Shown here: positions 1-45,914 of the stretch, one piece after another
Numbering within the stretch: position 1 is the first letter of the stretch
Layout of the letters: each line of letters starts with the position of its first letter
IMG/VR virus record: IMGVR_UViG_3300045988_041103
Direction: 5' to 3' (one strand)
Source: a virus
Length of the DNA: 45,914 bases
Program-made: the position numbers and the translations under genes
The notes under the pieces: generated by a model
Seen by the model: the letters and a program-made list of their open reading frames with translations, nothing else
Databases searched by the model: none
Told to the model about the DNA's origin: nothing

Positions 1-99
1 AATAATATAGCATCTGTTCCATCTGTTCCATTCAAAGATTTTCAAGAGATTTCAGGCATTTTCAGCAGAACAGATCAGAACACATAAGCAAAAAAAAAT
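1..99. repeat. Terminal direct repeat copy 1 (identical to 45816..45914)
   Basis: Read directly: bases 1-99 equal 45816-45914 base for base. Base 100 (g) has no partner because the window ends. Confidence 0.95.
12..86. repeat. 9-bp motif array: ATCTGTTCC x2 (12-20, 21-29), then inverted GAACAGATC (68-76) and GAACACATA (78-86)
   Basis: Read directly. The same motif family occurs at 45748-45765 and at 29322-29562. Confidence 0.9.
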
Positions 100-133
100 G
101 ACCGCCCCCGGTCTTGCACACCGGAAGCGGTCA
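90..133 (-). terminator. Rho-independent terminator-like hairpin reading on the minus strand
   Basis: Stem TGACCGC (99-105) pairs with GCGGTCA (127-133), with an inner CCGG/CCGG pair. On the minus strand the hairpin is followed by T9 (plus-strand A9 at 90-98). Confidence 0.55.
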
Positions 134-240
134 GGCGAAACAAACCCTTTTGAAGTTAATGTTTCAACCACCATTGAACATTATATCACATGGGGTTTAG
201 CTTTGCCATACCCTTTTTTCCAAGAAAGACAGGTGATATA

Positions 241-1260
241 ATGCGAAATCCCAACGGCTATGGAACGGTTGCGAAGCTATCAGGAAAGTGCCGCCGCCCA
301 TACATAGTGAAGAAAACCGTTGGATGGAATGAAAAGCGCCAACCGATCTATGATATAATCGGCTATGCGGAAACCCGTGAAGCGGGAAACATCATGCTTG
401 CGGAATACAACCGTGATCCATGGGATGTTGACCGGGCGAAAATCACCCTCCAACAGCTTTTTGATCTATGGAAAGAAAAGAAGGCCCCCAAGCTGGGGGA
501 ATCCAACCGTTCTTCACTTTGTTCAGCGTTCAACCATTGTTCAAAGTTGGTGAACAAACCTTATAAGCAAATCCGTTCATACCAAATGCAAGAAACCATT
601 GATAACTGTGGGAAAGGGTACAGCACCCAAGCGGCAATCAAAAACCTTTGGGGGCATCTTGACAGGTTCGCCCTTGAATTGGATATAATAACCCGCTGTT
701 ACTCTGATCTTCTGACTTCTGATCCAATCCCGCCCACAAGCCGCCTTCCTTTCAGTACGGATGAAATCAAACAGCTTTGGGAACACCAGTCTGATCCTTG
801 GGTTGATACTGTCCTGATCCTGATTTATTCCGGGTGGCGGATCAGTGAATTGTTGAACCTGAAACCTGAAGATATTGATCTTCATGCCGGGACGATGAAA
901 GGCGGCACCAAAACAAAGGCTGGTAAAGATCGGGTGGTTCCCATTCATTCCAAAATCAGGCCATTCATTGAAGCCCGTCTTGCTGAAGGTGGCCCACGGC
1001 TGATCTGCTATAATGGAAGGCCCTGTAATCAAACCCAATACCGGATATTTTGGGCGGACATTATGAAGGCTCTGGAAATGACCCACCCCCCGCACGAATG
1101 CCGCCACACCTTTGAAACGCAGTTGGACAGCGCCGGGGCCAACCGGAAATGTATTGATCTTCTTATGGGCCATGTGTCCAAGGACACTGGAAACCGGGTC
1201 TATAATCACAAAACCCTTGATGAATTGAAAGCAACTGTGGCACTAATCAAAATATTTTGA
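241..1260 (+). CDS. int: Tyrosine integrase (phage integrase family) with an arm-type DNA-binding N-terminus
   Basis: ORF 190..1260. ATG 241 has AGGTGA 4 nt upstream, while ATG 190 has no SD. C-terminal catalytic box HECRHTFET...LMGHVSKDTGNRVYNH (H-x-x-R...H...Y). The N-terminal NGYGTV..RRPYIVKK region resembles arm-binding domains. Confidence 0.9.
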   Translation: MRNPNGYGTVAKLSGKCRRPYIVKKTVGWNEKRQPIYDIIGYAETREAGNIMLAEYNRDPWDVDRAKITLQQLFDLWKEKKAPKLGESNRSSLCSAFNHCSKLVNKPYKQIRSYQMQETIDNCGKGYSTQAAIKNLWGHLDRFALELDIITRCYSDLLTSDPIPPTSRLPFSTDEIKQLWEHQSDPWVDTVLILIYSGWRISELLNLKPEDIDLHAGTMKGGTKTKAGKDRVVPIHSKIRPFIEARLAEGGPRLICYNGRPCNQTQYRIFWADIMKALEMTHPPHECRHTFETQLDSAGANRKCIDLLMGHVSKDTGNRVYNHKTLDELKATVALIKIF

Positions 1261-1269
1261 AAAAACCTC

Positions 1270-1328
1270 TTGACTTATGCACTCAATGGGTGTATTCTAA
1301 TCATAGAAAGACACCCATTGAGTGCATA
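1270..1328 (+). promoter_or_regulatory. Candidate promoter overlapped by a perfect 18-bp inverted repeat (putative operator)
   Basis: TTGACT (1270-1275), 17-nt spacer, TATTCT (1293-1298). Inverted-repeat arms TATGCACTCAATGGGTGT (1276-1293) and ACACCCATTGAGTGCATA (1311-1328), 17-nt loop. SD AAGGAAGG follows at 1331-1338. Confidence 0.55.
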
Positions 1329-1343
1329 GAAAGGAAGGTTATC

Positions 1344-2066
1344 ATGAAAGTTCAGGATTTGCTGATTAAAGTTCAGAAGGCTGAAGAAGCCGTTTCCAAG
1401 CGGGAAGCAACCCTTATCAAGCAGACGGCACGGGAACTGAAGCGCCGGGAAGCGTTGGTTGCCAAGGGGGTTGACCTCACCGGAAAACACCCCGCCTTGG
1501 CCCACCGGGACAACAATGATCTGTATTGGGAAATCTGTGATTGGGAAGATTCCAAAGAAGCCGTTGAAAACTCCAAGAAGGTTCTGGAAGAAAAAATCCG
1601 TATCTTGAACACTTGGAAGGATCGTCTGACCGAAGCCAAGAAGAAAGAAAACCTCTGGATCAAGGAAATCCCCGAAACCATGAAGGCCATGCAAACCGAA
1701 CTGGTAGCCCGTTGGGATGAATATGATCTTGAAAGAAAAGAAAGGCTGACCACCGCTTACAAAGAACTTGGCTGGGATAAGTTCATCAAGGAATATAGCT
1801 ATTCCGCATATCAGATGATTCATACCACGGCAAGCGAAATCCACAAGGAAAACATGAAATCCGCTGAATCTCTGATTATGAACCTGTATAGCAGAATCCA
1901 CGCTATCACCGGTGAAGTCACTGATTGGGACGGAATTCATTACAGCGGCGGGGCTTTGAATGGTGTTGTGTATGGCAAGCTGGGGAGTGTTCGGGTTGAA
2001 TCCATTCTTGCCGGTGGCTACAATATCCAACGCCTTCATGTTAGGGTTCTGGTTCACGAAATCTAA
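1344..2066 (+). CDS. Hypothetical protein (cargo gene 1); K/E-rich helical N-terminal half, no recognisable motif
   Basis: ORF 1257..2066. ATG 1344 is preceded by AAGGAAGG. It has the same orientation as the integrase and repressor genes. Confidence 0.6.
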   Translation: MKVQDLLIKVQKAEEAVSKREATLIKQTARELKRREALVAKGVDLTGKHPALAHRDNNDLYWEICDWEDSKEAVENSKKVLEEKIRILNTWKDRLTEAKKKENLWIKEIPETMKAMQTELVARWDEYDLERKERLTTAYKELGWDKFIKEYSYSAYQMIHTTASEIHKENMKSAESLIMNLYSRIHAITGEVTDWDGIHYSGGALNGVVYGKLGSVRVESILAGGYNIQRLHVRVLVHEI

Positions 2067-2131
2067 ACATCAGATCAGGTGGGGTGGGGGAAGCCCCCCC
2101 CCACCGAAAGACTTTGAAAGGGGTTTGAAAT

Positions 2132-2473
2132 ATGAACATCAAAGAAGCCCGTGAATTTGCCGGGTTGACACAAAAGGAAGTTGAAAAGGAATTCGGGGTT
2201 CCGGCCCGGTCAATTCAAAATTGGGAAGCCGGGATCAGACAGCCCCCGGAATATGTGGAAGCCTATCTGGTGGAAAAGCTGTCCCAACTGAAGAAGGTTG
2301 CCCGTGTTCGGGTGATCCCGGAATCCTTGGAAGTCAGGGTGGAAACCCTCGAAGATGGTGAATGGGAACTTTCTACCAGCGCCCCCATTGTAGATAATCG
2401 CATTCCGGTTTCCATTTTGGTTGCCGTTGGGCGGTTTTCGGAAGCCGGTTACAAGCTGGTTTTCATGGGTTGA
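2132..2473 (+). CDS. XRE-type helix-turn-helix protein with a ~50-aa C-terminal extension (cargo gene 2)
   Basis: The N-terminus MNIKEAREFAGLTQKEVEKEFGVPARSIQNWEAG is a classic HTH_XRE signature. SD AAAGGGG lies 9 nt upstream. Confidence 0.75.
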   Translation: MNIKEAREFAGLTQKEVEKEFGVPARSIQNWEAGIRQPPEYVEAYLVEKLSQLKKVARVRVIPESLEVRVETLEDGEWELSTSAPIVDNRIPVSILVAVGRFSEAGYKLVFMG

Positions 2474-2532
2474 ACTACAATGAATTTTTCATTCACTGAA
2501 CGCTGAACTATAAACGCATTAGTAACAAGAAA

Positions 2533-2566
2533 AGCGGGAACCCCTGAAAAATCAAGGGTTCCCGCT
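2533..2566. terminator. Bidirectional rho-independent terminator between the cargo operon and the lysis cassette
   Basis: Stem GCGGGAACCC (2534-2543) pairs with GGGTTCCCGC (2556-2565). T-rich tracts follow on both strands (ctgttttt on plus, ttttcttgtt on minus). Confidence 0.8.
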
Positions 2567-2694
2567 TCATCTGTTTTTATTGAGCCATGAATTTTTGAGT
2601 TTTTGTAGGCCCCAATGGGCTGAATTTACTGAATTTTCAGATCACAGGAACCCGGTGAAACCCAAAGGGATAGTAACAACATAGTAACACGCTA

Positions 2695-3507
2695 TCACAC
2701 CCGTTTTGCGTAGTCAAGGGAAATCCAACCGGCACCGCTTTTCAGCTTGCCCCATTTGGTGGCCCCGGTTCCGGTGCTTTCCTCCACGATAGTGTAAACA
2801 CCCGGCTTGATGAAGCCATTCTTCCCGTAGTTGGTGCCGGGGCCTTTTCTGATATACAGATCAGAGATTGTCACCCGCACCAAATAAGGCGTTGCTGTGG
2901 CCCCTGTGCCGCCGTCTGTGGGCTTTTCTGTGGCCGGGGGTGTAACTACTACCCCACCACCAGAAGAAGCGCCCTGAAGCCGCCTGTTGACTTCTGCGGC
3001 GATCTCTCCATGTCGGTTGTAAAGATAATCACCGGGACAAGCCTTGTTTGCGTAGTCCCGATGAACGGTCATGTTACACCCGTTCAGGTGATTCACACGA
3101 TCATTCTTGTTCGTACTCCAAACCAGCTTCTTGATCCCGTTGCGGCGGCAAATATCTTCCACCAAATTGAGAAGGGCGGCAAAGGCGGCATCCGTTACGG
3201 CGTAGGGGTGTGTGGTGTCAGAAGCAACTTCAATGGTGATTGCCCGGTTGTCATTGGCGCTGTTGCTGGAACACCAAGAACGATCCTTTTCATCCACGGA
3301 AAGGCCAATGGAACCATCCTTACCAACAACATAGTTGGCGGAACATTCCCGGTCTGTGGTGGCGAAATAATCACACCCCTGTTTTGCTGTCCACTGTCCA
3401 ACAATACAGTGGATGGTGATAGTGTCAATGGTATGATTCCGGGGGCTGGTTTTGTTTTTCGTGATCCGGGTATAGGTTGCAAGGGTGGAATTACTCATTT
3501 TCCCCAT
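2695..3507 (-). CDS. Endolysin: N-acetylmuramoyl-L-alanine amidase (Amidase_2/PGRP type) with a C-terminal SH3-like wall-binding domain
   Basis: ITIHCIVGQ..., NYVVGKDG..., AITIEVASD, HRDYANKACPG motifs. C-terminal YLVRVTISDLYIRKGPGTNY...WGKLKSGAGWISLDY is SH3_3-like. Confidence 0.9.
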   Translation of the reverse strand: MGKMSNSTLATYTRITKNKTSPRNHTIDTITIHCIVGQWTAKQGCDYFATTDRECSANYVVGKDGSIGLSVDEKDRSWCSSNSANDNRAITIEVASDTTHPYAVTDAAFAALLNLVEDICRRNGIKKLVWSTNKNDRVNHLNGCNMTVHRDYANKACPGDYLYNRHGEIAAEVNRRLQGASSGGGVVVTPPATEKPTDGGTGATATPYLVRVTISDLYIRKGPGTNYGKNGFIKPGVYTIVEESTGTGATKWGKLKSGAGWISLDYAKRV

Positions 3508-3859
3508 CTCCCTTCACCTGTTCAGGCTCAATGGCCGGTACACCGTCATAGTTTACGATCTTGGACATATCACACAGGGTATCAATCAGTTTGCCAAGGG
3601 CTACGCTGTCCACCGGGTAATTGATGTATTCGGCGGAAGTCTGCACCATAGCCATCACCCATTCTTTACGGGTTGCACCATCGGTGAATTTCTTTTCAGC
3701 CTGTTCCATCAGGTCAATGACCAAACCCAACAGGGCATTCCAATTCTTTTCCTGTGCGGCCTTCTGGACATACTGCACCAGTTTATAGGCCAGAGGAATA
3801 CAGGTGGCAAGGCCGCTCAAAAGGGCCACGATCAGGGAAATAATCTGTTCGGTGTTCAT
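3491..3859 (-). CDS. Holin, LL-H-like (single N-terminal TM followed by a helical soluble part)
   Basis: N-terminal TM IISLIVALLSGLATCIPLAY. The gene sits immediately upstream of, and overlaps, the endolysin. The family resemblance is recalled, not searched. Confidence 0.65.
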   Translation of the reverse strand: MNTEQIISLIVALLSGLATCIPLAYKLVQYVQKAAQEKNWNALLGLVIDLMEQAEKKFTDGATRKEWVMAMVQTSAEYINYPVDSVALGKLIDTLCDMSKIVNYDGVPAIEPEQVKGDGENE

Positions 3860-3886
3860 GTTTCATTTTCCTTTCTGTGTTGTAAT

Positions 3887-4153
3887 TTAGGGTTCTTTTG
3901 CGTCATTGTAGATTTCAGGGCCGTACAGCTTCCGCAACTTGATCCGGTTTTCGGCCTTGGCCTTGGAATAGTAAAATCCGGTTCCGGTGGCAAGTTCGGC
4001 AAAAACGGCGGGGATCAAATAAGCCAAAGGGGAAAGGTCATTGGTTCGCCAAATCATGATTAAAGTGAAAGCGGTTACCACAACGGTAACCGCCCCAATG
4101 AACATCAATATGGTTTTTGAAAATTCCCTCTTGGCTTTTTGCACCCGTTTCAT
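3887..4153 (-). CDS. Two-TM small membrane protein, putative second holin or antiholin
   Basis: 88 aa. Basic N-terminus, TM1 ILMFIGAVTVVVTAFTLIMIW, TM2 LAYLIPAVFAELATGTGFYY, charged C-terminus. Located in the lysis cassette. Confidence 0.45.
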   Translation of the reverse strand: MKRVQKAKREFSKTILMFIGAVTVVVTAFTLIMIWRTNDLSPLAYLIPAVFAELATGTGFYYSKAKAENRIKLRKLYGPEIYNDAKEP

Positions 4154-4461
4154 TTGTTGGGGGCTTCTGTGGGAAGATCAAGGAATTTTTCATGTAGATC
4201 ATCCATCACACCATTGGCCCCCAAAGAATGATACTGTTTCCAGCAGTTTTCAAAATTATCCCGTGCATAGACAGGGGCAAAGCCTTTTTCAGAATACTTG
4301 TTATAGTCTGAAATCATTTGGCTTCTGAGAAGGGCCTGAAGGCCCAATTTCACCGCTTCCGTGTCCTTCCTGTTCTGCTTGATCTGGTTCAGCATATACT
4401 TCACGATCATCAGAATCAGGGCCGGGACGCTGAACAAGCACAACCATTGATAAACCGTCAT
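4150..4461 (-). CDS. Hypothetical protein with an N-terminal TM anchor
   Basis: 103 aa. TM WLCLFSVPALILMIVKYML. ATGA-type overlap with the downstream gene. Confidence 0.5.
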   Translation of the reverse strand: MTVYQWLCLFSVPALILMIVKYMLNQIKQNRKDTEAVKLGLQALLRSQMISDYNKYSEKGFAPVYARDNFENCWKQYHSLGANGVMDDLHEKFLDLPTEAPNK

Positions 4462-4482
4462 TTCTATTCTTCCTCCCTTGTC

Positions 4483-4881
4483 TTATGCTCCGATCAAACC
4501 GGCGATATGGCGCAAATCCTCCACAGGCCCATTGTAGAAGTCAAAGTTCCAAATCCAATGATCTTCATGCTCCGGGCGCTTGTACTTTTGGCATCGGGCA
4601 TCTTCCCAAACCTTGTTCCACCGGGCCTGATACCCGGAATCCCGCTTTTGCAGTCTGGAAAGAATGCGCCCAACCAGATCACCCCGTTCCCGGCCCATCC
4701 CATCATCATTCTGACTGAAGAAATCATAGGCGTTTTGGCTGGTGATCCCGCAAAGCGGTTTGTTCTGGTGCATCAAAAAACCGTCCTGACAGATCAGGGC
4801 GGTTCCATAGGGAATATTCACTTGGCCTGAAATGCCGTCAAACCTTGCCCGTTTTCGGCACAGATAATTTTTATACTGCAT
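4483..4881 (-). CDS. Hypothetical protein
   Basis: 132-aa ORF packed between the tail-fibre accessory gene and the lysis genes. No motif recognised. Confidence 0.5.
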   Translation of the reverse strand: MQYKNYLCRKRARFDGISGQVNIPYGTALICQDGFLMHQNKPLCGITSQNAYDFFSQNDDGMGRERGDLVGRILSRLQKRDSGYQARWNKVWEDARCQKYKRPEHEDHWIWNFDFYNGPVEDLRHIAGLIGA

Positions 4882-5488
4882 CGGTTACTTCCTCCCAACC
4901 ATACACACCCGGTTCCCAAACATTGTTATCCACGATGGAAACCCAATGCTTTTCATTGTGGGCAACTTTCGCCCCGCTGGAATAGGCATCATGCGCCCCC
5001 ACCGGCTGTGCCCAAGCGGGCCATTCTTCGGCGGGATTGGCGGTCAGGCTCCACAGGCTGGAAGCGGTGTCCGGTGTCCAGTCAGCTTGGGAAGTGTGAT
5101 CCTGAACGCACTTGTAAAGCACCCCACTAAAACGGCGGATTTGGCCGGTTTTGTAGGCGATAGGATAGGCCCATTCAGCAAACAGTTCAGCGTGTTCCGC
5201 CGCTGTTTCAGGATCAATGTTCCCGGCTTCTGCCATAGTTACGAACACGATTCCACCAGCTTCAGTAGCCTTGATGATCTCCATACCACCATCAGCTTCT
5301 TCCAAACTGACGGTTTCAACCCCGTCCAAACCTGTTCTTCCAAGCAAGTGATAAACGGTGCCGCCAAAAACAATGCCCGAAGCATCAGGCTCCGGGCAAA
5401 GGACATAGCAACCATTTTCGGCTTGTTTGATATAGTTCAGATTTTCAGTTAGGCCAATAGAGGCCCCGTTTTTGATGATTCTAAACAT
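4871..5488 (-). CDS. Tail-fibre-associated protein with two CBM5/12-like carbohydrate-binding motifs
   Basis: YKCVQDHTSQADWTPDTASSLW and HWVSIVDNNVWEPGVYGW resemble aromatic CBM5/12 repeats. The position matches xkdW/xkdX after the fibre. Confidence 0.5.
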   Translation of the reverse strand: MFRIIKNGASIGLTENLNYIKQAENGCYVLCPEPDASGIVFGGTVYHLLGRTGLDGVETVSLEEADGGMEIIKATEAGGIVFVTMAEAGNIDPETAAEHAELFAEWAYPIAYKTGQIRRFSGVLYKCVQDHTSQADWTPDTASSLWSLTANPAEEWPAWAQPVGAHDAYSSGAKVAHNEKHWVSIVDNNVWEPGVYGWEEVTDAV

Positions 5489-6648
5489 TCCGCACCTCCG
5501 AAAAAGATAGCATGATACAGCCGCCGCAAACGCAATGACCGCCCATGATCATTGAAGTTCCGGTAATATGCGCTTTGGCATTCCATGTACTGTTCAATAT
5601 CAAAGAAGGTTCTTTTTCCCTCTTTGAATTCTTTGTGAAATAGCTTCAGCTTTCGCCTTGCCCGTTTCACTCCATCCCGGCTTCCATTCACTTTCACCTT
5701 TCCGGTTTCGGTCAATGTAAATCGGGCCTTACAAAACCGAAACGGCTTTGTAAGTGGGATCACTTTGCATTTCCGCTTGTTCACCCGAATTCCAGCGGCT
5801 TCAAACCGTCTTACAATTTCATGCCCCATGAACTTTGCTTCATCAACACTGGGGAAGGTCATAAGGTAATCATCCATGTAATGGGCTTCATAGTCCACAC
5901 GGGCCTGACATTTGATCCAGTGATCAATTTTGCTGGGCATGGCAACCATTTCTTGTTGTGATGGTTCCACACCCAAAGGCATTCCCCGGCCCGGTGTTGG
6001 ACATGGTGAATATTGAATGACGGTATCAGCAATTCTTTGAAGATCAGGGTTCAAGATCAATTCCCGGTGCCGCTGGTAAAGAATTTCATGGGGTGCATTG
6101 GGAAAGAACCCTTTCAAATCAATCAGTAAAACGGCCCCTTCCCGACCATAGCGCCGATAATGCCAATGAAGCTGTTCCTTCAGCCGTTTATAGTGCCAGT
6201 GAAGGCCCTTATTCTTCTGTGAAGCCCCGTTTTCATAGATCATACAGGGGTTATACAACGGCACAAGAACTTCATTGCAAAGGGTCTTGTGAATTTGCCG
6301 ATCTGTGATATGCGGCGCATCAATAGGCCGTACCTTTCCACGCTCCCGAAGGGTGAAATGGGTACAGCTTTTTGGTTTCCATGTTCCATCCAATACTTCC
6401 CGCCGCCGTTTGGCTGTTCCTGAAAATAGGTGGGCTTCAAAGTTTTGAACACTTTGCTTCCACCGCACCCCATTACAGCACTTACGGCCATAGAAAAACA
6501 TTTTCCGGTAACTGAAAACCTGATTCACCGATCCAAGGCTATCAGATCGGGCTTGTTTCTTTGCTTGCCGCTTTGCTTTGCGACGCTGGTAGCGGGCTTC
6601 CCGCCGTTCCTGACTGTTCATAATTAAAAAAGTATTCGCCTTTCGCAC
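5449..6648 (-). CDS. DGR-type reverse transcriptase
   Basis: RERGKVRPIDAP (motif 1/2), YENGASQKNKG (the SQ motif typical of DGR RTs), LLIDLKGFF, and YMDD at 5869-5880. The start is either GTG 6648 or ATG 6621; neither has a clear SD. Confidence 0.9.
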   Translation of the reverse strand: MRKANTFLIMNSQERREARYQRRKAKRQAKKQARSDSLGSVNQVFSYRKMFFYGRKCCNGVRWKQSVQNFEAHLFSGTAKRRREVLDGTWKPKSCTHFTLRERGKVRPIDAPHITDRQIHKTLCNEVLVPLYNPCMIYENGASQKNKGLHWHYKRLKEQLHWHYRRYGREGAVLLIDLKGFFPNAPHEILYQRHRELILNPDLQRIADTVIQYSPCPTPGRGMPLGVEPSQQEMVAMPSKIDHWIKCQARVDYEAHYMDDYLMTFPSVDEAKFMGHEIVRRFEAAGIRVNKRKCKVIPLTKPFRFCKARFTLTETGKVKVNGSRDGVKRARRKLKLFHKEFKEGKRTFFDIEQYMECQSAYYRNFNDHGRSLRLRRLYHAIFFGGAECLESSKTGPLLA

Positions 6649-6920
6649 AGATAAATTGTAGGGTGCCTTCTAATCTGCTTTACCCATACACATGAAATGG
6701 GCTATGGCACATTCGCCCACCATGCAAGAAGCGTCCGTGCATGGGTGTCAAAAGAAAGGGTATCGGCTATAAAATAGATTATACCCCATCCCGCTTTCCC
6801 AAGCGGGGCAGTTTTAGGGATTAGCTACCCAAGGAAGTATCTCTCCTTTTACATCGGTCATCCTTCACCTGAAGCCCAAAGCCGGGTTTCTGTTACTACA
6901 TTCGACCGTGTATATTTGCA
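6649..6920 (-). ncRNA. DGR spacer: ORF-free, structured region between TR and RT (part of the TR RNA)
   Basis: There is no ORF on the minus strand. Stem-loops occur at e.g. 6790-6807 (CCCGCTT/AAGCGGG), 6718-6747 and 6662-6710. The position equals that of the BPP-1 Sp region. Confidence 0.55.
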
Positions 6921-7039
6921 AAATCCGGGCCGCAACCCACCAGAATTATTAGCATTGTTATTGTTGTAGTTGCCATCAGTCCAGACAATAACGAAATTGT
7001 TGTTGTTATTGTAATTAGGGGAGCGGAGCCACCACCAAA
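6921..7039 (-). repeat. DGR template repeat (TR), 119 bp
   Basis: Aligns without gaps to 7967-8085. Contains 32 coding-strand adenines and is rich in AAC/AAT codons. The ORF-track entry 6858..7055 (NNNNN-rich) is this element. Confidence 0.92.
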
Positions 7040-7081
7040 CCGCCGAAGGAAGCATTCATAGAGATACACCTAATTTTGAAG

Positions 7082-7546
7082 TTAAGATTTCATTTTTGCA
7101 CTTACATTTTTGATTGCCCCTTTCAAAAGTTCGTTTTCCTTGTCGATCAGTTCGCCTAAATTTTGGGCCATCTTATCCAGCTTTTCAATAGCGTCATTGG
7201 ATTTCACCGCAACCCCTTTGGAAGTGGTAAAAGCCCCTTCAGGGTTTTGGTTCAAAATCAGGTAAACATGGGTAAGGCGCACATCCAGCGCCATCAGGGA
7301 AGCCCTTGCTTCCAGCAAGTGGGCCTTCCGCAATTCAATCCGTTGAACATCAGAAGGAAAAATGCTGTTGGCCTTTTCCGCATGATCAATGATTTCACCC
7401 GCCAGCTTTGCAACGGGTTCCGCTATCAGGCGGGAATACCTTGCAGAAAGGCGGGTAAGAAAATTGATGGTTTCAACATAGATTTGGTTGGCCGTATTGA
7501 TGAATTCAGCCTTACTTGTGGTTCTCTTTTGCTTTAAGACAGACAT
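7082..7546 (-). CDS. Avd-like accessory variability determinant (helical bundle protein)
   Basis: 154 aa, predicted all-helical and basic. Lies between VR and TR exactly where avd sits in BPP-1-type DGRs. Sequence similarity to four-helix-bundle proteins is only recalled. Confidence 0.6.
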   Translation of the reverse strand: MSVLKQKRTTSKAEFINTANQIYVETINFLTRLSARYSRLIAEPVAKLAGEIIDHAEKANSIFPSDVQRIELRKAHLLEARASLMALDVRLTHVYLILNQNPEGAFTTSKGVAVKSNDAIEKLDKMAQNLGELIDKENELLKGAIKNVSAKMKS

Positions 7547-7549
7547 TGC

Positions 7550-7738
7550 TTATACCTCTTTGGATGAACCGTCAGCTTTGATCACACCTTGTTCATCTTC
7601 AATTTCCTTCAAATGCTTCAAAAGCACGAATTCAATATAATTGGTTACAGAACGATGTTCACGGGTAGCAAGTACACCGATTTTATCAAAGACTTCATCC
7701 GAAAGGCGTAAAGTAAAAACTTTCTTATTGGTTGCCAT
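7550..7738 (-). CDS. Ribbon-helix-helix (Arc/CopG-like) DNA-binding protein inside the DGR cassette
   Basis: KKVFTLRLSDEVFDKIGVLATREHRSVTNYIEFVLLKHL fits the beta-strand/helix/helix RHH pattern. 62 aa. Confidence 0.7.
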   Translation of the reverse strand: MATNKKVFTLRLSDEVFDKIGVLATREHRSVTNYIEFVLLKHLKEIEDEQGVIKADGSSKEV

Positions 7739-7909
7739 ACAATACCCCCTTGAAACCGGTCTTATAGATATTGTATGGCGGAAGTTGCGTTTTGTATGCC
7801 TTCACTTACCTGTCAAATGATAGCACTTTGAAGAAAAGTCGATTTTTCAAAATTTCGTCGGGCGGCTTACGCCGCCATTCTTATTTTTCTTTGGGGGTCC
7901 CTCCCGGAA

Positions 7910-7929
7910 CCGCCCCCTTCCGGGGGCGG
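7910..7929 (-). promoter_or_regulatory. GC hairpin 3' of VR (DGR target-recognition hairpin candidate)
   Basis: 8-bp stem CCGCCCCC (7910-7917) pairs with GGGGGCGG (7922-7929). The 4-nt loop reads GGAA on the coding strand. It lies 37 nt beyond the last VR/TR-homologous base. Confidence 0.7.
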
Positions 7930-7957
7930 GATAAGGCCGGGATCATCCTGCGGGGGA

Positions 7958-9844
7958 TTAGGCGGCAAAGCCGGGCCGCAACCCACCAGAACCATAAGCA
8001 TCGCTAATGCTGTAGGTGCCATCAGTCCAGACAAAAACGAAAGAGTTGTTGCTACCGTAATAAGGGGAGCGGAGCCACCACCAAAACCCCCCCCTCCCCC
8101 GCCCCCCCCCCCAACCCGCCGTATTCACGGCGGTATGATTATTGGCAACCTTACTGTTACCAGCCTTATAATAAGCATACTGCTGTTGGCTGTTCTGCTC
8201 ATATTGGTTGGCGTAGTTTCTTACTCCAAACACTTCAAATTCGGCCAGATCAAACAGGTAATCCCTTGTGGCGGTAACATTGCCCGCACTATTGGAAGAA
8301 TTGCCCGTGTTATCAGTATATTTGGTTACAGGTTGCATCACGGCCCGAAGGTCAGCCGGAAGCGCCGCCATCAAGCTATTGCTGATTGGGCTGGTGGGGG
8401 TGCCAGTGTTTCCATACAAGGTTTTCCGTTTGGAACAGCCATTCCAGCCACCAGCATTGGTGTTGGAATCATTCATGTGGAAATAGCCAGCCCCGCTTAT
8501 ACTATTACCATACTTTGCATCACACAGCGCCACAGGGGTTGTTCCCATCTTTCCAATCTGGAAGTGAATCAGATTGTTGCCTTCCTTGGCGGCATTGTGA
8601 TTGAACCCGATGATGAAAACATTGATCTTCAAATTGCTAAAGGTGTGGTTGCCAACTTTACCATTGATGGTGATTTCTTTCATATCACCCACAGCCCAAT
8701 AGTTGGCACCCAAACCGGCGCTACTCACTTCCCGAATGGTGGCCCAATCATTATCAGAAAGGTTTTTGGTGGGCATGGTCACTTCAACCGAACAGGTTTT
8801 ATTTGCCGGGGCGTTGTGATTGGTGCCAGCGGCCACAGAAACCGTGATTGTAGCCTTTCCCTTGGCCTTGGCGGTAACTGTTACCGTGTTGCCCGAAACG
8901 CTCACAGAAGCCACGCCAGACGCATTAGAAGTGGCCGTAATAACACCGTCACCGGCTCTGGTAACTGTGATGGTGTCTGTTTTCTTGGCGGCGGTCAGCT
9001 TCATGGAAGTTTTATTCAAAGACAAACTTCCAGCGGCCTTCCCAATTCTCCAAACCACAGTTTTTGTACCGGTGCTTCCATCACTCCATTTGTAGTTTGC
9101 ACTGGGGGTAAAGGTGGCGTTATAGCTTCCCGCATTGGTGCCTGTGGTAGTTCCTCCAAGGGTCATTTTCCCGGTGTCATACCCCGACCAAGAAGGGCTT
9201 TGCGGGGAACCATTGAAGGTAAGGCTTCCGCTTTGGGTAGGTGCCGCCATAGAAGCCCGGTCAATCTTCCATGTAACCTGTTTTGCGGTCTTGGTGCCAT
9301 CACTCCATTGATATTTTTCCTTGGGGGTGAAGGTGGCCGTATAAGTCCCGGCATCGGTGCCGGTAGTCACTCCCCCAAGGGTCATGGCGTTAGGATCATA
9401 GCTGTTCCAAGAAGGGCTTTGGGCCTGTCCGTTATAGGTCAGAACACCGTTTTGAGTGGGAACCGCATTGATGGTGAAAGCGATCTTGGACACAGCTTCC
9501 AAGGCCGCATCTGCGGCATCTTGGGCATTCTGCGCCGCTGTCACACAGGTTTCAATCTGCCCCAACAAATAGGGGTGGGCTTTCTTGTTTCCATCGTGGG
9601 TGGTTACAACCTGTTCAGCGGTGCCCTTTGCTTCATAGTCCATAGTGGGAAGCTGTTCAGCGGGAACCTTCCCACCCACCAAATCAGCCTTGTTTTTCTG
9701 CCCATCCTGAAGGTCTTTGATACCATCGGCATTGGTTTTCATTTGGGCATCAATCTTGTCCATGTTGCCATTCTGAACTTCAACATCATAAAATTCAGAA
9801 GCAAGGGGTTTGGTCAGCCCATAGTTTGTGGTTTGATTGGGCAT
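7958..9844 (-). CDS. Tail fibre / receptor-binding protein, DGR target
   Basis: 628 aa. The N-terminus is phage fibre-like. It contains two tandem ~72-aa repeats, a Big_2-like segment (TITVTRAGDG...ATITVSVAAG), and a C-terminal domain ending in WWWLRSP...VWTDG...GGLRPGFAA that carries VR. Occupies the xkdV position. Confidence 0.9.
   Translation of the reverse strand: MPNQTTNYGLTKPLASEFYDVEVQNGNMDKIDAQMKTNADGIKDLQDGQKNKADLVGGKVPAEQLPTMDYEAKGTAEQVVTTHDGNKKAHPYLLGQIETCVTAAQNAQDAADAALEAVSKIAFTINAVPTQNGVLTYNGQAQSPSWNSYDPNAMTLGGVTTGTDAGTYTATFTPKEKYQWSDGTKTAKQVTWKIDRASMAAPTQSGSLTFNGSPQSPSWSGYDTGKMTLGGTTTGTNAGSYNATFTPSANYKWSDGSTGTKTVVWRIGKAAGSLSLNKTSMKLTAAKKTDTITVTRAGDGVITATSNASGVASVSVSGNTVTVTAKAKGKATITVSVAAGTNHNAPANKTCSVEVTMPTKNLSDNDWATIREVSSAGLGANYWAVGDMKEITINGKVGNHTFSNLKINVFIIGFNHNAAKEGNNLIHFQIGKMGTTPVALCDAKYGNSISGAGYFHMNDSNTNAGGWNGCSKRKTLYGNTGTPTSPISNSLMAALPADLRAVMQPVTKYTDNTGNSSNSAGNVTATRDYLFDLAEFEVFGVRNYANQYEQNSQQQYAYYKAGNSKVANNHTAVNTAGWGGGRGRGGFWWWLRSPYYGSNNSFVFVWTDGTYSISDAYGSGGLRPGFAA
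7967..8085 (-). repeat. DGR variable repeat (VR), last 119 bp of the tail-fibre ORF
   Basis: There are 16 mismatches to TR, all at plus-strand T (coding-strand A) of TR. The A-free 3' stretch TCTGGTGGGTTGCGGCCCGG is identical in both copies. Confidence 0.92.
9029..9460 (-). repeat. Tandem duplication (2 x ~215 bp) encoding two Ig-like repeats of the fibre
   Basis: Residues 129-200 (PTQNGVLTYNGQAQSPSW...) and 202-272 (PTQSGSLTFNGSPQSPSW...) align at roughly half identity. Confidence 0.7.
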
Positions 9845-10386
9845 CAGTTAAGCACCTCGTTTCTTAATTGGTCATGGGTATGGGCGGCAAGCTGGGAGTG
9901 GGTAAAGCGTCCAAGTTCAGCGTGGGTGTTATAGAGCTGAAGAAGGGTTACAATCAGGTTTTGTGGAACCACTCTGTTCAGCAAGGATTCAACATCGGTG
10001 AAATTGTTTTTTGCCGCCAACCCAATTTTCACAATCAGGTGATAGGTTCCTTCTGCCACATCCGCTGAATAGTTCCCCGGCCCACAAAGGGTTTCAAGGA
10101 TATTCCGAAGTTGCGGAAGGGTGTAAGGAAGTTCTTCATTGATTCTGGTCAAAATACGGAACCGGCGATCTTCAAGGCTGTCAGTCCCCTTGGGCGTGAT
10201 CTCCAAAATCTTTTCCCATCGGGAAAGGCCCACATTTCCAGCGGTGGAAATGAACTGATTGTTCAAAAGATCATCAGCATTGTTCCACGCCTGATCAAAT
10301 TCAGGCTGTTCACTCTCCATGATCCCTTCATATTCCTTGAAATCTCGCATCGCATAGGGTAGGTAATCAATCAGTTTTCGTTCCAT
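9844..10386 (-). CDS. XkdU-like baseplate/tail protein (DUF2313-like)
   Basis: Position is after baseplate J. The N-terminus LIDYLPYAMRDFKEYEGIM... is typical of this family (recalled). Confidence 0.65.
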   Translation of the reverse strand: MERKLIDYLPYAMRDFKEYEGIMESEQPEFDQAWNNADDLLNNQFISTAGNVGLSRWEKILEITPKGTDSLEDRRFRILTRINEELPYTLPQLRNILETLCGPGNYSADVAEGTYHLIVKIGLAAKNNFTDVESLLNRVVPQNLIVTLLQLYNTHAELGRFTHSQLAAHTHDQLRNEVLN

Positions 10387-10399
10387 CAGTCACCACCCC

Positions 10400-11632
10400 T
10401 TATGCCTTAATTTCAATAGTGGTTGGTGCAAGGGAACCCAACACCGGGATATGGTCAAGGGCCAATGTATGATTGGCGGCTTTTTCATTGATCGTGGTGT
10501 TGGCAATATCCAAAATACCGGTGATACCCAACAGGCGGCTTTCAATTTGGCTGATACGAACCACAAGGGCTTCATCCTGATCCGCCCAACTTTGGGCCAG
10601 TTCCAAGAAGTACCCGTTAATTGCTTCCGTGACATACCCGGAAACATCTTCCCAAGACCATCCCCGTTGATAATACAGGGCAAAGCCCAAATCAACGGTT
10701 TCTTCCTGAACACCTTCCACCCTGACCACATGGCCGATGGGGGCAATTCCAACGCCTTCCCCGGCATTCTGAAGGGGGTCAACGGCGGTTTGAACCTGTT
10801 CTACCAGTGTGGGGGAAGGAACCGTGAAGGTGCTGTTGATCACCACCAGCTTCACAGTTCCGCCCACAGTGAACATATTGTTCTTGGCGGCGGCATAAAC
10901 GGTATCAAGCCAAAGTTTCACCGGTTCGGGAACCCCGGAAAGGCCCTCAATCCACGCTTCAGCTTCCTTGGGCGGGATCATGTTGGCCGGTTTCAAATCC
11001 CCATTCCAAGCCCGGTAAACCTTCACCCCACCAACGCCGGGAATGGCATTGACCTTTTCAATATAGTCAATCTGGTTTCCGCCGAAGGCTTGGGCATTCA
11101 AGCTGTTAAGGTATCTTTGTCTGAAAAGTTCGGTATCTTCTTCATCTTCACCGGGAACCAACACCGAAGTGATTTTACAGGTTTCAAGGCCATCCACATA
11201 TTCAATGGGGATCACCGTTCCGGTGTAGTTATTGCCAGCTTCACCAGCCGTTTCACAGGTCAATTCATAGTTGCCGCTTCCCCGATCCGCCGAAACATAA
11301 TAGTTCAATTCCCCAATGGAAAAGCGGGTGTTCAGCGGCAAGAACAAAGTAGTGGGTGTAATTGCCATTTGCAAAATGGCGGGGCTTGCCGGTTGCGGGG
11401 AAAGGCCCCGTTCCGCCGCTCTCAAAATCAAATAAGGGCGGGTGGCGGTATCGGCAAAGGTTTCATTCAGCACGGTATCAAGGGCAATATAAAGGTTCTG
11501 CAATTCCACAGCGGCGGGGGCATCCCCATACCACACCAACGAACCTTCACGGGTATCAAGGTTGCTGTTAATGGAAAGGGCCTTCTGAAGCATCCGTGCC
11601 AAGATAGATTCATAGGTTTGCGCTTCATACAT
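10400..11632 (-). CDS. Baseplate J-like protein (XkdT-like)
   Basis: 410 aa. N-terminus YESILARMLQ...REGSLVWYG... is typical of Baseplate_J. Synteny supports the call. Confidence 0.8.
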   Translation of the reverse strand: MYEAQTYESILARMLQKALSINSNLDTREGSLVWYGDAPAAVELQNLYIALDTVLNETFADTATRPYLILRAAERGLSPQPASPAILQMAITPTTLFLPLNTRFSIGELNYYVSADRGSGNYELTCETAGEAGNNYTGTVIPIEYVDGLETCKITSVLVPGEDEEDTELFRQRYLNSLNAQAFGGNQIDYIEKVNAIPGVGGVKVYRAWNGDLKPANMIPPKEAEAWIEGLSGVPEPVKLWLDTVYAAAKNNMFTVGGTVKLVVINSTFTVPSPTLVEQVQTAVDPLQNAGEGVGIAPIGHVVRVEGVQEETVDLGFALYYQRGWSWEDVSGYVTEAINGYFLELAQSWADQDEALVVRISQIESRLLGITGILDIANTTINEKAANHTLALDHIPVLGSLAPTTIEIKA

Positions 11633-12039
11633 CAGATTTCAACCCCCATTTCTGTGTTGATTTCACCAAAAATGCTGACCACCGTGAAGGTAGTCAGCAC
11701 TTGTTTTTTGTTCACTGTGAATTCAAAGTTTTCAACGGCGGTGATCCTATCATCCTGAAGCAAGGCTTCCCGGATTCGCCGTTCAATTTCTGGAATACAA
11801 TATTCCACATCTTTTCCGATCAGGTTATGAAGTTCAACCCCATAATCCCAAGAATGGATCAACCATTGATACCGTTCTGTATTCAAAATCAGATATACTG
11901 CCTGTTCCACCGCTTCAATTTCATCAATGGTTCCGATGATGGTCAAAGTGTTATGGTTCAGGCGGAAGGTTCTGCTGGGAAGGGTTTCAAATTCAAAATC
12001 CTGCCGCAAATCATCCCCGGTCTGTGGGATCATAGCCAT
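11632..12039 (-). CDS. Baseplate wedge protein, XkdS/gp25-like (DUF2634-like)
   Basis: ORF 11632..12123. The internal ATG 12039 (MAMIPQTGDD) gives a 10-nt overlap with the upstream gene. Synteny supports the call. Confidence 0.6.
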   Translation of the reverse strand: MAMIPQTGDDLRQDFEFETLPSRTFRLNHNTLTIIGTIDEIEAVEQAVYLILNTERYQWLIHSWDYGVELHNLIGKDVEYCIPEIERRIREALLQDDRITAVENFEFTVNKKQVLTTFTVVSIFGEINTEMGVEI

Positions 12040-12470
12040 TCCCCCTTCAGGGCCGGGTTCGCTTTGATACGATCCAGCACCACAAATTTTTTCCCCTTCT
12101 GCATCCGGGCCAGAACGACCCAATCCCCAACTACAAGGGCATTGTGAACCTTGAATTTCTTTCGGCCCTTGATGGGGTGGTTGTGGTCAACAGGGGTGGC
12201 CGAACCACCGCCGGTATAGGTGTCAACTACCGGGTGGCCGTGACTGATAACAACTGTCCGGTGGCTTACCGTCATATCAACTTCAAAATCCGTAACATTC
12301 CGGGTAAGCACCAACATTTTTTCAGTGTAAATGGCCTTTTGGTCAACCTGAATTTTCAAGGGGGAAGCTGAAATAACTTCACCAAACAACAGGTTCACAG
12401 GTTTTCCAGCTTCCACGGCTTCCACAGCCGCCTTTTTTACTACCTCCACAGCGTTAGGCAATAAATTCAC
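12030..12470 (-). CDS. XkdR-like baseplate/spike protein (DUF2577-like)
   Basis: 146 aa. Called on synteny and the NLLFGEVISASPLKIQVD pattern. Confidence 0.55.
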   Translation of the reverse strand: MNLLPNAVEVVKKAAVEAVEAGKPVNLLFGEVISASPLKIQVDQKAIYTEKMLVLTRNVTDFEVDMTVSHRTVVISHGHPVVDTYTGGGSATPVDHNHPIKGRKKFKVHNALVVGDWVVLARMQKGKKFVVLDRIKANPALKGEWL

Positions 12471-13413
12471 CCCCGATCAGGTCAAGTTCCATCCGGTGTT
12501 CATTATCCCGGAAAGTGTGGGTTACACGGTTCACAACCATAAAGTTGTTGGTGATAATATCCCCAAGGTTCAGGGCAACCACAACCGCATTTCCGGCCCT
12601 TACCCGAACATCTCCTAAAGTATTTTGAATGGTCAGGTGGCGGGTTTTTTGGTCATACAGCTTCAACAGGGCGTTGGCCTTGGCGGAAGCACCGGTTTTG
12701 GTCTGAACTTCTTCAAAATATTGAAGAACACCCCATTGGTTCATTTTCTCCCCGTCTTGGGCTATAAACAGTTCCCGCTTACCGGTTTTTTCATTGTTGA
12801 AGGCCAACTTGATTTTGTTATAGGTCTGTTCATCAATGCTGGATTCATAGCTGAAGTTTTCCCCGGTTTCTTCATCAATCAGAAGGTTCAGCTTCATGGA
12901 ATTGATGTTCTTCAGGGACAGCTTGCCCACATCATCATAGAGAACAAAAAGCTGTTTGGTGTTCATCAGGGTTTCATCAAGGGCATTCTGGATCATATCA
13001 AACAGCGTTTGGTTTTCCTCCACAATGGTTTCAATGGTGTATCCGGTATCTTCCACCGTCCCAAGGTTTAGGCGGAAGTCACCAGCCAGCCGCTTCAGCA
13101 AATCGGAAGCCTTCAGCCCTTCTTCTGTCAGGGTGTCTTTATTCTTCAGATACCGCAACTGATCATAGGCCACAACATCAATGGTTCCGCCCTTGTCCCG
13201 CTTTTTCTTGAAAACAAAGCCATAGAACATGGGGGTTCCGTCCACCGTCAGCTTCACCGGATCACCTTCTTGGAAGTTCAATCCGGGGGCTTTGACCACC
13301 GTAAATTCCAGCTTTCCGGGGGTGCCTTTTCTCTCCAAGGTCAGTTTTGCCCCTTCTTCAACAACCGGATATTGAATTGTGCTATTGTGTTGAATGAAAA
13401 GTTCAACTGCCAT
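12454..13413 (-). CDS. XkdQ-like baseplate hub / late control D-like protein
   Basis: 319 aa, lying between the LysM protein and the XkdR-like gene. Called on synteny. Confidence 0.6.
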   Translation of the reverse strand: MAVELFIQHNSTIQYPVVEEGAKLTLERKGTPGKLEFTVVKAPGLNFQEGDPVKLTVDGTPMFYGFVFKKKRDKGGTIDVVAYDQLRYLKNKDTLTEEGLKASDLLKRLAGDFRLNLGTVEDTGYTIETIVEENQTLFDMIQNALDETLMNTKQLFVLYDDVGKLSLKNINSMKLNLLIDEETGENFSYESSIDEQTYNKIKLAFNNEKTGKRELFIAQDGEKMNQWGVLQYFEEVQTKTGASAKANALLKLYDQKTRHLTIQNTLGDVRVRAGNAVVVALNLGDIITNNFMVVNRVTHTFRDNEHRMELDLIGGEFIA

Positions 13414-13427
13414 TCAGATCACCCCTT

Positions 13428-14099
13428 TCAGGAAGGCAAGGTAAGAACCTGATTGGGATAGATCAGATTGGGATTTTTGATCTTATCCTTGTTCAGATTA
13501 TAAATTTCGTTGTATCTGGAACCGTCCCCAAGATATTTCTTGGCGATATTCCAAAGGCAATCCCCACTTTTTACAGTGTAGGTGCTTTTTTTCGGGGCGG
13601 AAGGTGCCGGACGGGGGGCCGGTTGTACTGTTGCTTTCGGCTTTTCAGCCGGTGTGGGGGCCGGTTTCAATTTGACGGTTTTTGTGCCGTAAGCCCTATA
13701 TTGTTTCAGGCTCACTTTCACCTTCACATCAAATCCGGCTCCGGCATCATCAACCAGTTCATAATTTTCCATTCCAACCGTTAGGTTGGTATAGAAGAAC
13801 ATCCCACCCGCTGGGCGTTGCCGGTTCAAAATCCATTGAAACGGTTCTTTGCTGTTTTTCAACCGTTCAAACAGGGAAATGTAATAGCTTGCCGATTGTG
13901 CGCCCCCATTGGTAAAGGGGTAGGAAACTTGGGGAAGCAACAGTTCAAAAGAAACATCAGACAAAGCGGCGGCTTTCAGAATGTTGATTTCTTCCCCATT
14001 GATCAGCGTCATGGTTTTGTTCTGGTTATTGATCTTCACCGTTACCTTGGAAGGGGTGATGGGCATAAGCACACCATCCAAGTACATTTTGTATGCCAT
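13428..14099 (-). CDS. LysM-domain tail protein (XkdP-like)
   Basis: C-terminal LysM motif YTVKSGDCLWNIAKKYLGDGSRYNEIYNLN...NLIYPNQVLTLP. Confidence 0.8.
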   Translation of the reverse strand: MAYKMYLDGVLMPITPSKVTVKINNQNKTMTLINGEEINILKAAALSDVSFELLLPQVSYPFTNGGAQSASYYISLFERLKNSKEPFQWILNRQRPAGGMFFYTNLTVGMENYELVDDAGAGFDVKVKVSLKQYRAYGTKTVKLKPAPTPAEKPKATVQPAPRPAPSAPKKSTYTVKSGDCLWNIAKKYLGDGSRYNEIYNLNKDKIKNPNLIYPNQVLTLPS

Positions 14100-16252
14100 T
14101 ACTCATGCACCCCTTCTTCAGACACATCCAGCTTTTCAGCAAAATCATTGGCCCACGCATCCATAATCCCGTCAAGGTCGGTATCTTTGGAAATGTGGTT
14201 TTCATTGTGCTGTTCAACCTTGATTTCAGCGGTGGTGAACCGGTTGATTGCTTCCCGCTCGGCAATATCCCGCATATAGGCCAAATCTTCTTCCGCAATG
14301 TCAAGGGCATCACTCATGGCGGCGGTGTTCCCCGCTGTGTCCCCGGTGTTGCCATAGATACCATCAAGGGTGTTCCCAAGGTTGAAGGCATCCAGCCCAT
14401 CAGCGGCCCCCAAGCTGTCCATTGCGGAAAAGTCGAACAAGCCGCCCACGGTATCTTCCACGCCTTGGCCGAATTCATACCCCATATCAAAGGCGGCTCC
14501 ATACTCGAAGCGGCCCAAATGAAGATCTTCCGCATTCAGCTTTTCCATGATTTCTTCACCCTTGCCAAAGGTGGAATCCACCCAACCGCCCAAGCTGTCA
14601 CGCCAGCCTTGGACGGAACCGGCAAGGTTAGAACCGAAGATAGTATCAATGGCCGAAGCCAAAGCCTGAAGGACGGAAAGAACCGTGTCCGCCAAGTCGA
14701 AAAATAGACGGGCCACAGCCCCAACCGGATCATTGAATACATTTCCGATGAAGTTTGCAACCGTAGCCACAAGGTTGTAGATCATCACGAACACATCTAC
14801 AACCAAGTTCCACAGGGCCACAAAGATATTCCCGATGAAGGCCAGCGCCGCCATAAATGCGCCACAAATCAGGCCGGTTGCGGAAACGCTTGTACCTGCA
14901 AAATGATTGACCGCCGCCACAGCCGCATAGAACAGGGCTACAAGGGCGATAATCAGAATGATAATCCATGTAAGGGGGCAAGCCATCAAAGCCGCATTCA
15001 GGCCGTATTGGGCCGCTGTTTGGGCAAAGGTGGCGGTGGTCTGTGCTCCGGTTGCAACGGTAGTCATAGCCAGTCTTGCGGCCTTTACGGTTTCCAGCGC
15101 ATTCACAATGCCGGTCACTGTTTTATAGGCAAGCATGGCTCCATTCAAAACAAGAAAAGCCGTTGCAACACCGCCAACAATAGGGGCAAGCCATGACCAA
15201 TTATCCACCACCAAAGCGGCACCGCCAATCAGAAGGTCAAGCACCACCGTTGCAACAGAAGCGATCCCGGCAAGGCCGTTGATAACTCCATTCGTTACTT
15301 GGGTGAACTTTTCGCTATTAGCAACTTGATTTACCTTGTTCAGAATAGGATTGAAGATAGACAGGGCCTTGTTCTTCATCCCGATCCAAATTTGCCCCCA
15401 AGTTTTGGGCATATTTGAAAACTTGGTTTCAATATCATCCGCCGCCGCAAACATGGCATTTTTCACTACATCGGCGGTCAGTTGACCTTCTGCGGCCATA
15501 GCCCGGATTTCACCAATGGAAACATCCAAGTAATCTGCTATACTCTGAATAATTCCGGGGGCCTGTTCAAATACGCTGTTTAGTTCTTCACCACGAAGCA
15601 CACCGGAAGCCATTGCTTGGGTAAGCTGGATCATGGCGGCTTGCTGTTCCTGAACACTCGCACCGCCAATAATAAACTGTTTGTTAATCAGTTCTTGGAA
15701 GGCAATCACTTCATCCATACTTCCAAACGCATCACGGGCATTTAGGCCCAATTTTGCAATGGAAGAAGCGGCATCCATATAGGAAGTTCTGGATCGTTGC
15801 GCCGAAGCCATTACCTTTTTTTCAAGGTCAGTAAGGGAACCGCCATCATCAAAGTTGATCATGGCGTTATTCAACCGGGCATTTGTGCTGGTAAGCTGGT
15901 CAGAAACCCCAAGAATTTTCTTTACAGCCGCCAACCCACCCACGGTGGCCGCAATGCCTTTTAGCTTGCTCCAAAGGCCATCAGCGGCGGTGGTGCCGTC
16001 CCTGATCCGCCTGTTGAAGCGGTCTTGCTGGTTGCCAGCATTCCGAATATTTTCTTCAATGGAATCGAAGGCGGCCCCGGCTCTTGCCAGTTCTTCACGG
16101 GCTTCCCGAATGGCTGAAGTGTCCACAGAATTACCAGAAGCCCGTTGCATGGCTTCAAAGCTGTTCAGCACAATGTTCATAGCCTTGTGCATGGACTTCA
16201 GCGGGGCAGTAACACCGTCATATAGGGCGATTGCCGTTCTAATGGTTGCCAA
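14099..16252 (-). CDS. Tail tape measure protein
   Basis: 717 aa. Helical N-terminal part, a central multi-TM/Gly-Ala-rich segment, and a position after the chaperone. TTG start with GAAGGTG upstream. Confidence 0.85.
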   Translation of the reverse strand: MATIRTAIALYDGVTAPLKSMHKAMNIVLNSFEAMQRASGNSVDTSAIREAREELARAGAAFDSIEENIRNAGNQQDRFNRRIRDGTTAADGLWSKLKGIAATVGGLAAVKKILGVSDQLTSTNARLNNAMINFDDGGSLTDLEKKVMASAQRSRTSYMDAASSIAKLGLNARDAFGSMDEVIAFQELINKQFIIGGASVQEQQAAMIQLTQAMASGVLRGEELNSVFEQAPGIIQSIADYLDVSIGEIRAMAAEGQLTADVVKNAMFAAADDIETKFSNMPKTWGQIWIGMKNKALSIFNPILNKVNQVANSEKFTQVTNGVINGLAGIASVATVVLDLLIGGAALVVDNWSWLAPIVGGVATAFLVLNGAMLAYKTVTGIVNALETVKAARLAMTTVATGAQTTATFAQTAAQYGLNAALMACPLTWIIILIIALVALFYAAVAAVNHFAGTSVSATGLICGAFMAALAFIGNIFVALWNLVVDVFVMIYNLVATVANFIGNVFNDPVGAVARLFFDLADTVLSVLQALASAIDTIFGSNLAGSVQGWRDSLGGWVDSTFGKGEEIMEKLNAEDLHLGRFEYGAAFDMGYEFGQGVEDTVGGLFDFSAMDSLGAADGLDAFNLGNTLDGIYGNTGDTAGNTAAMSDALDIAEEDLAYMRDIAEREAINRFTTAEIKVEQHNENHISKDTDLDGIMDAWANDFAEKLDVSEEGVHE

Positions 16253-16296
16253 TAGGGGTTCACCTTCTTTCCATAGCAGAGGGCCGGGGCCAACAG

Positions 16297-16934
16297 TTAC
16301 TTTCTGCGGCCCCGGCGCTGTTTCCGTTCAATTTCTTTCTGTTTCTTCTTTTCCCGCTCCACCCGAATATCAATGGCCGCAATAATGAAGGCCCGTTCTT
16401 TCCGGGGCAAGTCCAGAAAAGCAGATGGTGTCAAATGCAGTTCGTGAAGGCAATAGTAAGCGATATTTGCTTCACCATCACCTTCTTCAATTAGTTTTTT
16501 GCCTCGTCCACCTCATCCTGAAGGGTGGTTTCAAACCCGCAAACCTCCTGAACTTTGGTCAGGTAATCGGCATACTCGCCGGGGGTCAGCATGGTTTTCA
16601 GAAGGGCTTCAGCGCCCATCACCTTATAGCTGTCCTGAAGTTCCTTGTCATTCAGGTTGGGGAACACCGTACAGGCCACAGCCAGCTTGCCAAGGTACAG
16701 ATCATAGTCGGTTTCCTTCTGATACTGGTTTTTCTTGCCGGGAACGGGAAACCGCTTGGCACAGGACTTCCGAAGGGCTTCATCCTCGGTGCCGGTAATG
16801 GCCTTGATCTCCCATTCCATAGGCTTCCGCTTGCCCTTATCGTCCAATTCATCAGACAAAAACCGCTTGGAAGCAACAAACTTCACATTCTCAACGGACA
16901 GGGCATTTTCAGCCAGAAAAGCAGACAAACTCAT
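16297..16934 (-). CDS. Tail assembly chaperone, -1 frameshift-extended product
   Basis: After a slip at A_AAA_AAC, the -1 frame stays open for 65 codons (LIEEGDGEANIAYYCLHE...KQRRGRRK) to TAA 16297-16299. Confidence 0.65.
16491..16934 (-). CDS. Tail assembly chaperone (XkdN-like), zero-frame product
   Basis: ATG 16934 has AGGAGG 9 nt upstream. Position is between the tube and the tape measure. Confidence 0.75.
   Translation of the reverse strand: MSLSAFLAENALSVENVKFVASKRFLSDELDDKGKRKPMEWEIKAITGTEDEALRKSCAKRFPVPGKKNQYQKETDYDLYLGKLAVACTVFPNLNDKELQDSYKVMGAEALLKTMLTPGEYADYLTKVQEVCGFETTLQDEVDEAKN
16494..16500 (-). promoter_or_regulatory. Slippery heptamer A_AAA_AAC for a programmed -1 ribosomal frameshift
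   Basis: Minus strand reads GCA AAA AAC TAA. The heptamer lies directly before the zero-frame stop codon. Confidence 0.65.
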
Positions 16935-17012
16935 TGTTAAAATCCTCCTATTTTGAAATTGAAAAAAGAAAAACCCGCCCACATTATCAAAATGGGGCGG
17001 GTTTTGGCAATG

Positions 17013-17483
17013 TTACTCCATTCCCGCAAGCAGGGTAAAGGCTTCCGGCATCTCGAAATCCTCAAAAGTGAAGTCCATATCTTCATCCAAGTATTCCGCA
17101 TCAGCGTCAAACTTGGTAAGAATGCCGCCATCAATGTTGCAATCCTTCAGGATCACGGTTTGACGGCCCACAGAAGAAGTGGGATCTTCATTGGTCACTT
17201 GAATGTCAAAATAGACATCCTCGCCGGTGTCCTTGTACTGCTTCATCATTTGGCGGAAAATGCTGGTGTTATAGTGGAAGGTTGCGGAACCCGTACCACT
17301 CCAACCGGTGGATTTGTTACCCTTGCCGGTCTTGCCCAAAATGGGGATTTCCGTCTTATTCTTCTCAAAGTTGGCTTCAAGGTTGATAGCCTGCATGAAA
17401 TTGTAACGGTTATCCCCAATGGTTACAAAGCATTCGGCCAAAGAAGCGGAAACTGCGTCCTTGGCTTGCATTACAGTTGCCAT
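17013..17483 (-). CDS. Tail tube protein (XkdM-like)
   Basis: 156 aa, immediately after the sheath gene. Called on synteny. Confidence 0.8.
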   Translation of the reverse strand: MATVMQAKDAVSASLAECFVTIGDNRYNFMQAINLEANFEKNKTEIPILGKTGKGNKSTGWSGTGSATFHYNTSIFRQMMKQYKDTGEDVYFDIQVTNEDPTSSVGRQTVILKDCNIDGGILTKFDADAEYLDEDMDFTFEDFEMPEAFTLLAGME

Positions 17484-17502
17484 ATACTCTTACACCCCTT
17501 TC

Positions 17503-18819
17503 TTACTGGACATAGACAGTCATATAAAGCTGGGCCATAGCGTTGACCGGGGTAACATAGTCCGTCACCACAACGGCCTTCTTGGTATCGCCTTGGGCAA
17601 CCGTCACATTATCGCTGGAGAAGTTCTCAATAGCCCGGATATTCTGAAGCTCCTGATGGTGCTTCACAATATCGTTCCACAGGCTGATCCGCCCGGAAGC
17701 GTCATTGGGAACTTTGCCAAGGTACTTCTTGCCGAACAGAACAGCAATATCATTGGCAATCTGATCCAGAACCCGGATTGTCTGATTGCTGGAAAAGTCC
17801 CCGGACTTTTCATCCGTCACGGAAATGAAGGTGTTAATATCCTCCAAAACCACAACCTTTTCATCCACCAGATGGAACATGAACGAACCTTCCAGAATAC
17901 CGGCTTCCAATTCGCTTTGGGTATAATCAGTATCAATCTGATATTCCCCGTCATAGTCCATATTGGTTGCGGACTTATTCACGGCGGTTCCCGCAATCAC
18001 GCCGGTTGCCCACGGGATCAGGGCGGGATCATCGGTTTCACCAACAATGGTGTTCTTCACACTCACGGTGCCTTCATAGTCGGCCAGCTTGCGGAAGCAT
18101 ACCACCTGAAACTTCTTGCCCACATCATCCCGCATCCGCTTACAGAAGGCAGAAAACAGTTCAGCAATGGTGGATTTGTTGGTGGGGCAACCCATAGCGT
18201 TGAAGGTATAGGCTTCCATCTTATCCAGATAGGTTTGATAAGCCGCATCCTCCACACTCCCATTGGTGCCGCTGGTAAGGGGGGTGGAAGCAGTCACAGC
18301 AAGGCTTCCTTCTGTTTTGAAGTCCACATAATCATTGGGCTTCAGGTCAGTCATTTTAGAAATGGCCTTCTGCTGATCCACTTGGACAGTGCCAAGGAAA
18401 GTGGAAACATCATACAGTTTGCTTTCCGGCTGACTGTTTTCATTTTCCTCAATGACAATACGAAGGTCATTCCCACGGGTGCCGGGGTATTTGGCCGTTG
18501 CATAAGTGCAAGCGGCCTTTGCGCCGCTGGAATTCAGGCGGAAGAAGTGAACCGTTTGGGCGTGTTTGAAAATCTCACGCATGGGCTTCAGTTCGTCCGC
18601 CGTGTACGCATAGCCGAAAATCTTTTGGGAATTCTTCTGGAACTCCCCAAGTTCAACGGTGATAACCTCACCTTCAGGCCCCCAATTCATTTCAAGGGGG
18701 ATGGTCGCAATACCACGATCAGAGAGGGTGGCGCTTGCATTCGCAACCGAAATGAAGTTGATATATGCACCGGGCAGAATCTTGTTCTGCGTCAAAAAAG
18801 TGCCGCCGCCAAGGGCCAT
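17503..18819 (-). CDS. Contractile tail sheath protein (XkdK-like)
   Basis: 438 aa. The N-terminus MALGGGTFLTQNKILPGAYINF is typical of sheath proteins. Confidence 0.9.
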   Translation of the reverse strand: MALGGGTFLTQNKILPGAYINFISVANASATLSDRGIATIPLEMNWGPEGEVITVELGEFQKNSQKIFGYAYTADELKPMREIFKHAQTVHFFRLNSSGAKAACTYATAKYPGTRGNDLRIVIEENENSQPESKLYDVSTFLGTVQVDQQKAISKMTDLKPNDYVDFKTEGSLAVTASTPLTSGTNGSVEDAAYQTYLDKMEAYTFNAMGCPTNKSTIAELFSAFCKRMRDDVGKKFQVVCFRKLADYEGTVSVKNTIVGETDDPALIPWATGVIAGTAVNKSATNMDYDGEYQIDTDYTQSELEAGILEGSFMFHLVDEKVVVLEDINTFISVTDEKSGDFSSNQTIRVLDQIANDIAVLFGKKYLGKVPNDASGRISLWNDIVKHHQELQNIRAIENFSSDNVTVAQGDTKKAVVVTDYVTPVNAMAQLYMTVYVQ

Positions 18820-18820
18820 A

Positions 18821-19036
18821 TCAATTCACCTTGCCTTTCTTGAAAAAGTTTTGAAGCAAGCTGTCCACCTGCTCCATCGTGTATTCCTTTCCATCTTCCA
18901 GCAAAACGGACAGAAGATCACGCCGCTTGGCGTATCGCTGGAAGGTCAGGATATTTCTTTTGGTGAAAACCGGGACATTGGAAACAGGCGGGGCCGCTTC
19001 CGCTGTCTTGGGCTTTCTGGTTTTGGTCGTAGGCAT
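18821..19036 (-). CDS. Hypothetical small protein
   Basis: 71-aa ORF tightly packed before the sheath gene. Confidence 0.5.
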   Translation of the reverse strand: MPTTKTRKPKTAEAAPPVSNVPVFTKRNILTFQRYAKRRDLLSVLLEDGKEYTMEQVDSLLQNFFKKGKVN

Positions 19037-19038
19037 TT

Positions 19039-19470
19039 TTAATCCCCTCCAATGGTTCCAACCTCGGTTTCCAAGGTTTCCATATAGGTTTCTTCAGCGG
19101 GGCGGATCATGGGCAAGTTATAGTTCACAAAGAAATGAAGTACATTGTCCACAATCTCATAATTCACGCTGGTTCCATGAAGAAGATCACCGCTGGGAAG
19201 CGTGATGAAGTCCAAGGCTTCCATCATCGTTTCCGCAACGGTGAACATCTCCGCATTATTGCGGGGGTTGGTCGGAAAATACTGAATGTCAAATGGGTTC
19301 CTCTTGATAAAGCGCCGCCCAAGCATGGGCGTGATTTCCGGTTGTAAAACGGCAATCAAAAAACAGGGTTCTTTCAAACCCTGTTCCACATCATTCTGAT
19401 AGATTTCATACCCATCCCCAAAGGCGGCGTTCAGTGCCATTGAAATTCCTTTGATAATCTCATTAAGCAT
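19039..19470 (-). CDS. Putative tail completion / terminator protein
   Basis: 143 aa. Called only on position, between the gp10-like gene and the sheath. Confidence 0.45.
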   Translation of the reverse strand: MLNEIIKGISMALNAAFGDGYEIYQNDVEQGLKEPCFLIAVLQPEITPMLGRRFIKRNPFDIQYFPTNPRNNAEMFTVAETMMEALDFITLPSGDLLHGTSVNYEIVDNVLHFFVNYNLPMIRPAEETYMETLETEVGTIGGD

Positions 19471-19945
19471 CGAAACACCCCTTCAGGAACAAATACAACT
19501 TCTTTTCCAGAATTTTAGGCGCTTGCTGTTCCAGTTCTTGTGTGGAAATGGTCAGCATATAGCGCCCCTTTACCCAATTTTTCTTCAGCACCATCCCGCC
19601 TTCCGCATCGGGATCATAAACAAAGCGGTCACTTTCCCAATAACCGGGGATGAACCGCCCCGGCTGTTGCCGGTGGCCGTATTCAACATAGGACGCATAC
19701 TGAAGGTTATTCAGCACAACAACTGTGTAATGGGTTCCCCTGTGGCCCACAGGCATTACCGCCCACGCATCCCGCAAGGTGCCATATACAACAGGTGTCC
19801 GCTTCACAACCTTATTCAGCAAGCGCCCCGCCAACTCTTGGGCGGCTTGGCGGCAAAACCTGTCCAAATCCGCCCCCATCAGCTTTTCCATGTTCTTATT
19901 CAGCCGTTCCAGTTGCTTGAAATCGCATTTGCCCCATTTAGCCAT
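19463..19945 (-). CDS. HK97 gp10-like head-tail joining protein
   Basis: ORF 19463..19963. ATG 19945 overlaps the upstream stop (TAATG). The family is recalled from the KWGKCDFKQLERL... pattern. Confidence 0.55.
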   Translation of the reverse strand: MAKWGKCDFKQLERLNKNMEKLMGADLDRFCRQAAQELAGRLLNKVVKRTPVVYGTLRDAWAVMPVGHRGTHYTVVVLNNLQYASYVEYGHRQQPGRFIPGYWESDRFVYDPDAEGGMVLKKNWVKGRYMLTISTQELEQQAPKILEKKLYLFLKGCFDA

Positions 19946-20313
19946 TAGGCATACCCCTTCCACGGCTCCAACTGGATTTCTTGATGGTTGGTGAAAACCC
20001 CGGCTTCACCGCTTTTAGAATAGGTGAACTTCCGTTCAAGATTGTTGAACCGTGTCACAACGATTTTACAGCCAGCGGGGATTTCCACATCAGGGGACAA
20101 GAACAGCTTCACAGTTTGGGCAACAGCGGCCACGGGATCACCGGAACTTGAAGTTAAGGTTTCAAAGGACAATTTACAGGGCTGATCCTGAAGAAGCGGC
20201 TTTTCTTCAAAGTCAGTCAGGTGTGTGGTTGGATCGGTGACTTTCTCTTTTACGAAAATAGAACACCGATCCTTCCACAACCGTTCAAGGGCTTTTCTGT
20301 GGGCGTTTACCAT
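19945..20313 (-). CDS. Head closure / head-tail adaptor protein
   Basis: 122 aa. Called on position and size. Confidence 0.55.
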   Translation of the reverse strand: MVNAHRKALERLWKDRCSIFVKEKVTDPTTHLTDFEEKPLLQDQPCKLSFETLTSSSGDPVAAVAQTVKLFLSPDVEIPAGCKIVVTRFNNLERKFTYSKSGEAGVFTNHQEIQLEPWKGYA

Positions 20314-20687
20314 ACAAACTTCCTGAATCGGTAAAGTTCACGGCTCCGCCCATTGGCCAGGTAGTCAATCAGACTGTTCAACCGCTGTTCAGGGGTCAAA
20401 TTCCCATCCCCAATGGCAAAAACCGTGTTGGTATCGCCTTCCTGAATTTGCTTGATTGCCGCTTCAAGGTCAAACCCTTCCAACTGCCCGGAAACCTTCT
20501 TCATGTTCAGGTATTCGCCAACCGCCATATAGACGGCCACACTCACCAACCCTTCAGGCATATCCTTTCGGTTGGTTTTGTTTTGAACCCTGTATTGAAC
20601 ATTGCTGATCACAATATCCAACAGGGGATCTTCAGCGGCCCCCGTTACGCCAAGGGCCGTAAGCATTGCAATAACCTGTTCACGCAA
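20307..20687 (-). CDS. Head-tail connector (gp6-like DNA-packaging protein)
   Basis: 126 aa, immediately after the capsid gene. Confidence 0.55.
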   Translation of the reverse strand: MREQVIAMLTALGVTGAAEDPLLDIVISNVQYRVQNKTNRKDMPEGLVSVAVYMAVGEYLNMKKVSGQLEGFDLEAAIKQIQEGDTNTVFAIGDGNLTPEQRLNSLIDYLANGRSRELYRFRKFVW

Positions 20688-20707
20688 CGGGAATCACCGC
20701 CATTCCA

Positions 20708-21889
20708 TCAGCCCAAAGACTGAATCCGGGCAATGGGAATGGCCTTGTGGTTGATATAGGTGCGCTGGGAAGCAGTGCTTTCCCCGCTGTGAACCAGCGT
20801 CCAGTTCTGCCCATTCTCCAAGTCCGTGTCCGTGGGGGACAGCTTGGTCTGACTTTTCTTCTCATAGCTGATACCATAGGGGCTGAACACCTTGCGCTGA
20901 CGCATATACAGGGTATCAACACCGCCGTTGGTCTTGGGGTCACGGGCCATTTCATAAGGAACCTTGGCCCCAATATCTTCATAGGAGATAGCACCGTTGC
21001 CCATGATGAAGGTGGTGTACTGCGTAGCGGGAACCACATACATATCAGCGGCAAGGGTACGGGTGCCAAAGTAGGGGGTTGCCTTGGCAAGATCAATTTC
21101 AGAAGCACCGGAAGCACCGGAAGCCTTGATCACCAAAGCGCCGGGGGTGTCCGCTTCAGCATCGGCATAGCCGGTCACGGCGGGAAGATCATCGTCCACA
21201 ACCACAGTGCGGCCATTCCAAGTGGCAAGGGTCAAATCCTTCTGAATGCCGTCCCCGTCCGTCTGTTTCATGAACTCCAACAGCTTCATGTTTTCAAGGT
21301 TGGTGGCAACATCACTGTGCATGAACACCAAAGAAAACTTCTGCTTATTGGCTCCACAAGCCTTGTTCACGGCGCTGTTCAGGGTGGTGGCGCTCATAGG
21401 GGCATAAATCGTGGTGCTGTGCTTCTCCACAAACTCCTTGTTCTTGGCATCGGTGGTGGGCATGGCAAAAACACCCTTCAGGATGGAAAGAAGGGCTTTC
21501 TGATCCAAGGTATCCTTGTACTCCGCAACCTGTGCGGACACATTGCCCATGAAGTCCACGCCGCCCGTAATGTCATAGCTGAAGTCCTTTTCAGTCCATG
21601 CCTTGGCACGGCCAACAACCACCATGCCCTGTTCAAAGGTCTTGGTGGAAGTGGCGGTAATGTCGGTTTCACCGTCATAGTTCACCGCATCCCCATCCAG
21701 AAGGCCACGCATGGCAAGACGGGCATAGCCGGTGCCATTCTGACTGGTGAACACCGCCCGAATATCAGGGTTCCCGGCCAGCGCACGGGACTTCTTCAGG
21801 GCGTTCAGGGTCAGGTTAGGCACACGGCCAACCATGTACTTAAACGCTTCAGGGTTGAAAGACTTTGCATCAAACTTGCTGTTAGCCAT
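20708..21889 (-). CDS. Major capsid protein
   Basis: 393 aa, following the scaffold gene. No protease gene lies between them. Confidence 0.8.
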   Translation of the reverse strand: MANSKFDAKSFNPEAFKYMVGRVPNLTLNALKKSRALAGNPDIRAVFTSQNGTGYARLAMRGLLDGDAVNYDGETDITATSTKTFEQGMVVVGRAKAWTEKDFSYDITGGVDFMGNVSAQVAEYKDTLDQKALLSILKGVFAMPTTDAKNKEFVEKHSTTIYAPMSATTLNSAVNKACGANKQKFSLVFMHSDVATNLENMKLLEFMKQTDGDGIQKDLTLATWNGRTVVVDDDLPAVTGYADAEADTPGALVIKASGASGASEIDLAKATPYFGTRTLAADMYVVPATQYTTFIMGNGAISYEDIGAKVPYEMARDPKTNGGVDTLYMRQRKVFSPYGISYEKKSQTKLSPTDTDLENGQNWTLVHSGESTASQRTYINHKAIPIARIQSLG

Positions 21890-21927
21890 CGTTCAAACTT
21901 CCTTTCTGTGTAGTCAAATTGTGTGGG

Positions 21928-22533
21928 TTACTCCAAAACCGCATCCGGGTTTTCCTCCATGTACTTGCACAGTTCGTCATAGGACATTTTGGAAAGGTCA
22001 TCCCCGGTGGGCTGATTGTGGGGATCACTCTTTTCAGCGGCTTTGGCTCCCTTAAACTTGGCCTTGCCGCTGGTGTCGAACAGAAAAGCCGTGTCCTCAC
22101 CCTTGGTCAGCTTGCCAATTTCATCATCCAGCCCTTTCACCGTGCCATCATCGGCCAGTTCCGCCTTCTCCAAGAATGCGGCCAACAGCGCCTTTACAGC
22201 GGTGTTGTTTTTGGCCTTGGCATTGGTCAGGGCCACATCAACGGCATTGCTGATCTTCAGGGCCTTGATTTCATTGGCGTGATCCTTGTCCTTCTGCTTG
22301 TTCGCTTCCTGAAGGGCGGTGATCTGGTTCTGAAGTTCCGTGTTATCACCAGCGGATTTCTTCAGGGTTTCAATCTGCCCATCCCGTTCAGAAACTTGGG
22401 CTTTCAGGGTCTTGTTTTCCTCGTTCACCTCATTGAACCGGCTCTTGGTTACAAAGGAACCATTCAGCCCTTCCATAACCTTGTTGGCCTGTTCCTCGGT
22501 CAAGCCCCACTCCATCAGCTTTTCTTTCGTCAT
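21928..22533 (-). CDS. Scaffolding protein (GP20-like)
   Basis: 201 aa, coiled-coil and K/E-rich. MTKEKLMEWGLTEEQANKVMEGLNGSFVTKSRFNEV is typical. Confidence 0.75.
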   Translation of the reverse strand: MTKEKLMEWGLTEEQANKVMEGLNGSFVTKSRFNEVNEENKTLKAQVSERDGQIETLKKSAGDNTELQNQITALQEANKQKDKDHANEIKALKISNAVDVALTNAKAKNNTAVKALLAAFLEKAELADDGTVKGLDDEIGKLTKGEDTAFLFDTSGKAKFKGAKAAEKSDPHNQPTGDDLSKMSYDELCKYMEENPDAVLE

Positions 22534-22638
22534 AGTGTGATACCTCCATCATAAAATCCTTTTTTACCGTGGGTCAGGAACCACGATTTCCCCCGGCTCT
22601 GTTTTCCGCCCACAACCGGGAAACGGCGAATAGGTATG

Positions 22639-22671
22639 AAAAAACCACCACCGGCCCGAAGGCCGGGGTGG
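22639..22671 (-). terminator. Rho-independent terminator between the portal-MuF block and the scaffold-capsid block
   Basis: Minus strand reads CCACCCCGGCC-TTCG-GGCCGGTGGTGG followed by T6 (plus-strand A6 at 22639-22644). Confidence 0.75.
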
Positions 22672-22692
22672 TTCAATCAACAATATTGTGGA

Positions 22693-22914
22693 TCAGTCCC
22701 AATGCTGATCCGGGCTGAAGTTTTCAAGAACAGAATAATAATTGGGGATTTGGTCAGGCGGTTTCCCATCCTTCAAAGCAGTAAGAACTTCAATTTTTTC
22801 ATCAAGAAGTTCTTCACTGTCCGCATCAAAGAAGCGGTCAACCAGAACATCAGAAACTTCAGCCAACAGCGCATGAACCTTCATCAGCTTTTCTTCCCGT
22901 GTCATATTAACCAC
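22693..22914 (-). CDS. Small acidic hypothetical protein (candidate immunity/partner of the MuF C-terminal domain)
   Basis: 73 aa, D/E-rich. Its start overlaps the MuF stop by 8 nt, and the terminator follows it. Confidence 0.5.
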   Translation of the reverse strand: MVNMTREEKLMKVHALLAEVSDVLVDRFFDADSEELLDEKIEVLTALKDGKPPDQIPNYYSVLENFSPDQHWD

Positions 22915-24889
22915 CCGCTTTCTTTAACATATCCTGAATAACTTCTTCCAAGGCTTCTACCAACTCCGGTTTATCCTTACGAAGCATTTCTATCAGGTCA
23001 GGACGGACAACCGACAAAGCGCCATAATTGGCAAGGGTTTCTTCCGCTCGTTTCCCAATATCCCGGTAATATTTGGAACCGTGACCATATCGCACAAGGC
23101 CAGCATCACGGGCCGAACCACCGGAAAGGGCATCGTAAATATCTTCAAGGGAACTGATACCGCCGCCCATAGCGTTTCGGCATTGATAATCAATTTGTTC
23201 ACTTGCTTCACGCTTTAGCTTATTGAAGGCTTTTTTGTAGTCGGAATAAGAAATGGTTCTTGCATAGTATTGATCCGTCAAGGTGGAAGTGGCGGTTCTC
23301 AATTCAGCATTGATTTCCGCCGTAATACGCTTGCATTCCTTATCGAAGGCTTCAAAAAGGGAATCAATATCATCCGAAATATCAGTGTTGGTTTTCTGGA
23401 AAAAGGAACTTAACTTGGCATGGCTGGAACTGAACCAACCTGAATACTTTGCCGGGTCTGACCGGTTGAACATATCCATCAGGTGCATTTCCTCATGCAA
23501 GGTCGTAACCACTTGGCCGGTAAGATCATCCCCTGCCAGCTTGGGAATAATCAATTCAACATCCGCAAGCTGATCATTCCGGGTATAATAGCGATAATTA
23601 ACCGCATAGCCTTTCCCGTGGGAAACCTTCATGGGAATACCGTTGGCCCTGATGTTTTCCATAGCCCCCATTTTGGAATAAAGGGCAACCACATCAGGAT
23701 CAGCGTTTTCACACGCATTCACATAATCAATCAGGGCTTGGGTGTTCTTCCGTTCCTTCTTGTCAGTCAGGTATTCAGGGAACATTTCAGCCTTCAGCGG
23801 CTCCAATTCCCTTTTCGCCTTCATTATAGCGCCCACGGTGGCAACCGTCAAACCATCCTTCACACCATCCACAAAAGCCTTCTTCCAATCGGTATATTTC
23901 ATGTTGGCCGGGACATAGTACACCTTTCCATCAGCGGTGCGGGCGGCTCTTTCGCCGTCCATATCGTCATAATGGGGGCAAGTGGTTCCCCGGCAATTTG
24001 GGTGGAAGGGCGGAACAGTCACCCCCGGCTCATATTGGGCCAGCGGGATCACCGTTCCATCAAGGGGCTGACATACCGCACAGGTGCGGGAATCCAGCGT
24101 TTCCACAATTTCAATCTGATCCACACCCAAATCTTTATACATCTGGATTTTGGAAACAGCGTTGAAATAGGTGGTTTCCGTATGCACCAGCCGCCTTGCC
24201 TTATAACGGGCTGTTCCGAACTTCTTTTGAATGGCGGTGATAGTCTTGGCCGGTGGATCACCCCGCAACATACCTTGAAGCAGTTCTTTGTTTACGGTGT
24301 CCACCAAATCAGCCTTGTTCACCCAACAGCGATCCCGAAAAGTCCGTCCGTCCGTTGTCCACGGTTTTGAAAGTAAGGTTTCAAGTTTCTTCTGGTTCAA
24401 AGCGGTGAAATCCCATCCAAGGCCAATGCCCTTTTGGATTTCAAAGGCCCCGTGGGTGTACCCATTGGAAACCAGCTTCTTCAGAAGATCATCCACCCCA
24501 TCAACCTGATTGCCATACAGAAGTTCAATCTGCTGTTGAATTTGCAGTTGGATTGCTTCAAGGCGGCTGACATGGAAACGGGTTGAAGCGTTTTCCAACT
24601 TCTTAATCCATTCCGGGGAAAGGTTGGCTTGCTGTGCGGCTTTCACATACTGTTCCGCCGTCCACTTGAATTCTTCAAGCTGTCCGGTGGTCAGCATTTT
24701 CCGGGCTTCCGCCAAAGTCACATTGTTATTGGTTGCAAATCGCTGATACCAGCTTTCAATATCCCGCTGAACAGTGTGTTCAGTTTCCCGGTAAATATCT
24801 TCAAGTGTCTGAAGGTATTCATCCGCTTGTTTGTGGGCCGAATTTTCAAGAATGGCGAACCGGCCCCGCCAATAGTCAGCATTTTTCAC
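22907..24889 (-). CDS. Minor head protein (MuF / SPP1 gp7 family) with a ~310-aa C-terminal HExxH domain
   Basis: FHPNCRGTTCPHYD is the MuF signature. HEEMH is at 23483-23497. The likely start is GTG 24889 (AAGGGAG 9 nt upstream, giving VKNADYWRGRF). The ORF stays open up to 24961. Confidence 0.85.
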   Translation of the reverse strand: MKNADYWRGRFAILENSAHKQADEYLQTLEDIYRETEHTVQRDIESWYQRFATNNNVTLAEARKMLTTGQLEEFKWTAEQYVKAAQQANLSPEWIKKLENASTRFHVSRLEAIQLQIQQQIELLYGNQVDGVDDLLKKLVSNGYTHGAFEIQKGIGLGWDFTALNQKKLETLLSKPWTTDGRTFRDRCWVNKADLVDTVNKELLQGMLRGDPPAKTITAIQKKFGTARYKARRLVHTETTYFNAVSKIQMYKDLGVDQIEIVETLDSRTCAVCQPLDGTVIPLAQYEPGVTVPPFHPNCRGTTCPHYDDMDGERAARTADGKVYYVPANMKYTDWKKAFVDGVKDGLTVATVGAIMKAKRELEPLKAEMFPEYLTDKKERKNTQALIDYVNACENADPDVVALYSKMGAMENIRANGIPMKVSHGKGYAVNYRYYTRNDQLADVELIIPKLAGDDLTGQVVTTLHEEMHLMDMFNRSDPAKYSGWFSSSHAKLSSFFQKTNTDISDDIDSLFEAFDKECKRITAEINAELRTATSTLTDQYYARTISYSDYKKAFNKLKREASEQIDYQCRNAMGGGISSLEDIYDALSGGSARDAGLVRYGHGSKYYRDIGKRAEETLANYGALSVVRPDLIEMLRKDKPELVEALEEVIQDMLKKAGG

Positions 24890-24984
24890 GGGGTCACGCT
24901 CCCTTCTTGAATGATCAGGCACTATAACCACTCCGCAACTCATGCCCGTGCTAAAACCCATAACAACTATTTAGCGTTCCCAGA

Positions 24985-25067
24985 TGGTGCCGGGTATGGG
25001 ACTTGAACCCATACGCCAAAGGCGGCGGATTTTGAATCCGCTGTGTCTGCCATTCCACCAACCCGGC
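24985..25067 (-). tRNA. tRNA-Leu: tRNA-Leu (anticodon CAA), class II with a long variable arm, encoded CCA
   Basis: Folded manually: acceptor GCCGGGT/ACCCGGC, anticodon stem GCGGA/TCCGC with loop TTCAAAA, T arm ATGGG-TTCAAGT-CCCAT, 3' ACCA. Confidence 0.9.
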
Positions 25068-25070
25068 AAG

Positions 25071-25145
25071 TGGTAGCGTGTACGGGGGTCGAACCCGTGT
25101 TCCCGGCTTGAAGGGCCGGTGTCTTAACCGCTTGACTAACACGCC
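25071..25145 (-). tRNA. tRNA-Glu: tRNA-Glu (anticodon TTC), encoded CCA
   Basis: Acceptor GGCGTGT/ACACGCT, anticodon stem CCGGC/GCCGG with loop CCTTCAA, T arm ACGGG-TTCGACC-CCCGT. Confidence 0.9.
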
Positions 25146-25244
25146 ATAGAAAGTGCCGGGGAAAGGAATTGCACCTTTGACCGGGTAAGGAGGTGAACCC
25201 CGGCCCCGCCCCATTATTGCCCCGGCATATAGGGAAGGCGGGGA

Positions 25245-26738
25245 TTATTCGTCCCCGCCTTCATCACCATCAGGATCTTCTTTCTGAACATTCCCAAAAG
25301 CGCCGGTGTAATCCTGCGCCTGTTCCATTGCTTCTTCCTTTTCCTTCCTGATCCGCTCCAACTCCAATTCCACATCCGTTGTCCACGGGTGCTGGGCCAC
25401 AATGGTTTCATTGGACAGAATACCAACGGACTTCCCACAGTTTTCAATGGCTTCACTTTCATTCACCGGCATATCCCGGTTGAAAACAATGGTAGTTTCT
25501 TCTTCCTCGAAGTCACCCCGGCCAGTGTTGGCAAAATCCTGATTGATAAACCACAGAAGATCATCAAAGGCCGCTTGGAACTCGGTTTCCATCCCGTTTG
25601 CGTCAAGGTCAATGTCAGAATACATGGATTGAATGTTCATCTGATTGGGGTTGTTACCCATGCGATCATCCTTGGCATTATAGCCACGGGCGTTTTCAAT
25701 CAGTTTATCCTTGAACAGTTTCAGAATGGAATTGAAGTTTTCAGCGTTAATTTCAACGGTCAGGGTTTCCACCCCGCCATCATCCCGAACTTTCACGGCT
25801 CCGAAGGTTGCAAGGTTGCGGCGGAACTCCCCAAGGTTTTCACCATCATAGTTCTTCAGGATCAGAATGGTGTTCCGTGCGTCCTCTTGCATATTGTTTT
25901 CAAAGTCGGAAATCATAGTGTTGATACCGTCCTGAAGGGTTTTCACACGGCGAATCAGGGGGATTTCCTGCTTATTGTACTTGAACGGGATCAGGGGAAT
26001 CCGCTCCCAATTCAGTTCAACCGTTTCTTCCCCATCGTCAACACTGAAATAGTTTTCATGTTCCCCCAACTGTTCATCCGGGGTCAGGGTGGTTCCATCA
26101 TACACATAGCGGTAAAGGCCATCTGATTTGAAGATTTCCACCCGCTCCACAATTTCCTTGGTGTAGCCGCTCCAAACCTCTTGCGGGTAAAGGCGGACAG
26201 CACAATCAAGGATGGTATGATCATCGTCAGCCCAAAACGGAAGAATTTCATGGGCCGGGAAGTGCTTGAAGGCAAGTTTGCCATCATCCCCATAGTAGGG
26301 GTACAACCAGCCGATCCCGCCTTTCAGGGCATCTTCACACACATACTTCAGAAGCCGCTTGAACCGCTTATCAAAAACCTTGTTCAGAAATTCGGAGTAG
26401 GTCTTGTTTCTACAAGTCAGGGAAAAGGGCTTGCCCACAAGATAGTTGGTTTTCTGATCCACCATCAAAGCAAACTGGTTATCCACCAGCCGATTGTTGG
26501 GAAGGTTGTCAACTTCCTGAAGTTTGCCATCCTCGCCAATGATTGTGCGCTTGCGGGTCAGAATGTCATGGAAACCTTCATAGTAGGCATCCCCGGTAAT
26601 CTGTTCTTTCCGCTTGCGGCTCCGCTTCCATTCATCAATTTCAGCGGCGAAAAACTGAAGTTCAGTCATGCCGGTATTGCCGCCCATCAGGATCAGGCGA
26701 TTGATCCGGGCCGTTTCAGTATCAGTAAACAAAGGCAT
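25245..26738 (-). CDS. Portal protein (SPP1 gp6-like)
   Basis: 497-499 aa. ATG 26738 has AAAGGATGGTGA upstream. Position is after terL. Confidence 0.9.
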   Translation of the reverse strand: MPLFTDTETARINRLILMGGNTGMTELQFFAAEIDEWKRSRKRKEQITGDAYYEGFHDILTRKRTIIGEDGKLQEVDNLPNNRLVDNQFALMVDQKTNYLVGKPFSLTCRNKTYSEFLNKVFDKRFKRLLKYVCEDALKGGIGWLYPYYGDDGKLAFKHFPAHEILPFWADDDHTILDCAVRLYPQEVWSGYTKEIVERVEIFKSDGLYRYVYDGTTLTPDEQLGEHENYFSVDDGEETVELNWERIPLIPFKYNKQEIPLIRRVKTLQDGINTMISDFENNMQEDARNTILILKNYDGENLGEFRRNLATFGAVKVRDDGGVETLTVEINAENFNSILKLFKDKLIENARGYNAKDDRMGNNPNQMNIQSMYSDIDLDANGMETEFQAAFDDLLWFINQDFANTGRGDFEEEETTIVFNRDMPVNESEAIENCGKSVGILSNETIVAQHPWTTDVELELERIRKEKEEAMEQAQDYTGAFGNVQKEDPDGDEGGDE

Positions 26739-26740
26739 AT

Positions 26741-26914
26741 TCAATCACCATCCTTTCTCTCTTGGGGGGGGGGCTGAAATCCAATGGGGCGCTGTCTGGT
26801 TTTCTCCAAGGTCAGCGTTTGGTTTGAAAGTTCCACTTCAATCTTCAAAGACTGGTAGGGAAGCCGATCCGCCCACTGTTCAATTTTCTTCAAAATGTGC
26901 TGTTGTTCAAACAT
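26741..26914 (-). CDS. Small hypothetical protein between terL and portal
   Basis: ATG 26914 has AGAAAGGAA upstream. The coding-strand C10 tract lies near its 3' end. Confidence 0.45.
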   Translation of the reverse strand: MFEQQHILKKIEQWADRLPYQSLKIEVELSNQTLTLEKTRQRPIGFQPPPQERKDGD

Positions 26915-26995
26915 GGGCGGTTCCTTTCTATTGGGCAATGAACACCGAACACCAGAAACCGTGTGTTTCCGAGGATGTTTGTTACTATCCTGTTA

Positions 26996-28327
26996 TTAGT
27001 CGAAGCTGAAGGCGGGGCCAACCAGCATATCTTCCAGCGCATAACGCATAGCGTCCATCAGGTGGTTGAAATCATCAATGGGGGTATTGATCTTGGCCCC
27101 AAACTTATCTTCAGCCCAAGTGTAATTTGAAATTTCAGTAATGAAGTTCACACACCGGGGATGAATGATGATGGTGTAATCCTGAATGTACTGAATGCCA
27201 TTGTTCACGCTGTCCTTGCCCTTCCGGGCGGCTCTGATACGCTGAAGGCCAGCTTCCCGCAATTCATCAATGCTTTTCGGCTCTGCACAATCGGCCTTGA
27301 TCCGTTCCTTGGCGTAACCCATGGCGGTTACCCGCTCACAGATTGCCCGGTTGGTCAGGGCCTTTTCATACAGTTCATCAAAAACCCAAATGGTTCTTTC
27401 CTTTTGGCTCACCAGCCCACAGAACAGGGCCGTGGGGTCATTGGTATAACCAAAGTCAAGGCCAAAATAGCTTTTCACATCGGGCTTCTTGGAAATAGCC
27501 TGAATGTCAAAGGCTTCTTCTCGCCATTTCTCATAAATCAGGCCATCCACAATGCCCCAACCCCCAAGGCCAGCCACTTTGTAGCGCCGGGGGTTGTTTT
27601 CCTTCATGTTTTCAAAAACCTTCAGGTCAGACGCATCCAGCCATTCATTACACAGGTAATTGGTGGTTGTGGCGAAAATCTGACCATCCGGGGAAGTCCA
27701 ACTATCATGGAATTTGTATGTGGGATTCCCTTGGGCATCCTTGCCGGTGATCTCACCGAAGAACCGTTTCCTGATCCAGTGTTTTTCATTCCACGGGTTG
27801 AAGGTCAGCGTGATTTGCTTGAACAGGCCGGTTTCCGGTGGAATAGCACCACGGATGGATTCATCAAGCATATCAAAATCAGATTCATTCATGATTTCGT
27901 ATGCTTCTTCAATCCAGCACCAGCACAGATAACCAATTTCAACGGTGATGGAAGTAACCTTCAGGGGATCATCAAGGCCCCGGAAATAGATTTTTTGGCC
28001 GGTTGGCTTATAGGTCATTTCAAGGGGGCTTTCCTTGATCTCCCAATATGCCTGAACCCCAAGCCGGTTGATTGCCCATTTCAGTTCAGTAAAACAGGAA
28101 TCTTTCAATGTTCTGAACACCTTACGAACAACAAGGGTGTTGGCTTCCGGGTATTCCATCATTCGCTTGATGATGTTCAGGGCCGTGGTTTTGGATTTCT
28201 TGGAAGCACGGGAACCCTTGCACACCCGGTAACGGCCTTTGAAGTTCCAGAAGGTGGCGTAACCTTTGCCCACCACTTCAGGAAGGCGGATCACCTTTGC
28301 CTTGGGGTTAATCTTCAAGCTGATCAT
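26996..28327 (-). CDS. terL: Terminase large subunit (PBSX/XtmB-like)
   Basis: 443 aa. The N-terminal ATPase region has KGSRASKKSKTTA (Walker A-like). Synteny with terS supports the call. Confidence 0.9.
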   Translation of the reverse strand: MISLKINPKAKVIRLPEVVGKGYATFWNFKGRYRVCKGSRASKKSKTTALNIIKRMMEYPEANTLVVRKVFRTLKDSCFTELKWAINRLGVQAYWEIKESPLEMTYKPTGQKIYFRGLDDPLKVTSITVEIGYLCWCWIEEAYEIMNESDFDMLDESIRGAIPPETGLFKQITLTFNPWNEKHWIRKRFFGEITGKDAQGNPTYKFHDSWTSPDGQIFATTTNYLCNEWLDASDLKVFENMKENNPRRYKVAGLGGWGIVDGLIYEKWREEAFDIQAISKKPDVKSYFGLDFGYTNDPTALFCGLVSQKERTIWVFDELYEKALTNRAICERVTAMGYAKERIKADCAEPKSIDELREAGLQRIRAARKGKDSVNNGIQYIQDYTIIIHPRCVNFITEISNYTWAEDKFGAKINTPIDDFNHLMDAMRYALEDMLVGPAFSFD

Positions 28328-28739
28328 CCCCCGTAATGATCACCGGCACAGCGCCTTCAAGCCCAACTTTATCAGTGAACAGGCCATAACGCTTGCCGAT
28401 CAGTTCAGCGGCCTTCAGGCGCTCTTTTGCAGAAACATCAATATCCGTGACGGTCTGAACGCCTTCACCAACCAGCTTCAAAACCTGTTCGGTATGCTCA
28501 CCACGCATAACGGAAGTAAGATATTTCATCACTTCTTCAGCGTCAGCGATCTTGGCGGAATGGATTTTGGCAAGCTGTTCATCAATATAAGCACGAAGGT
28601 CAGGTTTTGCAAGGTTTTCGCTTCCTGTCTGCTTTGCGGTCTTGCGGGAATACCCGGCCTTAATTGCCGCATCCGTGGCATTACCGCTGATCAGGTATTC
28701 ATCACAAAACTTCTGCTGTCTTGGGGTCAAGGTATTCAC
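28308..28739 (-). CDS. terS: Terminase small subunit (Terminase_2-like)
   Basis: LTPRQQKFCDEYLISGNATDAAIKAGYSRKTA is the typical HTH signature. Confidence 0.85.
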   Translation of the reverse strand: MNTLTPRQQKFCDEYLISGNATDAAIKAGYSRKTAKQTGSENLAKPDLRAYIDEQLAKIHSAKIADAEEVMKYLTSVMRGEHTEQVLKLVGEGVQTVTDIDVSAKERLKAAELIGKRYGLFTDKVGLEGAVPVIITGDDQLED

Positions 28740-28760
28740 CGCCTTTCTGTCAGGTATAAG

Positions 28761-28787
28761 AAAAGCGCCCCGGTTCCCCGTAGGCGC
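28761..28787 (-). terminator. Terminator-like hairpin between the late-regulator gene and terS
   Basis: Minus strand reads GCGCC-TACGGGGAACCGG-GGCGC followed by TTTTCTT. The stem is imperfect. Confidence 0.45.
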
Positions 28788-28827
28788 AATTTCATAAATA
28801 GATTATCTCATAGAATAAACTCTGTTT

Positions 28828-29310
28828 TCAAGCGGTGGCACTCTGTTTTTCTCTGTTCCTGAAAAACTCGCTGTTCGCTTGGGAGAAAGCAAGCAAACCT
28901 TTCCCGTGAAGTTCATACACCCATTGAATTGAAAAGTTAAGTTCAAGGGCAATATCTTCCCACTTTTTCAACTGAATATAGCGCCCGATCAGAATATTTT
29001 GCTGATCAAGATCAGGAATCCGATTGATCATGGTGAAGGCTTCCTGTTTCATATCAACAAGTTCATCAATGCGCCGGTTAATATCGGCTTCAAGGTCAAC
29101 GATCTTGGCAACCGTTTCTTCAAGGGTGTTTTTCGGGCCTGAAGTCTGTACCTTATCGGGGTTCAGTTCATAGCTTTGGGAAGTCAAGCTGGAACGCAAG
29201 GTGAGCACCGTATCTGTCAGCCGCTTGATCAAGCGATCTGTTTTTCTGATTTGGGCAAAATAATCTTTGGCCCGTTGGGAAAGTTCTTTGTCAGTCACTA
29301 TGTAACACAT
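28828..29310 (-). CDS. Putative late-gene transcriptional activator (sigma region-4-like; ArpU/RinA/DUF1492-type)
   Basis: Position is directly upstream of terS. The C-terminal ILIGRYIQLKKWEDIALELNFSIQWVYELHGKGL looks like an HTH of sigma-70 region 4 type. The start is uncertain (29310, 29298 or 29406). Confidence 0.5.
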   Translation of the reverse strand: MCYIVTDKELSQRAKDYFAQIRKTDRLIKRLTDTVLTLRSSLTSQSYELNPDKVQTSGPKNTLEETVAKIVDLEADINRRIDELVDMKQEAFTMINRIPDLDQQNILIGRYIQLKKWEDIALELNFSIQWVYELHGKGLLAFSQANSEFFRNREKQSATA

Positions 29311-29321
29311 CCTTTCTGCAC

Positions 29322-29562
29322 ATCTGTTCTGTTCAGGTGGATTGGAAAACCCTTGATTTATCAGCATTTTCAGAGAATAGAACAGATAGAACAGATACTT
29401 TTGCATTCTCTTATATAGTTATACTTCTTTATATATTTTTTATATTTTATATTTAAGAAATATAACATCTGTTCCATCTGTTCTATAATTAAGAAATCCC
29501 GCTGTTTTCAAGGGTTTCCAGCGTCACAGATATATCAAAAACATCTGTTCCGCATCCGTTCC
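29322..29562. repeat. 9-bp motif array: ATCTGTTCT (29322-29330); GAACAGATA x2 (29380-29397); 69-bp AT-rich spacer; ATCTGTTCC/T x2 (29467-29484); ATCTGTTCC (29543-29551); ATCCGTTCC (29554-29562)
   Basis: Read directly. It is a paralogue of the 45748-45844 module, including the shared spacer core TATATTTTTT(T)ATATTTT. Confidence 0.9.
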
Positions 29563-29584
29563 ACCCACCACCCCAACAACTATT

Positions 29585-29935
29585 TTAGGTGTCACCTGTC
29601 CGGGGTTCCAGCATCACTTCAGCAATTTCAATTCCAATCACCATATCCTTGAAGTCCTCGGTGTCACCTTCCACTTCCAATTCATCCCCATTAGCATTTT
29701 TCAGCGTTGCCCGGTAGATTTCATATTCATCATCGAAACTAAACTGACAATCATTTTCAGTGTAAAGGTCAATATCTTCTTGAACATCATATTCCAGAAA
29801 GGTGAAGTCCAACAAGGAAGCACCCTTGCAATTTCCACCGATTTTGAAAGCCACATGGCCGATATAGCCCCATTGCATGAAGGTTACACGAACCACATGA
29901 ACCCCCTGAAAATTGGGGTCATAAAAGTTGATCAT
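29585..29935 (-). CDS. Hypothetical acidic protein
   Basis: 116-aa ORF, the last gene of the early operon. Confidence 0.5.
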   Translation of the reverse strand: MINFYDPNFQGVHVVRVTFMQWGYIGHVAFKIGGNCKGASLLDFTFLEYDVQEDIDLYTENDCQFSFDDEYEIYRATLKNANGDELEVEGDTEDFKDMVIGIEIAEVMLEPRTGDT

Positions 29936-30138
29936 CGGTATTCCCTCCCGCTCTTGCGTTCACGAATTTCAATTCTGTTCAGCAGTTCAAAGCCAGCCAA
30001 ACGGATGATGTACTTCAGGACGAAGATCAGGGTGTTCACCCGCTTCTGCTGTTCATCTTCTTCCCGAATGATGTTCTTTGTGCCGTGATAGGCTGTGGGA
30101 TCATTATAGCCTTCAGCATTTTCCCAAGGTTTAGGCAT
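29932..30138 (-). CDS. Hypothetical small protein
   Basis: ATG 30138 (MPKPWENAEGYNDPTAY) has AAAGGAAG upstream. The ORF track begins at 30168. Confidence 0.5.
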   Translation of the reverse strand: MPKPWENAEGYNDPTAYHGTKNIIREEDEQQKRVNTLIFVLKYIIRLAGFELLNRIEIRERKSGREYR

Positions 30139-30143
30139 TGGCT

Positions 30144-30476
30144 TCACTTCCTTTCTTCCTGATACCATGCTTCCACATCACACCCAATGCCTTTCAGCTT
30201 TTGGCGGCAAAGCCAACCACCATCTTCAGCATCCATCAGGTAATGATCCCGCAATTTGATATTTTCGGCATAGAACAGCTTCCACGCCTTCTTCAAACGC
30301 TTGGGGCCGAACCCGAAATGAACATGAAGCATCCACAGAATGGAAGAATCATTGTCAATGCTGAATTGGGTATCGTTTTCAACTATCTGCTTTTTGATTT
30401 CCTGATCCAAGGCCCTTTGTTCGGCCTTATTCAAGGCCACGCCAAAGATTTTGCCGCCAGCCTTCTTAAAGTTCAT
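30144..30476 (-). CDS. Hypothetical protein
   Basis: ATG 30476 (MNFKK) has GGAG 8 nt upstream. The ORF track begins at 30497. Confidence 0.5.
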   Translation of the reverse strand: MNFKKAGGKIFGVALNKAEQRALDQEIKKQIVENDTQFSIDNDSSILWMLHVHFGFGPKRLKKAWKLFYAENIKLRDHYLMDAEDGGWLCRQKLKGIGCDVEAWYQEERK

Positions 30477-31104
30477 GGTATTCACTCCAAATATCATCGA
30501 ACAGAACCGGGATCTTGGCGTGAACCATATCCAACAGCTTTAGGGCCACTTCACGCATTTGGGGATGTGCGGCCTTGGAACAGCGCAACTTCAGGAAGTG
30601 CCGCCATTCACGAATGTCAGCGGTCATGACCACTTCAGTTTTCAGGCTGTTGGGCAGAACAGAACGGGCTTCCTGTGCGGTACACCCGTAATTCAGAAGG
30701 TTGAAATAAGCCTGTTCAGCGGCAAGGCAACCTTCTTCCCACAGGTTCCAACCATCAGTGTTGGGGTTCAGGAAACAGGGGCGGATCACGGTGATTTCAG
30801 AACCAAAGCCTTCCTTGCTGTAATTGCAATAGCGGGTGGATTCCTGACAGTATGCGGCCAGACGGTGGCGCACGATCTCATGAGAAACACCACGATCACA
30901 GATGAACTTCACCGTGAAGGAACAGTGTTCCAGAACGGCTTCATGGCCCCGCTTGATGATACCGGCAATGAACTTTTCAGCGGAACCTTCCGTGATCTTA
31001 TCTTCCGATTTGTAGCAGACACGCCCACATTCTTCAAGGCGCTTCAGGATCACAGCACCATCAACAGGGGTAATAAACTGAACATCAGCATTGATAATTT
31101 TCAT
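30466..31104 (-). CDS. thyX: Flavin-dependent thymidylate synthase ThyX
   Basis: The ThyX motif RHR-x7-S is present as RHRLAAYCQES. EHCSFTVKF... and overall length also fit. Confidence 0.88.
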   Translation of the reverse strand: MKIINADVQFITPVDGAVILKRLEECGRVCYKSEDKITEGSAEKFIAGIIKRGHEAVLEHCSFTVKFICDRGVSHEIVRHRLAAYCQESTRYCNYSKEGFGSEITVIRPCFLNPNTDGWNLWEEGCLAAEQAYFNLLNYGCTAQEARSVLPNSLKTEVVMTADIREWRHFLKLRCSKAAHPQMREVALKLLDMVHAKIPVLFDDIWSEYHEL

Positions 31105-31400
31105 TTTTCTTCAACCTCCATAGCATCAATTTCCAACACGGCCATCATTGCATAATTGGCAAGATCAATCAGGGTATCTCTAATGGATTCATCCATCACC
31201 TTCTGATCAGCATTGCGGGAAAGGGTTTTGAACCTGTTGAACTTATCGCCAAGGCGAATCCGAACCATAGCCATACCTTCTTCAAGGAACGATTTATGGA
31301 AACTATCACCGTAATCATGATTTTTCTTGGCGTACAGATCATTGATTTCTTCACAAAGAATTTTGTGCTTCTGGATCTTGGAAGCTTCATAGGCATCCAT
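31101..31400 (-). CDS. DUF1599-like small helical protein (MazG-related NTP-pyrophosphatase-like fold; recalled)
   Basis: KKNHDYGDSF and IRLGDKFNRF motifs. 99 aa. Confidence 0.5.
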   Translation of the reverse strand: MDAYEASKIQKHKILCEEINDLYAKKNHDYGDSFHKSFLEEGMAMVRIRLGDKFNRFKTLSRNADQKVMDESIRDTLIDLANYAMMAVLEIDAMEVEEK

Positions 31401-31403
31401 GAC

Positions 31404-31943
31404 TTACACCCCCTTAATCCGGGCGGCAATCATATCCGCCGTGTGGGTATAAAGCACATTGGGGAAAGTAGTAACGGATCTTCCGTAACTGTTCCAGTTG
31501 TCCTTCACATCAAAAGCGCCCATGTGCCATCTGATACAATGAAGTTCTTCATCCGTCAGCGGGAACAGCTTTTGACACAGAATCACGGATTTTTCGCCGT
31601 GGCCGGGAAGAAGTGTGGCGTTATTGTATTCCCATGCTTCATCACCGGTTTGGTGGTAGTTGTCCACTTTGCAAAGATCATGGAACATACCCACAATATA
31701 GGGGCTTTCCGGTTTTTCCCACTTCAGTTCAAGCCGTTCCGTCATAAACAGAAGGGCGTTCATGACTTCAAGGGAATGATCAAACAAAGCGCCGGGGTAG
31801 GCTCCATGATGATGAATGGAAGCCGGGGCCTTGAAGAAGCCCCATTTTACCAATTCCCCAACAGCGCTGTTGGGAATACGGCCAGCATCAATGGCCGGTT
31901 TCATTGCGTTCAGAAAAGTTTCAAGGCGTTTACTATTATCCAT
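31404..31943 (-). CDS. HD-domain phosphohydrolase
   Basis: HHHGAYPGALFDHSLEV, and HD in GMFHDLCK. A later H/D pair lies in IRWHMG...THTADMIA. Confidence 0.75.
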   Translation of the reverse strand: MDNSKRLETFLNAMKPAIDAGRIPNSAVGELVKWGFFKAPASIHHHGAYPGALFDHSLEVMNALLFMTERLELKWEKPESPYIVGMFHDLCKVDNYHQTGDEAWEYNNATLLPGHGEKSVILCQKLFPLTDEELHCIRWHMGAFDVKDNWNSYGRSVTTFPNVLYTHTADMIAARIKGV

Positions 31944-31958
31944 TTTTCACCAATCCTT

Positions 31959-32540
31959 TCAGTTAAACCATTTGATCACCGGATCACCGGTGAAGCCTTT
32001 TTCCCACACATACCACGCATAGGCTATGGCGCTGTCTGTTTTGCTCATATCCCCGTTCTTATAACAGGCCAGCCGGGAACGGGAAATATAAACTGTTCGG
32101 GGGGGGGTACTCTTGAAGAATAGCCCCCGCTTTTGTCCCTCCAAAAATTGAACCTTCAGGAACATAGCCACTTTCCCACCGGGCCTGACGCTTTCAAGCG
32201 CCTTCTGAACAAATTCAAGGCCCATTGAGTACGGCGGGTTTGTGATTATGTCCCCTTCAAATCCTTCAAGGGTTTCCGTCAGGAAGTCCAACGGTTCAGG
32301 ATCACCAAACCCACGGTAAATCAAATCTGTGGAAATGACTTCATATCCGTGGGCCTGAAGCACCTTGGAAATGTGGCCTTCCCCACAGGCCGGTTCCCAT
32401 ATCACCGGGGCAAAGGGTTCCAGTTCCAGCAATAGTTCCACGGCCTTTGGGTCGGTTGCATAATAATCATGCTGTTCCCGTTCTTCCAAGGCGTGGTTGG
32501 AAGCGCCCAAGGTGGTGAATATGCTGTTCTGATTTCTCAT
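31959..32540 (-). CDS. Orphan N6-adenine DNA methyltransferase
   Basis: Motif I EPACGEG, motif IV NPPY. No restriction partner lies nearby. It contains a coding-strand C9 tract (plus-strand G9, 32099-32107). Confidence 0.8.
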   Translation of the reverse strand: MRNQNSIFTTLGASNHALEEREQHDYYATDPKAVELLLELEPFAPVIWEPACGEGHISKVLQAHGYEVISTDLIYRGFGDPEPLDFLTETLEGFEGDIITNPPYSMGLEFVQKALESVRPGGKVAMFLKVQFLEGQKRGLFFKSTPPRTVYISRSRLACYKNGDMSKTDSAIAYAWYVWEKGFTGDPVIKWFN

Positions 32541-34435
32541 TCTTCACCACCTGTCCCTTCCACGAACACACGGGTTTTCTTCCCCTTGATGTACTTTGCA
32601 TCGGTGACGAACCCACACCGCTTGCAAATCTGCCTTGAAAATTCAATGGCGGATAGGGCTTGGAAGTTGTTTGCAATGCAGTATTCCTTATAGCGCCTGT
32701 AAACGGTGTTGGTGGCTTCATTTACAATCCCGTCAAGGCCCACTTCCTGAATGAAGCCAATGATGGGGTTATTATTCTGTTCGTATTCATCCAACTGCCC
32801 CTGAACTCGCTTGGAAGTGGTGAATTGGGCCTTGCCCAAAACAGATTTCAAAGCCTTCAGGCCCAAAACAATCAGGTATTCCATGGAATCCTGTTCACAA
32901 AGTTCATCTTTGATGAACGGGCGGAAATCGGGATCATTTGGGGTAAACTTTGCATCAAAGGGAACGATCACCAAACGCCGCTGAACGGCTCCGGTTTTAT
33001 CCTTCATGCGGGGAATATTGTTGGCGCTGAACAGGAATTTTGCATAGTTATTGAATTCAAACGGGTCTTGGCCTTTCCGCTCCACATTCACCCGATCACC
33101 GGTTACCAGCTTCTTGAATACAGAAGCATTGGCAATAAATTCATCACCAATATCATCACCGATGTTCGCCAGCTTTCCGAACAGTTCAGCGGTTTTGAAC
33201 CTGTCCCCAAGTTCCTTCAGGTCAAGGGAAGCAATGTTGGAATCCCCAAGCATATTCTTCACCACATGAAGGAAGGTGGATTTGCCGTTGCTTTTATCTC
33301 CAATCAGAATGAAGGCTTTTCCAAGTTCATTGCGCCGGTACAGGCAATAGCCCACCATTTCTTCCAGCAAGGCCCTAACTTCAGGATCGTTACAGGCCAG
33401 CCGGTCAAGGGTGTGATCCAGCAATTCCGAATAGGCGGCGGGATTGTAGGGCCACGGGATTTTATTTGTGATCACCACATCCGGGGTGAAGTCCTTGAAT
33501 GAACCATCCTTGATGTTGTAAAGGCCGTTGGTGAAGGCAATCACATTGGGGTTGGTGGTCTTGGCTTCTCCATCAATCATAATTTCAAGATAGGCAAGCA
33601 CTTCAGAACGGTTGGCCCGTTTCAGATGGGGAATGTGTTTGATCATTTGGGATTCAATTTCCGCATGGCCCGGAACATAAATCCCATCCTTGTAAATGTG
33701 AAGCTGACCATTGATCTTCACAATATAGTTGTTGTTCTTCAGGTAGGTTGCAAACTTATCAAACAGGAAAGTGGAACCCTTGAAAAACACCGGCTTCTTG
33801 AACGCATCATCCCGAAGAATGGTTTCCAATTCCCGTTCAGACAGAGGATCAGAAAGAACATACCGGTTGATCAGGCGGATGGTTTCACGGGCTTCTTCCT
33901 TTGTGAAATCCTCGCTCTGAAGGGTCAGAATGTAGTTGAACAGGCTTTGGTTCCGTCCATCCCCGGCTTCCATATCCAGAAACTTCATATTGGTTTTCAC
34001 AGGGGTCAACCATTTGGGAAGTTCCTGAATTTCATCTTCTGGGCAATCCTGAAGCATGGGGCGATCCACACCCTTGAAGCGCATAATGGCATAGCTGTTA
34101 TTGCGCCCCACCTTGGCATCTGTTTCAATGCCAAGGGCCAAGGTTTGTTTTGTCCAGCTTTTTTCAACATACCCTTCAGGGTTTTTGAAATAAAAGTGTT
34201 TGCCCCTTGTGGTGGCATACACCCGGCACTTCAAGGCCAAATCCTGAACGATCTTGAACAGAAGATCAGAAGTTTCACCATCATCAACATCAATCAGGAT
34301 CGTTTCTTCTCCAAGAATGGCCGCATATTCATCAAGGTCTTGAACATCTTCAAGGGTGTTCAGCCTTTTCCGCCCCTTGAATTTTTCAAGGCATTGCTTA
34401 TCCTTTGTCGGCACATAGCCCCGGAACAGTTGCAT
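32537..34435 (-). CDS. Primase-helicase (prim-pol-like N-terminus + D5/P4-type SF3 helicase)
   Basis: ILIDVDD acidic motif in the N-terminal part. Walker A GDKSNGKST. Walker B-like ANIGDD. Confidence 0.85.
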   Translation of the reverse strand: MQLFRGYVPTKDKQCLEKFKGRKRLNTLEDVQDLDEYAAILGEETILIDVDDGETSDLLFKIVQDLALKCRVYATTRGKHFYFKNPEGYVEKSWTKQTLALGIETDAKVGRNNSYAIMRFKGVDRPMLQDCPEDEIQELPKWLTPVKTNMKFLDMEAGDGRNQSLFNYILTLQSEDFTKEEARETIRLINRYVLSDPLSERELETILRDDAFKKPVFFKGSTFLFDKFATYLKNNNYIVKINGQLHIYKDGIYVPGHAEIESQMIKHIPHLKRANRSEVLAYLEIMIDGEAKTTNPNVIAFTNGLYNIKDGSFKDFTPDVVITNKIPWPYNPAAYSELLDHTLDRLACNDPEVRALLEEMVGYCLYRRNELGKAFILIGDKSNGKSTFLHVVKNMLGDSNIASLDLKELGDRFKTAELFGKLANIGDDIGDEFIANASVFKKLVTGDRVNVERKGQDPFEFNNYAKFLFSANNIPRMKDKTGAVQRRLVIVPFDAKFTPNDPDFRPFIKDELCEQDSMEYLIVLGLKALKSVLGKAQFTTSKRVQGQLDEYEQNNNPIIGFIQEVGLDGIVNEATNTVYRRYKEYCIANNFQALSAIEFSRQICKRCGFVTDAKYIKGKKTRVFVEGTGGEE

Positions 34436-34438
34436 TGG

Positions 34439-36259
34439 TCAAATCCCCCCCCCAACCTGTTTAATTCCAAAGTCATTCAGGCGATCCCACGCCATTTTGA
34501 TGTAATAGCCTTTATCCAGTTCATCCGGGATCGGCATACCGCATACATCGTCATTGATGATGAAACAGTGATCCGGGGTGTTGGCAAACTGTTCAGGGTT
34601 CTTTTCCCGGCCTTTGATGATCTTACCGGAAACCTTGAATAATCCGCCTTTGCTGTGGTCTTTGGAAGCAAACACCCGGAATGTTTTATCTGTCTGAACC
34701 TCACCCCCGCTGAACCGCTTCACAGTTTTTGAGCGGCCCTTATCATCCCTGATCTTTTCAAGGGTGATGGTGGGGGAATAAATGGCATATTTGTATTTGC
34801 TGGAAACCTTCACAACCTTCTGGAAGTCCCGCAAATCAGAACATTCCATGATGGTTTTTTCCGGTGGAATATCGTAAAGGAAGAAGTTCACAATGGCCCG
34901 GTTGACAATGGGAAGATCATAATCCAGATCAGACAGCTTTTTGACATAAGCGCCCTTGCATTTCCACCGGGGTTTTCCCTTTTCATCAACCAACGGCCCA
35001 TCGGGAACCACCAGATAATTGTTCACATCCTTCTGATACACCCGCCTGAATTCATCGAATTCCAGCCGCATACCAGTTCTTTCTTCCCACTCCCAACAAA
35101 TATCATCAATCAATTCATAATCGTCATAGTGACGCAGTTTGATCAAGATACCATCGGTGTTGCTCTGGATAATGTCACAGTGATCTTCCAACCGTTCAAT
35201 CAAATCCAGCAAGAGAAGCTGACCGCCCACACAGACATTGTTTGCTTGCCGGGGGTCATACATGGCATTGTGGCGATCCTTCATGGCTCCATAGGTGGAA
35301 TTCAGAACGATTTTGTAAGGCTGTTGCATGGGGTTCTTTTCGGCCTTCAGCTTCAACCGGGTATGATAGATTTCTTCATACTTGGACGGATCAGCCACAT
35401 TCCGGGAAATCCATTTATAAACCAGCATCAAGGATGGATAATAGGAAGCCACATCCACATTGATGAAGTAACCTTCCCCGAAATATTGCGGAATTGCTCC
35501 GTGCAAACCTCCCCAAGCGAATACATGGGGAACCCCGGCAACCTCAATTTCAAGGGCCTTGGAATAGTCCCGGTTCAGAGGATTTTTATACCAGTTCAAA
35601 ACCTCTGTATATTTTTCAATCCGCAAGGTTCCGGGAAGTTGAAGTTCAAATTCATCATCATGATCCCGCTGAACAGCCCCAAGGATTTTGGCGGAAAGCT
35701 GTGCCTTTGTGCGCCCAATATCCGATATGGGAAGGCTGAAGGCTTTCACAAGGGACATTTGGGCATCAAATTCATCTTCTTTGCGCCTTAACCACACTTC
35801 AACGGTTTCTTCCACATCATGGCGGCAGTATTTAACCGTTTCCTGAATCTCCGCTTCTGTCAATGGCCGGTCAATATCAAAAGGAACACTGGTTTCCTTG
35901 ATGGAATGCCCCATGAATGCTTCCAGCGTTTTCAAGCTGATAGGTGGATTGGGTATCACATCATAATTGATCACCGGGAAATTCCTGAACAGGCTTGAAA
36001 ACCTGTAACCGGGTTTATCTTCAAGAATGATCCAATCATTCACATCCTTGGGGTTGAACCCACACAGGATTCCTTTCAGAATGTATTGGTCATAATTTCG
36101 GCTGTTGTACCCGGCCCAAATGGTTCCTTTGTGCTTCTCATAGAAGCGCCGCAACTGATCAGGATCATTGATGATCACGGTTTCTTTCTTTTCGGTCAGG
36201 TCGATGAAAACAACCATCCAATCATACTTGAAAACCTCAAAGTCATAGAAGATCATCAT
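34439..36259 (-). CDS. Family-B-like DNA polymerase with a 3'-5' exonuclease domain
   Basis: Exo motifs YDFEV, NSRNYDQYIL and YCRHDVEE. Pol motifs DVASYYPSLM and KIVLNSTYGAM. Motif C reads SNTDG (N where DTD is usual). The start ATG 36259 is preceded by GGGTGA; the ORF track begins at 36430. Confidence 0.8.
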   Translation of the reverse strand: MMIFYDFEVFKYDWMVVFIDLTEKKETVIINDPDQLRRFYEKHKGTIWAGYNSRNYDQYILKGILCGFNPKDVNDWIILEDKPGYRFSSLFRNFPVINYDVIPNPPISLKTLEAFMGHSIKETSVPFDIDRPLTEAEIQETVKYCRHDVEETVEVWLRRKEDEFDAQMSLVKAFSLPISDIGRTKAQLSAKILGAVQRDHDDEFELQLPGTLRIEKYTEVLNWYKNPLNRDYSKALEIEVAGVPHVFAWGGLHGAIPQYFGEGYFINVDVASYYPSLMLVYKWISRNVADPSKYEEIYHTRLKLKAEKNPMQQPYKIVLNSTYGAMKDRHNAMYDPRQANNVCVGGQLLLLDLIERLEDHCDIIQSNTDGILIKLRHYDDYELIDDICWEWEERTGMRLEFDEFRRVYQKDVNNYLVVPDGPLVDEKGKPRWKCKGAYVKKLSDLDYDLPIVNRAIVNFFLYDIPPEKTIMECSDLRDFQKVVKVSSKYKYAIYSPTITLEKIRDDKGRSKTVKRFSGGEVQTDKTFRVFASKDHSKGGLFKVSGKIIKGREKNPEQFANTPDHCFIINDDVCGMPIPDELDKGYYIKMAWDRLNDFGIKQVGGGI

Positions 36260-36381
36260 TTCACCCGCTTTCTGAATGTTCTTTGGTGAATCGGTAGAAA
36301 CAGCCCCGCCACGGGAAGGCTTCACCATGGGGCCAACCGGGGCAAAGCCCCGGCCTTGAAAAGAAACTTTCAAGAATTGCG

Positions 36382-36430
36382 GTGTCCTTTGGGACACTTT
36401 TATTGTAAAAAATTTTGCGCCGTTTTTCAA
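36382..36430 (-). promoter_or_regulatory. Internal promoter with an operator: TTGAAA-17-TACAAT-4 nt-GTGTCCCAAAGGACAC
   Basis: -35 at 36425-36430, -10 at 36402-36407, palindrome at 36382-36397. The geometry is the same as in the cro-like promoter. Confidence 0.6.
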
Positions 36431-36897
36431 TCCTCGACTTCATAAACTTCATCAATGCTGATGGAATTGAAGCGGGAATCATCATAGTCCACGGCATATT
36501 CCAGCTTGCCATCAATGGCTTCCGCAATGTCAAGGACAAGCTGGGCAAACTGCTTATAGCTGGTGAAACTGACGGGAATACCGGAATCCAGCTTTTCAAG
36601 GAAGCCCATAGCGGAAGCGATCATGTTCTTATCGTTCTTGGTGCCGTACAGAACACGGTTCATGAACAGGCGCTGGTTCTTGTACTCACCGGAAAGAATC
36701 TTGAAGGACACAGCCAGCATGGGGCGGTTGGGATCGGCCTTGGTGCCTTTGATCTCCATGGTTTCCACCTTGGCTTCATACTTGCCAGCGGGAATGGTGG
36801 GGAAGTCACCACCGCCGTTCTTCTTGGCATCCTCCACATCAGCCTGAAGGCCCTTCAGATCAACGGTACGATCAATCTTGTCAAAATCAATAGCCAT
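36427..36897 (-). CDS. DUF669-like protein (putative ssDNA-binding partner of Sak4-type recombinases)
   Basis: 156 aa. The FPTIPAGKYEAKV..MEIKGTK pattern and its position after the AAA_24-like gene support the call. Recalled. Confidence 0.55.
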   Translation of the reverse strand: MAIDFDKIDRTVDLKGLQADVEDAKKNGGGDFPTIPAGKYEAKVETMEIKGTKADPNRPMLAVSFKILSGEYKNQRLFMNRVLYGTKNDKNMIASAMGFLEKLDSGIPVSFTSYKQFAQLVLDIAEAIDGKLEYAVDYDDSRFNSISIDEVYEVED

Positions 36898-36925
36898 AGT
36901 TTTTTACCTCCAAAAAATGTATTTA

Positions 36926-37312
36926 TTAAAGGGTTTTCAGAAGATCAGCCAACCCACCAAACAGGGTATCAAGCACCTTGGCCGCTTTGTCAGCCGTTTC
37001 CTTGGCCCTGTTCATGTTGTCAACTTCTTCTTTCGTAGGGGAAAAACCACCATCAGGAATGAACAGATCATCAGGAAGAACGGTGTTCAGCAGATGATCA
37101 AGGGCCGCATCCGCCATCACATCACAGAAATCTTCATGATGTTCAGCGTAATTCCGAATGGCGATCTTGGCGGCGGAACGATGAAGTTCGATCAGGGCTT
37201 CACCATCAGCACCGGGCGGGGGGGGGATCAGGTTGGCGCACACCTGAATCTTGCGGAACAGGCCACGCTTGTTCATTTCTTCTTTGAAATGGTTCAGGGC
37301 ATCGTTTTTCAT
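36926..37312 (-). CDS. Hypothetical protein
   Basis: 128-aa ORF. Contains a coding-strand C9 tract (PPPP) at 37218-37226. Confidence 0.5.
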   Translation of the reverse strand: MKNDALNHFKEEMNKRGLFRKIQVCANLIPPPPGADGEALIELHRSAAKIAIRNYAEHHEDFCDVMADAALDHLLNTVLPDDLFIPDGGFSPTKEEVDNMNRAKETADKAAKVLDTLFGGLADLLKTL

Positions 37313-37325
37313 TTTGGGTTCCTCC

Positions 37326-37661
37326 TTATATTTGGTTGGAAATTATCTTTCCAATTTCCCTTACTGCATGGGTGATCTTCTCACGGTTGATCCGCTTTTC
37401 CTGAAGAACACCCATAATCACGGCGGCTTCCGTCTGAATATCCTGAAAGGCTCTGTGATTGCTTTCAAGGTCAGCTTCATAAGAAGCAAGGTCTGTATTT
37501 TCACCGGCCTTGGCCGATCTTACTTCTTCATCCGCTTTTTCTGCGTATTCCCGGAAATACTTTGCCGCTTCATAACCCATGTGTTTTTCAACCAGATATT
37601 CAAAATCACGGGCTGTGAAAATGGTTTCAGGCTTCCCGGCAATCATCAGCACTTCCGCCAT
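37326..37661 (-). CDS. Hypothetical protein
   Basis: 111 aa. Its ATG overlaps the stop of the start-less upstream frame (TGATG). Confidence 0.55.
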   Translation of the reverse strand: MAEVLMIAGKPETIFTARDFEYLVEKHMGYEAAKYFREYAEKADEEVRSAKAGENTDLASYEADLESNHRAFQDIQTEAAVIMGVLQEKRINREKITHAVREIGKIISNQI

Positions 37662-37663
37662 CA

Positions 37664-38071
37664 GGTATCACGCTTCTTCCGGGTGCGCCGGGGCGGGTTC
37701 ACATCCATCTTGGGCGCTTCTTCCTTGGGCCGATCCCACAGGGGGCAAACATCGGGGCCGCCTTCCTTATGGCACCGGTGACCGGCATCAATGTTGGGGC
37801 AAAGCGGGATTTCAGGGTTTTCCCGGTTCTGTGCGAAAATCCGTTCAGCGTCCGGGCATTTCGGAAGATCGGTGGTGTCCTCGTCACCCTCCCAAGGCGG
37901 GGTTTCGGTGGTGCCATCAGTGGCCGTGGTAGGGTCACCAGCCGCCGAACCTTCACCATCAGGATCATCTTTGGCGGGTTCCGGTGCCGGGGCTTCCTCT
38001 TTGGCCTTTTTTTGCCCGTCTGCTGGGCCGCTGTTCGCCGCTGTCAGAGGTTTCAGGCTTGGGGGTAGTAG
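37664..38071 (-). other. 136-codon open frame lacking any ATG/GTG/TTG start until its last 13 codons; Cys/His-rich acidic product
   Basis: Translated by hand: ...KKAKEEAPAPEPAKDDPDGEG...DLPKCPDAERIFAQNRENPEIPLCPNIDAGHRCHKEGGPDVCPLWDRP...RKKRDT. The frame is +1 relative to the 544-aa ORF, and the overlap zone contains an A7 tract (38007-38013). Confidence 0.45.
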
Positions 38072-39599
38072 TTACATCACCGCCACGCTTGACGGCTCCT
38101 GCGGCCTTCTGGTTGGCTTCCTCATACACTTCACAGAAGGCTTCATAATCCAGCGGAATTTCCTTGTTGTGAACAGTCAGACGCCCACCACCGAAGATCA
38201 CTTCAGAGGTCTTGAAAGACAGCACCCGTTCATTATCGTCCGCAACGATACGGGCAACCAGATCAACCATACCGGCAACCTTATTTGCCACTTTATCCTG
38301 AAGGTTCGGCTTGATAGAGCTTACCTTATCGCCGCCCTTGCGGGTCAAATCCCGGCTTCTGTCCTCATGGCTGATCAGGATGATATTTTCATAATCAAGG
38401 CTCACCAGCCGCTTCAGGGTGTTCAAGAATTCGCTTCTGACCATATCCCAAGCCCGGAAAGAATCATCAGATTCATGTTTCCAGCCCTGACGGTCACAGA
38501 TGTAAACCCGGCAGGATTCATAGACATCTTCCAGCAGATCAACCACAATGGTTTTGAAGTCATTCTGCTTCTTTTCCAGTTCGGCCACGGCTTCCATGAA
38601 TACTTCATAGGCCAACTTCCGTTTGGTCAACCGGCCTTCCACGGTCACCACATCCCGGATGGAAATGTACGGGGCATCCACAAACTTGATGTTGCCATCC
38701 GTGTTCAACATCAACGGATCGGGGAATTGGTTGGCAAAGAAGGTCTTGCCGCTGAAGGGTGCGCCATACAGCCAAACAACCTTCTTTTTGGTGGCGTTCA
38801 GATCACGCCGTTCATTTTTGGGAAGTAACATATAATCCCATCCTTTCATACAGTATTCTTCATACTCACACCACCCGCAAAAGTGGTTTGGGTTCTTGGG
38901 AAATTCTGCGGCTTCAACCATGTGCTTCACATTGGTCATGAAGCCAACAACCTTCATGGGGTCAAACTGGATCGGCATCAGTGTTGGTTCAGCTTCCTTC
39001 AAAGCGTCCTGCAACCGATCCCGGAATTGAAGAAGGGTTTCTGTGCTTTTCTGCCTGATCTTGGGTTTGGGAACCATCAGGAAATACATATTTCTGATCC
39101 GGTGGCCGGGGTGGGTTAGTTCATACCAATACTTGTATTCATGAAGCTGACCGGAAACGGCATAGCTTTTGGTGTTGTTGGAATACTTGAAATCATACAG
39201 ATCAAAAACCTGAACATCTTCACCCCACGGGTTGTTAAAGGCGTTTTTCGCCATCCATCCCATGGGAACAAGGTAATCCATGAACCCGATGAAGTCAGCG
39301 TTCCCAATGGGAAGTTCAAACTTGCCGCCCGGTGGCAACAGGGCCTTGGCTTTTGGAATCAGGGCTTCCAACTTCATCATTTCATTTACATGATCATCCG
39401 TCAGGATCGGGAAGCTGTTCTGGTAGAATTCAAGGGCCTGTTCAACCCCTTCTTCAATGCCGGTGTGAAGGGCCGTTCCAAGGATCAAGGCATTGTCAGG
39501 ATCGGTGTTCGGGATTGTGTCTATCCCTTCCACATATCGCAAGCGGTATTTGTATGGGCATCTATCAAAGACTTCAACCCGGCTGTGGGAAACTCGCAT
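37965..39599 (-). CDS. Fusion protein: Cas4/RecB-like PD-(D/E)XK nuclease + Sak4-like (AAA_24) recombination ATPase
   Basis: N-terminus SHSRVEVFDRCPYKYRLRY..., DLYDFKY, and the C-x2-C-x5-C cluster CGWCEYEEYC. Walker A then follows as GAPFSGKT, with VVDLLED as Walker B. Confidence 0.8.
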   Translation of the reverse strand: MRVSHSRVEVFDRCPYKYRLRYVEGIDTIPNTDPDNALILGTALHTGIEEGVEQALEFYQNSFPILTDDHVNEMMKLEALIPKAKALLPPGGKFELPIGNADFIGFMDYLVPMGWMAKNAFNNPWGEDVQVFDLYDFKYSNNTKSYAVSGQLHEYKYWYELTHPGHRIRNMYFLMVPKPKIRQKSTETLLQFRDRLQDALKEAEPTLMPIQFDPMKVVGFMTNVKHMVEAAEFPKNPNHFCGWCEYEEYCMKGWDYMLLPKNERRDLNATKKKVVWLYGAPFSGKTFFANQFPDPLMLNTDGNIKFVDAPYISIRDVVTVEGRLTKRKLAYEVFMEAVAELEKKQNDFKTIVVDLLEDVYESCRVYICDRQGWKHESDDSFRAWDMVRSEFLNTLKRLVSLDYENIILISHEDRSRDLTRKGGDKVSSIKPNLQDKVANKVAGMVDLVARIVADDNERVLSFKTSEVIFGGGRLTVHNKEIPLDYEAFCEVYEEANQKAAGAVKRGGDVTTTPKPETSDSGEQRPSRRAKKGQRGSPGTGTRQR

Positions 39600-39940
39600 T
39601 CTTTCACCCCTTTCACAATGTTCTTGAAGGCTTCAAAACCTTCCGGGTACAGGATGAAACCGAAACACTGTGATTGGTTGATCTGTTTCAGGTTTCGCTT
39701 TTGAAGTTCTGAAGGGGTTCCGTTGGAAGCCTTCAGTTCCACTTCAAGGGAAATGCCTTTTATGGTGATCTTCATATCGGGCAAACCGGATTTTGTATAT
39801 CTTCCGCCGCCCCACCGTTTTTCCCAATACCCACAGGGCGGGGCCTTCATCCGGTCAACCGGTTCCCCCAAAGGGTAAATGCCTTCAGATTCCAGCCACT
39901 TCTTCAGGCGGTTTTCAAAGTTCTTTTCACCGGCCATCAA
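39521..39940 (-). CDS. VRR-NUC / Holliday-junction-resolvase-like nuclease
   Basis: GLPDMKI...ISLEVELKASNGTPSELQKRNL fits the D...ExK nuclease core. Its 3' end overlaps the next gene by 79 nt. Confidence 0.7.
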   Translation of the reverse strand: MMAGEKNFENRLKKWLESEGIYPLGEPVDRMKAPPCGYWEKRWGGGRYTKSGLPDMKITIKGISLEVELKASNGTPSELQKRNLKQINQSQCFGFILYPEGFEAFKNIVKGVKECEFPTAGLKSLIDAHTNTACDMWKG

Positions 39941-40332
39941 GGATCACCAGCTTCCGCCAAATAATTACACCATTCCAAGAAGGCACGAAGTAACGGGTTT
40001 GTATTTCCCTGATCGGCCCAACCAGCAAACCCAATGAACCCATCCCGGTTGAAGCTGATACACTCACGGCGGGTGAAGTAATGGGCGTTCATGTATATGT
40101 AACATTCTGTTATGCTCCCATTGCTTTTCTTCTTCATGTCAATTCGCTTGCTCAATGTCATGGTGACAGAAGTTTCACCGGCCTTGTTGGATTTCTTCAA
40201 TTCTTTCTGAAGCATCATGCAAAGGATCAGAATGTCACCTTCATGAATACTGTCATAGGAAAGGCCACGGTTTTTGAAGAATTCCCTTGCTTCATTGGTT
40301 GTGCATACGGGTTCAAATCCTCGGCAACTCAT
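39937..40332 (-). CDS. Hypothetical protein
   Basis: 131-aa ORF, translationally coupled to its neighbours. Confidence 0.5.
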   Translation of the reverse strand: MSCRGFEPVCTTNEAREFFKNRGLSYDSIHEGDILILCMMLQKELKKSNKAGETSVTMTLSKRIDMKKKSNGSITECYIYMNAHYFTRRECISFNRDGFIGFAGWADQGNTNPLLRAFLEWCNYLAEAGDP

Positions 40333-40775
40333 GATTTATCCCCTTTCAGGGTGATCTTCACATACCCGGCCTTGGCGCTGGATTTGGAACATTCCGCCGC
40401 AATATCAGGATATTTCTTCTTCAGCTTGGCGGAATCAATACTGGTGGCGGTGGTAGGTTCCACAAAGGTAAGGTTCAGAACATCGGATTCAAATTTCTTG
40501 ATCCCGTACTTCACCATGGCTTCATACAGGGCCGCTTTCATCTGCTTTTCCTGTTCCTCAATGGCCTTTTTATGGGCGGTCAGGGAAGCAATAGCGTTCA
40601 GGGTGGCAAGCTGGGTGGCCCTGAATTCAGAAAGGCCGGTTTCCTCGTCAAAGGTGGCTTCCCCACAGGCATTGGGGTTTTCTTCACACGCTTCATCACA
40701 GTGGTCAAATTCCGGGCAGTTGTGGCAACAACCGGAAAACCGCTGAAGCGGGCATTCATTGGTACACTTGATCAT
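40329..40775 (-). CDS. Hypothetical protein: Cys-rich N-terminus + coiled-coil C-terminal part (Gp157-like position)
   Basis: CTNECPLQRFSGCCHNCPEFDHCDEACEENPNAC, followed by a helical region. Confidence 0.5.
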   Translation of the reverse strand: MIKCTNECPLQRFSGCCHNCPEFDHCDEACEENPNACGEATFDEETGLSEFRATQLATLNAIASLTAHKKAIEEQEKQMKAALYEAMVKYGIKKFESDVLNLTFVEPTTATSIDSAKLKKKYPDIAAECSKSSAKAGYVKITLKGDKS

Positions 40776-41335
40776 GTTTCGGGTTCTCCTTTCAGATAAA
40801 CATTCAGATATTTCAGGCCAAATTCACAGGCGGCTTCATGGTTGTCAAAGTAAATATCAATCTGCTGTTCACCATACTTTTCAACCACCCATGCGGCGGT
40901 TCTGTCCTGAACGACATATTCACCCAAGCCTTCAATCTCCACAACCGTTCCAAATGGCAACGGGGAAGCACAGGAAACACCGGCAACCAGTTCTTCACCG
41001 GAAGCCCCATAAACAATCCCATCAGGCCGGTTCTTGGCCCATTCCCCACAGCACTTTTCACAGGAACAGTAAGCGGTGATCCTGTATGTACCCAACAGAA
41101 CAGGTTCCGGGGTTTCCTGAACCAGATTCACCGGCTCCGGGGTGCTGATTACAAAGGCGGTTTCCGTGGGTTCCGGTGCCGTGGTTGGCTTGTCCTCAAA
41201 TGCGGTAGCAGAAATACGGCCAAGAACAAAGCCAATCAGAATGCCCATTAGAAGGGCCACGGTGAACATACGGCGGAACCACCTTTGGCGCTTAATTGCG
41301 TTCTGTCTTTTCCTCGTATTTTCGGAATAGTTCAT
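40772..41335 (-). CDS. Membrane-anchored 3D-domain protein (RlpA/MltA-like double-psi beta-barrel)
   Basis: Basic N-terminus plus TM FTVALLMGILIGFVLG. ITAYCSCEKCCGEW...DRTAAW... is the 3D-domain signature. Confidence 0.7.
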   Translation of the reverse strand: MNYSENTRKRQNAIKRQRWFRRMFTVALLMGILIGFVLGRISATAFEDKPTTAPEPTETAFVISTPEPVNLVQETPEPVLLGTYRITAYCSCEKCCGEWAKNRPDGIVYGASGEELVAGVSCASPLPFGTVVEIEGLGEYVVQDRTAAWVVEKYGEQQIDIYFDNHEAACEFGLKYLNVYLKGEPET

Positions 41336-42641
41336 CGTTATAGTCCTTTCTCATTTGAAGGGTGGTCAGAATATCTTCTTCCACCGTTCCGGGGCAGATC
41401 AGAAGGTAATAGAAGCACGGGCGTTCTTGGCCCATCCTGTGAATCCGCTTTTGGCTCTGCTCCCATAGTTCCCAACCTTGGGGAAGGCTGAAATAAATGA
41501 TCTTGTTGGCCTTTTGGAAGTTGCCCCCCATGGCCCCGGCCTGATACTGAATGAAAGTAACTGAATTGCTCCGGTATTGATAGGCATTCAGATCTTTTAC
41601 TTCACCGGATAGGATGGAAACCGGGCGATTCATGGCGGTCACTATCCCCTTCAGGCGTTCCATTTCTTCTGTGAAGTTATAGAACACGATCAGCCGATCT
41701 TCTGTACTGTTCACCAAATCCCGGAAGGCTTCATAGCGGTATGGGTTATATAGGCCGCAAAGCTGACGGGCATACAGGCGGCGGGTCAAGCTGGTATCAC
41801 CAATCAATTCCCGCTTACAGTGTTCATTGGAACCGAAGAAATCAGAATCCAGTTCAAATTCCTGAAGGTTTGTGGTGTCGATAGTCACAACCCGTTCACG
41901 CCAGAATTTCCAATATTCCGGGGAAGGCCGGGTTTTCACTTGGATCATGTTCTTTGCAGGAAGATCAATACCGGCATCATCGGTGGTCATAAACACCGCC
42001 CCATGTTCGGCCAGCTTCTTTTTCAGCCGGTCAACATTTTTATAGCCGGTGATCTGCTTCCGCCAAAAACCATCATCTTCAATCCATTCTGTTTCAATGT
42101 ACTGCTTCCAGAACAGTTCCTTTGATATGTTCCACCCCAACAGTTGGCATTGGCTCCACAGCTTTTCATACTTGCCCCCGGTTGGTGTACCGGAAAGAAG
42201 AATTACATTGTCAGGATGAAGCCCAAGAATGAAATTGGAACGCTTGGCGTTTTCATTCTGGATCAGGGAAGATTCATCTAACATCAGCGTGAAGCCAGTC
42301 AAGGTTTTCAGAATCTTCCGCCTGAAGGTCAGTTCATAGTTGATCACGCCGATCATCAGGGTTGGAACCTCACATTGAACCTGTTCAAAGAACCATTTGA
42401 AGGTTTTGGGGTTTGTAAGATCAAAAACACAATTCCGGGTGTAGTAGGTTTGAAAATGTTCAATCCAATCTTGAACCTTGGAACACTGACAAACCACCAG
42501 ATTGATCCGGGTGTTCAGCTTCATCATTTTTTCTGAACCAACAAAAGTTTTCCCAAGGCCCATATCAAGGTAATAAGCACACCGGTTGTGGCCTTCCGTT
42601 TGATCAAGGGCTTTTTGCTGGTGCTGGAATAGGGTGATCAT
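41292..42641 (-). CDS. SNF2-family helicase/ATPase
   Basis: Motif I LDMGLGKT, motif II LMLDESS, and C-terminal helicase motifs QRIHRMGQ. Confidence 0.85.
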   Translation of the reverse strand: MITLFQHQQKALDQTEGHNRCAYYLDMGLGKTFVGSEKMMKLNTRINLVVCQCSKVQDWIEHFQTYYTRNCVFDLTNPKTFKWFFEQVQCEVPTLMIGVINYELTFRRKILKTLTGFTLMLDESSLIQNENAKRSNFILGLHPDNVILLSGTPTGGKYEKLWSQCQLLGWNISKELFWKQYIETEWIEDDGFWRKQITGYKNVDRLKKKLAEHGAVFMTTDDAGIDLPAKNMIQVKTRPSPEYWKFWRERVVTIDTTNLQEFELDSDFFGSNEHCKRELIGDTSLTRRLYARQLCGLYNPYRYEAFRDLVNSTEDRLIVFYNFTEEMERLKGIVTAMNRPVSILSGEVKDLNAYQYRSNSVTFIQYQAGAMGGNFQKANKIIYFSLPQGWELWEQSQKRIHRMGQERPCFYYLLICPGTVEEDILTTLQMRKDYNDELFRKYEEKTERN

Positions 42642-43072
42642 GCTGTCAGCCCAAAGAAGGCGTCAAACTGTTCAGCGCCAACATACTCACGGAATTTGGC
42701 GGGGTTGATGTAATAGTTGTAAGAACCTCCCACGCCGGGAACAGCATTCCCGAAGGGAAGAAGGCCACGCTGAAGGCCAATCCTTACAAACTGCTTGCTT
42801 TTCCCAAGGCACCGGGCCGCATCTGCGGTGGTGATCTTCTTCACGGAAACCTTCTGTTCCTTGGCCGGGGGTGCTTCATACCCCATCAGGTAATCAAAGG
42901 AAACGCCGGTGGCATCGGCCAGCGCCTTCACACGCTCCGGGCCGGGGGTGTTCTTACCGGAAAGATACTGACTGATAGCGGCCTTGGAAGCGCCAGTTCT
43001 TTCAGAAAGGGTGGATTGGTTCAGGCCAGATTCACCCATTGCGTATTTCAAACGCTCTGCAAAAGTTTTCAT
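42638..43072 (-). CDS. XRE-family HTH regulator with a second C-terminal DNA-binding-like domain
   Basis: FAERLKYAMGESGLNQSTLSERTGASKAAISQYLSGKN. Confidence 0.7.
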   Translation of the reverse strand: MKTFAERLKYAMGESGLNQSTLSERTGASKAAISQYLSGKNTPGPERVKALADATGVSFDYLMGYEAPPAKEQKVSVKKITTADAARCLGKSKQFVRIGLQRGLLPFGNAVPGVGGSYNYYINPAKFREYVGAEQFDAFFGLTA

Positions 43073-43107
43073 TCTTGTTCAACCTCCTTACAAATTTGGG
43101 GGAAGGA

Positions 43108-43470
43108 TCAGCCTTCCCAATAACGATCAACCAGCTTGTGGGCCATTTCCAAGCCCATTGACTGAACCCAATCTTTCCGGGCTTCTCTTGCGGCTTCTTC
43201 TTTTTCTGCCTGCTCCGCCACATAATCCCGGTTCAGGGTGTCGGGGTGATAATACTGGATGATCTGGTTCTCACCATCGGAAAGGGTCAACCTGATCCGC
43301 CCGTTATGGTTGAACCAGTCATTTTCACAGCGGATTTCCAAACCGGCGGGGCCGGTGGAAGCCCGGAAGATTGCCACATCGGGCGGGGTGGTATCTTTGC
43401 TGATATTCAGCCGGGGGAAAATCCGGCTGATCAGTTCCCACGCTGTTCTTTTGGTCAGCTTCACATTCAT
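43108..43470 (-). CDS. Hypothetical protein
   Basis: 120-aa ORF in the early operon. Confidence 0.5.
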   Translation of the reverse strand: MNVKLTKRTAWELISRIFPRLNISKDTTPPDVAIFRASTGPAGLEIRCENDWFNHNGRIRLTLSDGENQIIQYYHPDTLNRDYVAEQAEKEEAAREARKDWVQSMGLEMAHKLVDRYWEG

Positions 43471-44091
43471 TTAGATTTCCTCCTGAAATTCAACTTCACA
43501 TTCAGCACAGATCACATGAACCTCTTTGGTTGCCCGGATGATAGTTCCGCAACAGGGGCAAACATATTTTCTGGAAGATGATCCGCCGCTTTTGCTGGAA
43601 CCCTTCAGGCCAAGTGGCCGGGGTCTTACAAGGGTGAACCCTTGCTTTCCAAGGCTCTGAACAAATTCAAGGGCTTCCGGGGAAAGGCTGGTTTTATGCC
43701 ATCCGTACTTTTCGCCTTTCTCCACGATCAGGCCGTGGGCTTCAGCGGTTTCCTTGAATTTCTTGTTGTGGTAGGTGCCCGAACGGGAAGTGTCCTGAAC
43801 GCCATCCTGAAGGTTCTGAAGATGAACCATTTCATGAAGCAAGGTTCCACAGGTTTCTTCATAGGGCCGGTTCAGATATTCAGCGCAAAGGTTGATTTCA
43901 TAGAACCCGCCTTCCTTGGCTCCGTTCTGCCAAGCCTTCCAACTGGTACACCAGCCATAAGCCCCACGGGTATGATCCGGGGAAACGGTGATCACCGGGC
44001 TTTCCAGCTTGTTTTCAAAGAACCGGGCGTTGAATTTTGAAAACAAGGTTTCAAGTTCATCAATCACCGGCTTCAGGCTTGCTTCACTCAT
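43471..44091 (-). CDS. SprT-like zinc metallopeptidase with a C-terminal zinc ribbon
   Basis: HEMVH motif. C-terminal CPCCG...CAEC. Confidence 0.75.
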   Translation of the reverse strand: MSEASLKPVIDELETLFSKFNARFFENKLESPVITVSPDHTRGAYGWCTSWKAWQNGAKEGGFYEINLCAEYLNRPYEETCGTLLHEMVHLQNLQDGVQDTSRSGTYHNKKFKETAEAHGLIVEKGEKYGWHKTSLSPEALEFVQSLGKQGFTLVRPRPLGLKGSSKSGGSSSRKYVCPCCGTIIRATKEVHVICAECEVEFQEEI

Positions 44092-44108
44092 TTGGCGTTC
44101 TCCCTTCC

Positions 44109-44124
44109 GTGTCTTTTAGGACAC
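44109..44124. promoter_or_regulatory. Operator-like palindrome GTGTCTTTTAGGACAC (one mismatch to the consensus)
   Basis: Overlaps the stop codon of the cro-like gene and lies upstream of the SprT-like gene's SD. Confidence 0.5.
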
Positions 44125-44322
44125 TTTTTCGGTAAAAAAAATTCCCATGGGGCTGTCAAGATTCAGGAAATCCACGATCTTCTGAATCTCACTTTGGGTG
44201 AATTCCGATTCACCGTTACACTTACGGTAAAAGGCGGATCGGGAAATCCCAAGCATGGCGCACATATCAGACTTGCTGACATGGCGCAGATTCATTTCGT
44301 ATTCCAGACGGGCCTTGTTCAT
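44116..44322 (-). CDS. Cro-like small HTH regulator
   Basis: 68 aa, divergent from the repressor gene. HTH CAMLGISRSAFYRKCNG. Confidence 0.7.
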   Translation of the reverse strand: MNKARLEYEMNLRHVSKSDMCAMLGISRSAFYRKCNGESEFTQSEIQKIVDFLNLDSPMGIFFTEKVS

Positions 44323-44349
44323 TTCATCACATCCTTTGAAAGTTTCGTT

Positions 44350-44398
44350 GTGTCCTTTAGGACACTCTCATATTACCATACCCGGTGTAGCTTGTCAA
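44350..44398 (-). promoter_or_regulatory. Early (cro-side) promoter with an operator: TTGACA-17-TAATAT-4 nt-GTGTCCTAAAGGACAC
   Basis: -35 at 44393-44398, -10 at 44370-44375, perfect palindrome at 44350-44365. Confidence 0.7.
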
Positions 44399-44447
44399 CA
44401 CCCTTTTTGTCTTAAAAGAAACTTTTTTATTTTTCTTGAAATTTATG

Positions 44448-44476
44448 TTGCATAAAAGACACAAGTATGCTATATT
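44448..44476 (+). promoter_or_regulatory. Repressor-side promoter TTGCAT-17-TATATT
   Basis: -35 at 44448-44453, -10 at 44471-44476. SD GAAAGAGG follows before ATG 44507. Confidence 0.6.
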
Positions 44477-44506
44477 GGTAGTAACAACAGGAAAGAGGTG
44501 TTGACC

Positions 44507-45148
44507 ATGGCGGAATTAGATATGGCCCAAAGAATAAAGGATTTGCGGGTTTCGCAGAACCTTACTTTAGAACAGGTTGCTAATGAAGTTGGCGTTGGAA
44601 AAAGCACGGTCAGAAAATGGGAAACCGGTATGATTGCTAATATGCGCCGGGATAAAATCGCTTCTCTTGCAAAAGCATTGCACACCACCCCGGCCTATTT
44701 GATGGGCTGGATTGATGAACCCCACCGGGAAATCACTGTGGATAACCTGTTCAGGATCGAAACAAAGAAGTTCCCGCTGTTGGGGAACATTGCCTGTGGG
44801 GAACCGATCATGGCAAATGAAGAAGTTGATCTGTATGTGGAAGCCGGGGCCAACATTCGGGCTGATTTCTGCCTGAAGGCAAAGGGCGATTCCATGATCG
44901 GGGCCAGAATATATGATGGTGACATTGTTTTCATTCGGAAACAGCCCATGGTTGAAGATGGTGAAATTGCCGCCGTTATCATTGACGATGAAGCCACATT
45001 GAAGCGGGTCTATTATGATCAGGAAGCCGGGGTTCTTCAGCTTTTTGCAGAAAACCCGCAATATAAAACCATGCGCTTCAGCGGTGAAGAATTGGATCAC
45101 ATCAGAATCATTGGTAAAGCTGTTGCGTTCCAAAGCGATATAAAATAA
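44507..45148 (+). CDS. CI/LexA-like repressor (XRE HTH + S24 autopeptidase)
   Basis: HTH LTLEQVANEVGVGKSTVRKWETG. S24 Ser-Lys dyad context GDSMIGARIYDGD...TLKRV. Confidence 0.9.
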   Translation: MAELDMAQRIKDLRVSQNLTLEQVANEVGVGKSTVRKWETGMIANMRRDKIASLAKALHTTPAYLMGWIDEPHREITVDNLFRIETKKFPLLGNIACGEPIMANEEVDLYVEAGANIRADFCLKAKGDSMIGARIYDGDIVFIRKQPMVEDGEIAAVIIDDEATLKRVYYDQEAGVLQLFAENPQYKTMRFSGEELDHIRIIGKAVAFQSDIK

Positions 45149-45163
45149 AGGGGGTTATAGATC

Positions 45164-45736
45164 ATGTTTGGTAAAAAAGAAAAATGTACCATCTGCGGTG
45201 AAAAGCTGTCAGGGACAAGCATTCAAATCAATGGCGGTGCTGTCTGTCCGGTTTGCAACCGTATTTCCACGGGATCACCCCTTTGCACAGCGGAACAGTT
45301 GAAAGAAGCGTGGGAAGAAAATCACCGCCGCTTTCAATCATTCAATGCTGGTATAACTGTTTCGGATTTTGGAAGCGGTTTCTTATTCATTGACACAGAA
45401 CAGAAAATGTTCTATCTGTCCAATACCAAAAAGCCAAAATTGGAACCCGTTGTTTTCAAGTTTTCTGAAATTGATGAATTCCGAATTGAACAGGTGGGAC
45501 AGAAAACCATTACCAAAACCAAAGGTGGCGTTGGAAGGGCCGTTGTTGGCGGTGCCTTATTTGGTGTTACCGGGGCAGTTGTTGGGGCATCCACCGCCAA
45601 GCAGGAAACAAAGCAAGTTGGCGGAATTCCAATCCTTTATGTTGATCTGAATATCAACGGTCTGAAAACAACGGTTTCAATAGCAAGGCCCCCTTTGAAG
45701 GCTTCTGACTATCTGGAAAATGCAATGGATCAATAA
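45164..45736 (+). CDS. Zn-ribbon + glycine-zipper protein co-transcribed with the repressor (candidate lysogen-expressed exclusion/defence factor)
   Basis: CTICG...CPVC at the N-terminus. GGVGRAVVGGALFGVTGAVVGAS is a glycine zipper. It lies 15 nt after the repressor stop. Confidence 0.55.
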   Translation: MFGKKEKCTICGEKLSGTSIQINGGAVCPVCNRISTGSPLCTAEQLKEAWEENHRRFQSFNAGITVSDFGSGFLFIDTEQKMFYLSNTKKPKLEPVVFKFSEIDEFRIEQVGQKTITKTKGGVGRAVVGGALFGVTGAVVGASTAKQETKQVGGIPILYVDLNINGLKTTVSIARPPLKASDYLENAMDQ

Positions 45737-45747
45737 TCCTTTCTTTA

Positions 45748-45844
45748 GAACAGATAGAACAGATATTTTTCCTATCTCTGATATATTATTTTATATTTTT
45801 TTATATTTTGATTTGAATAATATAGCATCTGTTCCATCTGTTCC
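45748..45844. repeat. GAACAGATA x2 (45748-45765), 61-bp AT-rich spacer, ATCTGTTCC x2 (45827-45844)
   Basis: Read directly. It continues into 68-86 of the next unit and is a paralogue of 29380-29484. Confidence 0.9.
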
Positions 45845-45914
45845 ATTCAAAGATTTTCAAGAGATTTCAGGCATTTTCAGCAGAACAGATCAGAACACAT
45901 AAGCAAAAAAAAAT
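45816..45914. repeat. Terminal direct repeat copy 2 (identical to 1..99)
   Basis: Read directly. Confidence 0.95.

Follow-up and report, generated by a model that had tools for sequence, protein, structure and literature searches.

The cassette considered here lies in a 45,914-nt stretch of viral DNA, the whole of which is referred to below as the window. This window holds the entire circular genome of a temperate phage of gut Clostridia, and its terminal 99 nt (45816-45914) are an exact copy of its first 99 nt. On the circular map the gene order runs from the CI repressor through a 190-aa Zn-ribbon/Gly-rich protein, a presumed attP and the integrase gene (int) to the cassette, after which the lysis genes follow on the opposite strand. 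CI, int and the cassette are co-oriented, and the minus strand carries all of the lysis, tail, head and replication genes. With its Zn-ribbon and its Gly-rich hydrophobic segment, the 190-aa gene behind CI is a candidate exclusion gene. The cassette consists of two genes on one strand, the first encoding a 240-aa protein (the cargo) and the second a 113-aa helix-turn-helix (HTH) protein (HTH113), with a 65-nt gap between them that holds neither a promoter nor a U-tract terminator (Table 1). A search against Rfam found no family in the cassette region. Antisense to the cargo gene, and overlapping it, is an ORF of 260 aa.

The first-pass annotation, made from the sequence alone, had described an operon situated between int and the lysis end and co-oriented with the repressor, with a promoter and operator of its own, a stable GC hairpin between its two genes and a bidirectional terminator at its end. 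All of these elements, and both ORFs, were found where it had placed them, and the arrangement is kept in relatives. The ORF that it gave as 241 aa is likewise present, but encodes 240 aa plus the stop codon.

Table 1. Features of the cassette and of its surroundings in the window.
Feature	Position	Strand	Evidence or remark
Tyrosine integrase (int)	190..1260	+	Phage_integrase 1.7e-18; left border of slot
Sigma-70-type promoter TTGACT-17 nt-TATTCT	1270..1298	+	consensus scan
Candidate operator O1, CACTCAATGGGTG	1280..1292	+	13-bp pseudo-palindrome within promoter spacer
Candidate operator O2, CACCCATTGAGTG	1312..1324	+	13-bp pseudo-palindrome, ~+7 to +19 of transcript
Cargo gene, 240 aa	1344..2066	+	Shine-Dalgarno AGGAAGG 1331-1337; protein C-terminus ...GGYNIQRLHVRVLVHEI
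G-run/C-run hairpin GGTGGGGTGGGGG-AAG-CCCCCCCCCACC	2078..2105	+	fold prediction; 12 bp, without U-tract
XRE-family HTH regulator (HTH113), 113 aa	2132..2473	+	HTH_3 (PF01381) 33 bits vs cutoff 23
Bidirectional intrinsic terminator	2531..2568	.	hairpin -34.8 kcal/mol, z = -4.55
Amidase_2/SH3 endolysin	2695..3507	-	right border of slot
LexA-like CI repressor	44498..45148	+	HTH_3 + Peptidase_S24

A conserved regulated slot between integrase and lysis genes

The promoter lies directly 3' of the int stop codon (1258-1260), and the hexamers at the same site are better in relatives (TTGACA/TATTAT in L009, TTGACA/TATACT in L093, and TTGATA/TATACT in L001). One of the two candidate operators occupies the promoter spacer and the other lies just downstream of the likely transcription start site, and a pattern search of the window returns these two matches only, compared with 0.44 expected. 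O1 and O2 lie one in each arm of a 21-nt inverted repeat (1276-1296/1308-1328) that is 95% complementary, the promoter and operators together spanning 1270-1328. The symmetry is kept in L009-L011, which are near-identical phages, since A-to-T in the left arm is compensated there by T-to-A in the right. We rejected an RNA hairpin as a reading of this repeat because its left arm, upstream of the -10 box, would escape transcription; the repeat is therefore taken to act as DNA. The promoter spacers of the window, of L001, L093 and L131, and of three promoters in L094 all contain the motif CACYCAWTGRGTG.

For the intercistronic hairpin, folding gives a centroid at -26.2 kcal/mol (z = -2.56). A G/C hairpin directly 3' of the cargo stop codon is present in the window, in L009-L011, and in L001, L093, L092 and L131, the structure being kept across these relatives while the sequences differ. 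It is probably an attenuator, or a stabiliser of the mRNA 3' end, that sets the ratio of cargo to regulator. The terminator that closes the cassette sits where the HTH gene and the amidase gene converge, and is common to the cassette (plus strand) and the lysis operon (minus strand).

HTH113 belongs to the XRE family, its residues 3-38 matching HTH_3 above the gathering score, and no family was matched by residues ~55-113, which form a C-terminal beta-rich domain of ~58 aa. Comparison with the PDB (phmmer, E<=1) gives generic XRE/Cro matches, none of which bears an Aca name. In PADLOC-DB 2.0 there is generic similarity of the HTH head to RmrA/CapH HTH proteins (best E 2.5e-5). In addition, the head is weakly similar to MqsA- and HipB-type antitoxins, at E = 3e-4 and 2e-3, values far below the cutoffs.

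We found 17 homologues of HTH113, and those with 42-63% identity occupy an equivalent slot with a like operator (L093, L094 and L131). The order of cargo gene followed by HTH gene recurs in L001, L093, L092 and L131. L093 has an HTH protein that is 63% identical, encoded behind the promoter TTGACA-CACCCCAATGGGTGG-TATACT with a second copy of the motif downstream, and its cargo is a very divergent homologue with the C-terminal domain alone in common (43% over 58 aa). The HTH protein of L094 is 42% identical, and this phage has three successive promoters, each with the motif in the spacer, one of which drives a 40%-identical cargo homologue. Similarity in L001 is limited to the HTH head (48%), and the motif occurs twice, once in the spacer and once near -60. 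In L131, where the HTH protein aligns over 68% of the query with 48% identity and the motif is again in the spacer, the cargo is unrelated and consists of two hydrophobic peptides of 33-38 aa. Apart from this other cargo in L131, extra genes are present in L092, L091 and L094. The slot in L091 also holds an AcrIC5-like gene and then a small HTH gene, the sole contextual hint toward anti-CRISPR.

The promoter with its operators, the hairpin and the HTH gene thus make up a regulated slot that is conserved at this place, between int and the lysis genes, while the cargo inside it varies. The link between the HTH protein and the rest of the cassette that had been proposed earlier holds up, given that the same operator and HTH head recur in divergent phages. 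Since HTH and operator are conserved together, we infer that HTH113 binds the motif and is a putative autorepressor acting at O1 and O2.

The cargo protein and its family

The cargo protein is hydrophilic (GRAVY -0.58) and neutral (pI 7.1), with helices in the N-terminal three quarters and a C-terminal beta domain that carries the motif ESILAGGYNIQRLHVRVLVHEI. A role as DNA mimic was considered and dropped because the protein is neutral. Family scans against Pfam, PHROGs, PADLOC and NCBIfam returned nothing significant, in agreement with the initial impression that the cargo belongs to no recognisable family; in PADLOC-DB 2.0 the best match is LmuB (E = 0.14, not significant). Seven divergent family members, together with long variants, also gave no match in Pfam or PHROGs, and sequence-profile searches of the PDB reached best E values of 0.1 with the full-length alignment and 0.18 with the C-terminal-domain alignment.

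The cargo is nevertheless not an orphan but a member of a very large uncatalogued phage family. A word-indexed search finds 436 homologues, and an exhaustive profile search finds at least 1525 representative clusters (50% identity) at E<=1e-3, with 272 of these at E<=1e-30; at least 305 loci are present in IMG/VR, and no protein of the family bears a functional name. The hallmark of the family is the C-terminal beta domain with its near-invariant motif ESILAGGYNIQRLHxRxLV, the C-terminal consensus being DLYNRV..ITGEVTDW...(G)..LNG.V.G..G...VESILAGGYNIQRLH.RVLV. In the alignment the N-terminal helical part is variable and K/E-rich, and the C-terminal module is strongly conserved, with N170, R184, W195, G224, G225, N227, Q229, R230, H232 and R234 among the invariant residues. 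Members with an overall identity of 25-30% still have this module, as do minimal proteins that are 79-174 aa long. A search for fusions among family proteins of 257-819 aa found no known domain attached. A few members have a C-terminal extension that is weakly Rho_N/HeH-like at a sub-threshold E = 0.023; some of the few extension-bearing members carry a precomputed PF26856.1 assignment, which our own Pfam scan did not report.

The AlphaFold2 (AF2) model of the full-length cargo has a pLDDT of 90.3 and a pTM of 0.67, and the C-terminal domain modelled alone has a pLDDT of 90.6. Residues 3-189 are modelled as long helices and residues 192-239 as a small beta sheet, with the C-terminal domain models showing a helix-backed sheet of four to five strands. 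The invariant loop 225-228 is the sole low-confidence segment of the full-length model, and the low pLDDT of an invariant loop in a monomer suggests that it may be an interface. Foldseek comparison with the PDB gave a best E of 0.13 for the whole model and 0.74 for the C-terminal-domain model, with none at E<=0.001 and TM values below 0.4 in both cases. Against BFVD the sole strong match is the family's own member from phage vB_BcoS-136 (E = 7e-14), followed by two weaker, unnamed entries (E = 3e-4 and 1e-3). Homology to a structural or replication protein, which the first-pass annotation had named beforehand as counting against its reading, was found neither by family search nor by PDB-profile or fold search.

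The closest non-identical relatives of the cargo, P0002 (79%), P0004 (72%) and P0005 (72%), come from three different samples, and each is the outermost gene of a contig of a phi29-like podovirus, identified as such by Phi29_MCP, connector and gp9 tail knob. These genes are separated from the end of the contig by 25-335 nt and have a consensus TTGACA-17-TATAAT promoter in front of them; downstream come a stable hairpin and then a gene of 65 aa, and their direction is convergent with the late genes. The phi29-like podoviruses that carry these nearest relatives are strictly virulent. At 72-79% identity, the podovirus and temperate-phage genes point to recent horizontal exchange, of the kind expected of accessory genes. 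In the temperate phages L001, L091, L092 and L094 the gene comes just after a tyrosine or serine integrase and faces the lysis genes; in L089 (63%) it follows the CI/Cro switch within the rightward early operon. More remote members are found in early small-gene clusters of the large virulent phages FADO and vB_BcoS-136, and the LysYB1 member, likewise more remote, lies near RecA, ligase and exonuclease. The contigs that carry family members range from 6 kb to 416 kb, jumbo contigs included.

Across the family, just 2 of the 75 candidate downstream ORFs (63 non-redundant loci) encode HTH proteins, so that the cargo family is mostly stand-alone and HTH pairing is not a family property. The neighbours that recur among 141 ORFs at 59 non-redundant loci are Resolvase (6), Phage_integrase (4) and RecA (5; cf. 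L003), and the remaining neighbour ORFs are heterogeneous. The family is common in viral contigs and rare in cellular genomes, where 34 loci were found in 185,579 species representatives, mostly in metagenome-assembled genomes (MAGs) of gut and rumen Clostridia. Among 300 genomes of the class there were 0 cargo matches, an empty result that is weak evidence. A match in genome G001 (E = 7e-5), on the opposite strand of a longer, real-looking ORF, was taken as chance.

Proposed function and alternative explanations

We propose, with a rough probability of 0.4, that the locus is an autoregulated cargo cassette of the moron type whose effector acts early, probably in counter-defence or host takeover. 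The regulatory part of this proposal, taken by itself, is one that we hold with considerable confidence. In outline, the near-consensus promoter would be read by host RNA polymerase and would drive the cargo gene, and the G/C hairpin would pass a fraction of the transcripts on to the XRE-HTH gene. HTH113 would then occupy the two 13-bp pseudo-palindromes, in the spacer and just past the start site, and shut the promoter. On entry of the DNA into a cell that is free of the regulator, such a circuit would yield a burst of cargo and subsequently low, homeostatic expression. The cargo would be an effector needed by the phage early in infection, its invariant C-terminal beta domain (loop AGGYNIQRLH) acting on a conserved host molecule and its variable helical part serving perhaps as an oligomerisation or spacer arm.

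We infer that expression comes as a burst and that the effector has an early or counter-defence role; an acr-aca-like circuit, combined with immediate-early use of the gene in virulent phages, points to an effector that would be needed as soon as the DNA has entered. Most known Acr proteins are smaller, and they change fast in evolution. The near-invariance of the cargo motif down to 25% identity would be better explained by a conserved target or ligand than by a typical anti-CRISPR. A bolder version of the proposal, which we regard as doubtful, is that the cargo represents a new, widespread class of immediate-early effector with a new fold and a broad-spectrum counter-defence function, the C-terminal domain of which binds or modifies a conserved host molecule. 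Candidates for that molecule would include immune-signalling nucleotides and core components of defence or DNA repair, in Firmicutes and beyond. Steady lysogenic expression is also compatible with negative autoregulation, and the co-orientation of the slot with CI and int, together with the membrane peptides of L131, also fits a cargo of benefit to the lysogen.

As a moron-like unit, the locus is much as first described, with its own promoter, operator and terminator and a place between int and the lysis genes. The accompanying suggestion of a toxin-regulator or anti-phage pair, however, finds no backing: PADLOC-DB 2.0 assigns neither the cargo nor HTH113 to a defence system, no toxin family is matched, a downstream HTH gene is the exception in the family, and relatives occur in virulent phages. 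A lysogen-defence toxin is unlikely because virulent phages use the protein without a partner.

The alternative that survives best is a conversion gene expressed in the lysogen, in which a low, autoregulated level of cargo would protect the lysogen by superinfection exclusion or by another anti-phage activity while the HTH protein keeps the dose tolerable. The position between int and lysis and the orientation shared with CI and int are as expected of such a gene, as are the moron-like promoter and terminator, and the small hydrophobic peptides in the L131 slot are typical of exclusion or membrane effectors. In its favour, too, is the candidate exclusion gene, with Zn-ribbon and Gly-rich hydrophobic segment, that the phage already has behind CI. 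Against it, the cargo itself is soluble and hydrophilic, unlike most exclusion proteins. Furthermore, the cargo is without a match in PADLOC and rare in bacterial genomes, and its nearest relatives belong to virulent phi29-like phages, with many more in virulent and jumbo phages. On balance we consider a conversion gene unlikely.

It is also conceivable, if quite improbable, that the cargo is an accessory factor in DNA transactions at the start of infection, either with recombinases, as a recombination-directionality or mediator factor, or in a role at the genome end or in DNA entry, like that of gene 17 at the equivalent position in phi29. The recurrence of Resolvase, Phage_integrase and RecA among the neighbours would fit, although these associations cover less than one third of the loci and may be lineage effects. 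Serine-integrase recombination directionality factors are large, unrelated proteins that are also found in phages without such integrases; the cargo gene, for its part, lies beside both tyrosine and serine integrases and also occurs in phages that have none of either kind. Its place as the terminal early gene of phi29-like genomes and the weak, below-cutoff Rho_N/HeH-like extension on some members also speak for such a role, but the protein has a neutral charge and the fold search gave no nucleic-acid-binding match.

A type II toxin-antitoxin system in reverse order, with the 240-aa protein as toxin and the HTH protein as antitoxin and operon repressor, is very unlikely. Two co-transcribed genes with a predicted autorepressing HTH protein, the weakly MqsA-/HipB-like head of that protein, and the similarity of some Aca-like proteins to HigA-type antitoxins (PMC9410906) would all be in keeping with it. 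Against this, family members stand alone in virulent phages, with an adjacent HTH gene at few loci, neither Pfam nor NCBIfam yields a toxin family for the cargo, and the HTH protein and operator control unrelated cargo elsewhere (L131 and L094).

In P22 immI, ant is co-transcribed with its repressor, arc, and an antirepressor switch of this kind, in which the cargo would inactivate the repressor of its own phage or of a resident prophage and would have to be shut off quickly by its own repressor, would by analogy share the burst-then-repress logic and the accessory position in a temperate phage, but is highly improbable: with its S24 autocleavage domain the LexA-like CI requires no antirepressor, a Pfam scan finds no ANT, KilA or Bro domain, and occurrence in phi29-like and jumbo phages would be hard to explain.

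If the cargo is a counter-defence or host-takeover factor, as we favour, it would be of broad relevance to phage-host biology in gut and rumen. Its family is among the larger phage families still missing from Pfam, PHROGs, NCBIfam and PADLOC, and temperate phages, small virulent phages and jumbo phages all use it, the gene moving between them. The function is directly testable through the homologue (fado_105) in Bacillus phage FADO, the host of which is a laboratory strain of B. subtilis (BEST7003).

Comparison with known systems

The regulatory logic of the cassette is of a known kind, as in acr-aca operons, autoregulated morons and P22 immI. What is uncatalogued is the cargo family, together with its fold. 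The right-end early operon of phi29 comprises gene 17 and the 16.x genes. The podovirus homologues resemble it in being outermost, in being transcribed inward from a consensus promoter and in being convergent with the late genes, but we found no similarity of sequence or fold, and the likeness is positional only. With type II toxin-antitoxin systems such as HigBA and MqsRA the cassette has in common two genes, the HTH gene being second, and a palindrome of the kind used in autoregulation, whereas it differs in that no toxin family is matched, the pair is not kept across the cargo family, and the regulator serves other cargo as well.

Classical morons are usually single genes that are unregulated or independent of CI. 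The cassette resembles them in having its own promoter and terminator and a position between int and lysis, in that the cargo is replaced or missing in related phages (L131, L092 and L094), and in the apparent horizontal exchange of cargo with podoviruses at 72-79% identity. It is an independent transcription unit between conserved modules and is variable among related phages. It differs from classical morons, however, in its conserved scaffold, which consists of a dedicated, predicted autorepressor and the hairpin between the two genes.

The closest parallel in regulatory anatomy is with acr-aca operons, in which a strong promoter with one or two inverted repeats, IR1 lying inside the core promoter, precedes an operon that includes an HTH gene, and in which Aca2 and AcrIIA1 bear extra C-terminal domains (PMC9410906; see also PMC6765145). 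The 240-aa cargo differs from these systems in lying outside every Acr family and in being far more conserved than Acrs, and for HTH113 the PDB gave no Aca-named match at E<=1. The likeness, on the other hand, extends to the strong promoter, the inverted repeat in the core promoter, an HTH gene co-transcribed with variable upstream cargo, and a regulator with an extra C-terminal domain (Aca2 and AcrIIA1 there, HTH113 here), as well as to the accessory region of a prophage as the setting (e.g., acrIF-aca2, or the bifunctional AcrIIA1 locus in Listeria prophages). Judged from the sequences compared here, the gene order is of the co-transcribed type and the core-promoter operator is conserved with its regulator. 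The scaffold of HTH gene, operator and hairpin could serve as a guilt-by-association anchor, as aca genes have for anti-CRISPRs, and, if the counter-defence reading is true, it would be a new, Aca-like marker by which to find more anti-defence cargo in the phages of the gut.

Genome form and the strand of the cargo gene

The window begins and ends with the same 99 nucleotides (1-99 = 45816-45914), an exact overlap of its termini. It represents an entire phage genome of 45.8 kb, circular or terminally redundant, and not a prophage with host flanks. Two phage-borne tRNA genes are present (see table). Along its whole length, the cargo gene of the cassette is overlapped by a 260-aa antisense ORF, and similar antisense ORFs are present in the relatives. 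Given that the homology and the conserved motif all lie on the plus strand, this antisense ORF is probably a by-product of K/E-rich codon composition.

Features of the window by position
Feature	Position	Strand
260-aa antisense ORF	1275-2057	-
ATAGTAACA-N2-ATAGTAACA tandem	2670-2689	
Diversity-generating-retroelement-like unit	4871-6910	-
CBM_5_12 protein	4871-5488	-
Reverse transcriptase, RVT_1	5449-6648	-
RT-2 RNA (Rfam, 136 bits)	6618-6910	-
tRNA-Leu(CAA) and tRNA-Glu(TTC)	24985-25145	-
190-aa protein, directly 3' of CI	45164-45736	+

Neighboring genes and repeats

The protein encoded directly after the LexA-like repressor CI combines an N-terminal CxxC...CxxC zinc ribbon with a Gly-rich hydrophobic segment (GGAVVGGALFGVTGAVVGA) and matches phrog_888 (function unknown) at 5e-23, which makes two candidate roles plausible: superinfection exclusion, or a membrane protein of another kind. 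A diversity-generating-retroelement-like unit adjoins the lysis genes, with the CBM_5_12 protein as its possible target, and the reverse transcriptase and CBM genes are arranged in the same way in the related phage locus L093. Just beyond the endolysin stop codon lies a tandem of ATAGTAACA, which occurs in three copies in the window (0.05 expected). In L093, a similar tandem, TAGTAACA-N3-TAGTAACA, precedes the promoter of the cassette (786-806).

One scaffold with different cargo

Three cassettes stand in series in the related locus L094 (2560-4030), each with a TTGACA/TATAAT-type promoter carrying the operator of the window in its spacer. One promoter drives a 133-aa gene, another the 250-aa cargo homologue, and another several small genes in a row, the last of which encodes the HTH protein. 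The three cassettes would constitute a small regulon under one repressor. In L131 (4660-5280), the promoter/operator, hairpin and HTH scaffold is as in the window, with the 240-aa gene replaced by two hydrophobic peptides of 33-38 aa. In L091 (5001-7510), a 50%-identical relative, the slot between the integrase and lysis genes contains a further gene, for which a Pfam match to AcrIC5 is precomputed, and after it a 72-aa HTH gene; these two genes look like an acr-aca pair.

Follow-up and report, generated by a model that had tools for sequence, protein, structure and literature searches.

The closest described relatives of the locus analysed here are the diversity-generating retroelements (DGRs) of Faecalibacterium phage FP_Taranis (NC_047914; PMC5883640) and of phages Roos and Pioen (PMC11792537); read-level DGR activity has been reported for Roos and Pioen (PMC11792537). 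The RNA motif RT-2 has been described only as a motif near reverse transcriptase (RT) genes (Weinberg et al., 2017; PMC5737381), in a study that linked RT-10 with the BPP-1 DGR and offered only as speculation that further RT motifs serve DGRs (PMC5737381).

We analysed a 45,914-nucleotide stretch of viral DNA (the window), a circularly complete phage genome of 45.8 kb whose DGR cassette has a gene order identical to that in these three phages. The order common to the window and FP_Taranis is a DUF6273 target with a 3' VR, an Arc-like RHH gene, a hypothetical protein of ~152 residues, TR, RT-2 RNA and RT. Identity to FP_Taranis is 82% for the RHH protein (gp69, 'Arc-like repressor'), 76% for the accessory protein, 66% for the RT and ~54% for the target (54.7% to gp68, annotated 'DGR target'), and the two hosts belong to the same bacterial family. 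We conclude that the region is a genuine, complete DGR that alters the tail-fibre tip of a gut phage. With a probability of roughly 0.9, it is a functional or very recently functional DGR of the FP_Taranis type in a temperate Oscillospiraceae gut myovirus; this type is already known from Faecalibacterium phages, and the locus is a good example of it, not a new kind of system.

Cassette genes and target protein

The cassette comprises the following parts.

7958 to 9844, minus strand: DGR target, a 628-residue tail-fibre protein (from its ORF, DUF6273, position and FP_Taranis homology)
7971 to 8085, minus strand: VR core, encoding fibre residues ~587-624 (FWWWLRSP...GGLRPG)
7550 to 7738, minus strand: RHH protein (Arc/CopG-like), 62 residues (PHROG Arc-like repressor, E 7.6e-7)
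7082 to 7546, minus strand: basic accessory protein in the Avd position, 154 residues, a predicted four-helix bundle
6925 to 7045, minus strand: TR, with its core at 6925-7039; CGGCGG at 7040-7045 is also common to the VR of relatives
6618 to 6910, minus strand: non-coding RNA, Rfam RT-2 (RF03077), filling the gap from TR to RT
5449 to 6621, minus strand: DGR RT, 390 residues from the ATG at 6621; the ORF reaches to a GTG at 6648 (399 residues)

The first-pass annotation had read this region as a complete DGR with the tail fibre of a PBSX-like myovirus as its target, a reading borne out by adenine-specific mismatches, the BPP-1 RT (bRT) as best solved RT relative, FP_Taranis synteny, VR variation among relatives and tail-module matches. 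Its parts and their minus-strand coordinates also held (target 9844..7958, RHH 7738..7550, helical ORF 7546..7082, RT 6648..5449), in the order fibre ORF with 3' VR, RHH ORF, helical ORF, TR, non-coding stretch and RT; all cassette ORFs are intact in the window. The layout, first called canonical, is of BPP-1 type in its general order but not strictly so, as there is an extra, dispensable RHH gene.

The tail module fits the PBSX/SKIN set (sheath, DUF2001 tube, TMP, LysM, YqbQ, DUF2577, sheath initiator, Baseplate_J and Mu gp48-like proteins). The target gene lies directly after Mu gp48/XkdU-like and Baseplate_J genes, overlapping the XkdU-like gene by 1 nt, and from the baseplate genes to the lysis module the window has no other fibre gene. 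Its product has an N-terminal region, then two ~73-residue repeats and a segment that is Ig-like and Big_2-like; its C-terminal domain, DUF6273 (E 3.5e-12; 47 bits, cut-off 23.5), holds the VR. Its synteny (the XkdV position) and domain family suggest that the target binds the host receptor; DUF6273 membership and the literature hint at a possible C-type-lectin fold of the tip, and VR change may switch tropism.

The RT matches RVT_1 (E 2e-12) and phrog_1423 (E 9e-73), and its top PDB match is bRT (8ub7_A, E 1.7e-8, compared with 6e-3 for a group II intron RT). The 399 residues first given are those of the ORF from GTG 6648; the protein most likely starts at ATG 6621 (MNSQERRE..., like MTSQERHE in FP_Taranis). 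Motifs RERGKVRPIDAP, NGASQKNKG and YMDD are present as first noted. An SQ motif diagnostic for DGR RTs is present too, but had been placed in the wrong segment: [LIV]GxxxSQ is LGVEPSQ, aligned to IGSLTSQ of bRT, and the NGASQKNKG segment reads NGASRIGKG in FP_Taranis. Besides LGVEPSQ and YMDD, the RT keeps residues equivalent to F66, R74, I76, D138, G182, S186 and Q187 of bRT; the catalytic and adenine-mutagenesis residues of bRT are conserved, except for I181, where the RT has L.

The RHH gene is optional, occurring in 37 of 47 complete related cassettes and missing from 10. Its product scores 23.3 bits against Pfam RHH_7, under the cut-off of 27; we infer a regulatory role, possibly autoregulation. 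The accessory protein (pI 9.45) has no match in Pfam or NCBIfam, and a family member lies upstream of RT-2 RNA in 65 of 68 loci. AlphaFold2, run with an alignment, predicts four helices (pLDDT 92.8), and the best natural fold matches of this model, with non-significant E-values, are 2gsc (TM 0.79) and viral 'Avd-like' proteins. The initial label 'avd' found no sequence support: none of 42 family members matched Pfam bAvd or 23S_rRNA_IVP, and hhalign against the bAvd family gave a probability of 0.2%. The protein is Avd-like only by position, basic charge and predicted four-helix fold.

Adenine-specific variation and the surrounding DNA and RNA

A repeat search of the window gave one 124-nt direct repeat (6921-7044 and 7967-8090; 85% identity); the window has no second VR. 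The VR had been placed at 7967-8085; we corrected its 3' limit to give a core of 7971-8085. The cores of TR (7039..6925) and VR (8085..7971) differ at 15 positions, each of them an adenine in TR, for which the chance is ~1e-9 in a TR of 26% A. A 16th difference, A-to-C, lies at 6924/7970, and two non-A differences sit at the ragged 5' edge. The VR core thus lacks non-adenine drift from TR, which points to a recent copying event. The 31 TR adenines are spread over 18 codons, 13 of them AAY; substitutions there cannot yield a stop codon and allow ~10^18 protein variants.

Relatives vary in the same way. Twelve related viral contigs have one identical TR, yet their 12 VRs all differ, with polymorphism at 32 of the 33 TR-adenine columns versus 2 of the 82 others. 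A second group (n = 8) is polymorphic at 35/36 adenine columns versus 1/79 others, and its divergence is 16.6% for VR, 0.7% over 600 nt of upstream sequence and 0% for TR. Across 45 related cassettes, TR adenines account for 668 of 697 TR/VR mismatches. Because relatives with identical TR vary at the adenine columns of VR, we judge the DGR of this lineage to be active. The proposed hypervariability of VR was borne out in close relatives, with changes confined to the VR and to adenines; TR, whose variability had been named beforehand as a sign against a DGR, is invariant within both groups. Among truncated contigs, 30 of 38 break within the VR/RHH interval.

Several further elements surround the repeats.

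8116 to 8133, minus strand: conserved GC hairpin in coding sequence, directly 5' of the VR homology (CCGCCG-N6-CGGCGG)
8086 to 8115, minus strand: G-rich in-frame insertion of 30 nt (GTTGGGGGGGGGGGCGGGGGAGGGGGGGGT, adding ~GWGGGRGRGG) inside the 5' TR/VR homology
7971 to 7991, minus strand: A-free, GC-rich 3' end common to VR and TR (TTCTGGTGGGTTGCGGCCCGG), read directly from the sequence
7910 to 7929, minus strand: 8-bp hairpin, GC-rich and capped by a GNRA tetraloop (CCGCCCCC-GGAA-GGGGGCGG), 41 nt downstream of VR
7861 to 7876, minus strand: terminator-like hairpin GGCGGC-GTAA-GCCGCC, then a T-rich tract; kept in relatives
7817 to 7825, minus strand: extended -10-like box TGCTATCAT, conserved in RHH-containing relatives
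7060 to 7067, minus strand: 5' strand (GUAUCUCU) of a long-range TR-closing helix, pairing with 6837-6844
6917 to 6923, minus strand: TR 3' flank UUUUGCA, a predicted pairing partner of spacer UGUAAAA (6847-6853)

Past TTCTGGTGGGTTGCGGCCCGG the repeats diverge (VR CTTTGCCGCC, TR ATTTTGCAAA); this boundary, kept in FP_Taranis and 45 relatives, is IMH/IMH*-like. The hairpin at 7910..7929 is the counterpart of the BPP-1 target-site hairpin: relatives have CCGCCGCC-GAAA-GGCGGCGG, a compensatory change, and FP_Taranis has GCCCAC-GGAA-GTGGGC after its VR. The stem at 8116..8133 is invariant among relatives and its loop variable; the stem shows no covariation there, so any function is putative. The hairpin at 7861..7876 probably ends the fibre transcript. 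The box at 7817..7825, which a consensus promoter scan did not call, is probably the promoter of the RHH-accessory-TR-RNA-RT operon; relatives lacking RHH carry TTGGCT-17-TGcTATACT immediately before the accessory gene.

The stretch between TR and RT, first taken for an ORF-free spacer of 272 nt, is indeed non-coding, but is an RT-2 RNA rather than a plain spacer and measures ~300 nt from ATG 6621. The match covers the full model (136 bits, gathering score 40; E 5e-33) and all 14 relatives tested have this RNA at an equal offset. Within it lie helix strands 6837-6844 and 6847-6853 and the P1 hairpin (6904-6908 / 6855-6859). In the 8-bp TR-enclosing helix, 6 of 8 pairs are compensatory and 98.4% of cells are paired (24 sequences); 0 of 500 shuffles scored as high. 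The predicted duplex of the TR 3' flank with the spacer has 96.4% of cells paired and shows one compensatory pair as well as interchange among G-U, A-U and G-C; by analogy with the BPP-1 TR:Sp duplex (bioRxiv 10.1101/2023.10.23.563531), it is a candidate template-primer duplex. Both helices are intact in the window. In one relative, L054, the TR-enclosing helix is mismatched.

We suggest that the RHH gene, accessory gene, TR, RT-2 RNA and RT form one operon, whose promoter would lie shortly past the end of the fibre gene. In the folded transcript, TR would be enclosed by the 8-bp helix that links the RT-2 region to a site lying ~15 nt upstream of TR, and a second short duplex would join the TR 3' flank to the spacer. 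The RT and the basic four-helix accessory protein would copy TR to cDNA, misincorporating opposite adenines, and this cDNA would take the place of VR in the 3' part of the fibre gene, guided there by the GC-rich boundary that lacks A and by the GC hairpin downstream. Such recoding of 18 codons (13 AAY) in DUF6273 could give ~10^18 variants, never a stop, and would be expected to give the fibre tip a changed specificity for ligand or host. In this scheme we infer the priming site, the accessory-protein role, RHH regulation and tropism switching.

Alternative explanations

The DGR in this genome might be decaying or inactive, TR, VR and RT persisting after retrohoming was lost, for example through the G-rich insertion or unseen defects. 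The 30-nt insertion interrupts TR/VR homology only in the window: the homology is continuous at this site in all relatives, the insertion is absent from 45 of 45 related cassettes, and the viral and metagenome collections yielded no contig with any 10-40-nt insertion there. A real insertion could hinder the cDNA 3' end from integrating, but this one may be an assembly artefact; the exact fibre protein of the window is not on record. Broken copies do exist, as the L054 helix mismatch indicates, and some published relatives lacked read-level activity when sampled (PMC11792537). In the window, by contrast, the ORFs, catalytic residues and both RNA helices are intact, and the driftless VR core argues for recent copying; we consider decay improbable.

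The target might instead be not the host-receptor-binding fibre but an adhesin that recognises, for example, mucus glycans or non-host surfaces; the DGR would then tune environmental adherence and not host range. We hold this to be unlikely, though less so than decay. No function could be assigned to the FP_Taranis target (Cornuault 2018; PMC5883640), which is distinct from the annotated tail fibre gp65; DUF6273 targets also include Hoc-like or 'tentaclin' decoration proteins, and the window target weakly matches a Hoc-like PHROG. It nevertheless occupies the XkdV fibre position, overlapping the XkdU-like baseplate gene, and the N-terminal domain of its Pioen homologue resembles the Listeria phage A511 tail fibre gp105 (PMC11792537). 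That the RT is of another class (retron, group II intron or Abi/DRT defence) and the 124-nt repeat an unrelated duplication is scarcely credible: generic RT models match (NCBIfam group II RT 52.7 bits, Drt3a 27.7 bits, PADLOC generic RT 50 bits), but far under family cut-offs (300 and 200 bits), the retron model reaches only 15 bits, RT-2 is the sole Rfam match with no intron RNA domains, and plain duplication can give neither adenine-only mismatches nor the population data.

Comparison with known systems

The window shares with FP_Taranis the IMH-like boundary and a GGAA-loop hairpin after VR. The phage backbone differs: megablast of the window matched nothing beyond small metagenomic fragments, and among cultured terminases that of Bacillus phage phi4B1 is nearest (55% identity). 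In further contrast to FP_Taranis, the target here is the fibre gene that immediately follows the baseplate genes and has a longer N-terminal part, the TR sequence is different, and the G-rich insertion is private to the window.

The locus is also reminiscent of the DGR of Bordetella phage BPP-1 (mtd / avd / TR / brt), with target-VR, a small basic accessory gene, TR, structured RNA and RT. Likenesses extend to adenine-specific mismatches, AAY codons in TR, a GC hairpin with a GNRA loop after VR, RT active-site and mutagenesis residues, and a helix that, like one in the BPP-1 DGR RNA, ties the RNA to a position immediately upstream of TR. It differs in that the accessory protein has no detectable sequence similarity to bAvd, the DUF6273 target domain none to Mtd, an RHH gene is added and the RT has a basic ~23-residue N-terminal extension. 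The BPP-1 hairpin (CGGGGCC-GAAA-GGCCCCG) lies right after mtd, whereas that of the window lies 41 nt after VR, and BPP-1 has RF03022 Phage_DGR where the window has RT-2. The full-length RT-2 copy of the window carries a 63-nt insertion in one hairpin. Compared with the published description of the motif, the supposedly single-stranded AGAGAUAC pairs with the site upstream of TR, and every cassette examined has its RT-2 in the gap from TR to RT.

Cassette layout and adenine-directed variation

The cassette is a real, complete diversity-generating retroelement (DGR) of a published type: the main call of the first-pass annotation was right, several of its supporting details have been corrected, and all six of the elements it listed were found on the minus strand of the window. 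Its genes and repeat copy are laid out as follows.

Features of the cassette
9844..7958, minus: target ORF (tail fibre), 628 aa
7738..7550, minus: RHH ORF, 62 aa
7546..7082, minus: accessory ORF, 154 aa
7044..6921, minus: repeat copy on the template repeat (TR) side
6648..5449, minus: reverse transcriptase (RT) ORF

A repeat search returned a single long direct repeat in the window, 6921-7044 / 7967-8090, of 124 nt and 85% identity. In a coding-strand alignment of the core TR (7039..6925) with the variable repeat (VR; 8085..7971), 15/15 mismatches fall at TR adenines, which is beyond chance since adenine makes up 26% of TR; a 16th difference, A to C, lies one base beyond the common CCCGG, and the only two non-A differences are both at the ragged 5' edge. 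VR occupies the 3' end of the protein-coding target, and the 3' end common to both repeats runs for 21 nt without A before they diverge, resembling the IMH/IMH* boundary. Scanning the whole window with TR adenines as wildcards found no second VR. Read in the VR frame, the TR adenines make up 13 AAY codons and 5 single-A codons, from which no substitution can reach a stop, and the 31 TR adenines are computed to allow about 10^18.7 DNA variants and 10^18.3 protein variants. Among natural systems that diversify proteins, DGRs are the most powerful; they are concentrated in gut phages.

Just past CCCGG, nearly all relatives have A in TR (6924 in the window) and C in VR (7970). We considered it as the first mutagenised base and rejected ordinary adenine mutagenesis there, because VR there is almost uniformly C among relatives, not a mixture of bases. 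Three related loci (L008, L061 and L080) have A rather than C in VR at the equivalent of 7970, which suggests that information transfer occasionally extends one base further.

We next compared the cassette with its relatives, retrieving 80 IMG/VR loci with close relatives of the 154-aa protein and using 45 complete cassettes for TR/VR comparison. These 45 have 9-22 TR/VR mismatches each, 668/697 of them at TR adenines. Two groups of contigs each share one identical TR: the first has 12 distinct VRs in 12 contigs, polymorphic in 32/33 A columns and 2/82 other columns, and the second has 8 distinct VRs in 8 contigs, polymorphic in 35/36 A columns and 1/79 other columns. Pairwise divergence in the second group is 16.6% in VR, against 0.7% over the 600 nt just upstream in the same gene and 0.9% over the accessory gene, with none in TR. 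Comparison of contigs thus bears out, for close relatives within the lineage, the expectation that VR varies in populations while TR does not. Contigs with a cut upstream flank mostly stop in the VR/RHH interval (30/38), and several start within VR; these breaks are an effect of VR microdiversity on assemblies. A related locus (L005, IMGVR_UViG_3300045988_012085) encodes accessory and RHH proteins 100% identical to those of the window and an RT 99.7% identical, yet its TR and VR, its target C-terminus and the two helix strands that enclose TR belong to a different type, and its target is 77% identical; apparently the TR/VR/helix unit is exchanged as a module.

VR is flanked by hairpins on both sides. 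The downstream one, recognised by sequence, is a candidate for the GC-rich hairpin found after VR in DGRs:

7929..7910, minus: hairpin downstream of VR, CCGCCCCC-GGAA-GGGGGCGG, 8 bp

Its counterpart in relatives, CCGCCGCC-GAAA-GGCGGCGG, shows a compensatory change. Right upstream of the VR homology lies a CCGCCG-N6-CGGCGG hairpin that is invariant among the relatives compared, and between it and the 5' edge of VR, at 8086-8115, the window has an in-frame G-rich insertion of 30 nt with runs of G11, G5 and G8. This insertion is absent from 45/45 relatives, and searches of viral and metagenome collections found no insertion at the site. The simplest reading is that it arose as an artefact of sequencing or assembly, or is a private mutation; it might instead be a retrohoming scar, left by aberrant cDNA-end joining with non-templated addition. 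Elsewhere, five more G/C homopolymers of 9-10 nt occur (2094-2102, 26764-26773, 32099-32107, 34445-34453 and 37218-37226), at least two of them (32099-32107 and 37218-37226) inside ORFs, where by a rough estimate far under one would be expected in a 46-kb genome of 48% GC; these may be tracts prone to slippage or artefacts of the platform. Just downstream of VR in another related locus (L035, IMGVR_UViG_3300007222_000061), the GC hairpin is swapped for a scrambled C/G-rich low-complexity stretch, indicating that these GC hairpins are prone to sequencing or assembly errors.

The two ends of the window (1-99 and 45816-45914) are copies of an exact 99-bp terminal direct repeat, which indicates that the genome is circularly complete, at about 45.8 kb. 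Its genes include those for an integrase, an amidase endolysin, replication, a terminase, an SPP1-type portal and a Mu F-like protein. Two tRNA genes, tRNA-Leu(CAA) and tRNA-Glu(UUC), at 24985-25145 (minus), separate the Mu F-like head gene from that of the portal. Pfam matches in the tail module are, in order, Phage_sheath, DUF2001, TMP_3, LysM, YQBQ (E 1e-109), DUF2577, Sheath_initiator, Baseplate_J and Phage_Mu_Gp48. Read against the PBSX/SKIN order (sheath, tube, TMP, LysM protein, YqbQ/XkdQ, XkdR, XkdS, Baseplate_J (XkdT), XkdU-like, fibre), this ordered set is a PBSX/SKIN-like contractile module, in agreement with the PBSX-like myovirus tail originally proposed. The target ORF overlaps the Mu gp48/XkdU-like gene by 1 base, which is the fibre position. 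Neither a profile of 11 target C-termini searched against the PDB nor hhalign against Mtd, the BPP-1 target, returned a C-lec fold. The window provides a clean and complete example of a tail-fibre DGR from an uncultured Oscillospiraceae myovirus.

The reverse transcriptase and the RT-2 RNA

The RT matches Pfam RVT_1 (E 2e-12) and PHROGs phrog_1423, "reverse transcriptase" (E 9e-73). [quoted passage not shown] Aligned with both bRT and the RT of Faecalibacterium phage FP_Taranis (Taranis), the RT of the window keeps bRT residues F66, R74, I76, D138, G182, S186, Q187, D215 and D216 and has L in place of I181. The first-pass annotation had assigned the SQ motif to NGASQKNKG, which is another segment (NGASRIGKG in Taranis); the [LIV]GxxxSQ motif is LGVEPSQ, aligned to IGSLTSQ of bRT, and together with YMDD it predicts a DGR-type RT, so that the annotation's conclusion stands. 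Translation probably starts at ATG 6621 (MNSQERRE, compared with MTSQERHE in Taranis), giving 390 aa. The N-terminus (6621-6550, minus) is an Arg/Lys-rich extension of ~23 aa, also present in the Taranis homologue and absent from bRT, that may be an extra RNA-binding element. About 50 nt past the RT stop there is a terminator-like hairpin with a T-run at 5374-5398 (minus). It lies within the predicted 5' end of ORF 5488..4871, which overlaps RT by 40 nt, encodes a CBM_5_12 carbohydrate-binding protein of 205 aa and may have its true start further downstream.

Between TR and RT, the first-pass annotation had seen a spacer. The stretch is indeed non-coding, but it is no plain spacer: it is the structured RNA RT-2 (Rfam RF03077), matched over the full model at 6910..6618 with 136 bits against a gathering score of 40 (E 5e-33). 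RT-2 lies at the same offset past TR in 14/14 relatives tested. Weinberg et al. (2017; PMC5737381) tied RT-10 alone to a DGR, the association of other RT motifs being speculation. We sought and tested helices in an alignment of 24 cassettes, and found three.

Helices around TR
Helix 1: GUAUCUCU at 7067..7060, ~15 nt upstream of TR, with AGAGAUAC at 6844..6837; 98.4% of cells paired, 6/8 pairs compensatory
Helix 2: TR 3' flank UUUUGCA at 6923..6917 with UGUAAAA at 6853..6847; 96.4% paired, G-U/A-U/G-C interchange plus one compensatory pair
Helix 3: RT-2 P1 hairpin just past TR, 6908..6904 with 6859..6855; 97.5% paired, 2/5 pairs compensatory

For the three helices together the observed score was reached by 0/500 shuffles, and slid controls paired in 40-55% of cells. 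Covariation is weaker in helix 2 than in helix 1, whose downstream strand AGAGAUAC is single-stranded in the RT-2 annotation. One related cassette (L054, IMGVR_UViG_3300045988_039026) is recombinant or chimeric and may be non-functional: in the helix that encloses TR, its upstream strand, GCGTGACT, is mismatched to the RT-2 strand, AGAGGTAC. Another Rfam RNA, DUF3800-VIII (RF03075), lies at 8388-8450 of locus L099, near a Faecalibacterium prausnitzii UT1 prophage cassette, and is unrelated to the DGR.

The accessory protein and the RHH gene

The 154-aa protein occupies the position of Avd, the BPP-1 accessory protein (bAvd), but sequence comparison does not tie it to Avd. The protein has no Pfam, NCBIfam or PADLOC match; among 42 members of its family none matches bAvd (PF22296) or 23S_rRNA_IVP (PF05635) in Pfam at E<=1; phmmer and profile searches of the PDB with the protein or its family did not recover Avd; and hhalign of the family gave a probability of 0.3% against bAvd and 0.2% against a 22-sequence bAvd alignment. 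Matches to PF05635 appear in two distant family members only, full-length but sub-threshold (E 1.4e-4, 22.5 bits against a cut-off of 33.8; and E 0.042). The family is unannotated and large: clustering at 90% identity gives 1,545 clusters, and at 50% identity there are 380 representatives (E<=1e-3). The protein is basic like Avd (pI 9.45; family mean 8.6 +/- 0.95), which rules out the CH1 accessory family, whose members are acidic with a pI of about 4.7 (Wu et al., 2018). An alignment-based AlphaFold2 model has four long helices (pLDDT 92.8); a single-sequence model with three helices (pLDDT 80.7) conflicts with it and was dropped in its favour. The best natural fold matches in Foldseek were Xcc0516 (2gsc, TM 0.79) and Avd in the BPP-1 ribonucleoprotein (8ub7_C, TM 0.50), with four further matches to viral models named "Avd-like" (E 7e-3 to 5e-2); E-values of 0.007-0.5 overall are not significant, and helical bundles are generic.

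Scanning IMG/VR for the invariant RT-2 core gave 79 loci, 68 of them with enough upstream sequence, and an accessory-family member lies upstream of the core in 65/68, including loci whose RT shares only 25-40% identity with that of the window. This co-occurrence indicates that the accessory protein is a constant partner of RT-2 RNA and these RTs. We treat it as the putative functional counterpart, rather than an established homologue, of Avd, and its large family as the candidate partner of RT-2 at the position of Avd.

Upstream of the accessory gene, at a distance of 3 nt, is the RHH gene, whose product is weakly RHH/Arc-like, scoring below cut-off in Pfam (RHH_7, 23.3 bits against 27; Arc, 16.3 against 20.4) and NCBIfam (RelB-like, 23 against 50) and matching the PHROG Arc-like repressor at E 7.6e-7. 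It is present in 37/47 complete close cassettes and, among the wider RT-2 loci, is confined to a clade with RTs at least 65% identical. The 10 close cassettes that lack it keep adenine-only mismatches, so RHH is dispensable for mutagenesis; being optional, it may be regulatory rather than core machinery. RHH-less cassettes have a good promoter, TTGGCT-17-TGcTATACT, right before the accessory gene; RHH-containing cassettes keep the TGCTATCAT box, followed by a ~245-nt module of GCATAC / (C/T)ATA(C/T)AAT motifs and the RHH gene. A sigma-70 consensus scan found no more sites than in shuffled sequence, leaving conservation as the basis of the predicted promoter. Autoregulation of the DGR operon by the RHH protein is a reasonable guess.

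We tentatively suggest, at a probability of about 0.3, a broader reading: that the basic four-helix protein and RT-2 RNA co-evolve as a distinct accessory module serving DGR reverse transcription, of at least 380 clusters (50% identity) and widespread in gut Firmicutes phages, which is either unrelated to Avd or too divergent to be recognised, and that one sub-clade gained an RHH autoregulator able to switch mutagenesis on and off. The RT-2, accessory and RHH results provide concrete constructs for asking whether DGR reverse transcription needs an Avd-type protein.

Comparison with Taranis and BPP-1

Outside the cassette, the window is close to no cultured phage. The cassette has relatives among prophages of Pseudoflavonifractor, Faecousia, Faecalibacterium, Colidextribacter and other Oscillospiraceae, and a protein search of a phage collection found target homologues of about 55% identity in the Faecalibacterium phages FP_Taranis, Roos and Pioen. 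The Taranis record has the same order as the window: a DUF6273 protein ("DGR target"), an Arc-like repressor, a hypothetical protein and a reverse transcriptase; identities to the window are 82% for RHH, 76% for the accessory protein, 66% for RT and 54% for the target. The Taranis DGR was described by Cornuault et al. (2018; PMC5883640), with no Avd homologue detected and the target function unknown, and a 2024 study reported read-level VR variation in Roos and Pioen, with VR at the C-terminus of DUF6273 (PMC11792537). The hairpin downstream of VR has counterparts in both systems: GCCCAC-GGAA-GTGGGC in Taranis and CGGGGCC-GAAA-GGCCCCG after mtd in BPP-1.

The RNA differs from that of BPP-1 in family and resembles it in architecture. 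In the equivalent place between TR and RT, BPP-1 has Phage_DGR (RF03022) where the window has RT-2 (RF03077); RF03022 matched only BPP-1, and neither the window nor the 14 relatives. Helices 1-3 match in kind three features of the BPP-1 DGR ribonucleoprotein, including the stem-loop just downstream of TR (bioRxiv 10.1101/2023.10.23.563531), and give the window a BPP-1-type DGR RNA architecture. By analogy, the helices would act as stop and primer elements, and we infer that A6847, the last A of the AAAA run, may prime cDNA synthesis. The orphan Rfam motif RT-2 is thereby placed as the DGR RNA of the Taranis-type lineage, with a covarying helix around TR as in BPP-1.

Follow-up and report, generated by a model that had tools for sequence, protein, structure and literature searches.

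An adenine-specific repeat pair, very probably of a complete DGR, in the tail-fibre module of a temperate phage of gut Oscillospiraceae

The window, i.e., the whole stretch of 45,914 nucleotides of viral DNA that was analysed (IMG/VR record IMGVR_UViG_3300045988_041103), contains a repeat pair that very probably represents the template repeat (TR) and the variable repeat (VR) of a complete diversity-generating retroelement (DGR), placed in the tail-fibre module of a temperate phage that infects gut Oscillospiraceae and has a contractile tail and a size of ~46 kb. The TR (6921..7039, minus strand) is non-coding, and its homology in relatives extends to 7045. The VR (7967..8085, minus) makes up the final 40 codons of the target gene, whose stop codon is located at 7958-7960. 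A sequence-only reading of this DNA had claimed 16 mismatches in 119 bp with no gaps, all of them at a plus-strand T, i.e., a coding-strand (minus) A, of the TR, which has 32 adenines, and none at the 87 non-A positions. The ungapped recount of TR 6921-7039 against VR 7967-8085 agrees with each of these numbers; non-adenine mismatches were sought and none were seen. The chance that 16 random mismatches would all fall on the 32 adenines, given by C(32,16)/C(119,16), is 2.2e-11. The TR-to-VR substitution spectrum consists of eight A>G, five A>T, and three A>C changes, and 15 of the 16 differences occupy codon positions 1 or 2. The same pair was recovered independently by a repeat search of the window (family D1). 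The quoted translations proved right in the frame of ORF 7958-9844(-), where the TR reads N Y N N N N N F V I V W T D G N Y N N N N A N N S G G L R P G and the VR reads Y Y G S N N S F V F V W T D G T Y S I S D A Y G S G G L R P G. No second VR-like copy was found on either strand of the whole window when the A-masked TR was slid across it, whole and in pieces. The interpretation of adenine-specific differences as the DGR signature also stands, with all expected neighbours present and the pattern recurring in more than 60 independent related assemblies. The one count that needed correction is that of 16 mutated adenines out of 32: all of the differences are indeed at A, but the 16th of them (TR 6924 A, VR 7970 C) is not a product of mutagenesis. 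It lies 3' of the A-free stretch and changes GGA to GGC, which is synonymous. Because the VR base at this place is C in 57/61 relatives and A in 4/61, never G or T, and because it is the sole TR/VR difference in one related locus (L094), the 6924/7970 difference is taken to be a nearly fixed A/C marker at the repeat end, so that the true count becomes 15 of the 31 mutable adenines. The ~20-nt A-free, GC-rich 3' end of the VR, TCTGGTGGGTTGCGGCCCGG (7971..7990, minus), was reported as the same in both copies, and VR 7990-7971 does equal TR 6944-6925. Fixed differences between IMH and IMH* are known in BPP-1 and the marker in the window behaves alike; the A-free end together with the A/C marker may constitute an IMH-like directional signal. 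The 31 mutable adenines are all at codon positions 1-2, spread over 18 codons (13 of which are AAY). A stop codon can be reached from none of these 18 codons, and the number of reachable protein variants is ~2e18.

The comparison of relatives' assemblies showed that the VR varies only at sites of TR adenines, while the TR is conserved and the non-A sites co-vary. In 59 ungapped related TR/VR pairs, 776/1895 A sites differ (41%) compared to 49/5425 other sites (0.9%), and the full-length VRs compared among IMG/VR relatives are all distinct (42/42). In two sets of genomes with an identical TR (11 and 10 genomes), every genome has a different VR; the identity among these VRs is 0.995 at non-A sites but drops to 0.43-0.45 at A sites. 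The TR of two relatives, L110 and L113, is exactly that of the window, and their VRs differ at 15 and 16 A sites, respectively, and nowhere else; in L001 and L112, a T>C change is present in TR and VR alike. Among uncultivated gut viral genomes of IMG/VR, L001 and L004 (contigs of 28.6-46.4 kb) have an RT 99% identical to that of the window, a 100% identical 154-aa protein, and a TR differing by 1-2 nt. The RT of L002 is also 99% identical, with a different central TR/VR segment. These three and the prophages L081-L104 each have their own VR, and none of them contains the G-rich insertion discussed below. The hosts inferred from the prophages belong to Faecousia, Faecalibacterium, Pseudoflavonifractor, Flintibacter, and Oscillibacter (Oscillospiraceae), and the A-only pattern is found as well in genomes of cultured strains, for example Faecousia intestinalis CLA-AA-H192, Faecalibacterium tardum CLA-AA-H175, and Flintibacter muris DSM 110149. 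When 50,697 phage records were searched for DNA ~85% identical or more, the only hits were two unannotated fragments from human faeces, and no full-length phage record matched.

The DGR reverse transcriptase (RT) is encoded at 5449..6648 (minus) by an ORF open from GTG 6648, with the ATG at 6621 as the likely start. It matches Pfam RVT_1 (2.3e-12) and phrog_1423 (8.8e-73). In the PDB sequence search its closest solved relative is 8ub7 (E 1.7e-8), followed by the group II intron RT GsI-IIC (6e-3). Since no paper naming the entry 8ub7 was found in the literature, its identity was settled by tblastn against BPP-1, which showed that it is 100% identical to BPP-1 Brt. The LGVEPSQ of the window RT aligns with IGSLTSQ of Brt, and YMDD is intact; the [LIV]GxxxSQ motif is a DGR hallmark. 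Two other kinds of RT element were considered and rejected. For a group II intron, the TIGR04416 score is 52.7 bits against a cutoff of 300; the Rfam scan of the whole window gave neither a group II intron RNA nor a retron RNA, with only RT-2 and two tRNAs matched. The RT-2 RNA (Rfam RF03077; 6618..6910, minus) is a structured spacer RNA between TR and RT. Its score of 136.1 bits compares with a gathering score of 40; the match spans the whole model (positions 1-222 of 222), and one of the stems contains a 63-nt insertion. It begins 10 nt past the TR, and the distance from the TR end to the RT ORF is 272 nt. RT-2 is at the same place in 12/12 relatives tested, including FP_Taranis and Pioen, i.e., in 13/13 loci with the window. 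No paper tying RT-2 to DGRs was found in the literature, and the motif has reportedly been published only as an RNA near RT genes. RT-2 is the consistent TR-to-RT spacer of this DGR lineage, which goes beyond the published descriptions found. Its presence as the spacer at all of these loci gives the lineage a defined RNA with which the BPP-1 priming model can be tested, the priming role of RT-2 being a hypothesis.

The position taken by Avd in other DGRs is occupied by a gene for a 154-aa basic helical accessory protein (7082..7546, minus; pI 9.45), found between VR and TR in 63/63 related cassettes. The AF2 model of the protein consists of four long helices (pLDDT 80), and its match, phrog_30516, is without assigned function there. 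The sequence-only reading needs correction at this protein: no homology to Avd is detectable. Pfam searches at E <= 10 with 28 and later 43 members of the family were negative, NCBIfam was negative as well, and the PDB sequence search with both the single sequence and a profile gave no match. The hhalign probability against bAvd and a 28-sequence bAvd-family profile was <= 0.3%. The Foldseek comparison of the model with PDB gave generic helical bundles, none with E <= 0.001, including 2gsc (E 0.19, TM 0.46/0.6). The accessory protein is a positional analogue of Avd without detectable homology to it. Not all described DGRs have Avd (PMC5883640). Earlier authors postulated an "other small protein", for which the ~154-aa protein is a candidate. 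That the Avd slot is always filled by a basic helical protein of this size in the lineage is likewise beyond the published descriptions found, and is offered as a hypothesis. A second small gene inside the cassette (7550..7738, minus) encodes a 62-aa ribbon-helix-helix (RHH) protein, Arc/CopG-like, with a match to Pfam RHH_7 (8.6e-5) under the family cutoff and to a PHROG Arc-like repressor (7.6e-7). It is optional in the lineage, being present in 45/63 related cassettes. In ~70% of cassettes, the putative operon begins with the RHH gene, which suggests that hypermutation might be under RHH-mediated transcriptional control, a possibility that also exceeds the published descriptions found.

The target gene (7958..9844, minus) encodes a 628-aa tail-fibre/receptor-binding protein with an Ig-like middle and a C-terminal DUF6273 ending in the VR, and is preceded by a Mu gp48-like gene (9844-10386) and baseplate J (10400-11632). 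The protein matches Pfam DUF6273 (3.5e-12, residues 460-626) and phrog_37900 over its full length; the Big_2 match is weak. No identical protein is on record. Residues 357-628 were modelled by AF2 with pLDDT 89, and the BFVD entry that matches this model best is a "tail-collar fiber protein" (TM 0.93). In the Foldseek search against PDB, one match is significant, an IgA peptidase (9qa6) that has DUF6273 as its N-terminal domain; C-type lectins appear only at E > 2, and no similarity of the target domain to Mtd was detectable by hhalign. Within the DUF6273 receptor-binding domain, the VR changes map to the C-terminal strands. DGRs that target DUF6273 and have the VR at its C-terminus are already known (PMC11792537; PMC10743442).

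The region 3' of the target contains two hairpins. The first, CCGCCCCC-GGAA-GGGGGCGG (7910..7929, minus; a DNA hairpin/cruciform fold), is located 37 nt 3' of the VR and has an 8-bp GC stem with a GGAA loop. It is 100% paired in 10 distinct relatives, with one compensatory change from C:G to G:C. Hairpins of phage DGRs were described as having a GC stem of 7-10 bp and a GRNA loop at 4-34 bp from the VR (PMC3240598); the hairpin in the window fits the stem and loop rule, but its distance slightly exceeds the published range. The second hairpin, GGCGGC-GTAA-GCCGCC (7861..7876, minus), is followed by a weak T-run and conserved in relatives; it is possibly the terminator of the target gene. Further downstream lies a putative extended -10 promoter element, TGCTATCAT (7817..7825, minus), read from the sequence and assigned to an RHH-accessory-TR-RT transcript. 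In a scan with the sigma-70 consensus, promoter-like sites were fewer than in shuffled sequence, and the region upstream of the RHH gene had none. Relatives keep the element at this location as TGTGCTATACT or GTGCTATCAT, whether or not they have the RHH gene, and it is this conservation that points to a promoter at 7817-7825. An inverted repeat, CCATACAATA/TATTGTATGG, is also present within the region 7737-7860.

By analogy with BPP-1, it is proposed that a promoter downstream of the target's terminator-like hairpin would drive one transcript comprising RHH, accessory, TR, RT-2, and RT. The RT and the basic helical accessory protein would then bind the TR-spacer RNA, and the structured RT-2 spacer could position and prime cDNA synthesis at the TR 3' end. 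The RT is assumed to copy the TR faithfully save opposite adenines, where any nucleotide may be inserted. Next, the cDNA would replace the VR, and the tip of the tail fibre would be rewritten at adenine-templated positions. The A-free GC-rich end, the A/C marker, and the GRNA-loop hairpin may mark the VR as the only recipient, so that, as proposed by analogy with BPP-1, the TR would stay intact.

A debatable element of the locus is a 30-nt G-rich in-frame insertion (8086..8115, minus), encoding GWGGGRGRGG, by which the VR homology is interrupted at its 5' end. When it is removed, the TR/VR homology gains 6 nt on the 5' side (CGGCGG; TR to 7045, VR 8116-8121). The insertion is absent from L001, L004, and 39 homologous proteins, and no copy of the G-rich junction was found in IMG/VR or JGI metagenome contigs, whereas the normal junction was found 5 times. 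It has pLDDT < 50 in the target model. These 30 nt are probably an assembly artefact; in any case they are either an artefact or a private insertion. A further reading, to which a small chance may be given, is that the insertion is real and was made by the retroelement through untemplated or slipped synthesis at the cDNA 3' end, fixed on joining the 5' side of the VR. The G-rich tract is within A-free 5' homology, the frame is kept, and the loop is predicted to be disordered; in 1.07 Mb of related sequence there is one other such tract, also beside a VR. If this reading were true, the insertion would be a trace, left in nature, of that step of mutagenic retrohoming which is understood least. 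If the insertion is real, the homology left upstream of it is 6 nt only.

The same tract enters into the consideration of whether the DGR is real but a silent relic, in which the A-specific differences record past activity and retrohoming has ceased. The interruption of 5' homology by 8086-8115 would agree with it, as would the VR of L094, which is identical to its TR except for the marker and shows that cassettes without accumulated VR changes exist in the lineage. However, the RT ORF is intact with its YMDD, the RT-2 match is full-length, the hairpin and A-free end are intact, and no adenine has been lost from the TR, which L110 and L113 share exactly although they have different VRs. We consider the relic very unlikely. 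An explanation without any retroelement, either an ordinary duplicated gene fragment that diverged through selection and point mutations or an artefact of assembly, has next to no probability and is already refuted by the counts: two-copy repeats do arise by chance or duplication and the region has one suspicious low-complexity tract, but the A-only pattern has the probability given above, it is seen in ~60 independent assemblies, named cultured strains included, and an RT and a conserved spacer RNA always lie next to it.

The favoured interpretation, a complete DGR, can be compared with the prototype of BPP-1 (mtd-avd-TR-brt), which has the same order of target, small accessory gene, TR, spacer RNA, and RT. 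Both systems have adenine-specific TR/VR differences, a VR formed by the last ~40 codons of a tail-fibre gene, and an A-free, GC-rich repeat 3' end with a base distinguishing TR from VR; BPP-1 Brt is the best solved relative of the window RT. In both, the VR is followed by a ~8-bp GC hairpin with a 4-nt loop, CGGGGCC-GAAA-GGCCCCG in BPP-1 and CCGCCCCC-GGAA-GGGGGCGG in the window. However, the accessory protein has 154 aa compared to 128 aa of bAvd, and homology to bAvd/PF22296 is undetectable (hhalign probability 0.1%). The target domain is DUF6273 and not Mtd, the RT has 399 aa whereas that of BPP-1 has 328 aa, the RHH gene is extra, and the phage host, unlike that of BPP-1, is a Gram-positive gut anaerobe. 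The spacer RNA is RT-2 and about twice as long, with 272 nt in the window and 144 nt in BPP-1, where it is RT-10 (PMC5737381). The Faecalibacterium phages FP_Taranis, Pioen, and Roos (PMC5883640, PMC11792537) have RTs 66-67% identical to that of the window. Their DGRs have RT-2 RNA between TR and RT (175 bits), the same ORF order (target, 61-aa ORF, 152-aa ORF, gap, RT), a DUF6273 target with the VR at the C-terminus, and likewise no Avd homologue found. The cassette type is already described in these phages, and the window is a new example of it from a different phage, with another TR sequence and another length of the target. It is an ordinary DGR, phages of gut Oscillospiraceae being known as DGR-rich; its value is that of a clean, well-replicated example. 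More distant are the DGRs of nd4/nd12 and Toutatisvirus (DUF6273 "tentaclin" and Mtd-like targets), with RTs only ~26-27% identical to the window RT. Those systems have two targets, one of them with its VR near the N-terminus, and a recognisable Avd was described in one of them (PMC10743442; bioRxiv 10.1101/2024.10.15.618418).

Ungapped comparison of the template repeat (TR, 6921-7039, minus strand) with the variable repeat (VR, 7967-8085, minus strand) of the diversity-generating retroelement (DGR) gives mismatches at 16 of 119 positions, and at each of them the TR copy has a plus-strand T, i.e., an A of the coding (minus) strand. The TR is composed of 32 coding-strand adenines and 87 other bases, none of the latter being mismatched, and the chance that 16 randomly placed mismatches all fall on the adenines is 2.2e-11. 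The recount agrees with the sequence-only reading, whose translations of both repeats are also correct in the frame of ORF 7958-9844 (minus strand), the A-rich TR giving NYNNNNNFVIVWTDGNYNNNNANNSGGLRPG and the VR YYGSNNSFVFVWTDGTYSISDAYGSGGLRPG; the A-free end it had noticed in both repeats is a 20-nt stretch, TCTGGTGGGTTGCGGCCCGG, without any difference. The substitutions from TR to VR are A>G (eight), A>T (five), and A>C (three). An independent repeat search of the window also recovered the pair, and no third TR-like copy was found there when the TR was slid along both strands with adenines masked. The TR contains 18 variable codons from which no stop can be reached, allowing ~2e18 protein variants.

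Two details of that reading have to be corrected. It ascribed all 16 differences to mutagenesis; 15 of them stand, and the 16th (TR 6924 A, VR 7970 C), a synonymous change (GGA/GGC) located 3' of the A-free stretch, is, judged by its distribution, a nearly fixed base telling the recipient from the donor, not a product of mutagenesis. At this marker position the VR has C in 57 of 61 relatives, A in four, and G or T in none, and in one related locus (L094, 4838-4961/5664-5787) it is the sole TR/VR difference. Since the marker base does not result from mutagenesis, the mutagenised fraction is 15/31. The base resembles the differences between IMH and IMH* in Bordetella phage BPP-1. The repeat length of 119 bp holds for the window, but in relatives the homology goes 6 nt (CGGCGG) further 5'.

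All parts of the cassette lie on the minus strand. The target gene (9844-7958; 628 aa), with a weak match to the Ig-like Big_2 family and a C-terminal DUF6273 domain, has the VR in its last 40 codons and is followed by hairpin 1 (7929-7910; 37 nt past the VR) and hairpin 2 (7876-7861), after which there is a weak T-run. Next come a ribbon-helix-helix (RHH) gene (7738-7550; 62 aa, Arc/CopG-like), an accessory gene 3 nt beyond it (7546-7082; 154 aa, phrog_30516), the TR, an RNA matching Rfam RT-2 (6910-6618) that begins 10 nt after the TR, and the reverse transcriptase (RT) gene (6648-5449; 399 aa; RVT_1, 2.3e-12; phrog_1423, 8.8e-73). Of all solved structures, 8ub7 matches the RT best (E 1.7e-8, residues 41-342), and in the aligned part it has 100% identity to BPP-1 brt; the next solved RT is that of the group II intron GsI-IIC (6e-3). 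In the alignment with Brt, MPLGVEPSQ of the window stands opposite IPIGSLTSQ, and YMDD opposite YMDD. By these matches, the enzyme is classified as a DGR-type RT. A group II intron RT was considered and rejected (maturase model 52.7 bits vs a cutoff of 300), and an Rfam scan of the whole window gave no intron or retron RNA. Directly upstream of the target gene, there are baseplate J and Mu gp48-like baseplate genes; elsewhere, the window has genes for tape measure, sheath, major head protein, portal, large terminase, DNA polymerase, primase, and helicase, and, as read from ORF translations and not from family searches, a putative integrase-like ORF, an amidase-like ORF, and adjoining small ORFs, perhaps holins. 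Because related contigs are 45-47 kb long, the window is taken to cover essentially all of a temperate, contractile-tailed phage. Relatives integrated as prophages were found in Faecousia, Faecalibacterium, Pseudoflavonifractor, Flintibacter, Oscillibacter, and other Oscillospiraceae.

In place of read-level data, relatives were compared. An RT search gave 163 IMG/VR relatives, 80 of which were retrieved (L001-L080), and 25 more came from genomes (L081-L105); the TR/VR pair is present in every relative with enough upstream sequence. Pooled over 59 ungapped full-length pairs, with the marker position excluded, 776 of 1895 TR-adenine sites (41%) and 49 of 5425 other sites (0.9%) are mismatched. 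In the 42 full-length IMG/VR pairs, the number of distinct TRs is 23, and no two VRs are the same. Within each of two genome sets sharing one identical TR (n=11 and n=10), pairs of VRs have an identity of 0.43-0.45 at A sites vs 0.995-0.996 elsewhere, the 300 nt upstream being 0.95-0.99 identical. Two metagenome contigs (L110 and L113) carry the TR exactly as in the window, and their VRs, each unlike that of the window, show 15 and 16 differences from this TR, all at A sites. Information goes from TR to VR, because a T>C change in the TRs of L001 and L112 is present as the same C in their VRs, and because L002, with an RT 99% identical but a different central TR segment, has a VR that matches its own TR. 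The DGR interpretation of the sequence-only reading is supported by both the cassette anatomy and this adenine-restricted variation. Assemblies break at the DGR locus: by table reading, in ~30 of the 80 IMG/VR contigs the end lies inside the VR or at most ~350 nt 3' of it, although some loci were ended by the stored data and not by a true contig end. Contigs that end 3' of the VR do so at one of the two hairpins or at the boundary between presence and absence of the RHH gene (L008-L080), and three IMG/VR contigs begin at the TR. A hypervariable repeat would explain such breaks; a plain repeat could do so too. Some loci are odd, e.g., the TR 3' halves of L040 and L024 look "diversified", and in L052 the TR and the VR belong to different types, suggesting assembly chimeras or recombination.

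The RT-2 match is full length, with 136 bits vs a gathering score of 40 and a 63-nt insertion in one stem. RT-1 to RT-19 were described as RNA motifs near RT genes, of which only RT-10 was tied to a DGR, as the TR-brt spacer of BPP-1, a DGR link of the others being speculated (Weinberg et al.; PMC5737381). RT-2 lies ~10 nt past the TR and reaches into the RT start in the window and in 12/12 relatives tested (L003, L012, L067, L086, L087, L091, L093, L099, L102, L105, L106, and L107), among them FP_Taranis, Pioen, and a Desulfovibrionaceae locus with an RT only 47% identical; in this DGR lineage, RT-2 is therefore assigned as the spacer between TR and RT. From the BPP-1 spacer, we infer by analogy that it may position and prime cDNA synthesis. 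A homologue of the 154-aa protein is located between VR and TR in 63/63 cassettes examined, and its family has 466 representatives at 50% clustering (E <= 0.001). The protein is basic (pI 9.45), and its AF2 model, of fair confidence (pLDDT 80), has four long helices. Searches for homology to Avd gave no Pfam, NCBIfam, or PDB sequence match, and a wider profile of 43 diverse family members again gave none in Pfam or PDB; hhalign of the family against bAvd, the BPP-1 accessory protein, and against a 28-sequence bAvd-family profile (PF22296) gave a probability of at most 0.3%. Foldseek returned generic helical bundles only, none at E <= 0.001 and 2gsc (E 0.19, TM 0.46/0.6) being one of them. For Taranis, the absence of an Avd homologue was reported, and another small protein was suggested to serve instead (Cornuault et al.; PMC5883640). 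The 154-aa protein is probably a functional equivalent of Avd, and it is named here the Avd-position accessory protein, since its position, charge, and helices speak for an Avd-like role but the homology searches were negative. The RHH gene is present in 45/63 related cassettes, and FP_Taranis has an ORF of 61 aa in this place. The gene may control this DGR operon, and a conserved inverted repeat, CCATACAATA (7779-7770)/TATTGTATGG (7746-7737), extends into its start codon.

A hairpin/cruciform downstream of the VR is required for efficient homing in BPP-1, and phage DGRs have GC stems of 7-10 bp with 4-nt GRNA loops, 4-34 bp from the VR (Guo et al.; PMC3240598). The window hairpin, CCGCCCCC-GGAA-GGGGGCGG (CGGGGCC-GAAA-GGCCCCG in BPP-1), fits this rule except for its 37-nt distance. 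Its 8-bp GC stem is paired in 10/10 distinct relatives compared, one pair being C:G in four and G:C in five of them, and the loops are GGAA, GAAA, or GCAA. L038 has an inverted loop (TTTC) and L036 is without hairpin 1. The AF2 model of target residues 357-628 has pLDDT 89 and pTM 0.90, a Gly-rich insertion not being confident. PDB has a single significant structural match, an IgA peptidase from Thomasclavelia ramosa (9qa6, E 6e-7), the N-terminal domain of which is DUF6273; the hits in BFVD are to phage "tail-collar fiber" and DUF6273 proteins, C-type lectins appear at E > 2 only, and hhalign showed no similarity to Mtd. In a 40-sequence alignment, the scaffold residues (W..LRS, F, V, TDG, A, S, G, and PGF) are conserved and the AAY-templated positions vary freely. 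The role is presumably diversified receptor binding of the tail fibre.

The Gly-rich segment GWGGGRGRGG is encoded by a 30-nt G-rich in-frame tract, GTTGGGGGGGGGGGCGGGGGAGGGGGGGGT (8115-8086, coding strand), inserted exactly at the 5' VR edge, directly after a GC hairpin, CCGCCG-TGAATA-CGGCGG (8133-8116). The tract is missing from L001, L004, and 39 homologous proteins, and its junction was found in no IMG/VR or JGI metagenome contig, the normal junction being found five times. We lean towards an artefact of assembly or sequencing as the most likely reading, the site being hypervariable, GC-structured, and hard to assemble. The tract may instead be a private real insertion. That the retroelement itself left it as a scar is the most interesting reading but a very improbable one. 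The 1.07 Mb of window and relatives contain two low-complexity tracts rich in G/C, and both lie at most ~30 nt from a VR boundary (the second, L034 4765-4799, takes the place of the hairpin). Homopolymers of 9-10 G or C occur at five other window sites (2094, 26764, 32099, 34445, and 37218).

The window cassette belongs to a known type, as it has named phage relatives and near-identical uncultivated IMG/VR genomes (L001 and L004). The nearest named relatives are the Faecalibacterium phages Pioen, FP_Taranis, and Roos, with RTs 66-67% identical; Pioen and FP_Taranis share the ORF order and RT-2, and the targets of Pioen and Roos carry DUF6273. This cassette is a textbook case of a DGR, belongs to the Taranis-like lineage, and is probably active. 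In the literature searched, neither the assignment of RT-2 to this lineage, nor the 154-aa protein as its accessory factor, nor the RHH gene of these cassettes was found. Anatomy, adenine-restricted variation, TR-to-VR direction, and conservation of hairpin and spacer RNA are observed directly, and the system is most likely standard mutagenic retrohoming. On the BPP-1 model, the RHH gene, accessory gene, TR, RT-2, and RT would be on one transcript, which might start at a conserved extended -10-like element, TGCTATCAT (7825-7817); cDNA would be primed within the spacer RNA, the RT would misincorporate opposite template adenines, and the cDNA would replace the VR, guided by the A-free end, marker base, and hairpin.

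Twister-sister ribozymes, two type II hammerhead ribozymes, and one group II intron, none of which occurs in the window, lie a few kb downstream of the DGR in related prophages (L091 10731-11081 and 12969-13155; L093 12248-12331; L102 12787-12870). The window has two phage tRNA genes, tRNA-Leu(CAA) and tRNA-Glu(TTC), at 24985-25145 (minus strand). A 205-aa ORF (4871-5488), which contains a CBM_5_12 carbohydrate-binding module, shares 40 nt with the 3' end of the RT gene and, as read from ORFs, sits between the DGR and the putative lysis genes.

What the first reader, a model, noticed from the sequence alone, without database searches (positions are those of the whole stretch)
29322..29562. Second copy of the ATCTGTTCC module at the early/late boundary: paired inverted doublets around an AT-rich core
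Seen: GAACAGATA x2 (29380-29397), a 69-bp AT-rich spacer, then ATCTGTTC(C/T) x2 (29467-29484). Extra copies lie at 29322, 29543 and 29554. This has the same architecture, and a homologous spacer core (TATATTTTTT(T)ATATTTT), as 45748-45844. A given 9-mer is expected about 0.35 times in this genome on both strands, yet about 13 copies occur and all lie in these two gaps. The two modules cut the circle into a lysogeny/early arc and an int+late arc. Possible interpretations:
- binding sites of one phage regulator, such as the late activator just downstream or the integrase arm domain;
- iteron-flanked origins;
- conserved module-boundary sequences for recombinational exchange.
Basis: partly seen in the sequence, partly recalled or inferred. 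Interest (0 to 1): 0.6.

Follow-up and report, generated by a model that had tools for sequence, protein, structure and literature searches.

The report
Twin replication origins of a gut phage
The two repeat-flanked AT-rich gaps are most likely the phage's two replication origins, where its own primase-helicase docks through a small DNA-reading hairpin; this is a known kind of origin (as in staphylococcal SaPI islands and phage P4), here present twice and in many natural "lock-and-key" variants.

Summary
ATCTGTTC occurs 17 times against 1.4 expected. Three copies are duplicates from the 99-bp assembly overlap, 11 lie in two gaps (29322-29562 and 45748-45900), and 3 are strays in genes. The modules are ~150-bp direct repeats: inverted repeat doublets around an 85-86% AT core. 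The two cores are the least stable duplex segments of the genome.

They are not attP, which a related prophage places at ~2583. They are not sites of the late activator (DUF1492), cI or the neighbouring genes, because relatives keep those proteins at 88-98% identity while using a different repeat word.

The word tracks ~15 residues at the C-terminus of the primase-helicase (32537-34435), a predicted winged-helix beta-hairpin. It switches about 13 times on the primase tree and is never discordant. Nine of nine independent prophages fit the rule. The protein is homologous to SaPI5 PriRep5 (PDB 7OLA, E=4e-50), whose wing reads iterons flanking an AT-rich origin.

Verdict: SaPI/P4-type iteron origins, a new member of a known kind. 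Unusual points are two complete copies bracketing the early arc in all 14 complete or near-complete genomes examined, and 7-9-bp iterons. This scan has reached similar readings on other DNA.

The parts
29322..29562 (.). Module B (origin B): a nested dyad-symmetric array between the end of the early operon and the DUF1492/terS/terL late operon
29322..29334 (+). Outer left iterons: ATCTGTTC at 29322 and an overlapping one-mismatch copy TTCTGTTC at 29327. They lie 12 bp from the DUF1492 start codon
29348..29356 (+). Type-independent word AACCCTTGA, left copy. It forms an inverted pair with 29508-29516 about the same dyad (~29432)
29380..29397 (-). Inner left iteron doublet GAACAGATA x2 (period 9)
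29398..29466 (.). AT-rich core of module B (69 bp, 86% AT). It holds the least stable 60-bp duplex segment of the genome (29405-29464, z=5.9) and is the presumed unwinding element
29467..29484 (+). Inner right iteron doublet ATCTGTTCC ATCTGTTCT
29508..29516 (-). Type-independent word AACCCTTGA, right (inverted) copy
29543..29561 (+). Outer right iterons ATCTGTTC (29543) and ATCCGTTC (29554)
45748..45900 (.). Module A (origin A), a direct repeat of module B. It lies between the cI-phrog_888 operon and int. Positions 45816-45914 are repeated at 1-99 by the assembly overlap
45748..45765 (-). Left iteron doublet GAACAGATA x2 of module A
45766..45826 (.). AT-rich core of module A (61 bp, 85% AT). 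It holds the second least stable 60-bp segment of the genome (45764-45823, z=5.4)
45827..45844 (+). Right iteron doublet ATCTGTTCC x2 of module A
45883..45900 (-). Outer iterons of module A (GAACAGAT and GAACACAT, 10 bp apart)
32537..34435 (-). Primase-helicase, 632 aa. Domains: D5_N 236-348, DUF5906 377-487, Pox_D5 554-622, and TIGR01613 'P4 family' 298-598. Homologous to SaPI5 PriRep5 (7OLA, E=3.8e-50). Inferred initiator that reads the iterons
32558..32713 (-). Coding region of the predicted C-terminal winged helix (residues 575-626: helices 575-588 and 596-607, beta-hairpin 609-626)
32570..32614 (-). Specificity hairpin GFVTDAKYIKGKKTR (residues 608-622), the stretch that co-varies with the iteron word. 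It lies inside an isolated divergence patch (32580-32700) between the window and the T-type relative G007
34439..36430 (-). Family-A DNA polymerase (context: the phage's own replisome)
36427..36897 (-). Single-strand DNA-binding protein (context)
28828..29310 (-).
2581..2585 (.). attP crossover point, inferred from the prophage junctions in G001 (SFEX01000008.1). It shows that neither module is attP

Best explanation
Modules A and B are two copies of a SaPI/P4-type replication origin. After induction the early operon makes a D5/P4-family primase-helicase (32537-34435). The beta-hairpin 'wing' of its C-terminal winged-helix domain reads the 8-9-bp iterons ATCTGTTC(C/T). [quoted passage not shown] The protein's primase part, the phage PolA and the SSB then start bidirectional replication. 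Shown here: the architecture, its conservation, the extreme duplex instability of the cores, homology of the protein to PriRep5, and strict co-variation of the iteron word with the wing. Inferred, not shown: physical binding, melting, and that both copies (rather than one) fire as origins.
For: (1) The architecture matches the published SaPI ori: an AT-rich centre with at least two iterons on each side pointing in opposite directions, read by the Rep C-terminal winged helix (PMC9371898; preprint 10.64898/2026.10.17.759575).
(2) The primase-helicase is homologous to SaPI5 PriRep5 (7OLA, E=3.8e-50). The tail profile alone matches the 7OLA C-terminal domain at E=5e-6. TIGR01613 'P4 family' scores 228 bits against a cut-off of 109.
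(3) The same architecture recurs at the end of the early operon in phages with PolA 43-100% identical, using at least 10 different repeat words. In 14 complete or near-complete genomes the word is the same at both modules.
(4) The word sorts with residues 608-622 of the primase-helicase. On a tree of the primase body the word changes ~13 times among 52 proteins, and no hairpin cluster pairs with two words.
(5) G007/L163 is a natural swap. Its primase is 98-100% identical over residues 1-560 and 62% identical in the last 30. Both of its modules switched from GAACAGAT to TTCAACAT. The three changed patches are discontiguous, separated by 93-100% identical DNA.
(6) In an independent set of named prophages, 9 of 9 known tails carry the predicted word, and a new tail comes with a new word.
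(7) The AlphaFold model places the variable stretch in the beta-hairpin of a winged helix (pLDDT 87-92). This is the element reported to read iteron bases in PriRep5.
(8) The two cores are the two least stable 60-bp duplex segments of the genome (z=5.9 and 5.4, next 3.5).
Against: GC skew follows gene orientation and shows no origin signal. Unlike SaPIs, the modules are not immediately downstream of the rep gene (they lie 3 kb and ~13 kb away) and the iterons are 7-9 bp rather than 5-6 bp. The fold search gave only winged-helix fold-class hits at non-significant E-values (best 0.05). A second, type-independent word (AACCCTTGA) inside module B is unexplained. Why two complete copies are kept is unknown.
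Confidence: 0.8

Rival explanations
1. Only one module is the true origin. The other is a cis-acting partner site for the same primase-helicase, either a replication enhancer like P4 crr or a negative 'handcuffing' copy-control site as in iteron plasmids. Both would bind the protein, but only one would fire.
For: Two cognate clusters 15-17 kb apart are kept in all 14 complete or near-complete genomes examined, which suggests a paired function. From memory, P4 alpha binds iterons at both ori and crr; PMC4234260 supports only the ori part. A and B evolve in concert as direct repeats.
Against: Both modules have the complete origin anatomy: inverted doublets, outer iterons, and an AT core ranking first or second in genome-wide instability. 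Nothing in the sequence marks one of them as incomplete.
Confidence: 0.15
2. The repeats are operators of a transcription factor (the DUF1492 late activator, cI/Cro, or another HTH protein) or arm-type sites of the integrase, and they control late-gene and int expression.
For: Module B lies directly upstream of the late-regulator gene and module A lies upstream of int. An outer iteron lies 12 bp from the DUF1492 start codon.
Against: DUF1492 is 98% identical in L014/L163, which uses TTCAACAT. cI is 88% identical in T-type L177. HTH144 is 99% identical in T-type L163. phrog_888 is 97% identical in T-type G007 and absent from G-type G003. attP is at ~2583, not in module A. No convincing sigma-70 promoter faces the late genes.
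Confidence: 0.03
3. The modules are selfish or recombinational DNA, either a miniature inverted-repeat element present twice or conserved boundary sequences that promote module exchange, with no replication role.
For: They have terminal inverted repeats. Mosaic breakpoints fall at module edges. IMG/VR record G002 is the int+late arc closed through the module. A non-cognate module sits beside the cognate one in G005, L160 and L161.
Against: The host genome G001 has no copies outside the prophage. The position is fixed across distant relatives. The strict co-variation with a protein hairpin encoded 3 kb away is not expected for a passive repeat.
Confidence: 0.02

Closest known systems
SaPI replication origins with Rep / PriRep self-loading helicases (Staphylococcus aureus pathogenicity islands; PriRep5 of SaPI5, PDB 7OLA/7OM0)
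   Same: The protein is homologous (E=3.8e-50 over residues 245-603, including the C-terminal domain). It is an SF3 helicase with a C-terminal winged helix. The origin has iterons on both sides of an AT-rich centre with at least two on each side in opposite orientation, and spans ~150-300 bp. Specificity differs between elements. The wing beta-hairpin is the base-reading element: reported for PriRep5, and inferred here from co-variation.
   Different: This is a full 45.8-kb temperate phage of gut Oscillospiraceae with its own PolA, not a satellite. The iterons are 7-9 bp rather than 5-6 bp. The origin is not immediately downstream of rep (3 kb and ~13 kb away). There are two complete copies per genome. 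The wing here is a tight hairpin, whereas by the residue numbers given in the preprint beta3 and beta4 of PriRep5 are separated by a longer insert.
Satellite phage P4 alpha protein with ori (and crr)
   Same: A multifunctional primase-helicase whose C-terminal winged helix binds origin repeats (PMC4234260). The window's protein passes NCBI's 'P4 family' primase model TIGR01613. From memory only, alpha binds octamer iterons at two separate loci, ori and crr, both needed in cis.
   Different: No sequence match to the P4 origin-binding domain was found in the PDB search, and it is not among the top 50 fold hits. From memory, P4 crr is not a copy of ori, whereas here A and B are near-identical complete modules. 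The P4 primase is Toprim-type (PMC4234260); the N-terminal domain here was not classified.
Iteron plasmids and lambda-type origins (Rep/O protein, iterons and an unwinding element)
   Same: The general logic: initiator-specific repeats next to an AT-rich unwinding element.
   Different: In those systems the initiator is a separate protein that recruits a host helicase and the iterons are usually direct repeats on one side. Here the helicase itself carries the reader domain and the iterons are inverted around the unwinding element.

Membership tests
SaPI-type Rep/PriRep origin | The initiator is an SF3 (D5-like) helicase homologous to Rep1/PriRep5 | tested here: met
   phmmer versus PDB: 7OLA E=3.8e-50. 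Pfam D5_N, DUF5906 and Pox_D5.
SaPI-type Rep/PriRep origin | C-terminal winged-helix domain that determines origin specificity | tested here: met
   The AF2 model shows helix-helix-beta-hairpin at pLDDT 87-92. Fold hits are winged-helix domains only, with weak E-values. The tail profile matches the 7OLA C-terminal domain at E=5e-6. The hairpin co-varies with the iteron word. Specificity is inferred, not measured.
SaPI-type Rep/PriRep origin | AT-rich centre with at least 2 iterons on each side pointing in opposite directions | tested here: met
SaPI-type Rep/PriRep origin | Origin located immediately downstream of the rep gene | tested here: not met
   Module B is ~3 kb downstream of the primase-helicase stop, with five genes between them. 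Module A is ~13 kb away on the other side.
SaPI-type Rep/PriRep origin | Penta- or hexanucleotide iterons, 6-12 per origin | tested here: inconclusive
   The number fits: 8 sites in B and 6 in A at up to 1 mismatch. The conserved word is longer, 7-9 bp with period 7-9.
SaPI-type Rep/PriRep origin | ATP-independent specific binding and melting of the origin; autonomous replication | not testable with these tools
   Needs EMSA, footprinting and replication assays. The read-depth approach was unavailable.
P4 alpha / ori-crr system | P4-family primase-helicase core | tested here: met
   TIGR01613 E=8e-68, 228.5 bits against a cut-off of 108.7.
P4 alpha / ori-crr system | Origin-binding domain related to that of P4 alpha | tested here: not met
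   No P4 chain appeared in the sequence searches of PDB at E up to 10 or in the top 50 Foldseek hits. Only the winged-helix fold class is shared.
P4 alpha / ori-crr system | Two separate cis loci carrying the same iterons | tested here: met
   Two cognate clusters in each of 14 genomes. Whether both are required in cis is not testable here.
Integrase arm-type sites / attP | Repeats flank the crossover core next to int | tested here: not met
   The prophage junctions in G001 place the crossover at window 2581-2585.

The most novel reading that the evidence does not exclude
The strictly conserved pair of complete, directly repeated origins that brackets the early/lysogeny arc may be a functional design rather than redundancy. 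It might allow selective over-replication of the 16-kb early arc, or recombination between the origins might split the genome into two circles that each keep an origin (a self-replicating early-arc circle and an int+late circle, as in record G002). The extra non-cognate origins in phages such as G005 might let co-resident relatives replicate each other's DNA.
Probability: 0.12. Interest if true: 0.65.

Novelty: new member of a known kind. Interest (0 to 1): 0.45.

Why it matters
It assigns a function to two conspicuous non-coding modules and names the protein that reads them. This applies to a widespread family of temperate phages of gut Oscillospiraceae (Faecalibacterium, Faecousia, Pseudoflavonifractor, Intestinimonas and others), for which I found no published origin description.

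The natural series has at least 11 wing-hairpin/iteron-word pairs, several on almost identical protein backbones. It is a ready-made data set for learning how a winged-helix wing reads bases.

The conserved two-origin layout also poses a clear, testable question about why these phages keep two origins.

A practical point follows too. The repeated origins can make assemblers or DTR detectors report one arc as a terminally redundant genome.

Tried and rejected
- **attP / integrase arm sites.** Rejected by mapping the prophage junctions in G001.
- **DUF1492 late activator, cI, HTH144, phrog_888 and DUF5406 as the binder.** Each is rejected by relatives that keep the protein but change the word, or lack the protein but keep the word.
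- **Unbiased whole-ORF screen for type-specific proteins.** It flagged only frames overlapping the primase gene, DUF5406, and late genes missing from partial contigs. The late genes do not track the word: G001 is G-type with ~78% identical late DNA, and G005 has window-like late proteins but a T-type primase tail with cognate T modules at both positions (plus the orphan G module).
- **Promoter/terminator scans of both gaps.** No more hits than shuffled sequence gives, and no promoter facing the late genes.
- **Rfam scan of module B.** Nothing found.
- **tRNA search.** No tRNA at either module.
- **GC skew.** It follows gene strand only.
- **MITE idea.** There are no copies in host genome G001 outside the prophage.
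- **Arc-sized contigs with terminal repeats.** None found beyond G002.
- **Literature on P4 crr.** Not retrievable in the library, so it is cited from memory only.
- **Exact 18-mer scan of viral contigs.** It mostly returned unrelated contigs and was not used further.

Full report
**Observation**

The window is a circular assembly. Its first and last 99 bases are identical, giving a unique circle of 45,815 bp at 48% GC.

ATCTGTTC occurs 17 times on both strands against 1.38 expected, and no shuffle out of 100 reaches that number. Three of the hits (12, 21, 68) are duplicates caused by the overlap. Of the 14 unique copies, 11 lie in two intergenic gaps and 3 lie inside genes (3843, 26599, 37061), which is about the chance number.

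Module B has this layout:
- outer copies at 29322 and 29327
- GAACAGATA x2 at 29380-29397
- a 69-bp spacer at 86% AT
- ATCTGTTC(C/T) x2 at 29467-29484
- outer copies at 29543 and 29554

Module A has doublets at 45748-45765 and 45827-45844 around a 61-bp spacer at 85% AT, plus two copies at 45883 and 45893.

The two modules align in the same orientation over about 150 bp at 74% identity, well beyond the 9-mers.

**Context**

Genes on the minus strand run from ~44091 down to 29585. This is the early operon:
- SprT-like protein and an HTH protein
- SNF2 helicase and a VRR-NUC-like nuclease
- exonuclease/Sak4-like protein and SSB
- PolA
- a 632-aa primase-helicase
- methyltransferase, ThyX and others

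Minus-strand genes continue from 29310 down to 2695 as the late operon: a DUF1492/phrog_36 regulator, TerS, TerL and the structural genes. On the plus strand lie cI (an S24 repressor), a phrog_888 gene, module A, and then int.

Module B therefore sits at the early/late junction, and module A sits between the immunity genes and int.

Relatives are prophages of gut Clostridia, mainly Oscillospiraceae. The nearest genome, G001, is SFEX01000008.1, a Clostridiales MAG.

**Excluding the regulator and attP readings**

In G001 a related prophage occupies C85:115863-160393. Its two junctions correspond to window positions 2581 and 2585, so the attP crossover is ~2.7 kb from module A. Both modules are internal to the prophage.

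Relatives found through the DUF1492 protein show the same architecture upstream of that gene, but some use a different repeat: (C)CTTCAACATTCAAC ... AT-rich ... TTGAATGTTGAAGG. I call this T-type, and GAACAGAT G-type.

The following pairings exclude the candidate binders:
- L014/L163 has DUF1492 98% identical to the window's, yet is T-type.
- HTH144 in L163 is 99% identical to the window's.
- cI is 88% identical in T-type L177.
- phrog_888 is 97% identical in T-type G007 and is absent from G-type G003.

None of these proteins can be the specific reader of the repeats.

**A conserved architecture with many specificities**

I wrote a de novo detector for the pattern: tandem doublet, 35-125 bp of spacer at 65% AT or more, then the inverted doublet. 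I ran it on 80 loci centred on PolA relatives (43-100% identity). It finds such a module at the end of the early operon in most loci that reach far enough.

The words found are GAACAGAT, TTCAACA (period 7), ACCACAGAT, GTAACAGAT, GTTACTG(A/G)T, GTAACTAAT, TTGTCAGA (period 8), TACGCAT (period 7) and GTTCAAGAA. A Neglectibacter prophage adds GGATArGA.

In 14 complete or near-complete genomes covering six words, the cognate word forms two clusters 15-17 kb apart that bracket the early arc, with few or no copies elsewhere. Within a genome, A and B are direct repeats with exact stretches far longer than the iterons, for example 59 bp at 100% in G003. This points to concerted evolution.

G005, L160 and L161 carry an additional non-cognate module beside module B.

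A screen of all ORFs across eight genomes found no protein whose presence tracks the word. It did flag alternative frames overlapping the primase-helicase gene.

A windowed identity profile of that protein shows the pattern clearly. L163 is 98-100% identical to the window over residues 1-560, 90% over 561-600, and 62% over 601-632.

The C-terminal alignment has a conserved motif, LSxIEFSRQIxKRxG, followed by ~13 variable residues and then RVFV. The variable stretch sorts by repeat word:

| Repeat word | Variable stretch |
|---|---|
| GAACAGAT | FVTDAKYIKGKKT |
| TTCAACA | IIVDKWISRLGKC |
| ACCACAGAT | LTTDSRRIKGRAC |
| GTAACAGAT | FTTTVKRFRGGNC |
| GTTACTGrT | FIVKNQRRNGKQT |
| GTAACTAAT | LEIISSRIDNTVR |

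I built a tree from the primase body with the tail removed. On it the word changes about 13 times among 52 proteins, and no hairpin cluster is ever paired with two words. The T word appears at six or more separate places on the tree, each time with the IVDKWI hairpin.

This is not linkage. Between the window and G007, the tail patch (32580-32700) is flanked by 93-100% identical DNA. It is separated from the module B patch by a 100% identical stretch (29940-30120). Module A lies 13 kb away on the other side.

An independent set of 20 prophages from named genomes confirms the rule. All nine with a known tail have the predicted word, across Pseudoflavonifractor, Faecousia, Faecalibacterium, Colidextribacter and others. 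A new tail comes with a new word.

**What the protein is**

Pfam finds D5_N, DUF5906 and Pox_D5. NCBIfam TIGR01613, 'phage/plasmid primase, P4 family', scores 228.5 bits against a cut-off of 108.7.

The only solved relative by sequence is 7OLA/7OM0 (E=3.8e-50, residues 245-603). This is PriRep5 of S. aureus pathogenicity island SaPI5 (PMC9371898). A profile of the last 125 residues alone matches the 7OLA C-terminal domain at E=5e-6.

An AlphaFold model of the last 125 residues, built with an alignment of 18 tails, has these features:
- mean pLDDT of 75.5, rising to 87-92 in the last 70 residues
- helices at residues 575-588 and 596-607
- a beta-hairpin at 609-616 and 619-626

The variable stretch is therefore the hairpin.

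Foldseek returns winged-helix DNA-binding domains: the RFX DNA-binding domain first, then Orc1/Cdc6 and ORC winged helices on origin DNA. None has a significant E-value (best 0.05), so only the fold class is supported.

**Comparison with what is known**

For SaPIs, the literature states the following (PMC9371898):
- Rep recognises iterons through the winged helix of its C-terminal domain.
- Six to twelve iterons lie downstream of rep.
- An AT-rich region sits at the centre.
- At least two iterons on each side point in opposite directions.

A 2026 preprint with PriRep5 bound to its ori reports that the wing (an antiparallel beta sheet) enters the major groove and is the likely reader of the iteron sequence (10.64898/2026.10.17.759575). 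The co-variation found here points independently to the same element.

P4 alpha is the other precedent. It is a primase-helicase whose winged helix binds origin repeats (PMC4234260). That P4 has a second cis site (crr) with the same iterons is my recollection only; I could not retrieve a source.

**Supporting physical property**

With nearest-neighbour duplex energies in 60-bp windows, the two cores are the least and second-least stable segments of the genome (z=5.9 and 5.4, next 3.5). This is what an unwinding element should look like.

**Mechanism proposed**

The early operon supplies the primase-helicase. Its C-terminal wings bind the iterons on each side of the AT core at both modules. The core melts and hexamers self-load. 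Priming, PolA and SSB then establish forks. Later recombination functions (Sak4-like protein, exonuclease) and the terminase would produce and package concatemers.

Shown: anatomy, conservation, homology, co-variation and duplex instability.

Inferred: binding, melting, and firing at both sites.

The main open alternative is that one copy is a partner or control site rather than an active origin.

**Differences from the SaPI paradigm**
- The element is a full temperate phage with its own polymerase, not a satellite.
- The iterons are 7-9 bp.
- The origin is not adjacent to rep.
- There are two complete copies.

**Unexplained**

A type-independent word, AACCCTTGA, forms a second inverted pair in module B (29348 and 29508) about the same dyad. 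It recurs near module B in relatives of other types. It might be the site of a conserved second factor. It also occurs four times in genes (6 copies against 0.3 expected), so I cannot interpret it.

**What could not be done**

GC skew is uninformative.

**Earlier notes of this scan**

Follow-ups on other genomes reached the same kind of reading, a primase-helicase tail matched to iterons. These include a duplicated array in Dhillonvirus coliphages. One unfollowed note describes a GGAACAGAT array before a late regulator and terminase in another genome. They did not shape my reading, which was already formed. They do indicate that this is a recurring, known kind of feature.

**Verdict**

The finding is confirmed. 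This is a new member of a known kind, with a useful natural specificity series and an unexplained conserved two-origin layout.

Noticed in passing
L002/L004 (IMG/VR record G002, 28,643 bp, 'direct terminal repeats'): The record's terminal repeat is the right iteron doublet of the origin module. One end is module B's left half and the other runs into module A's right flank and int. The record is therefore only the int+late arc (62% complete by CheckV), closed through the repeated origin. This is either an assembly or DTR artefact caused by the duplicated origin, or a real recombination sub-circle.
   Followed up: partly
G005 18568-18679 and 18810-18917 (also L160, L161, L204): Some relatives carry a complete non-cognate origin module directly beside the cognate one at the early/late junction: G-type beside T-type, or the reverse in L161. 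This may be a relic of cassette exchange or a site usable by a co-resident relative.
   Followed up: partly
window 98-145: A GC-rich hairpin preceded by A9 on the plus strand acts as an intrinsic-terminator-like structure on the minus strand (GACCGCTTCCGG...CCGGGGGCGGTC followed by T9). It lies between module A and int and is conserved in G002 with a different loop. It would stop transcription entering origin A from the int/attachment side.
   Followed up: no
window 29348-29356 and 29508-29516; also 1212, 2552, 32266, 33775: The word AACCCTTGA occurs 6 times against 0.3 expected. Two copies form an inverted pair symmetric about the dyad of origin B, and similar words flank module B in relatives of other iteron types. 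Its function is unknown.
   Followed up: partly
window 29585-29935: The DUF5406 gene next to origin B is a variable cassette. In both G001 and G007 it is replaced by ~223 bp of unrelated sequence, while the flanks remain 93-100% identical.
   Followed up: partly
window 1247-2496: The two cargo genes after int (a 269-aa protein of unknown family and a 113-aa HTH protein) are absent from the otherwise 97-99% identical prophage in G001, which has ~23 bp in their place. The attP crossover lies just beyond, at ~2581-2585.
   Followed up: partly
window 42638-42641: Relatives G003 and G007 have ~1.07 kb of extra DNA between the SNF2 helicase gene and the HTH gene, where the window has overlapping stop and start codons.
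   Followed up: no
window 24985-25145: The phage carries tRNA-Leu(CAA) and tRNA-Glu(TTC) genes on the minus strand inside the late region.
   Followed up: no
L192 versus L183/L184: These primase-helicases have almost identical bodies but different tails and words. L192 (FESVTRWVKGKKTR) uses GGAACA(C/G)AT and shares only the second strand (KGKKTR) with the window's hairpin. This hints that the turn and second strand read the GAACAGAT core.
   Followed up: no
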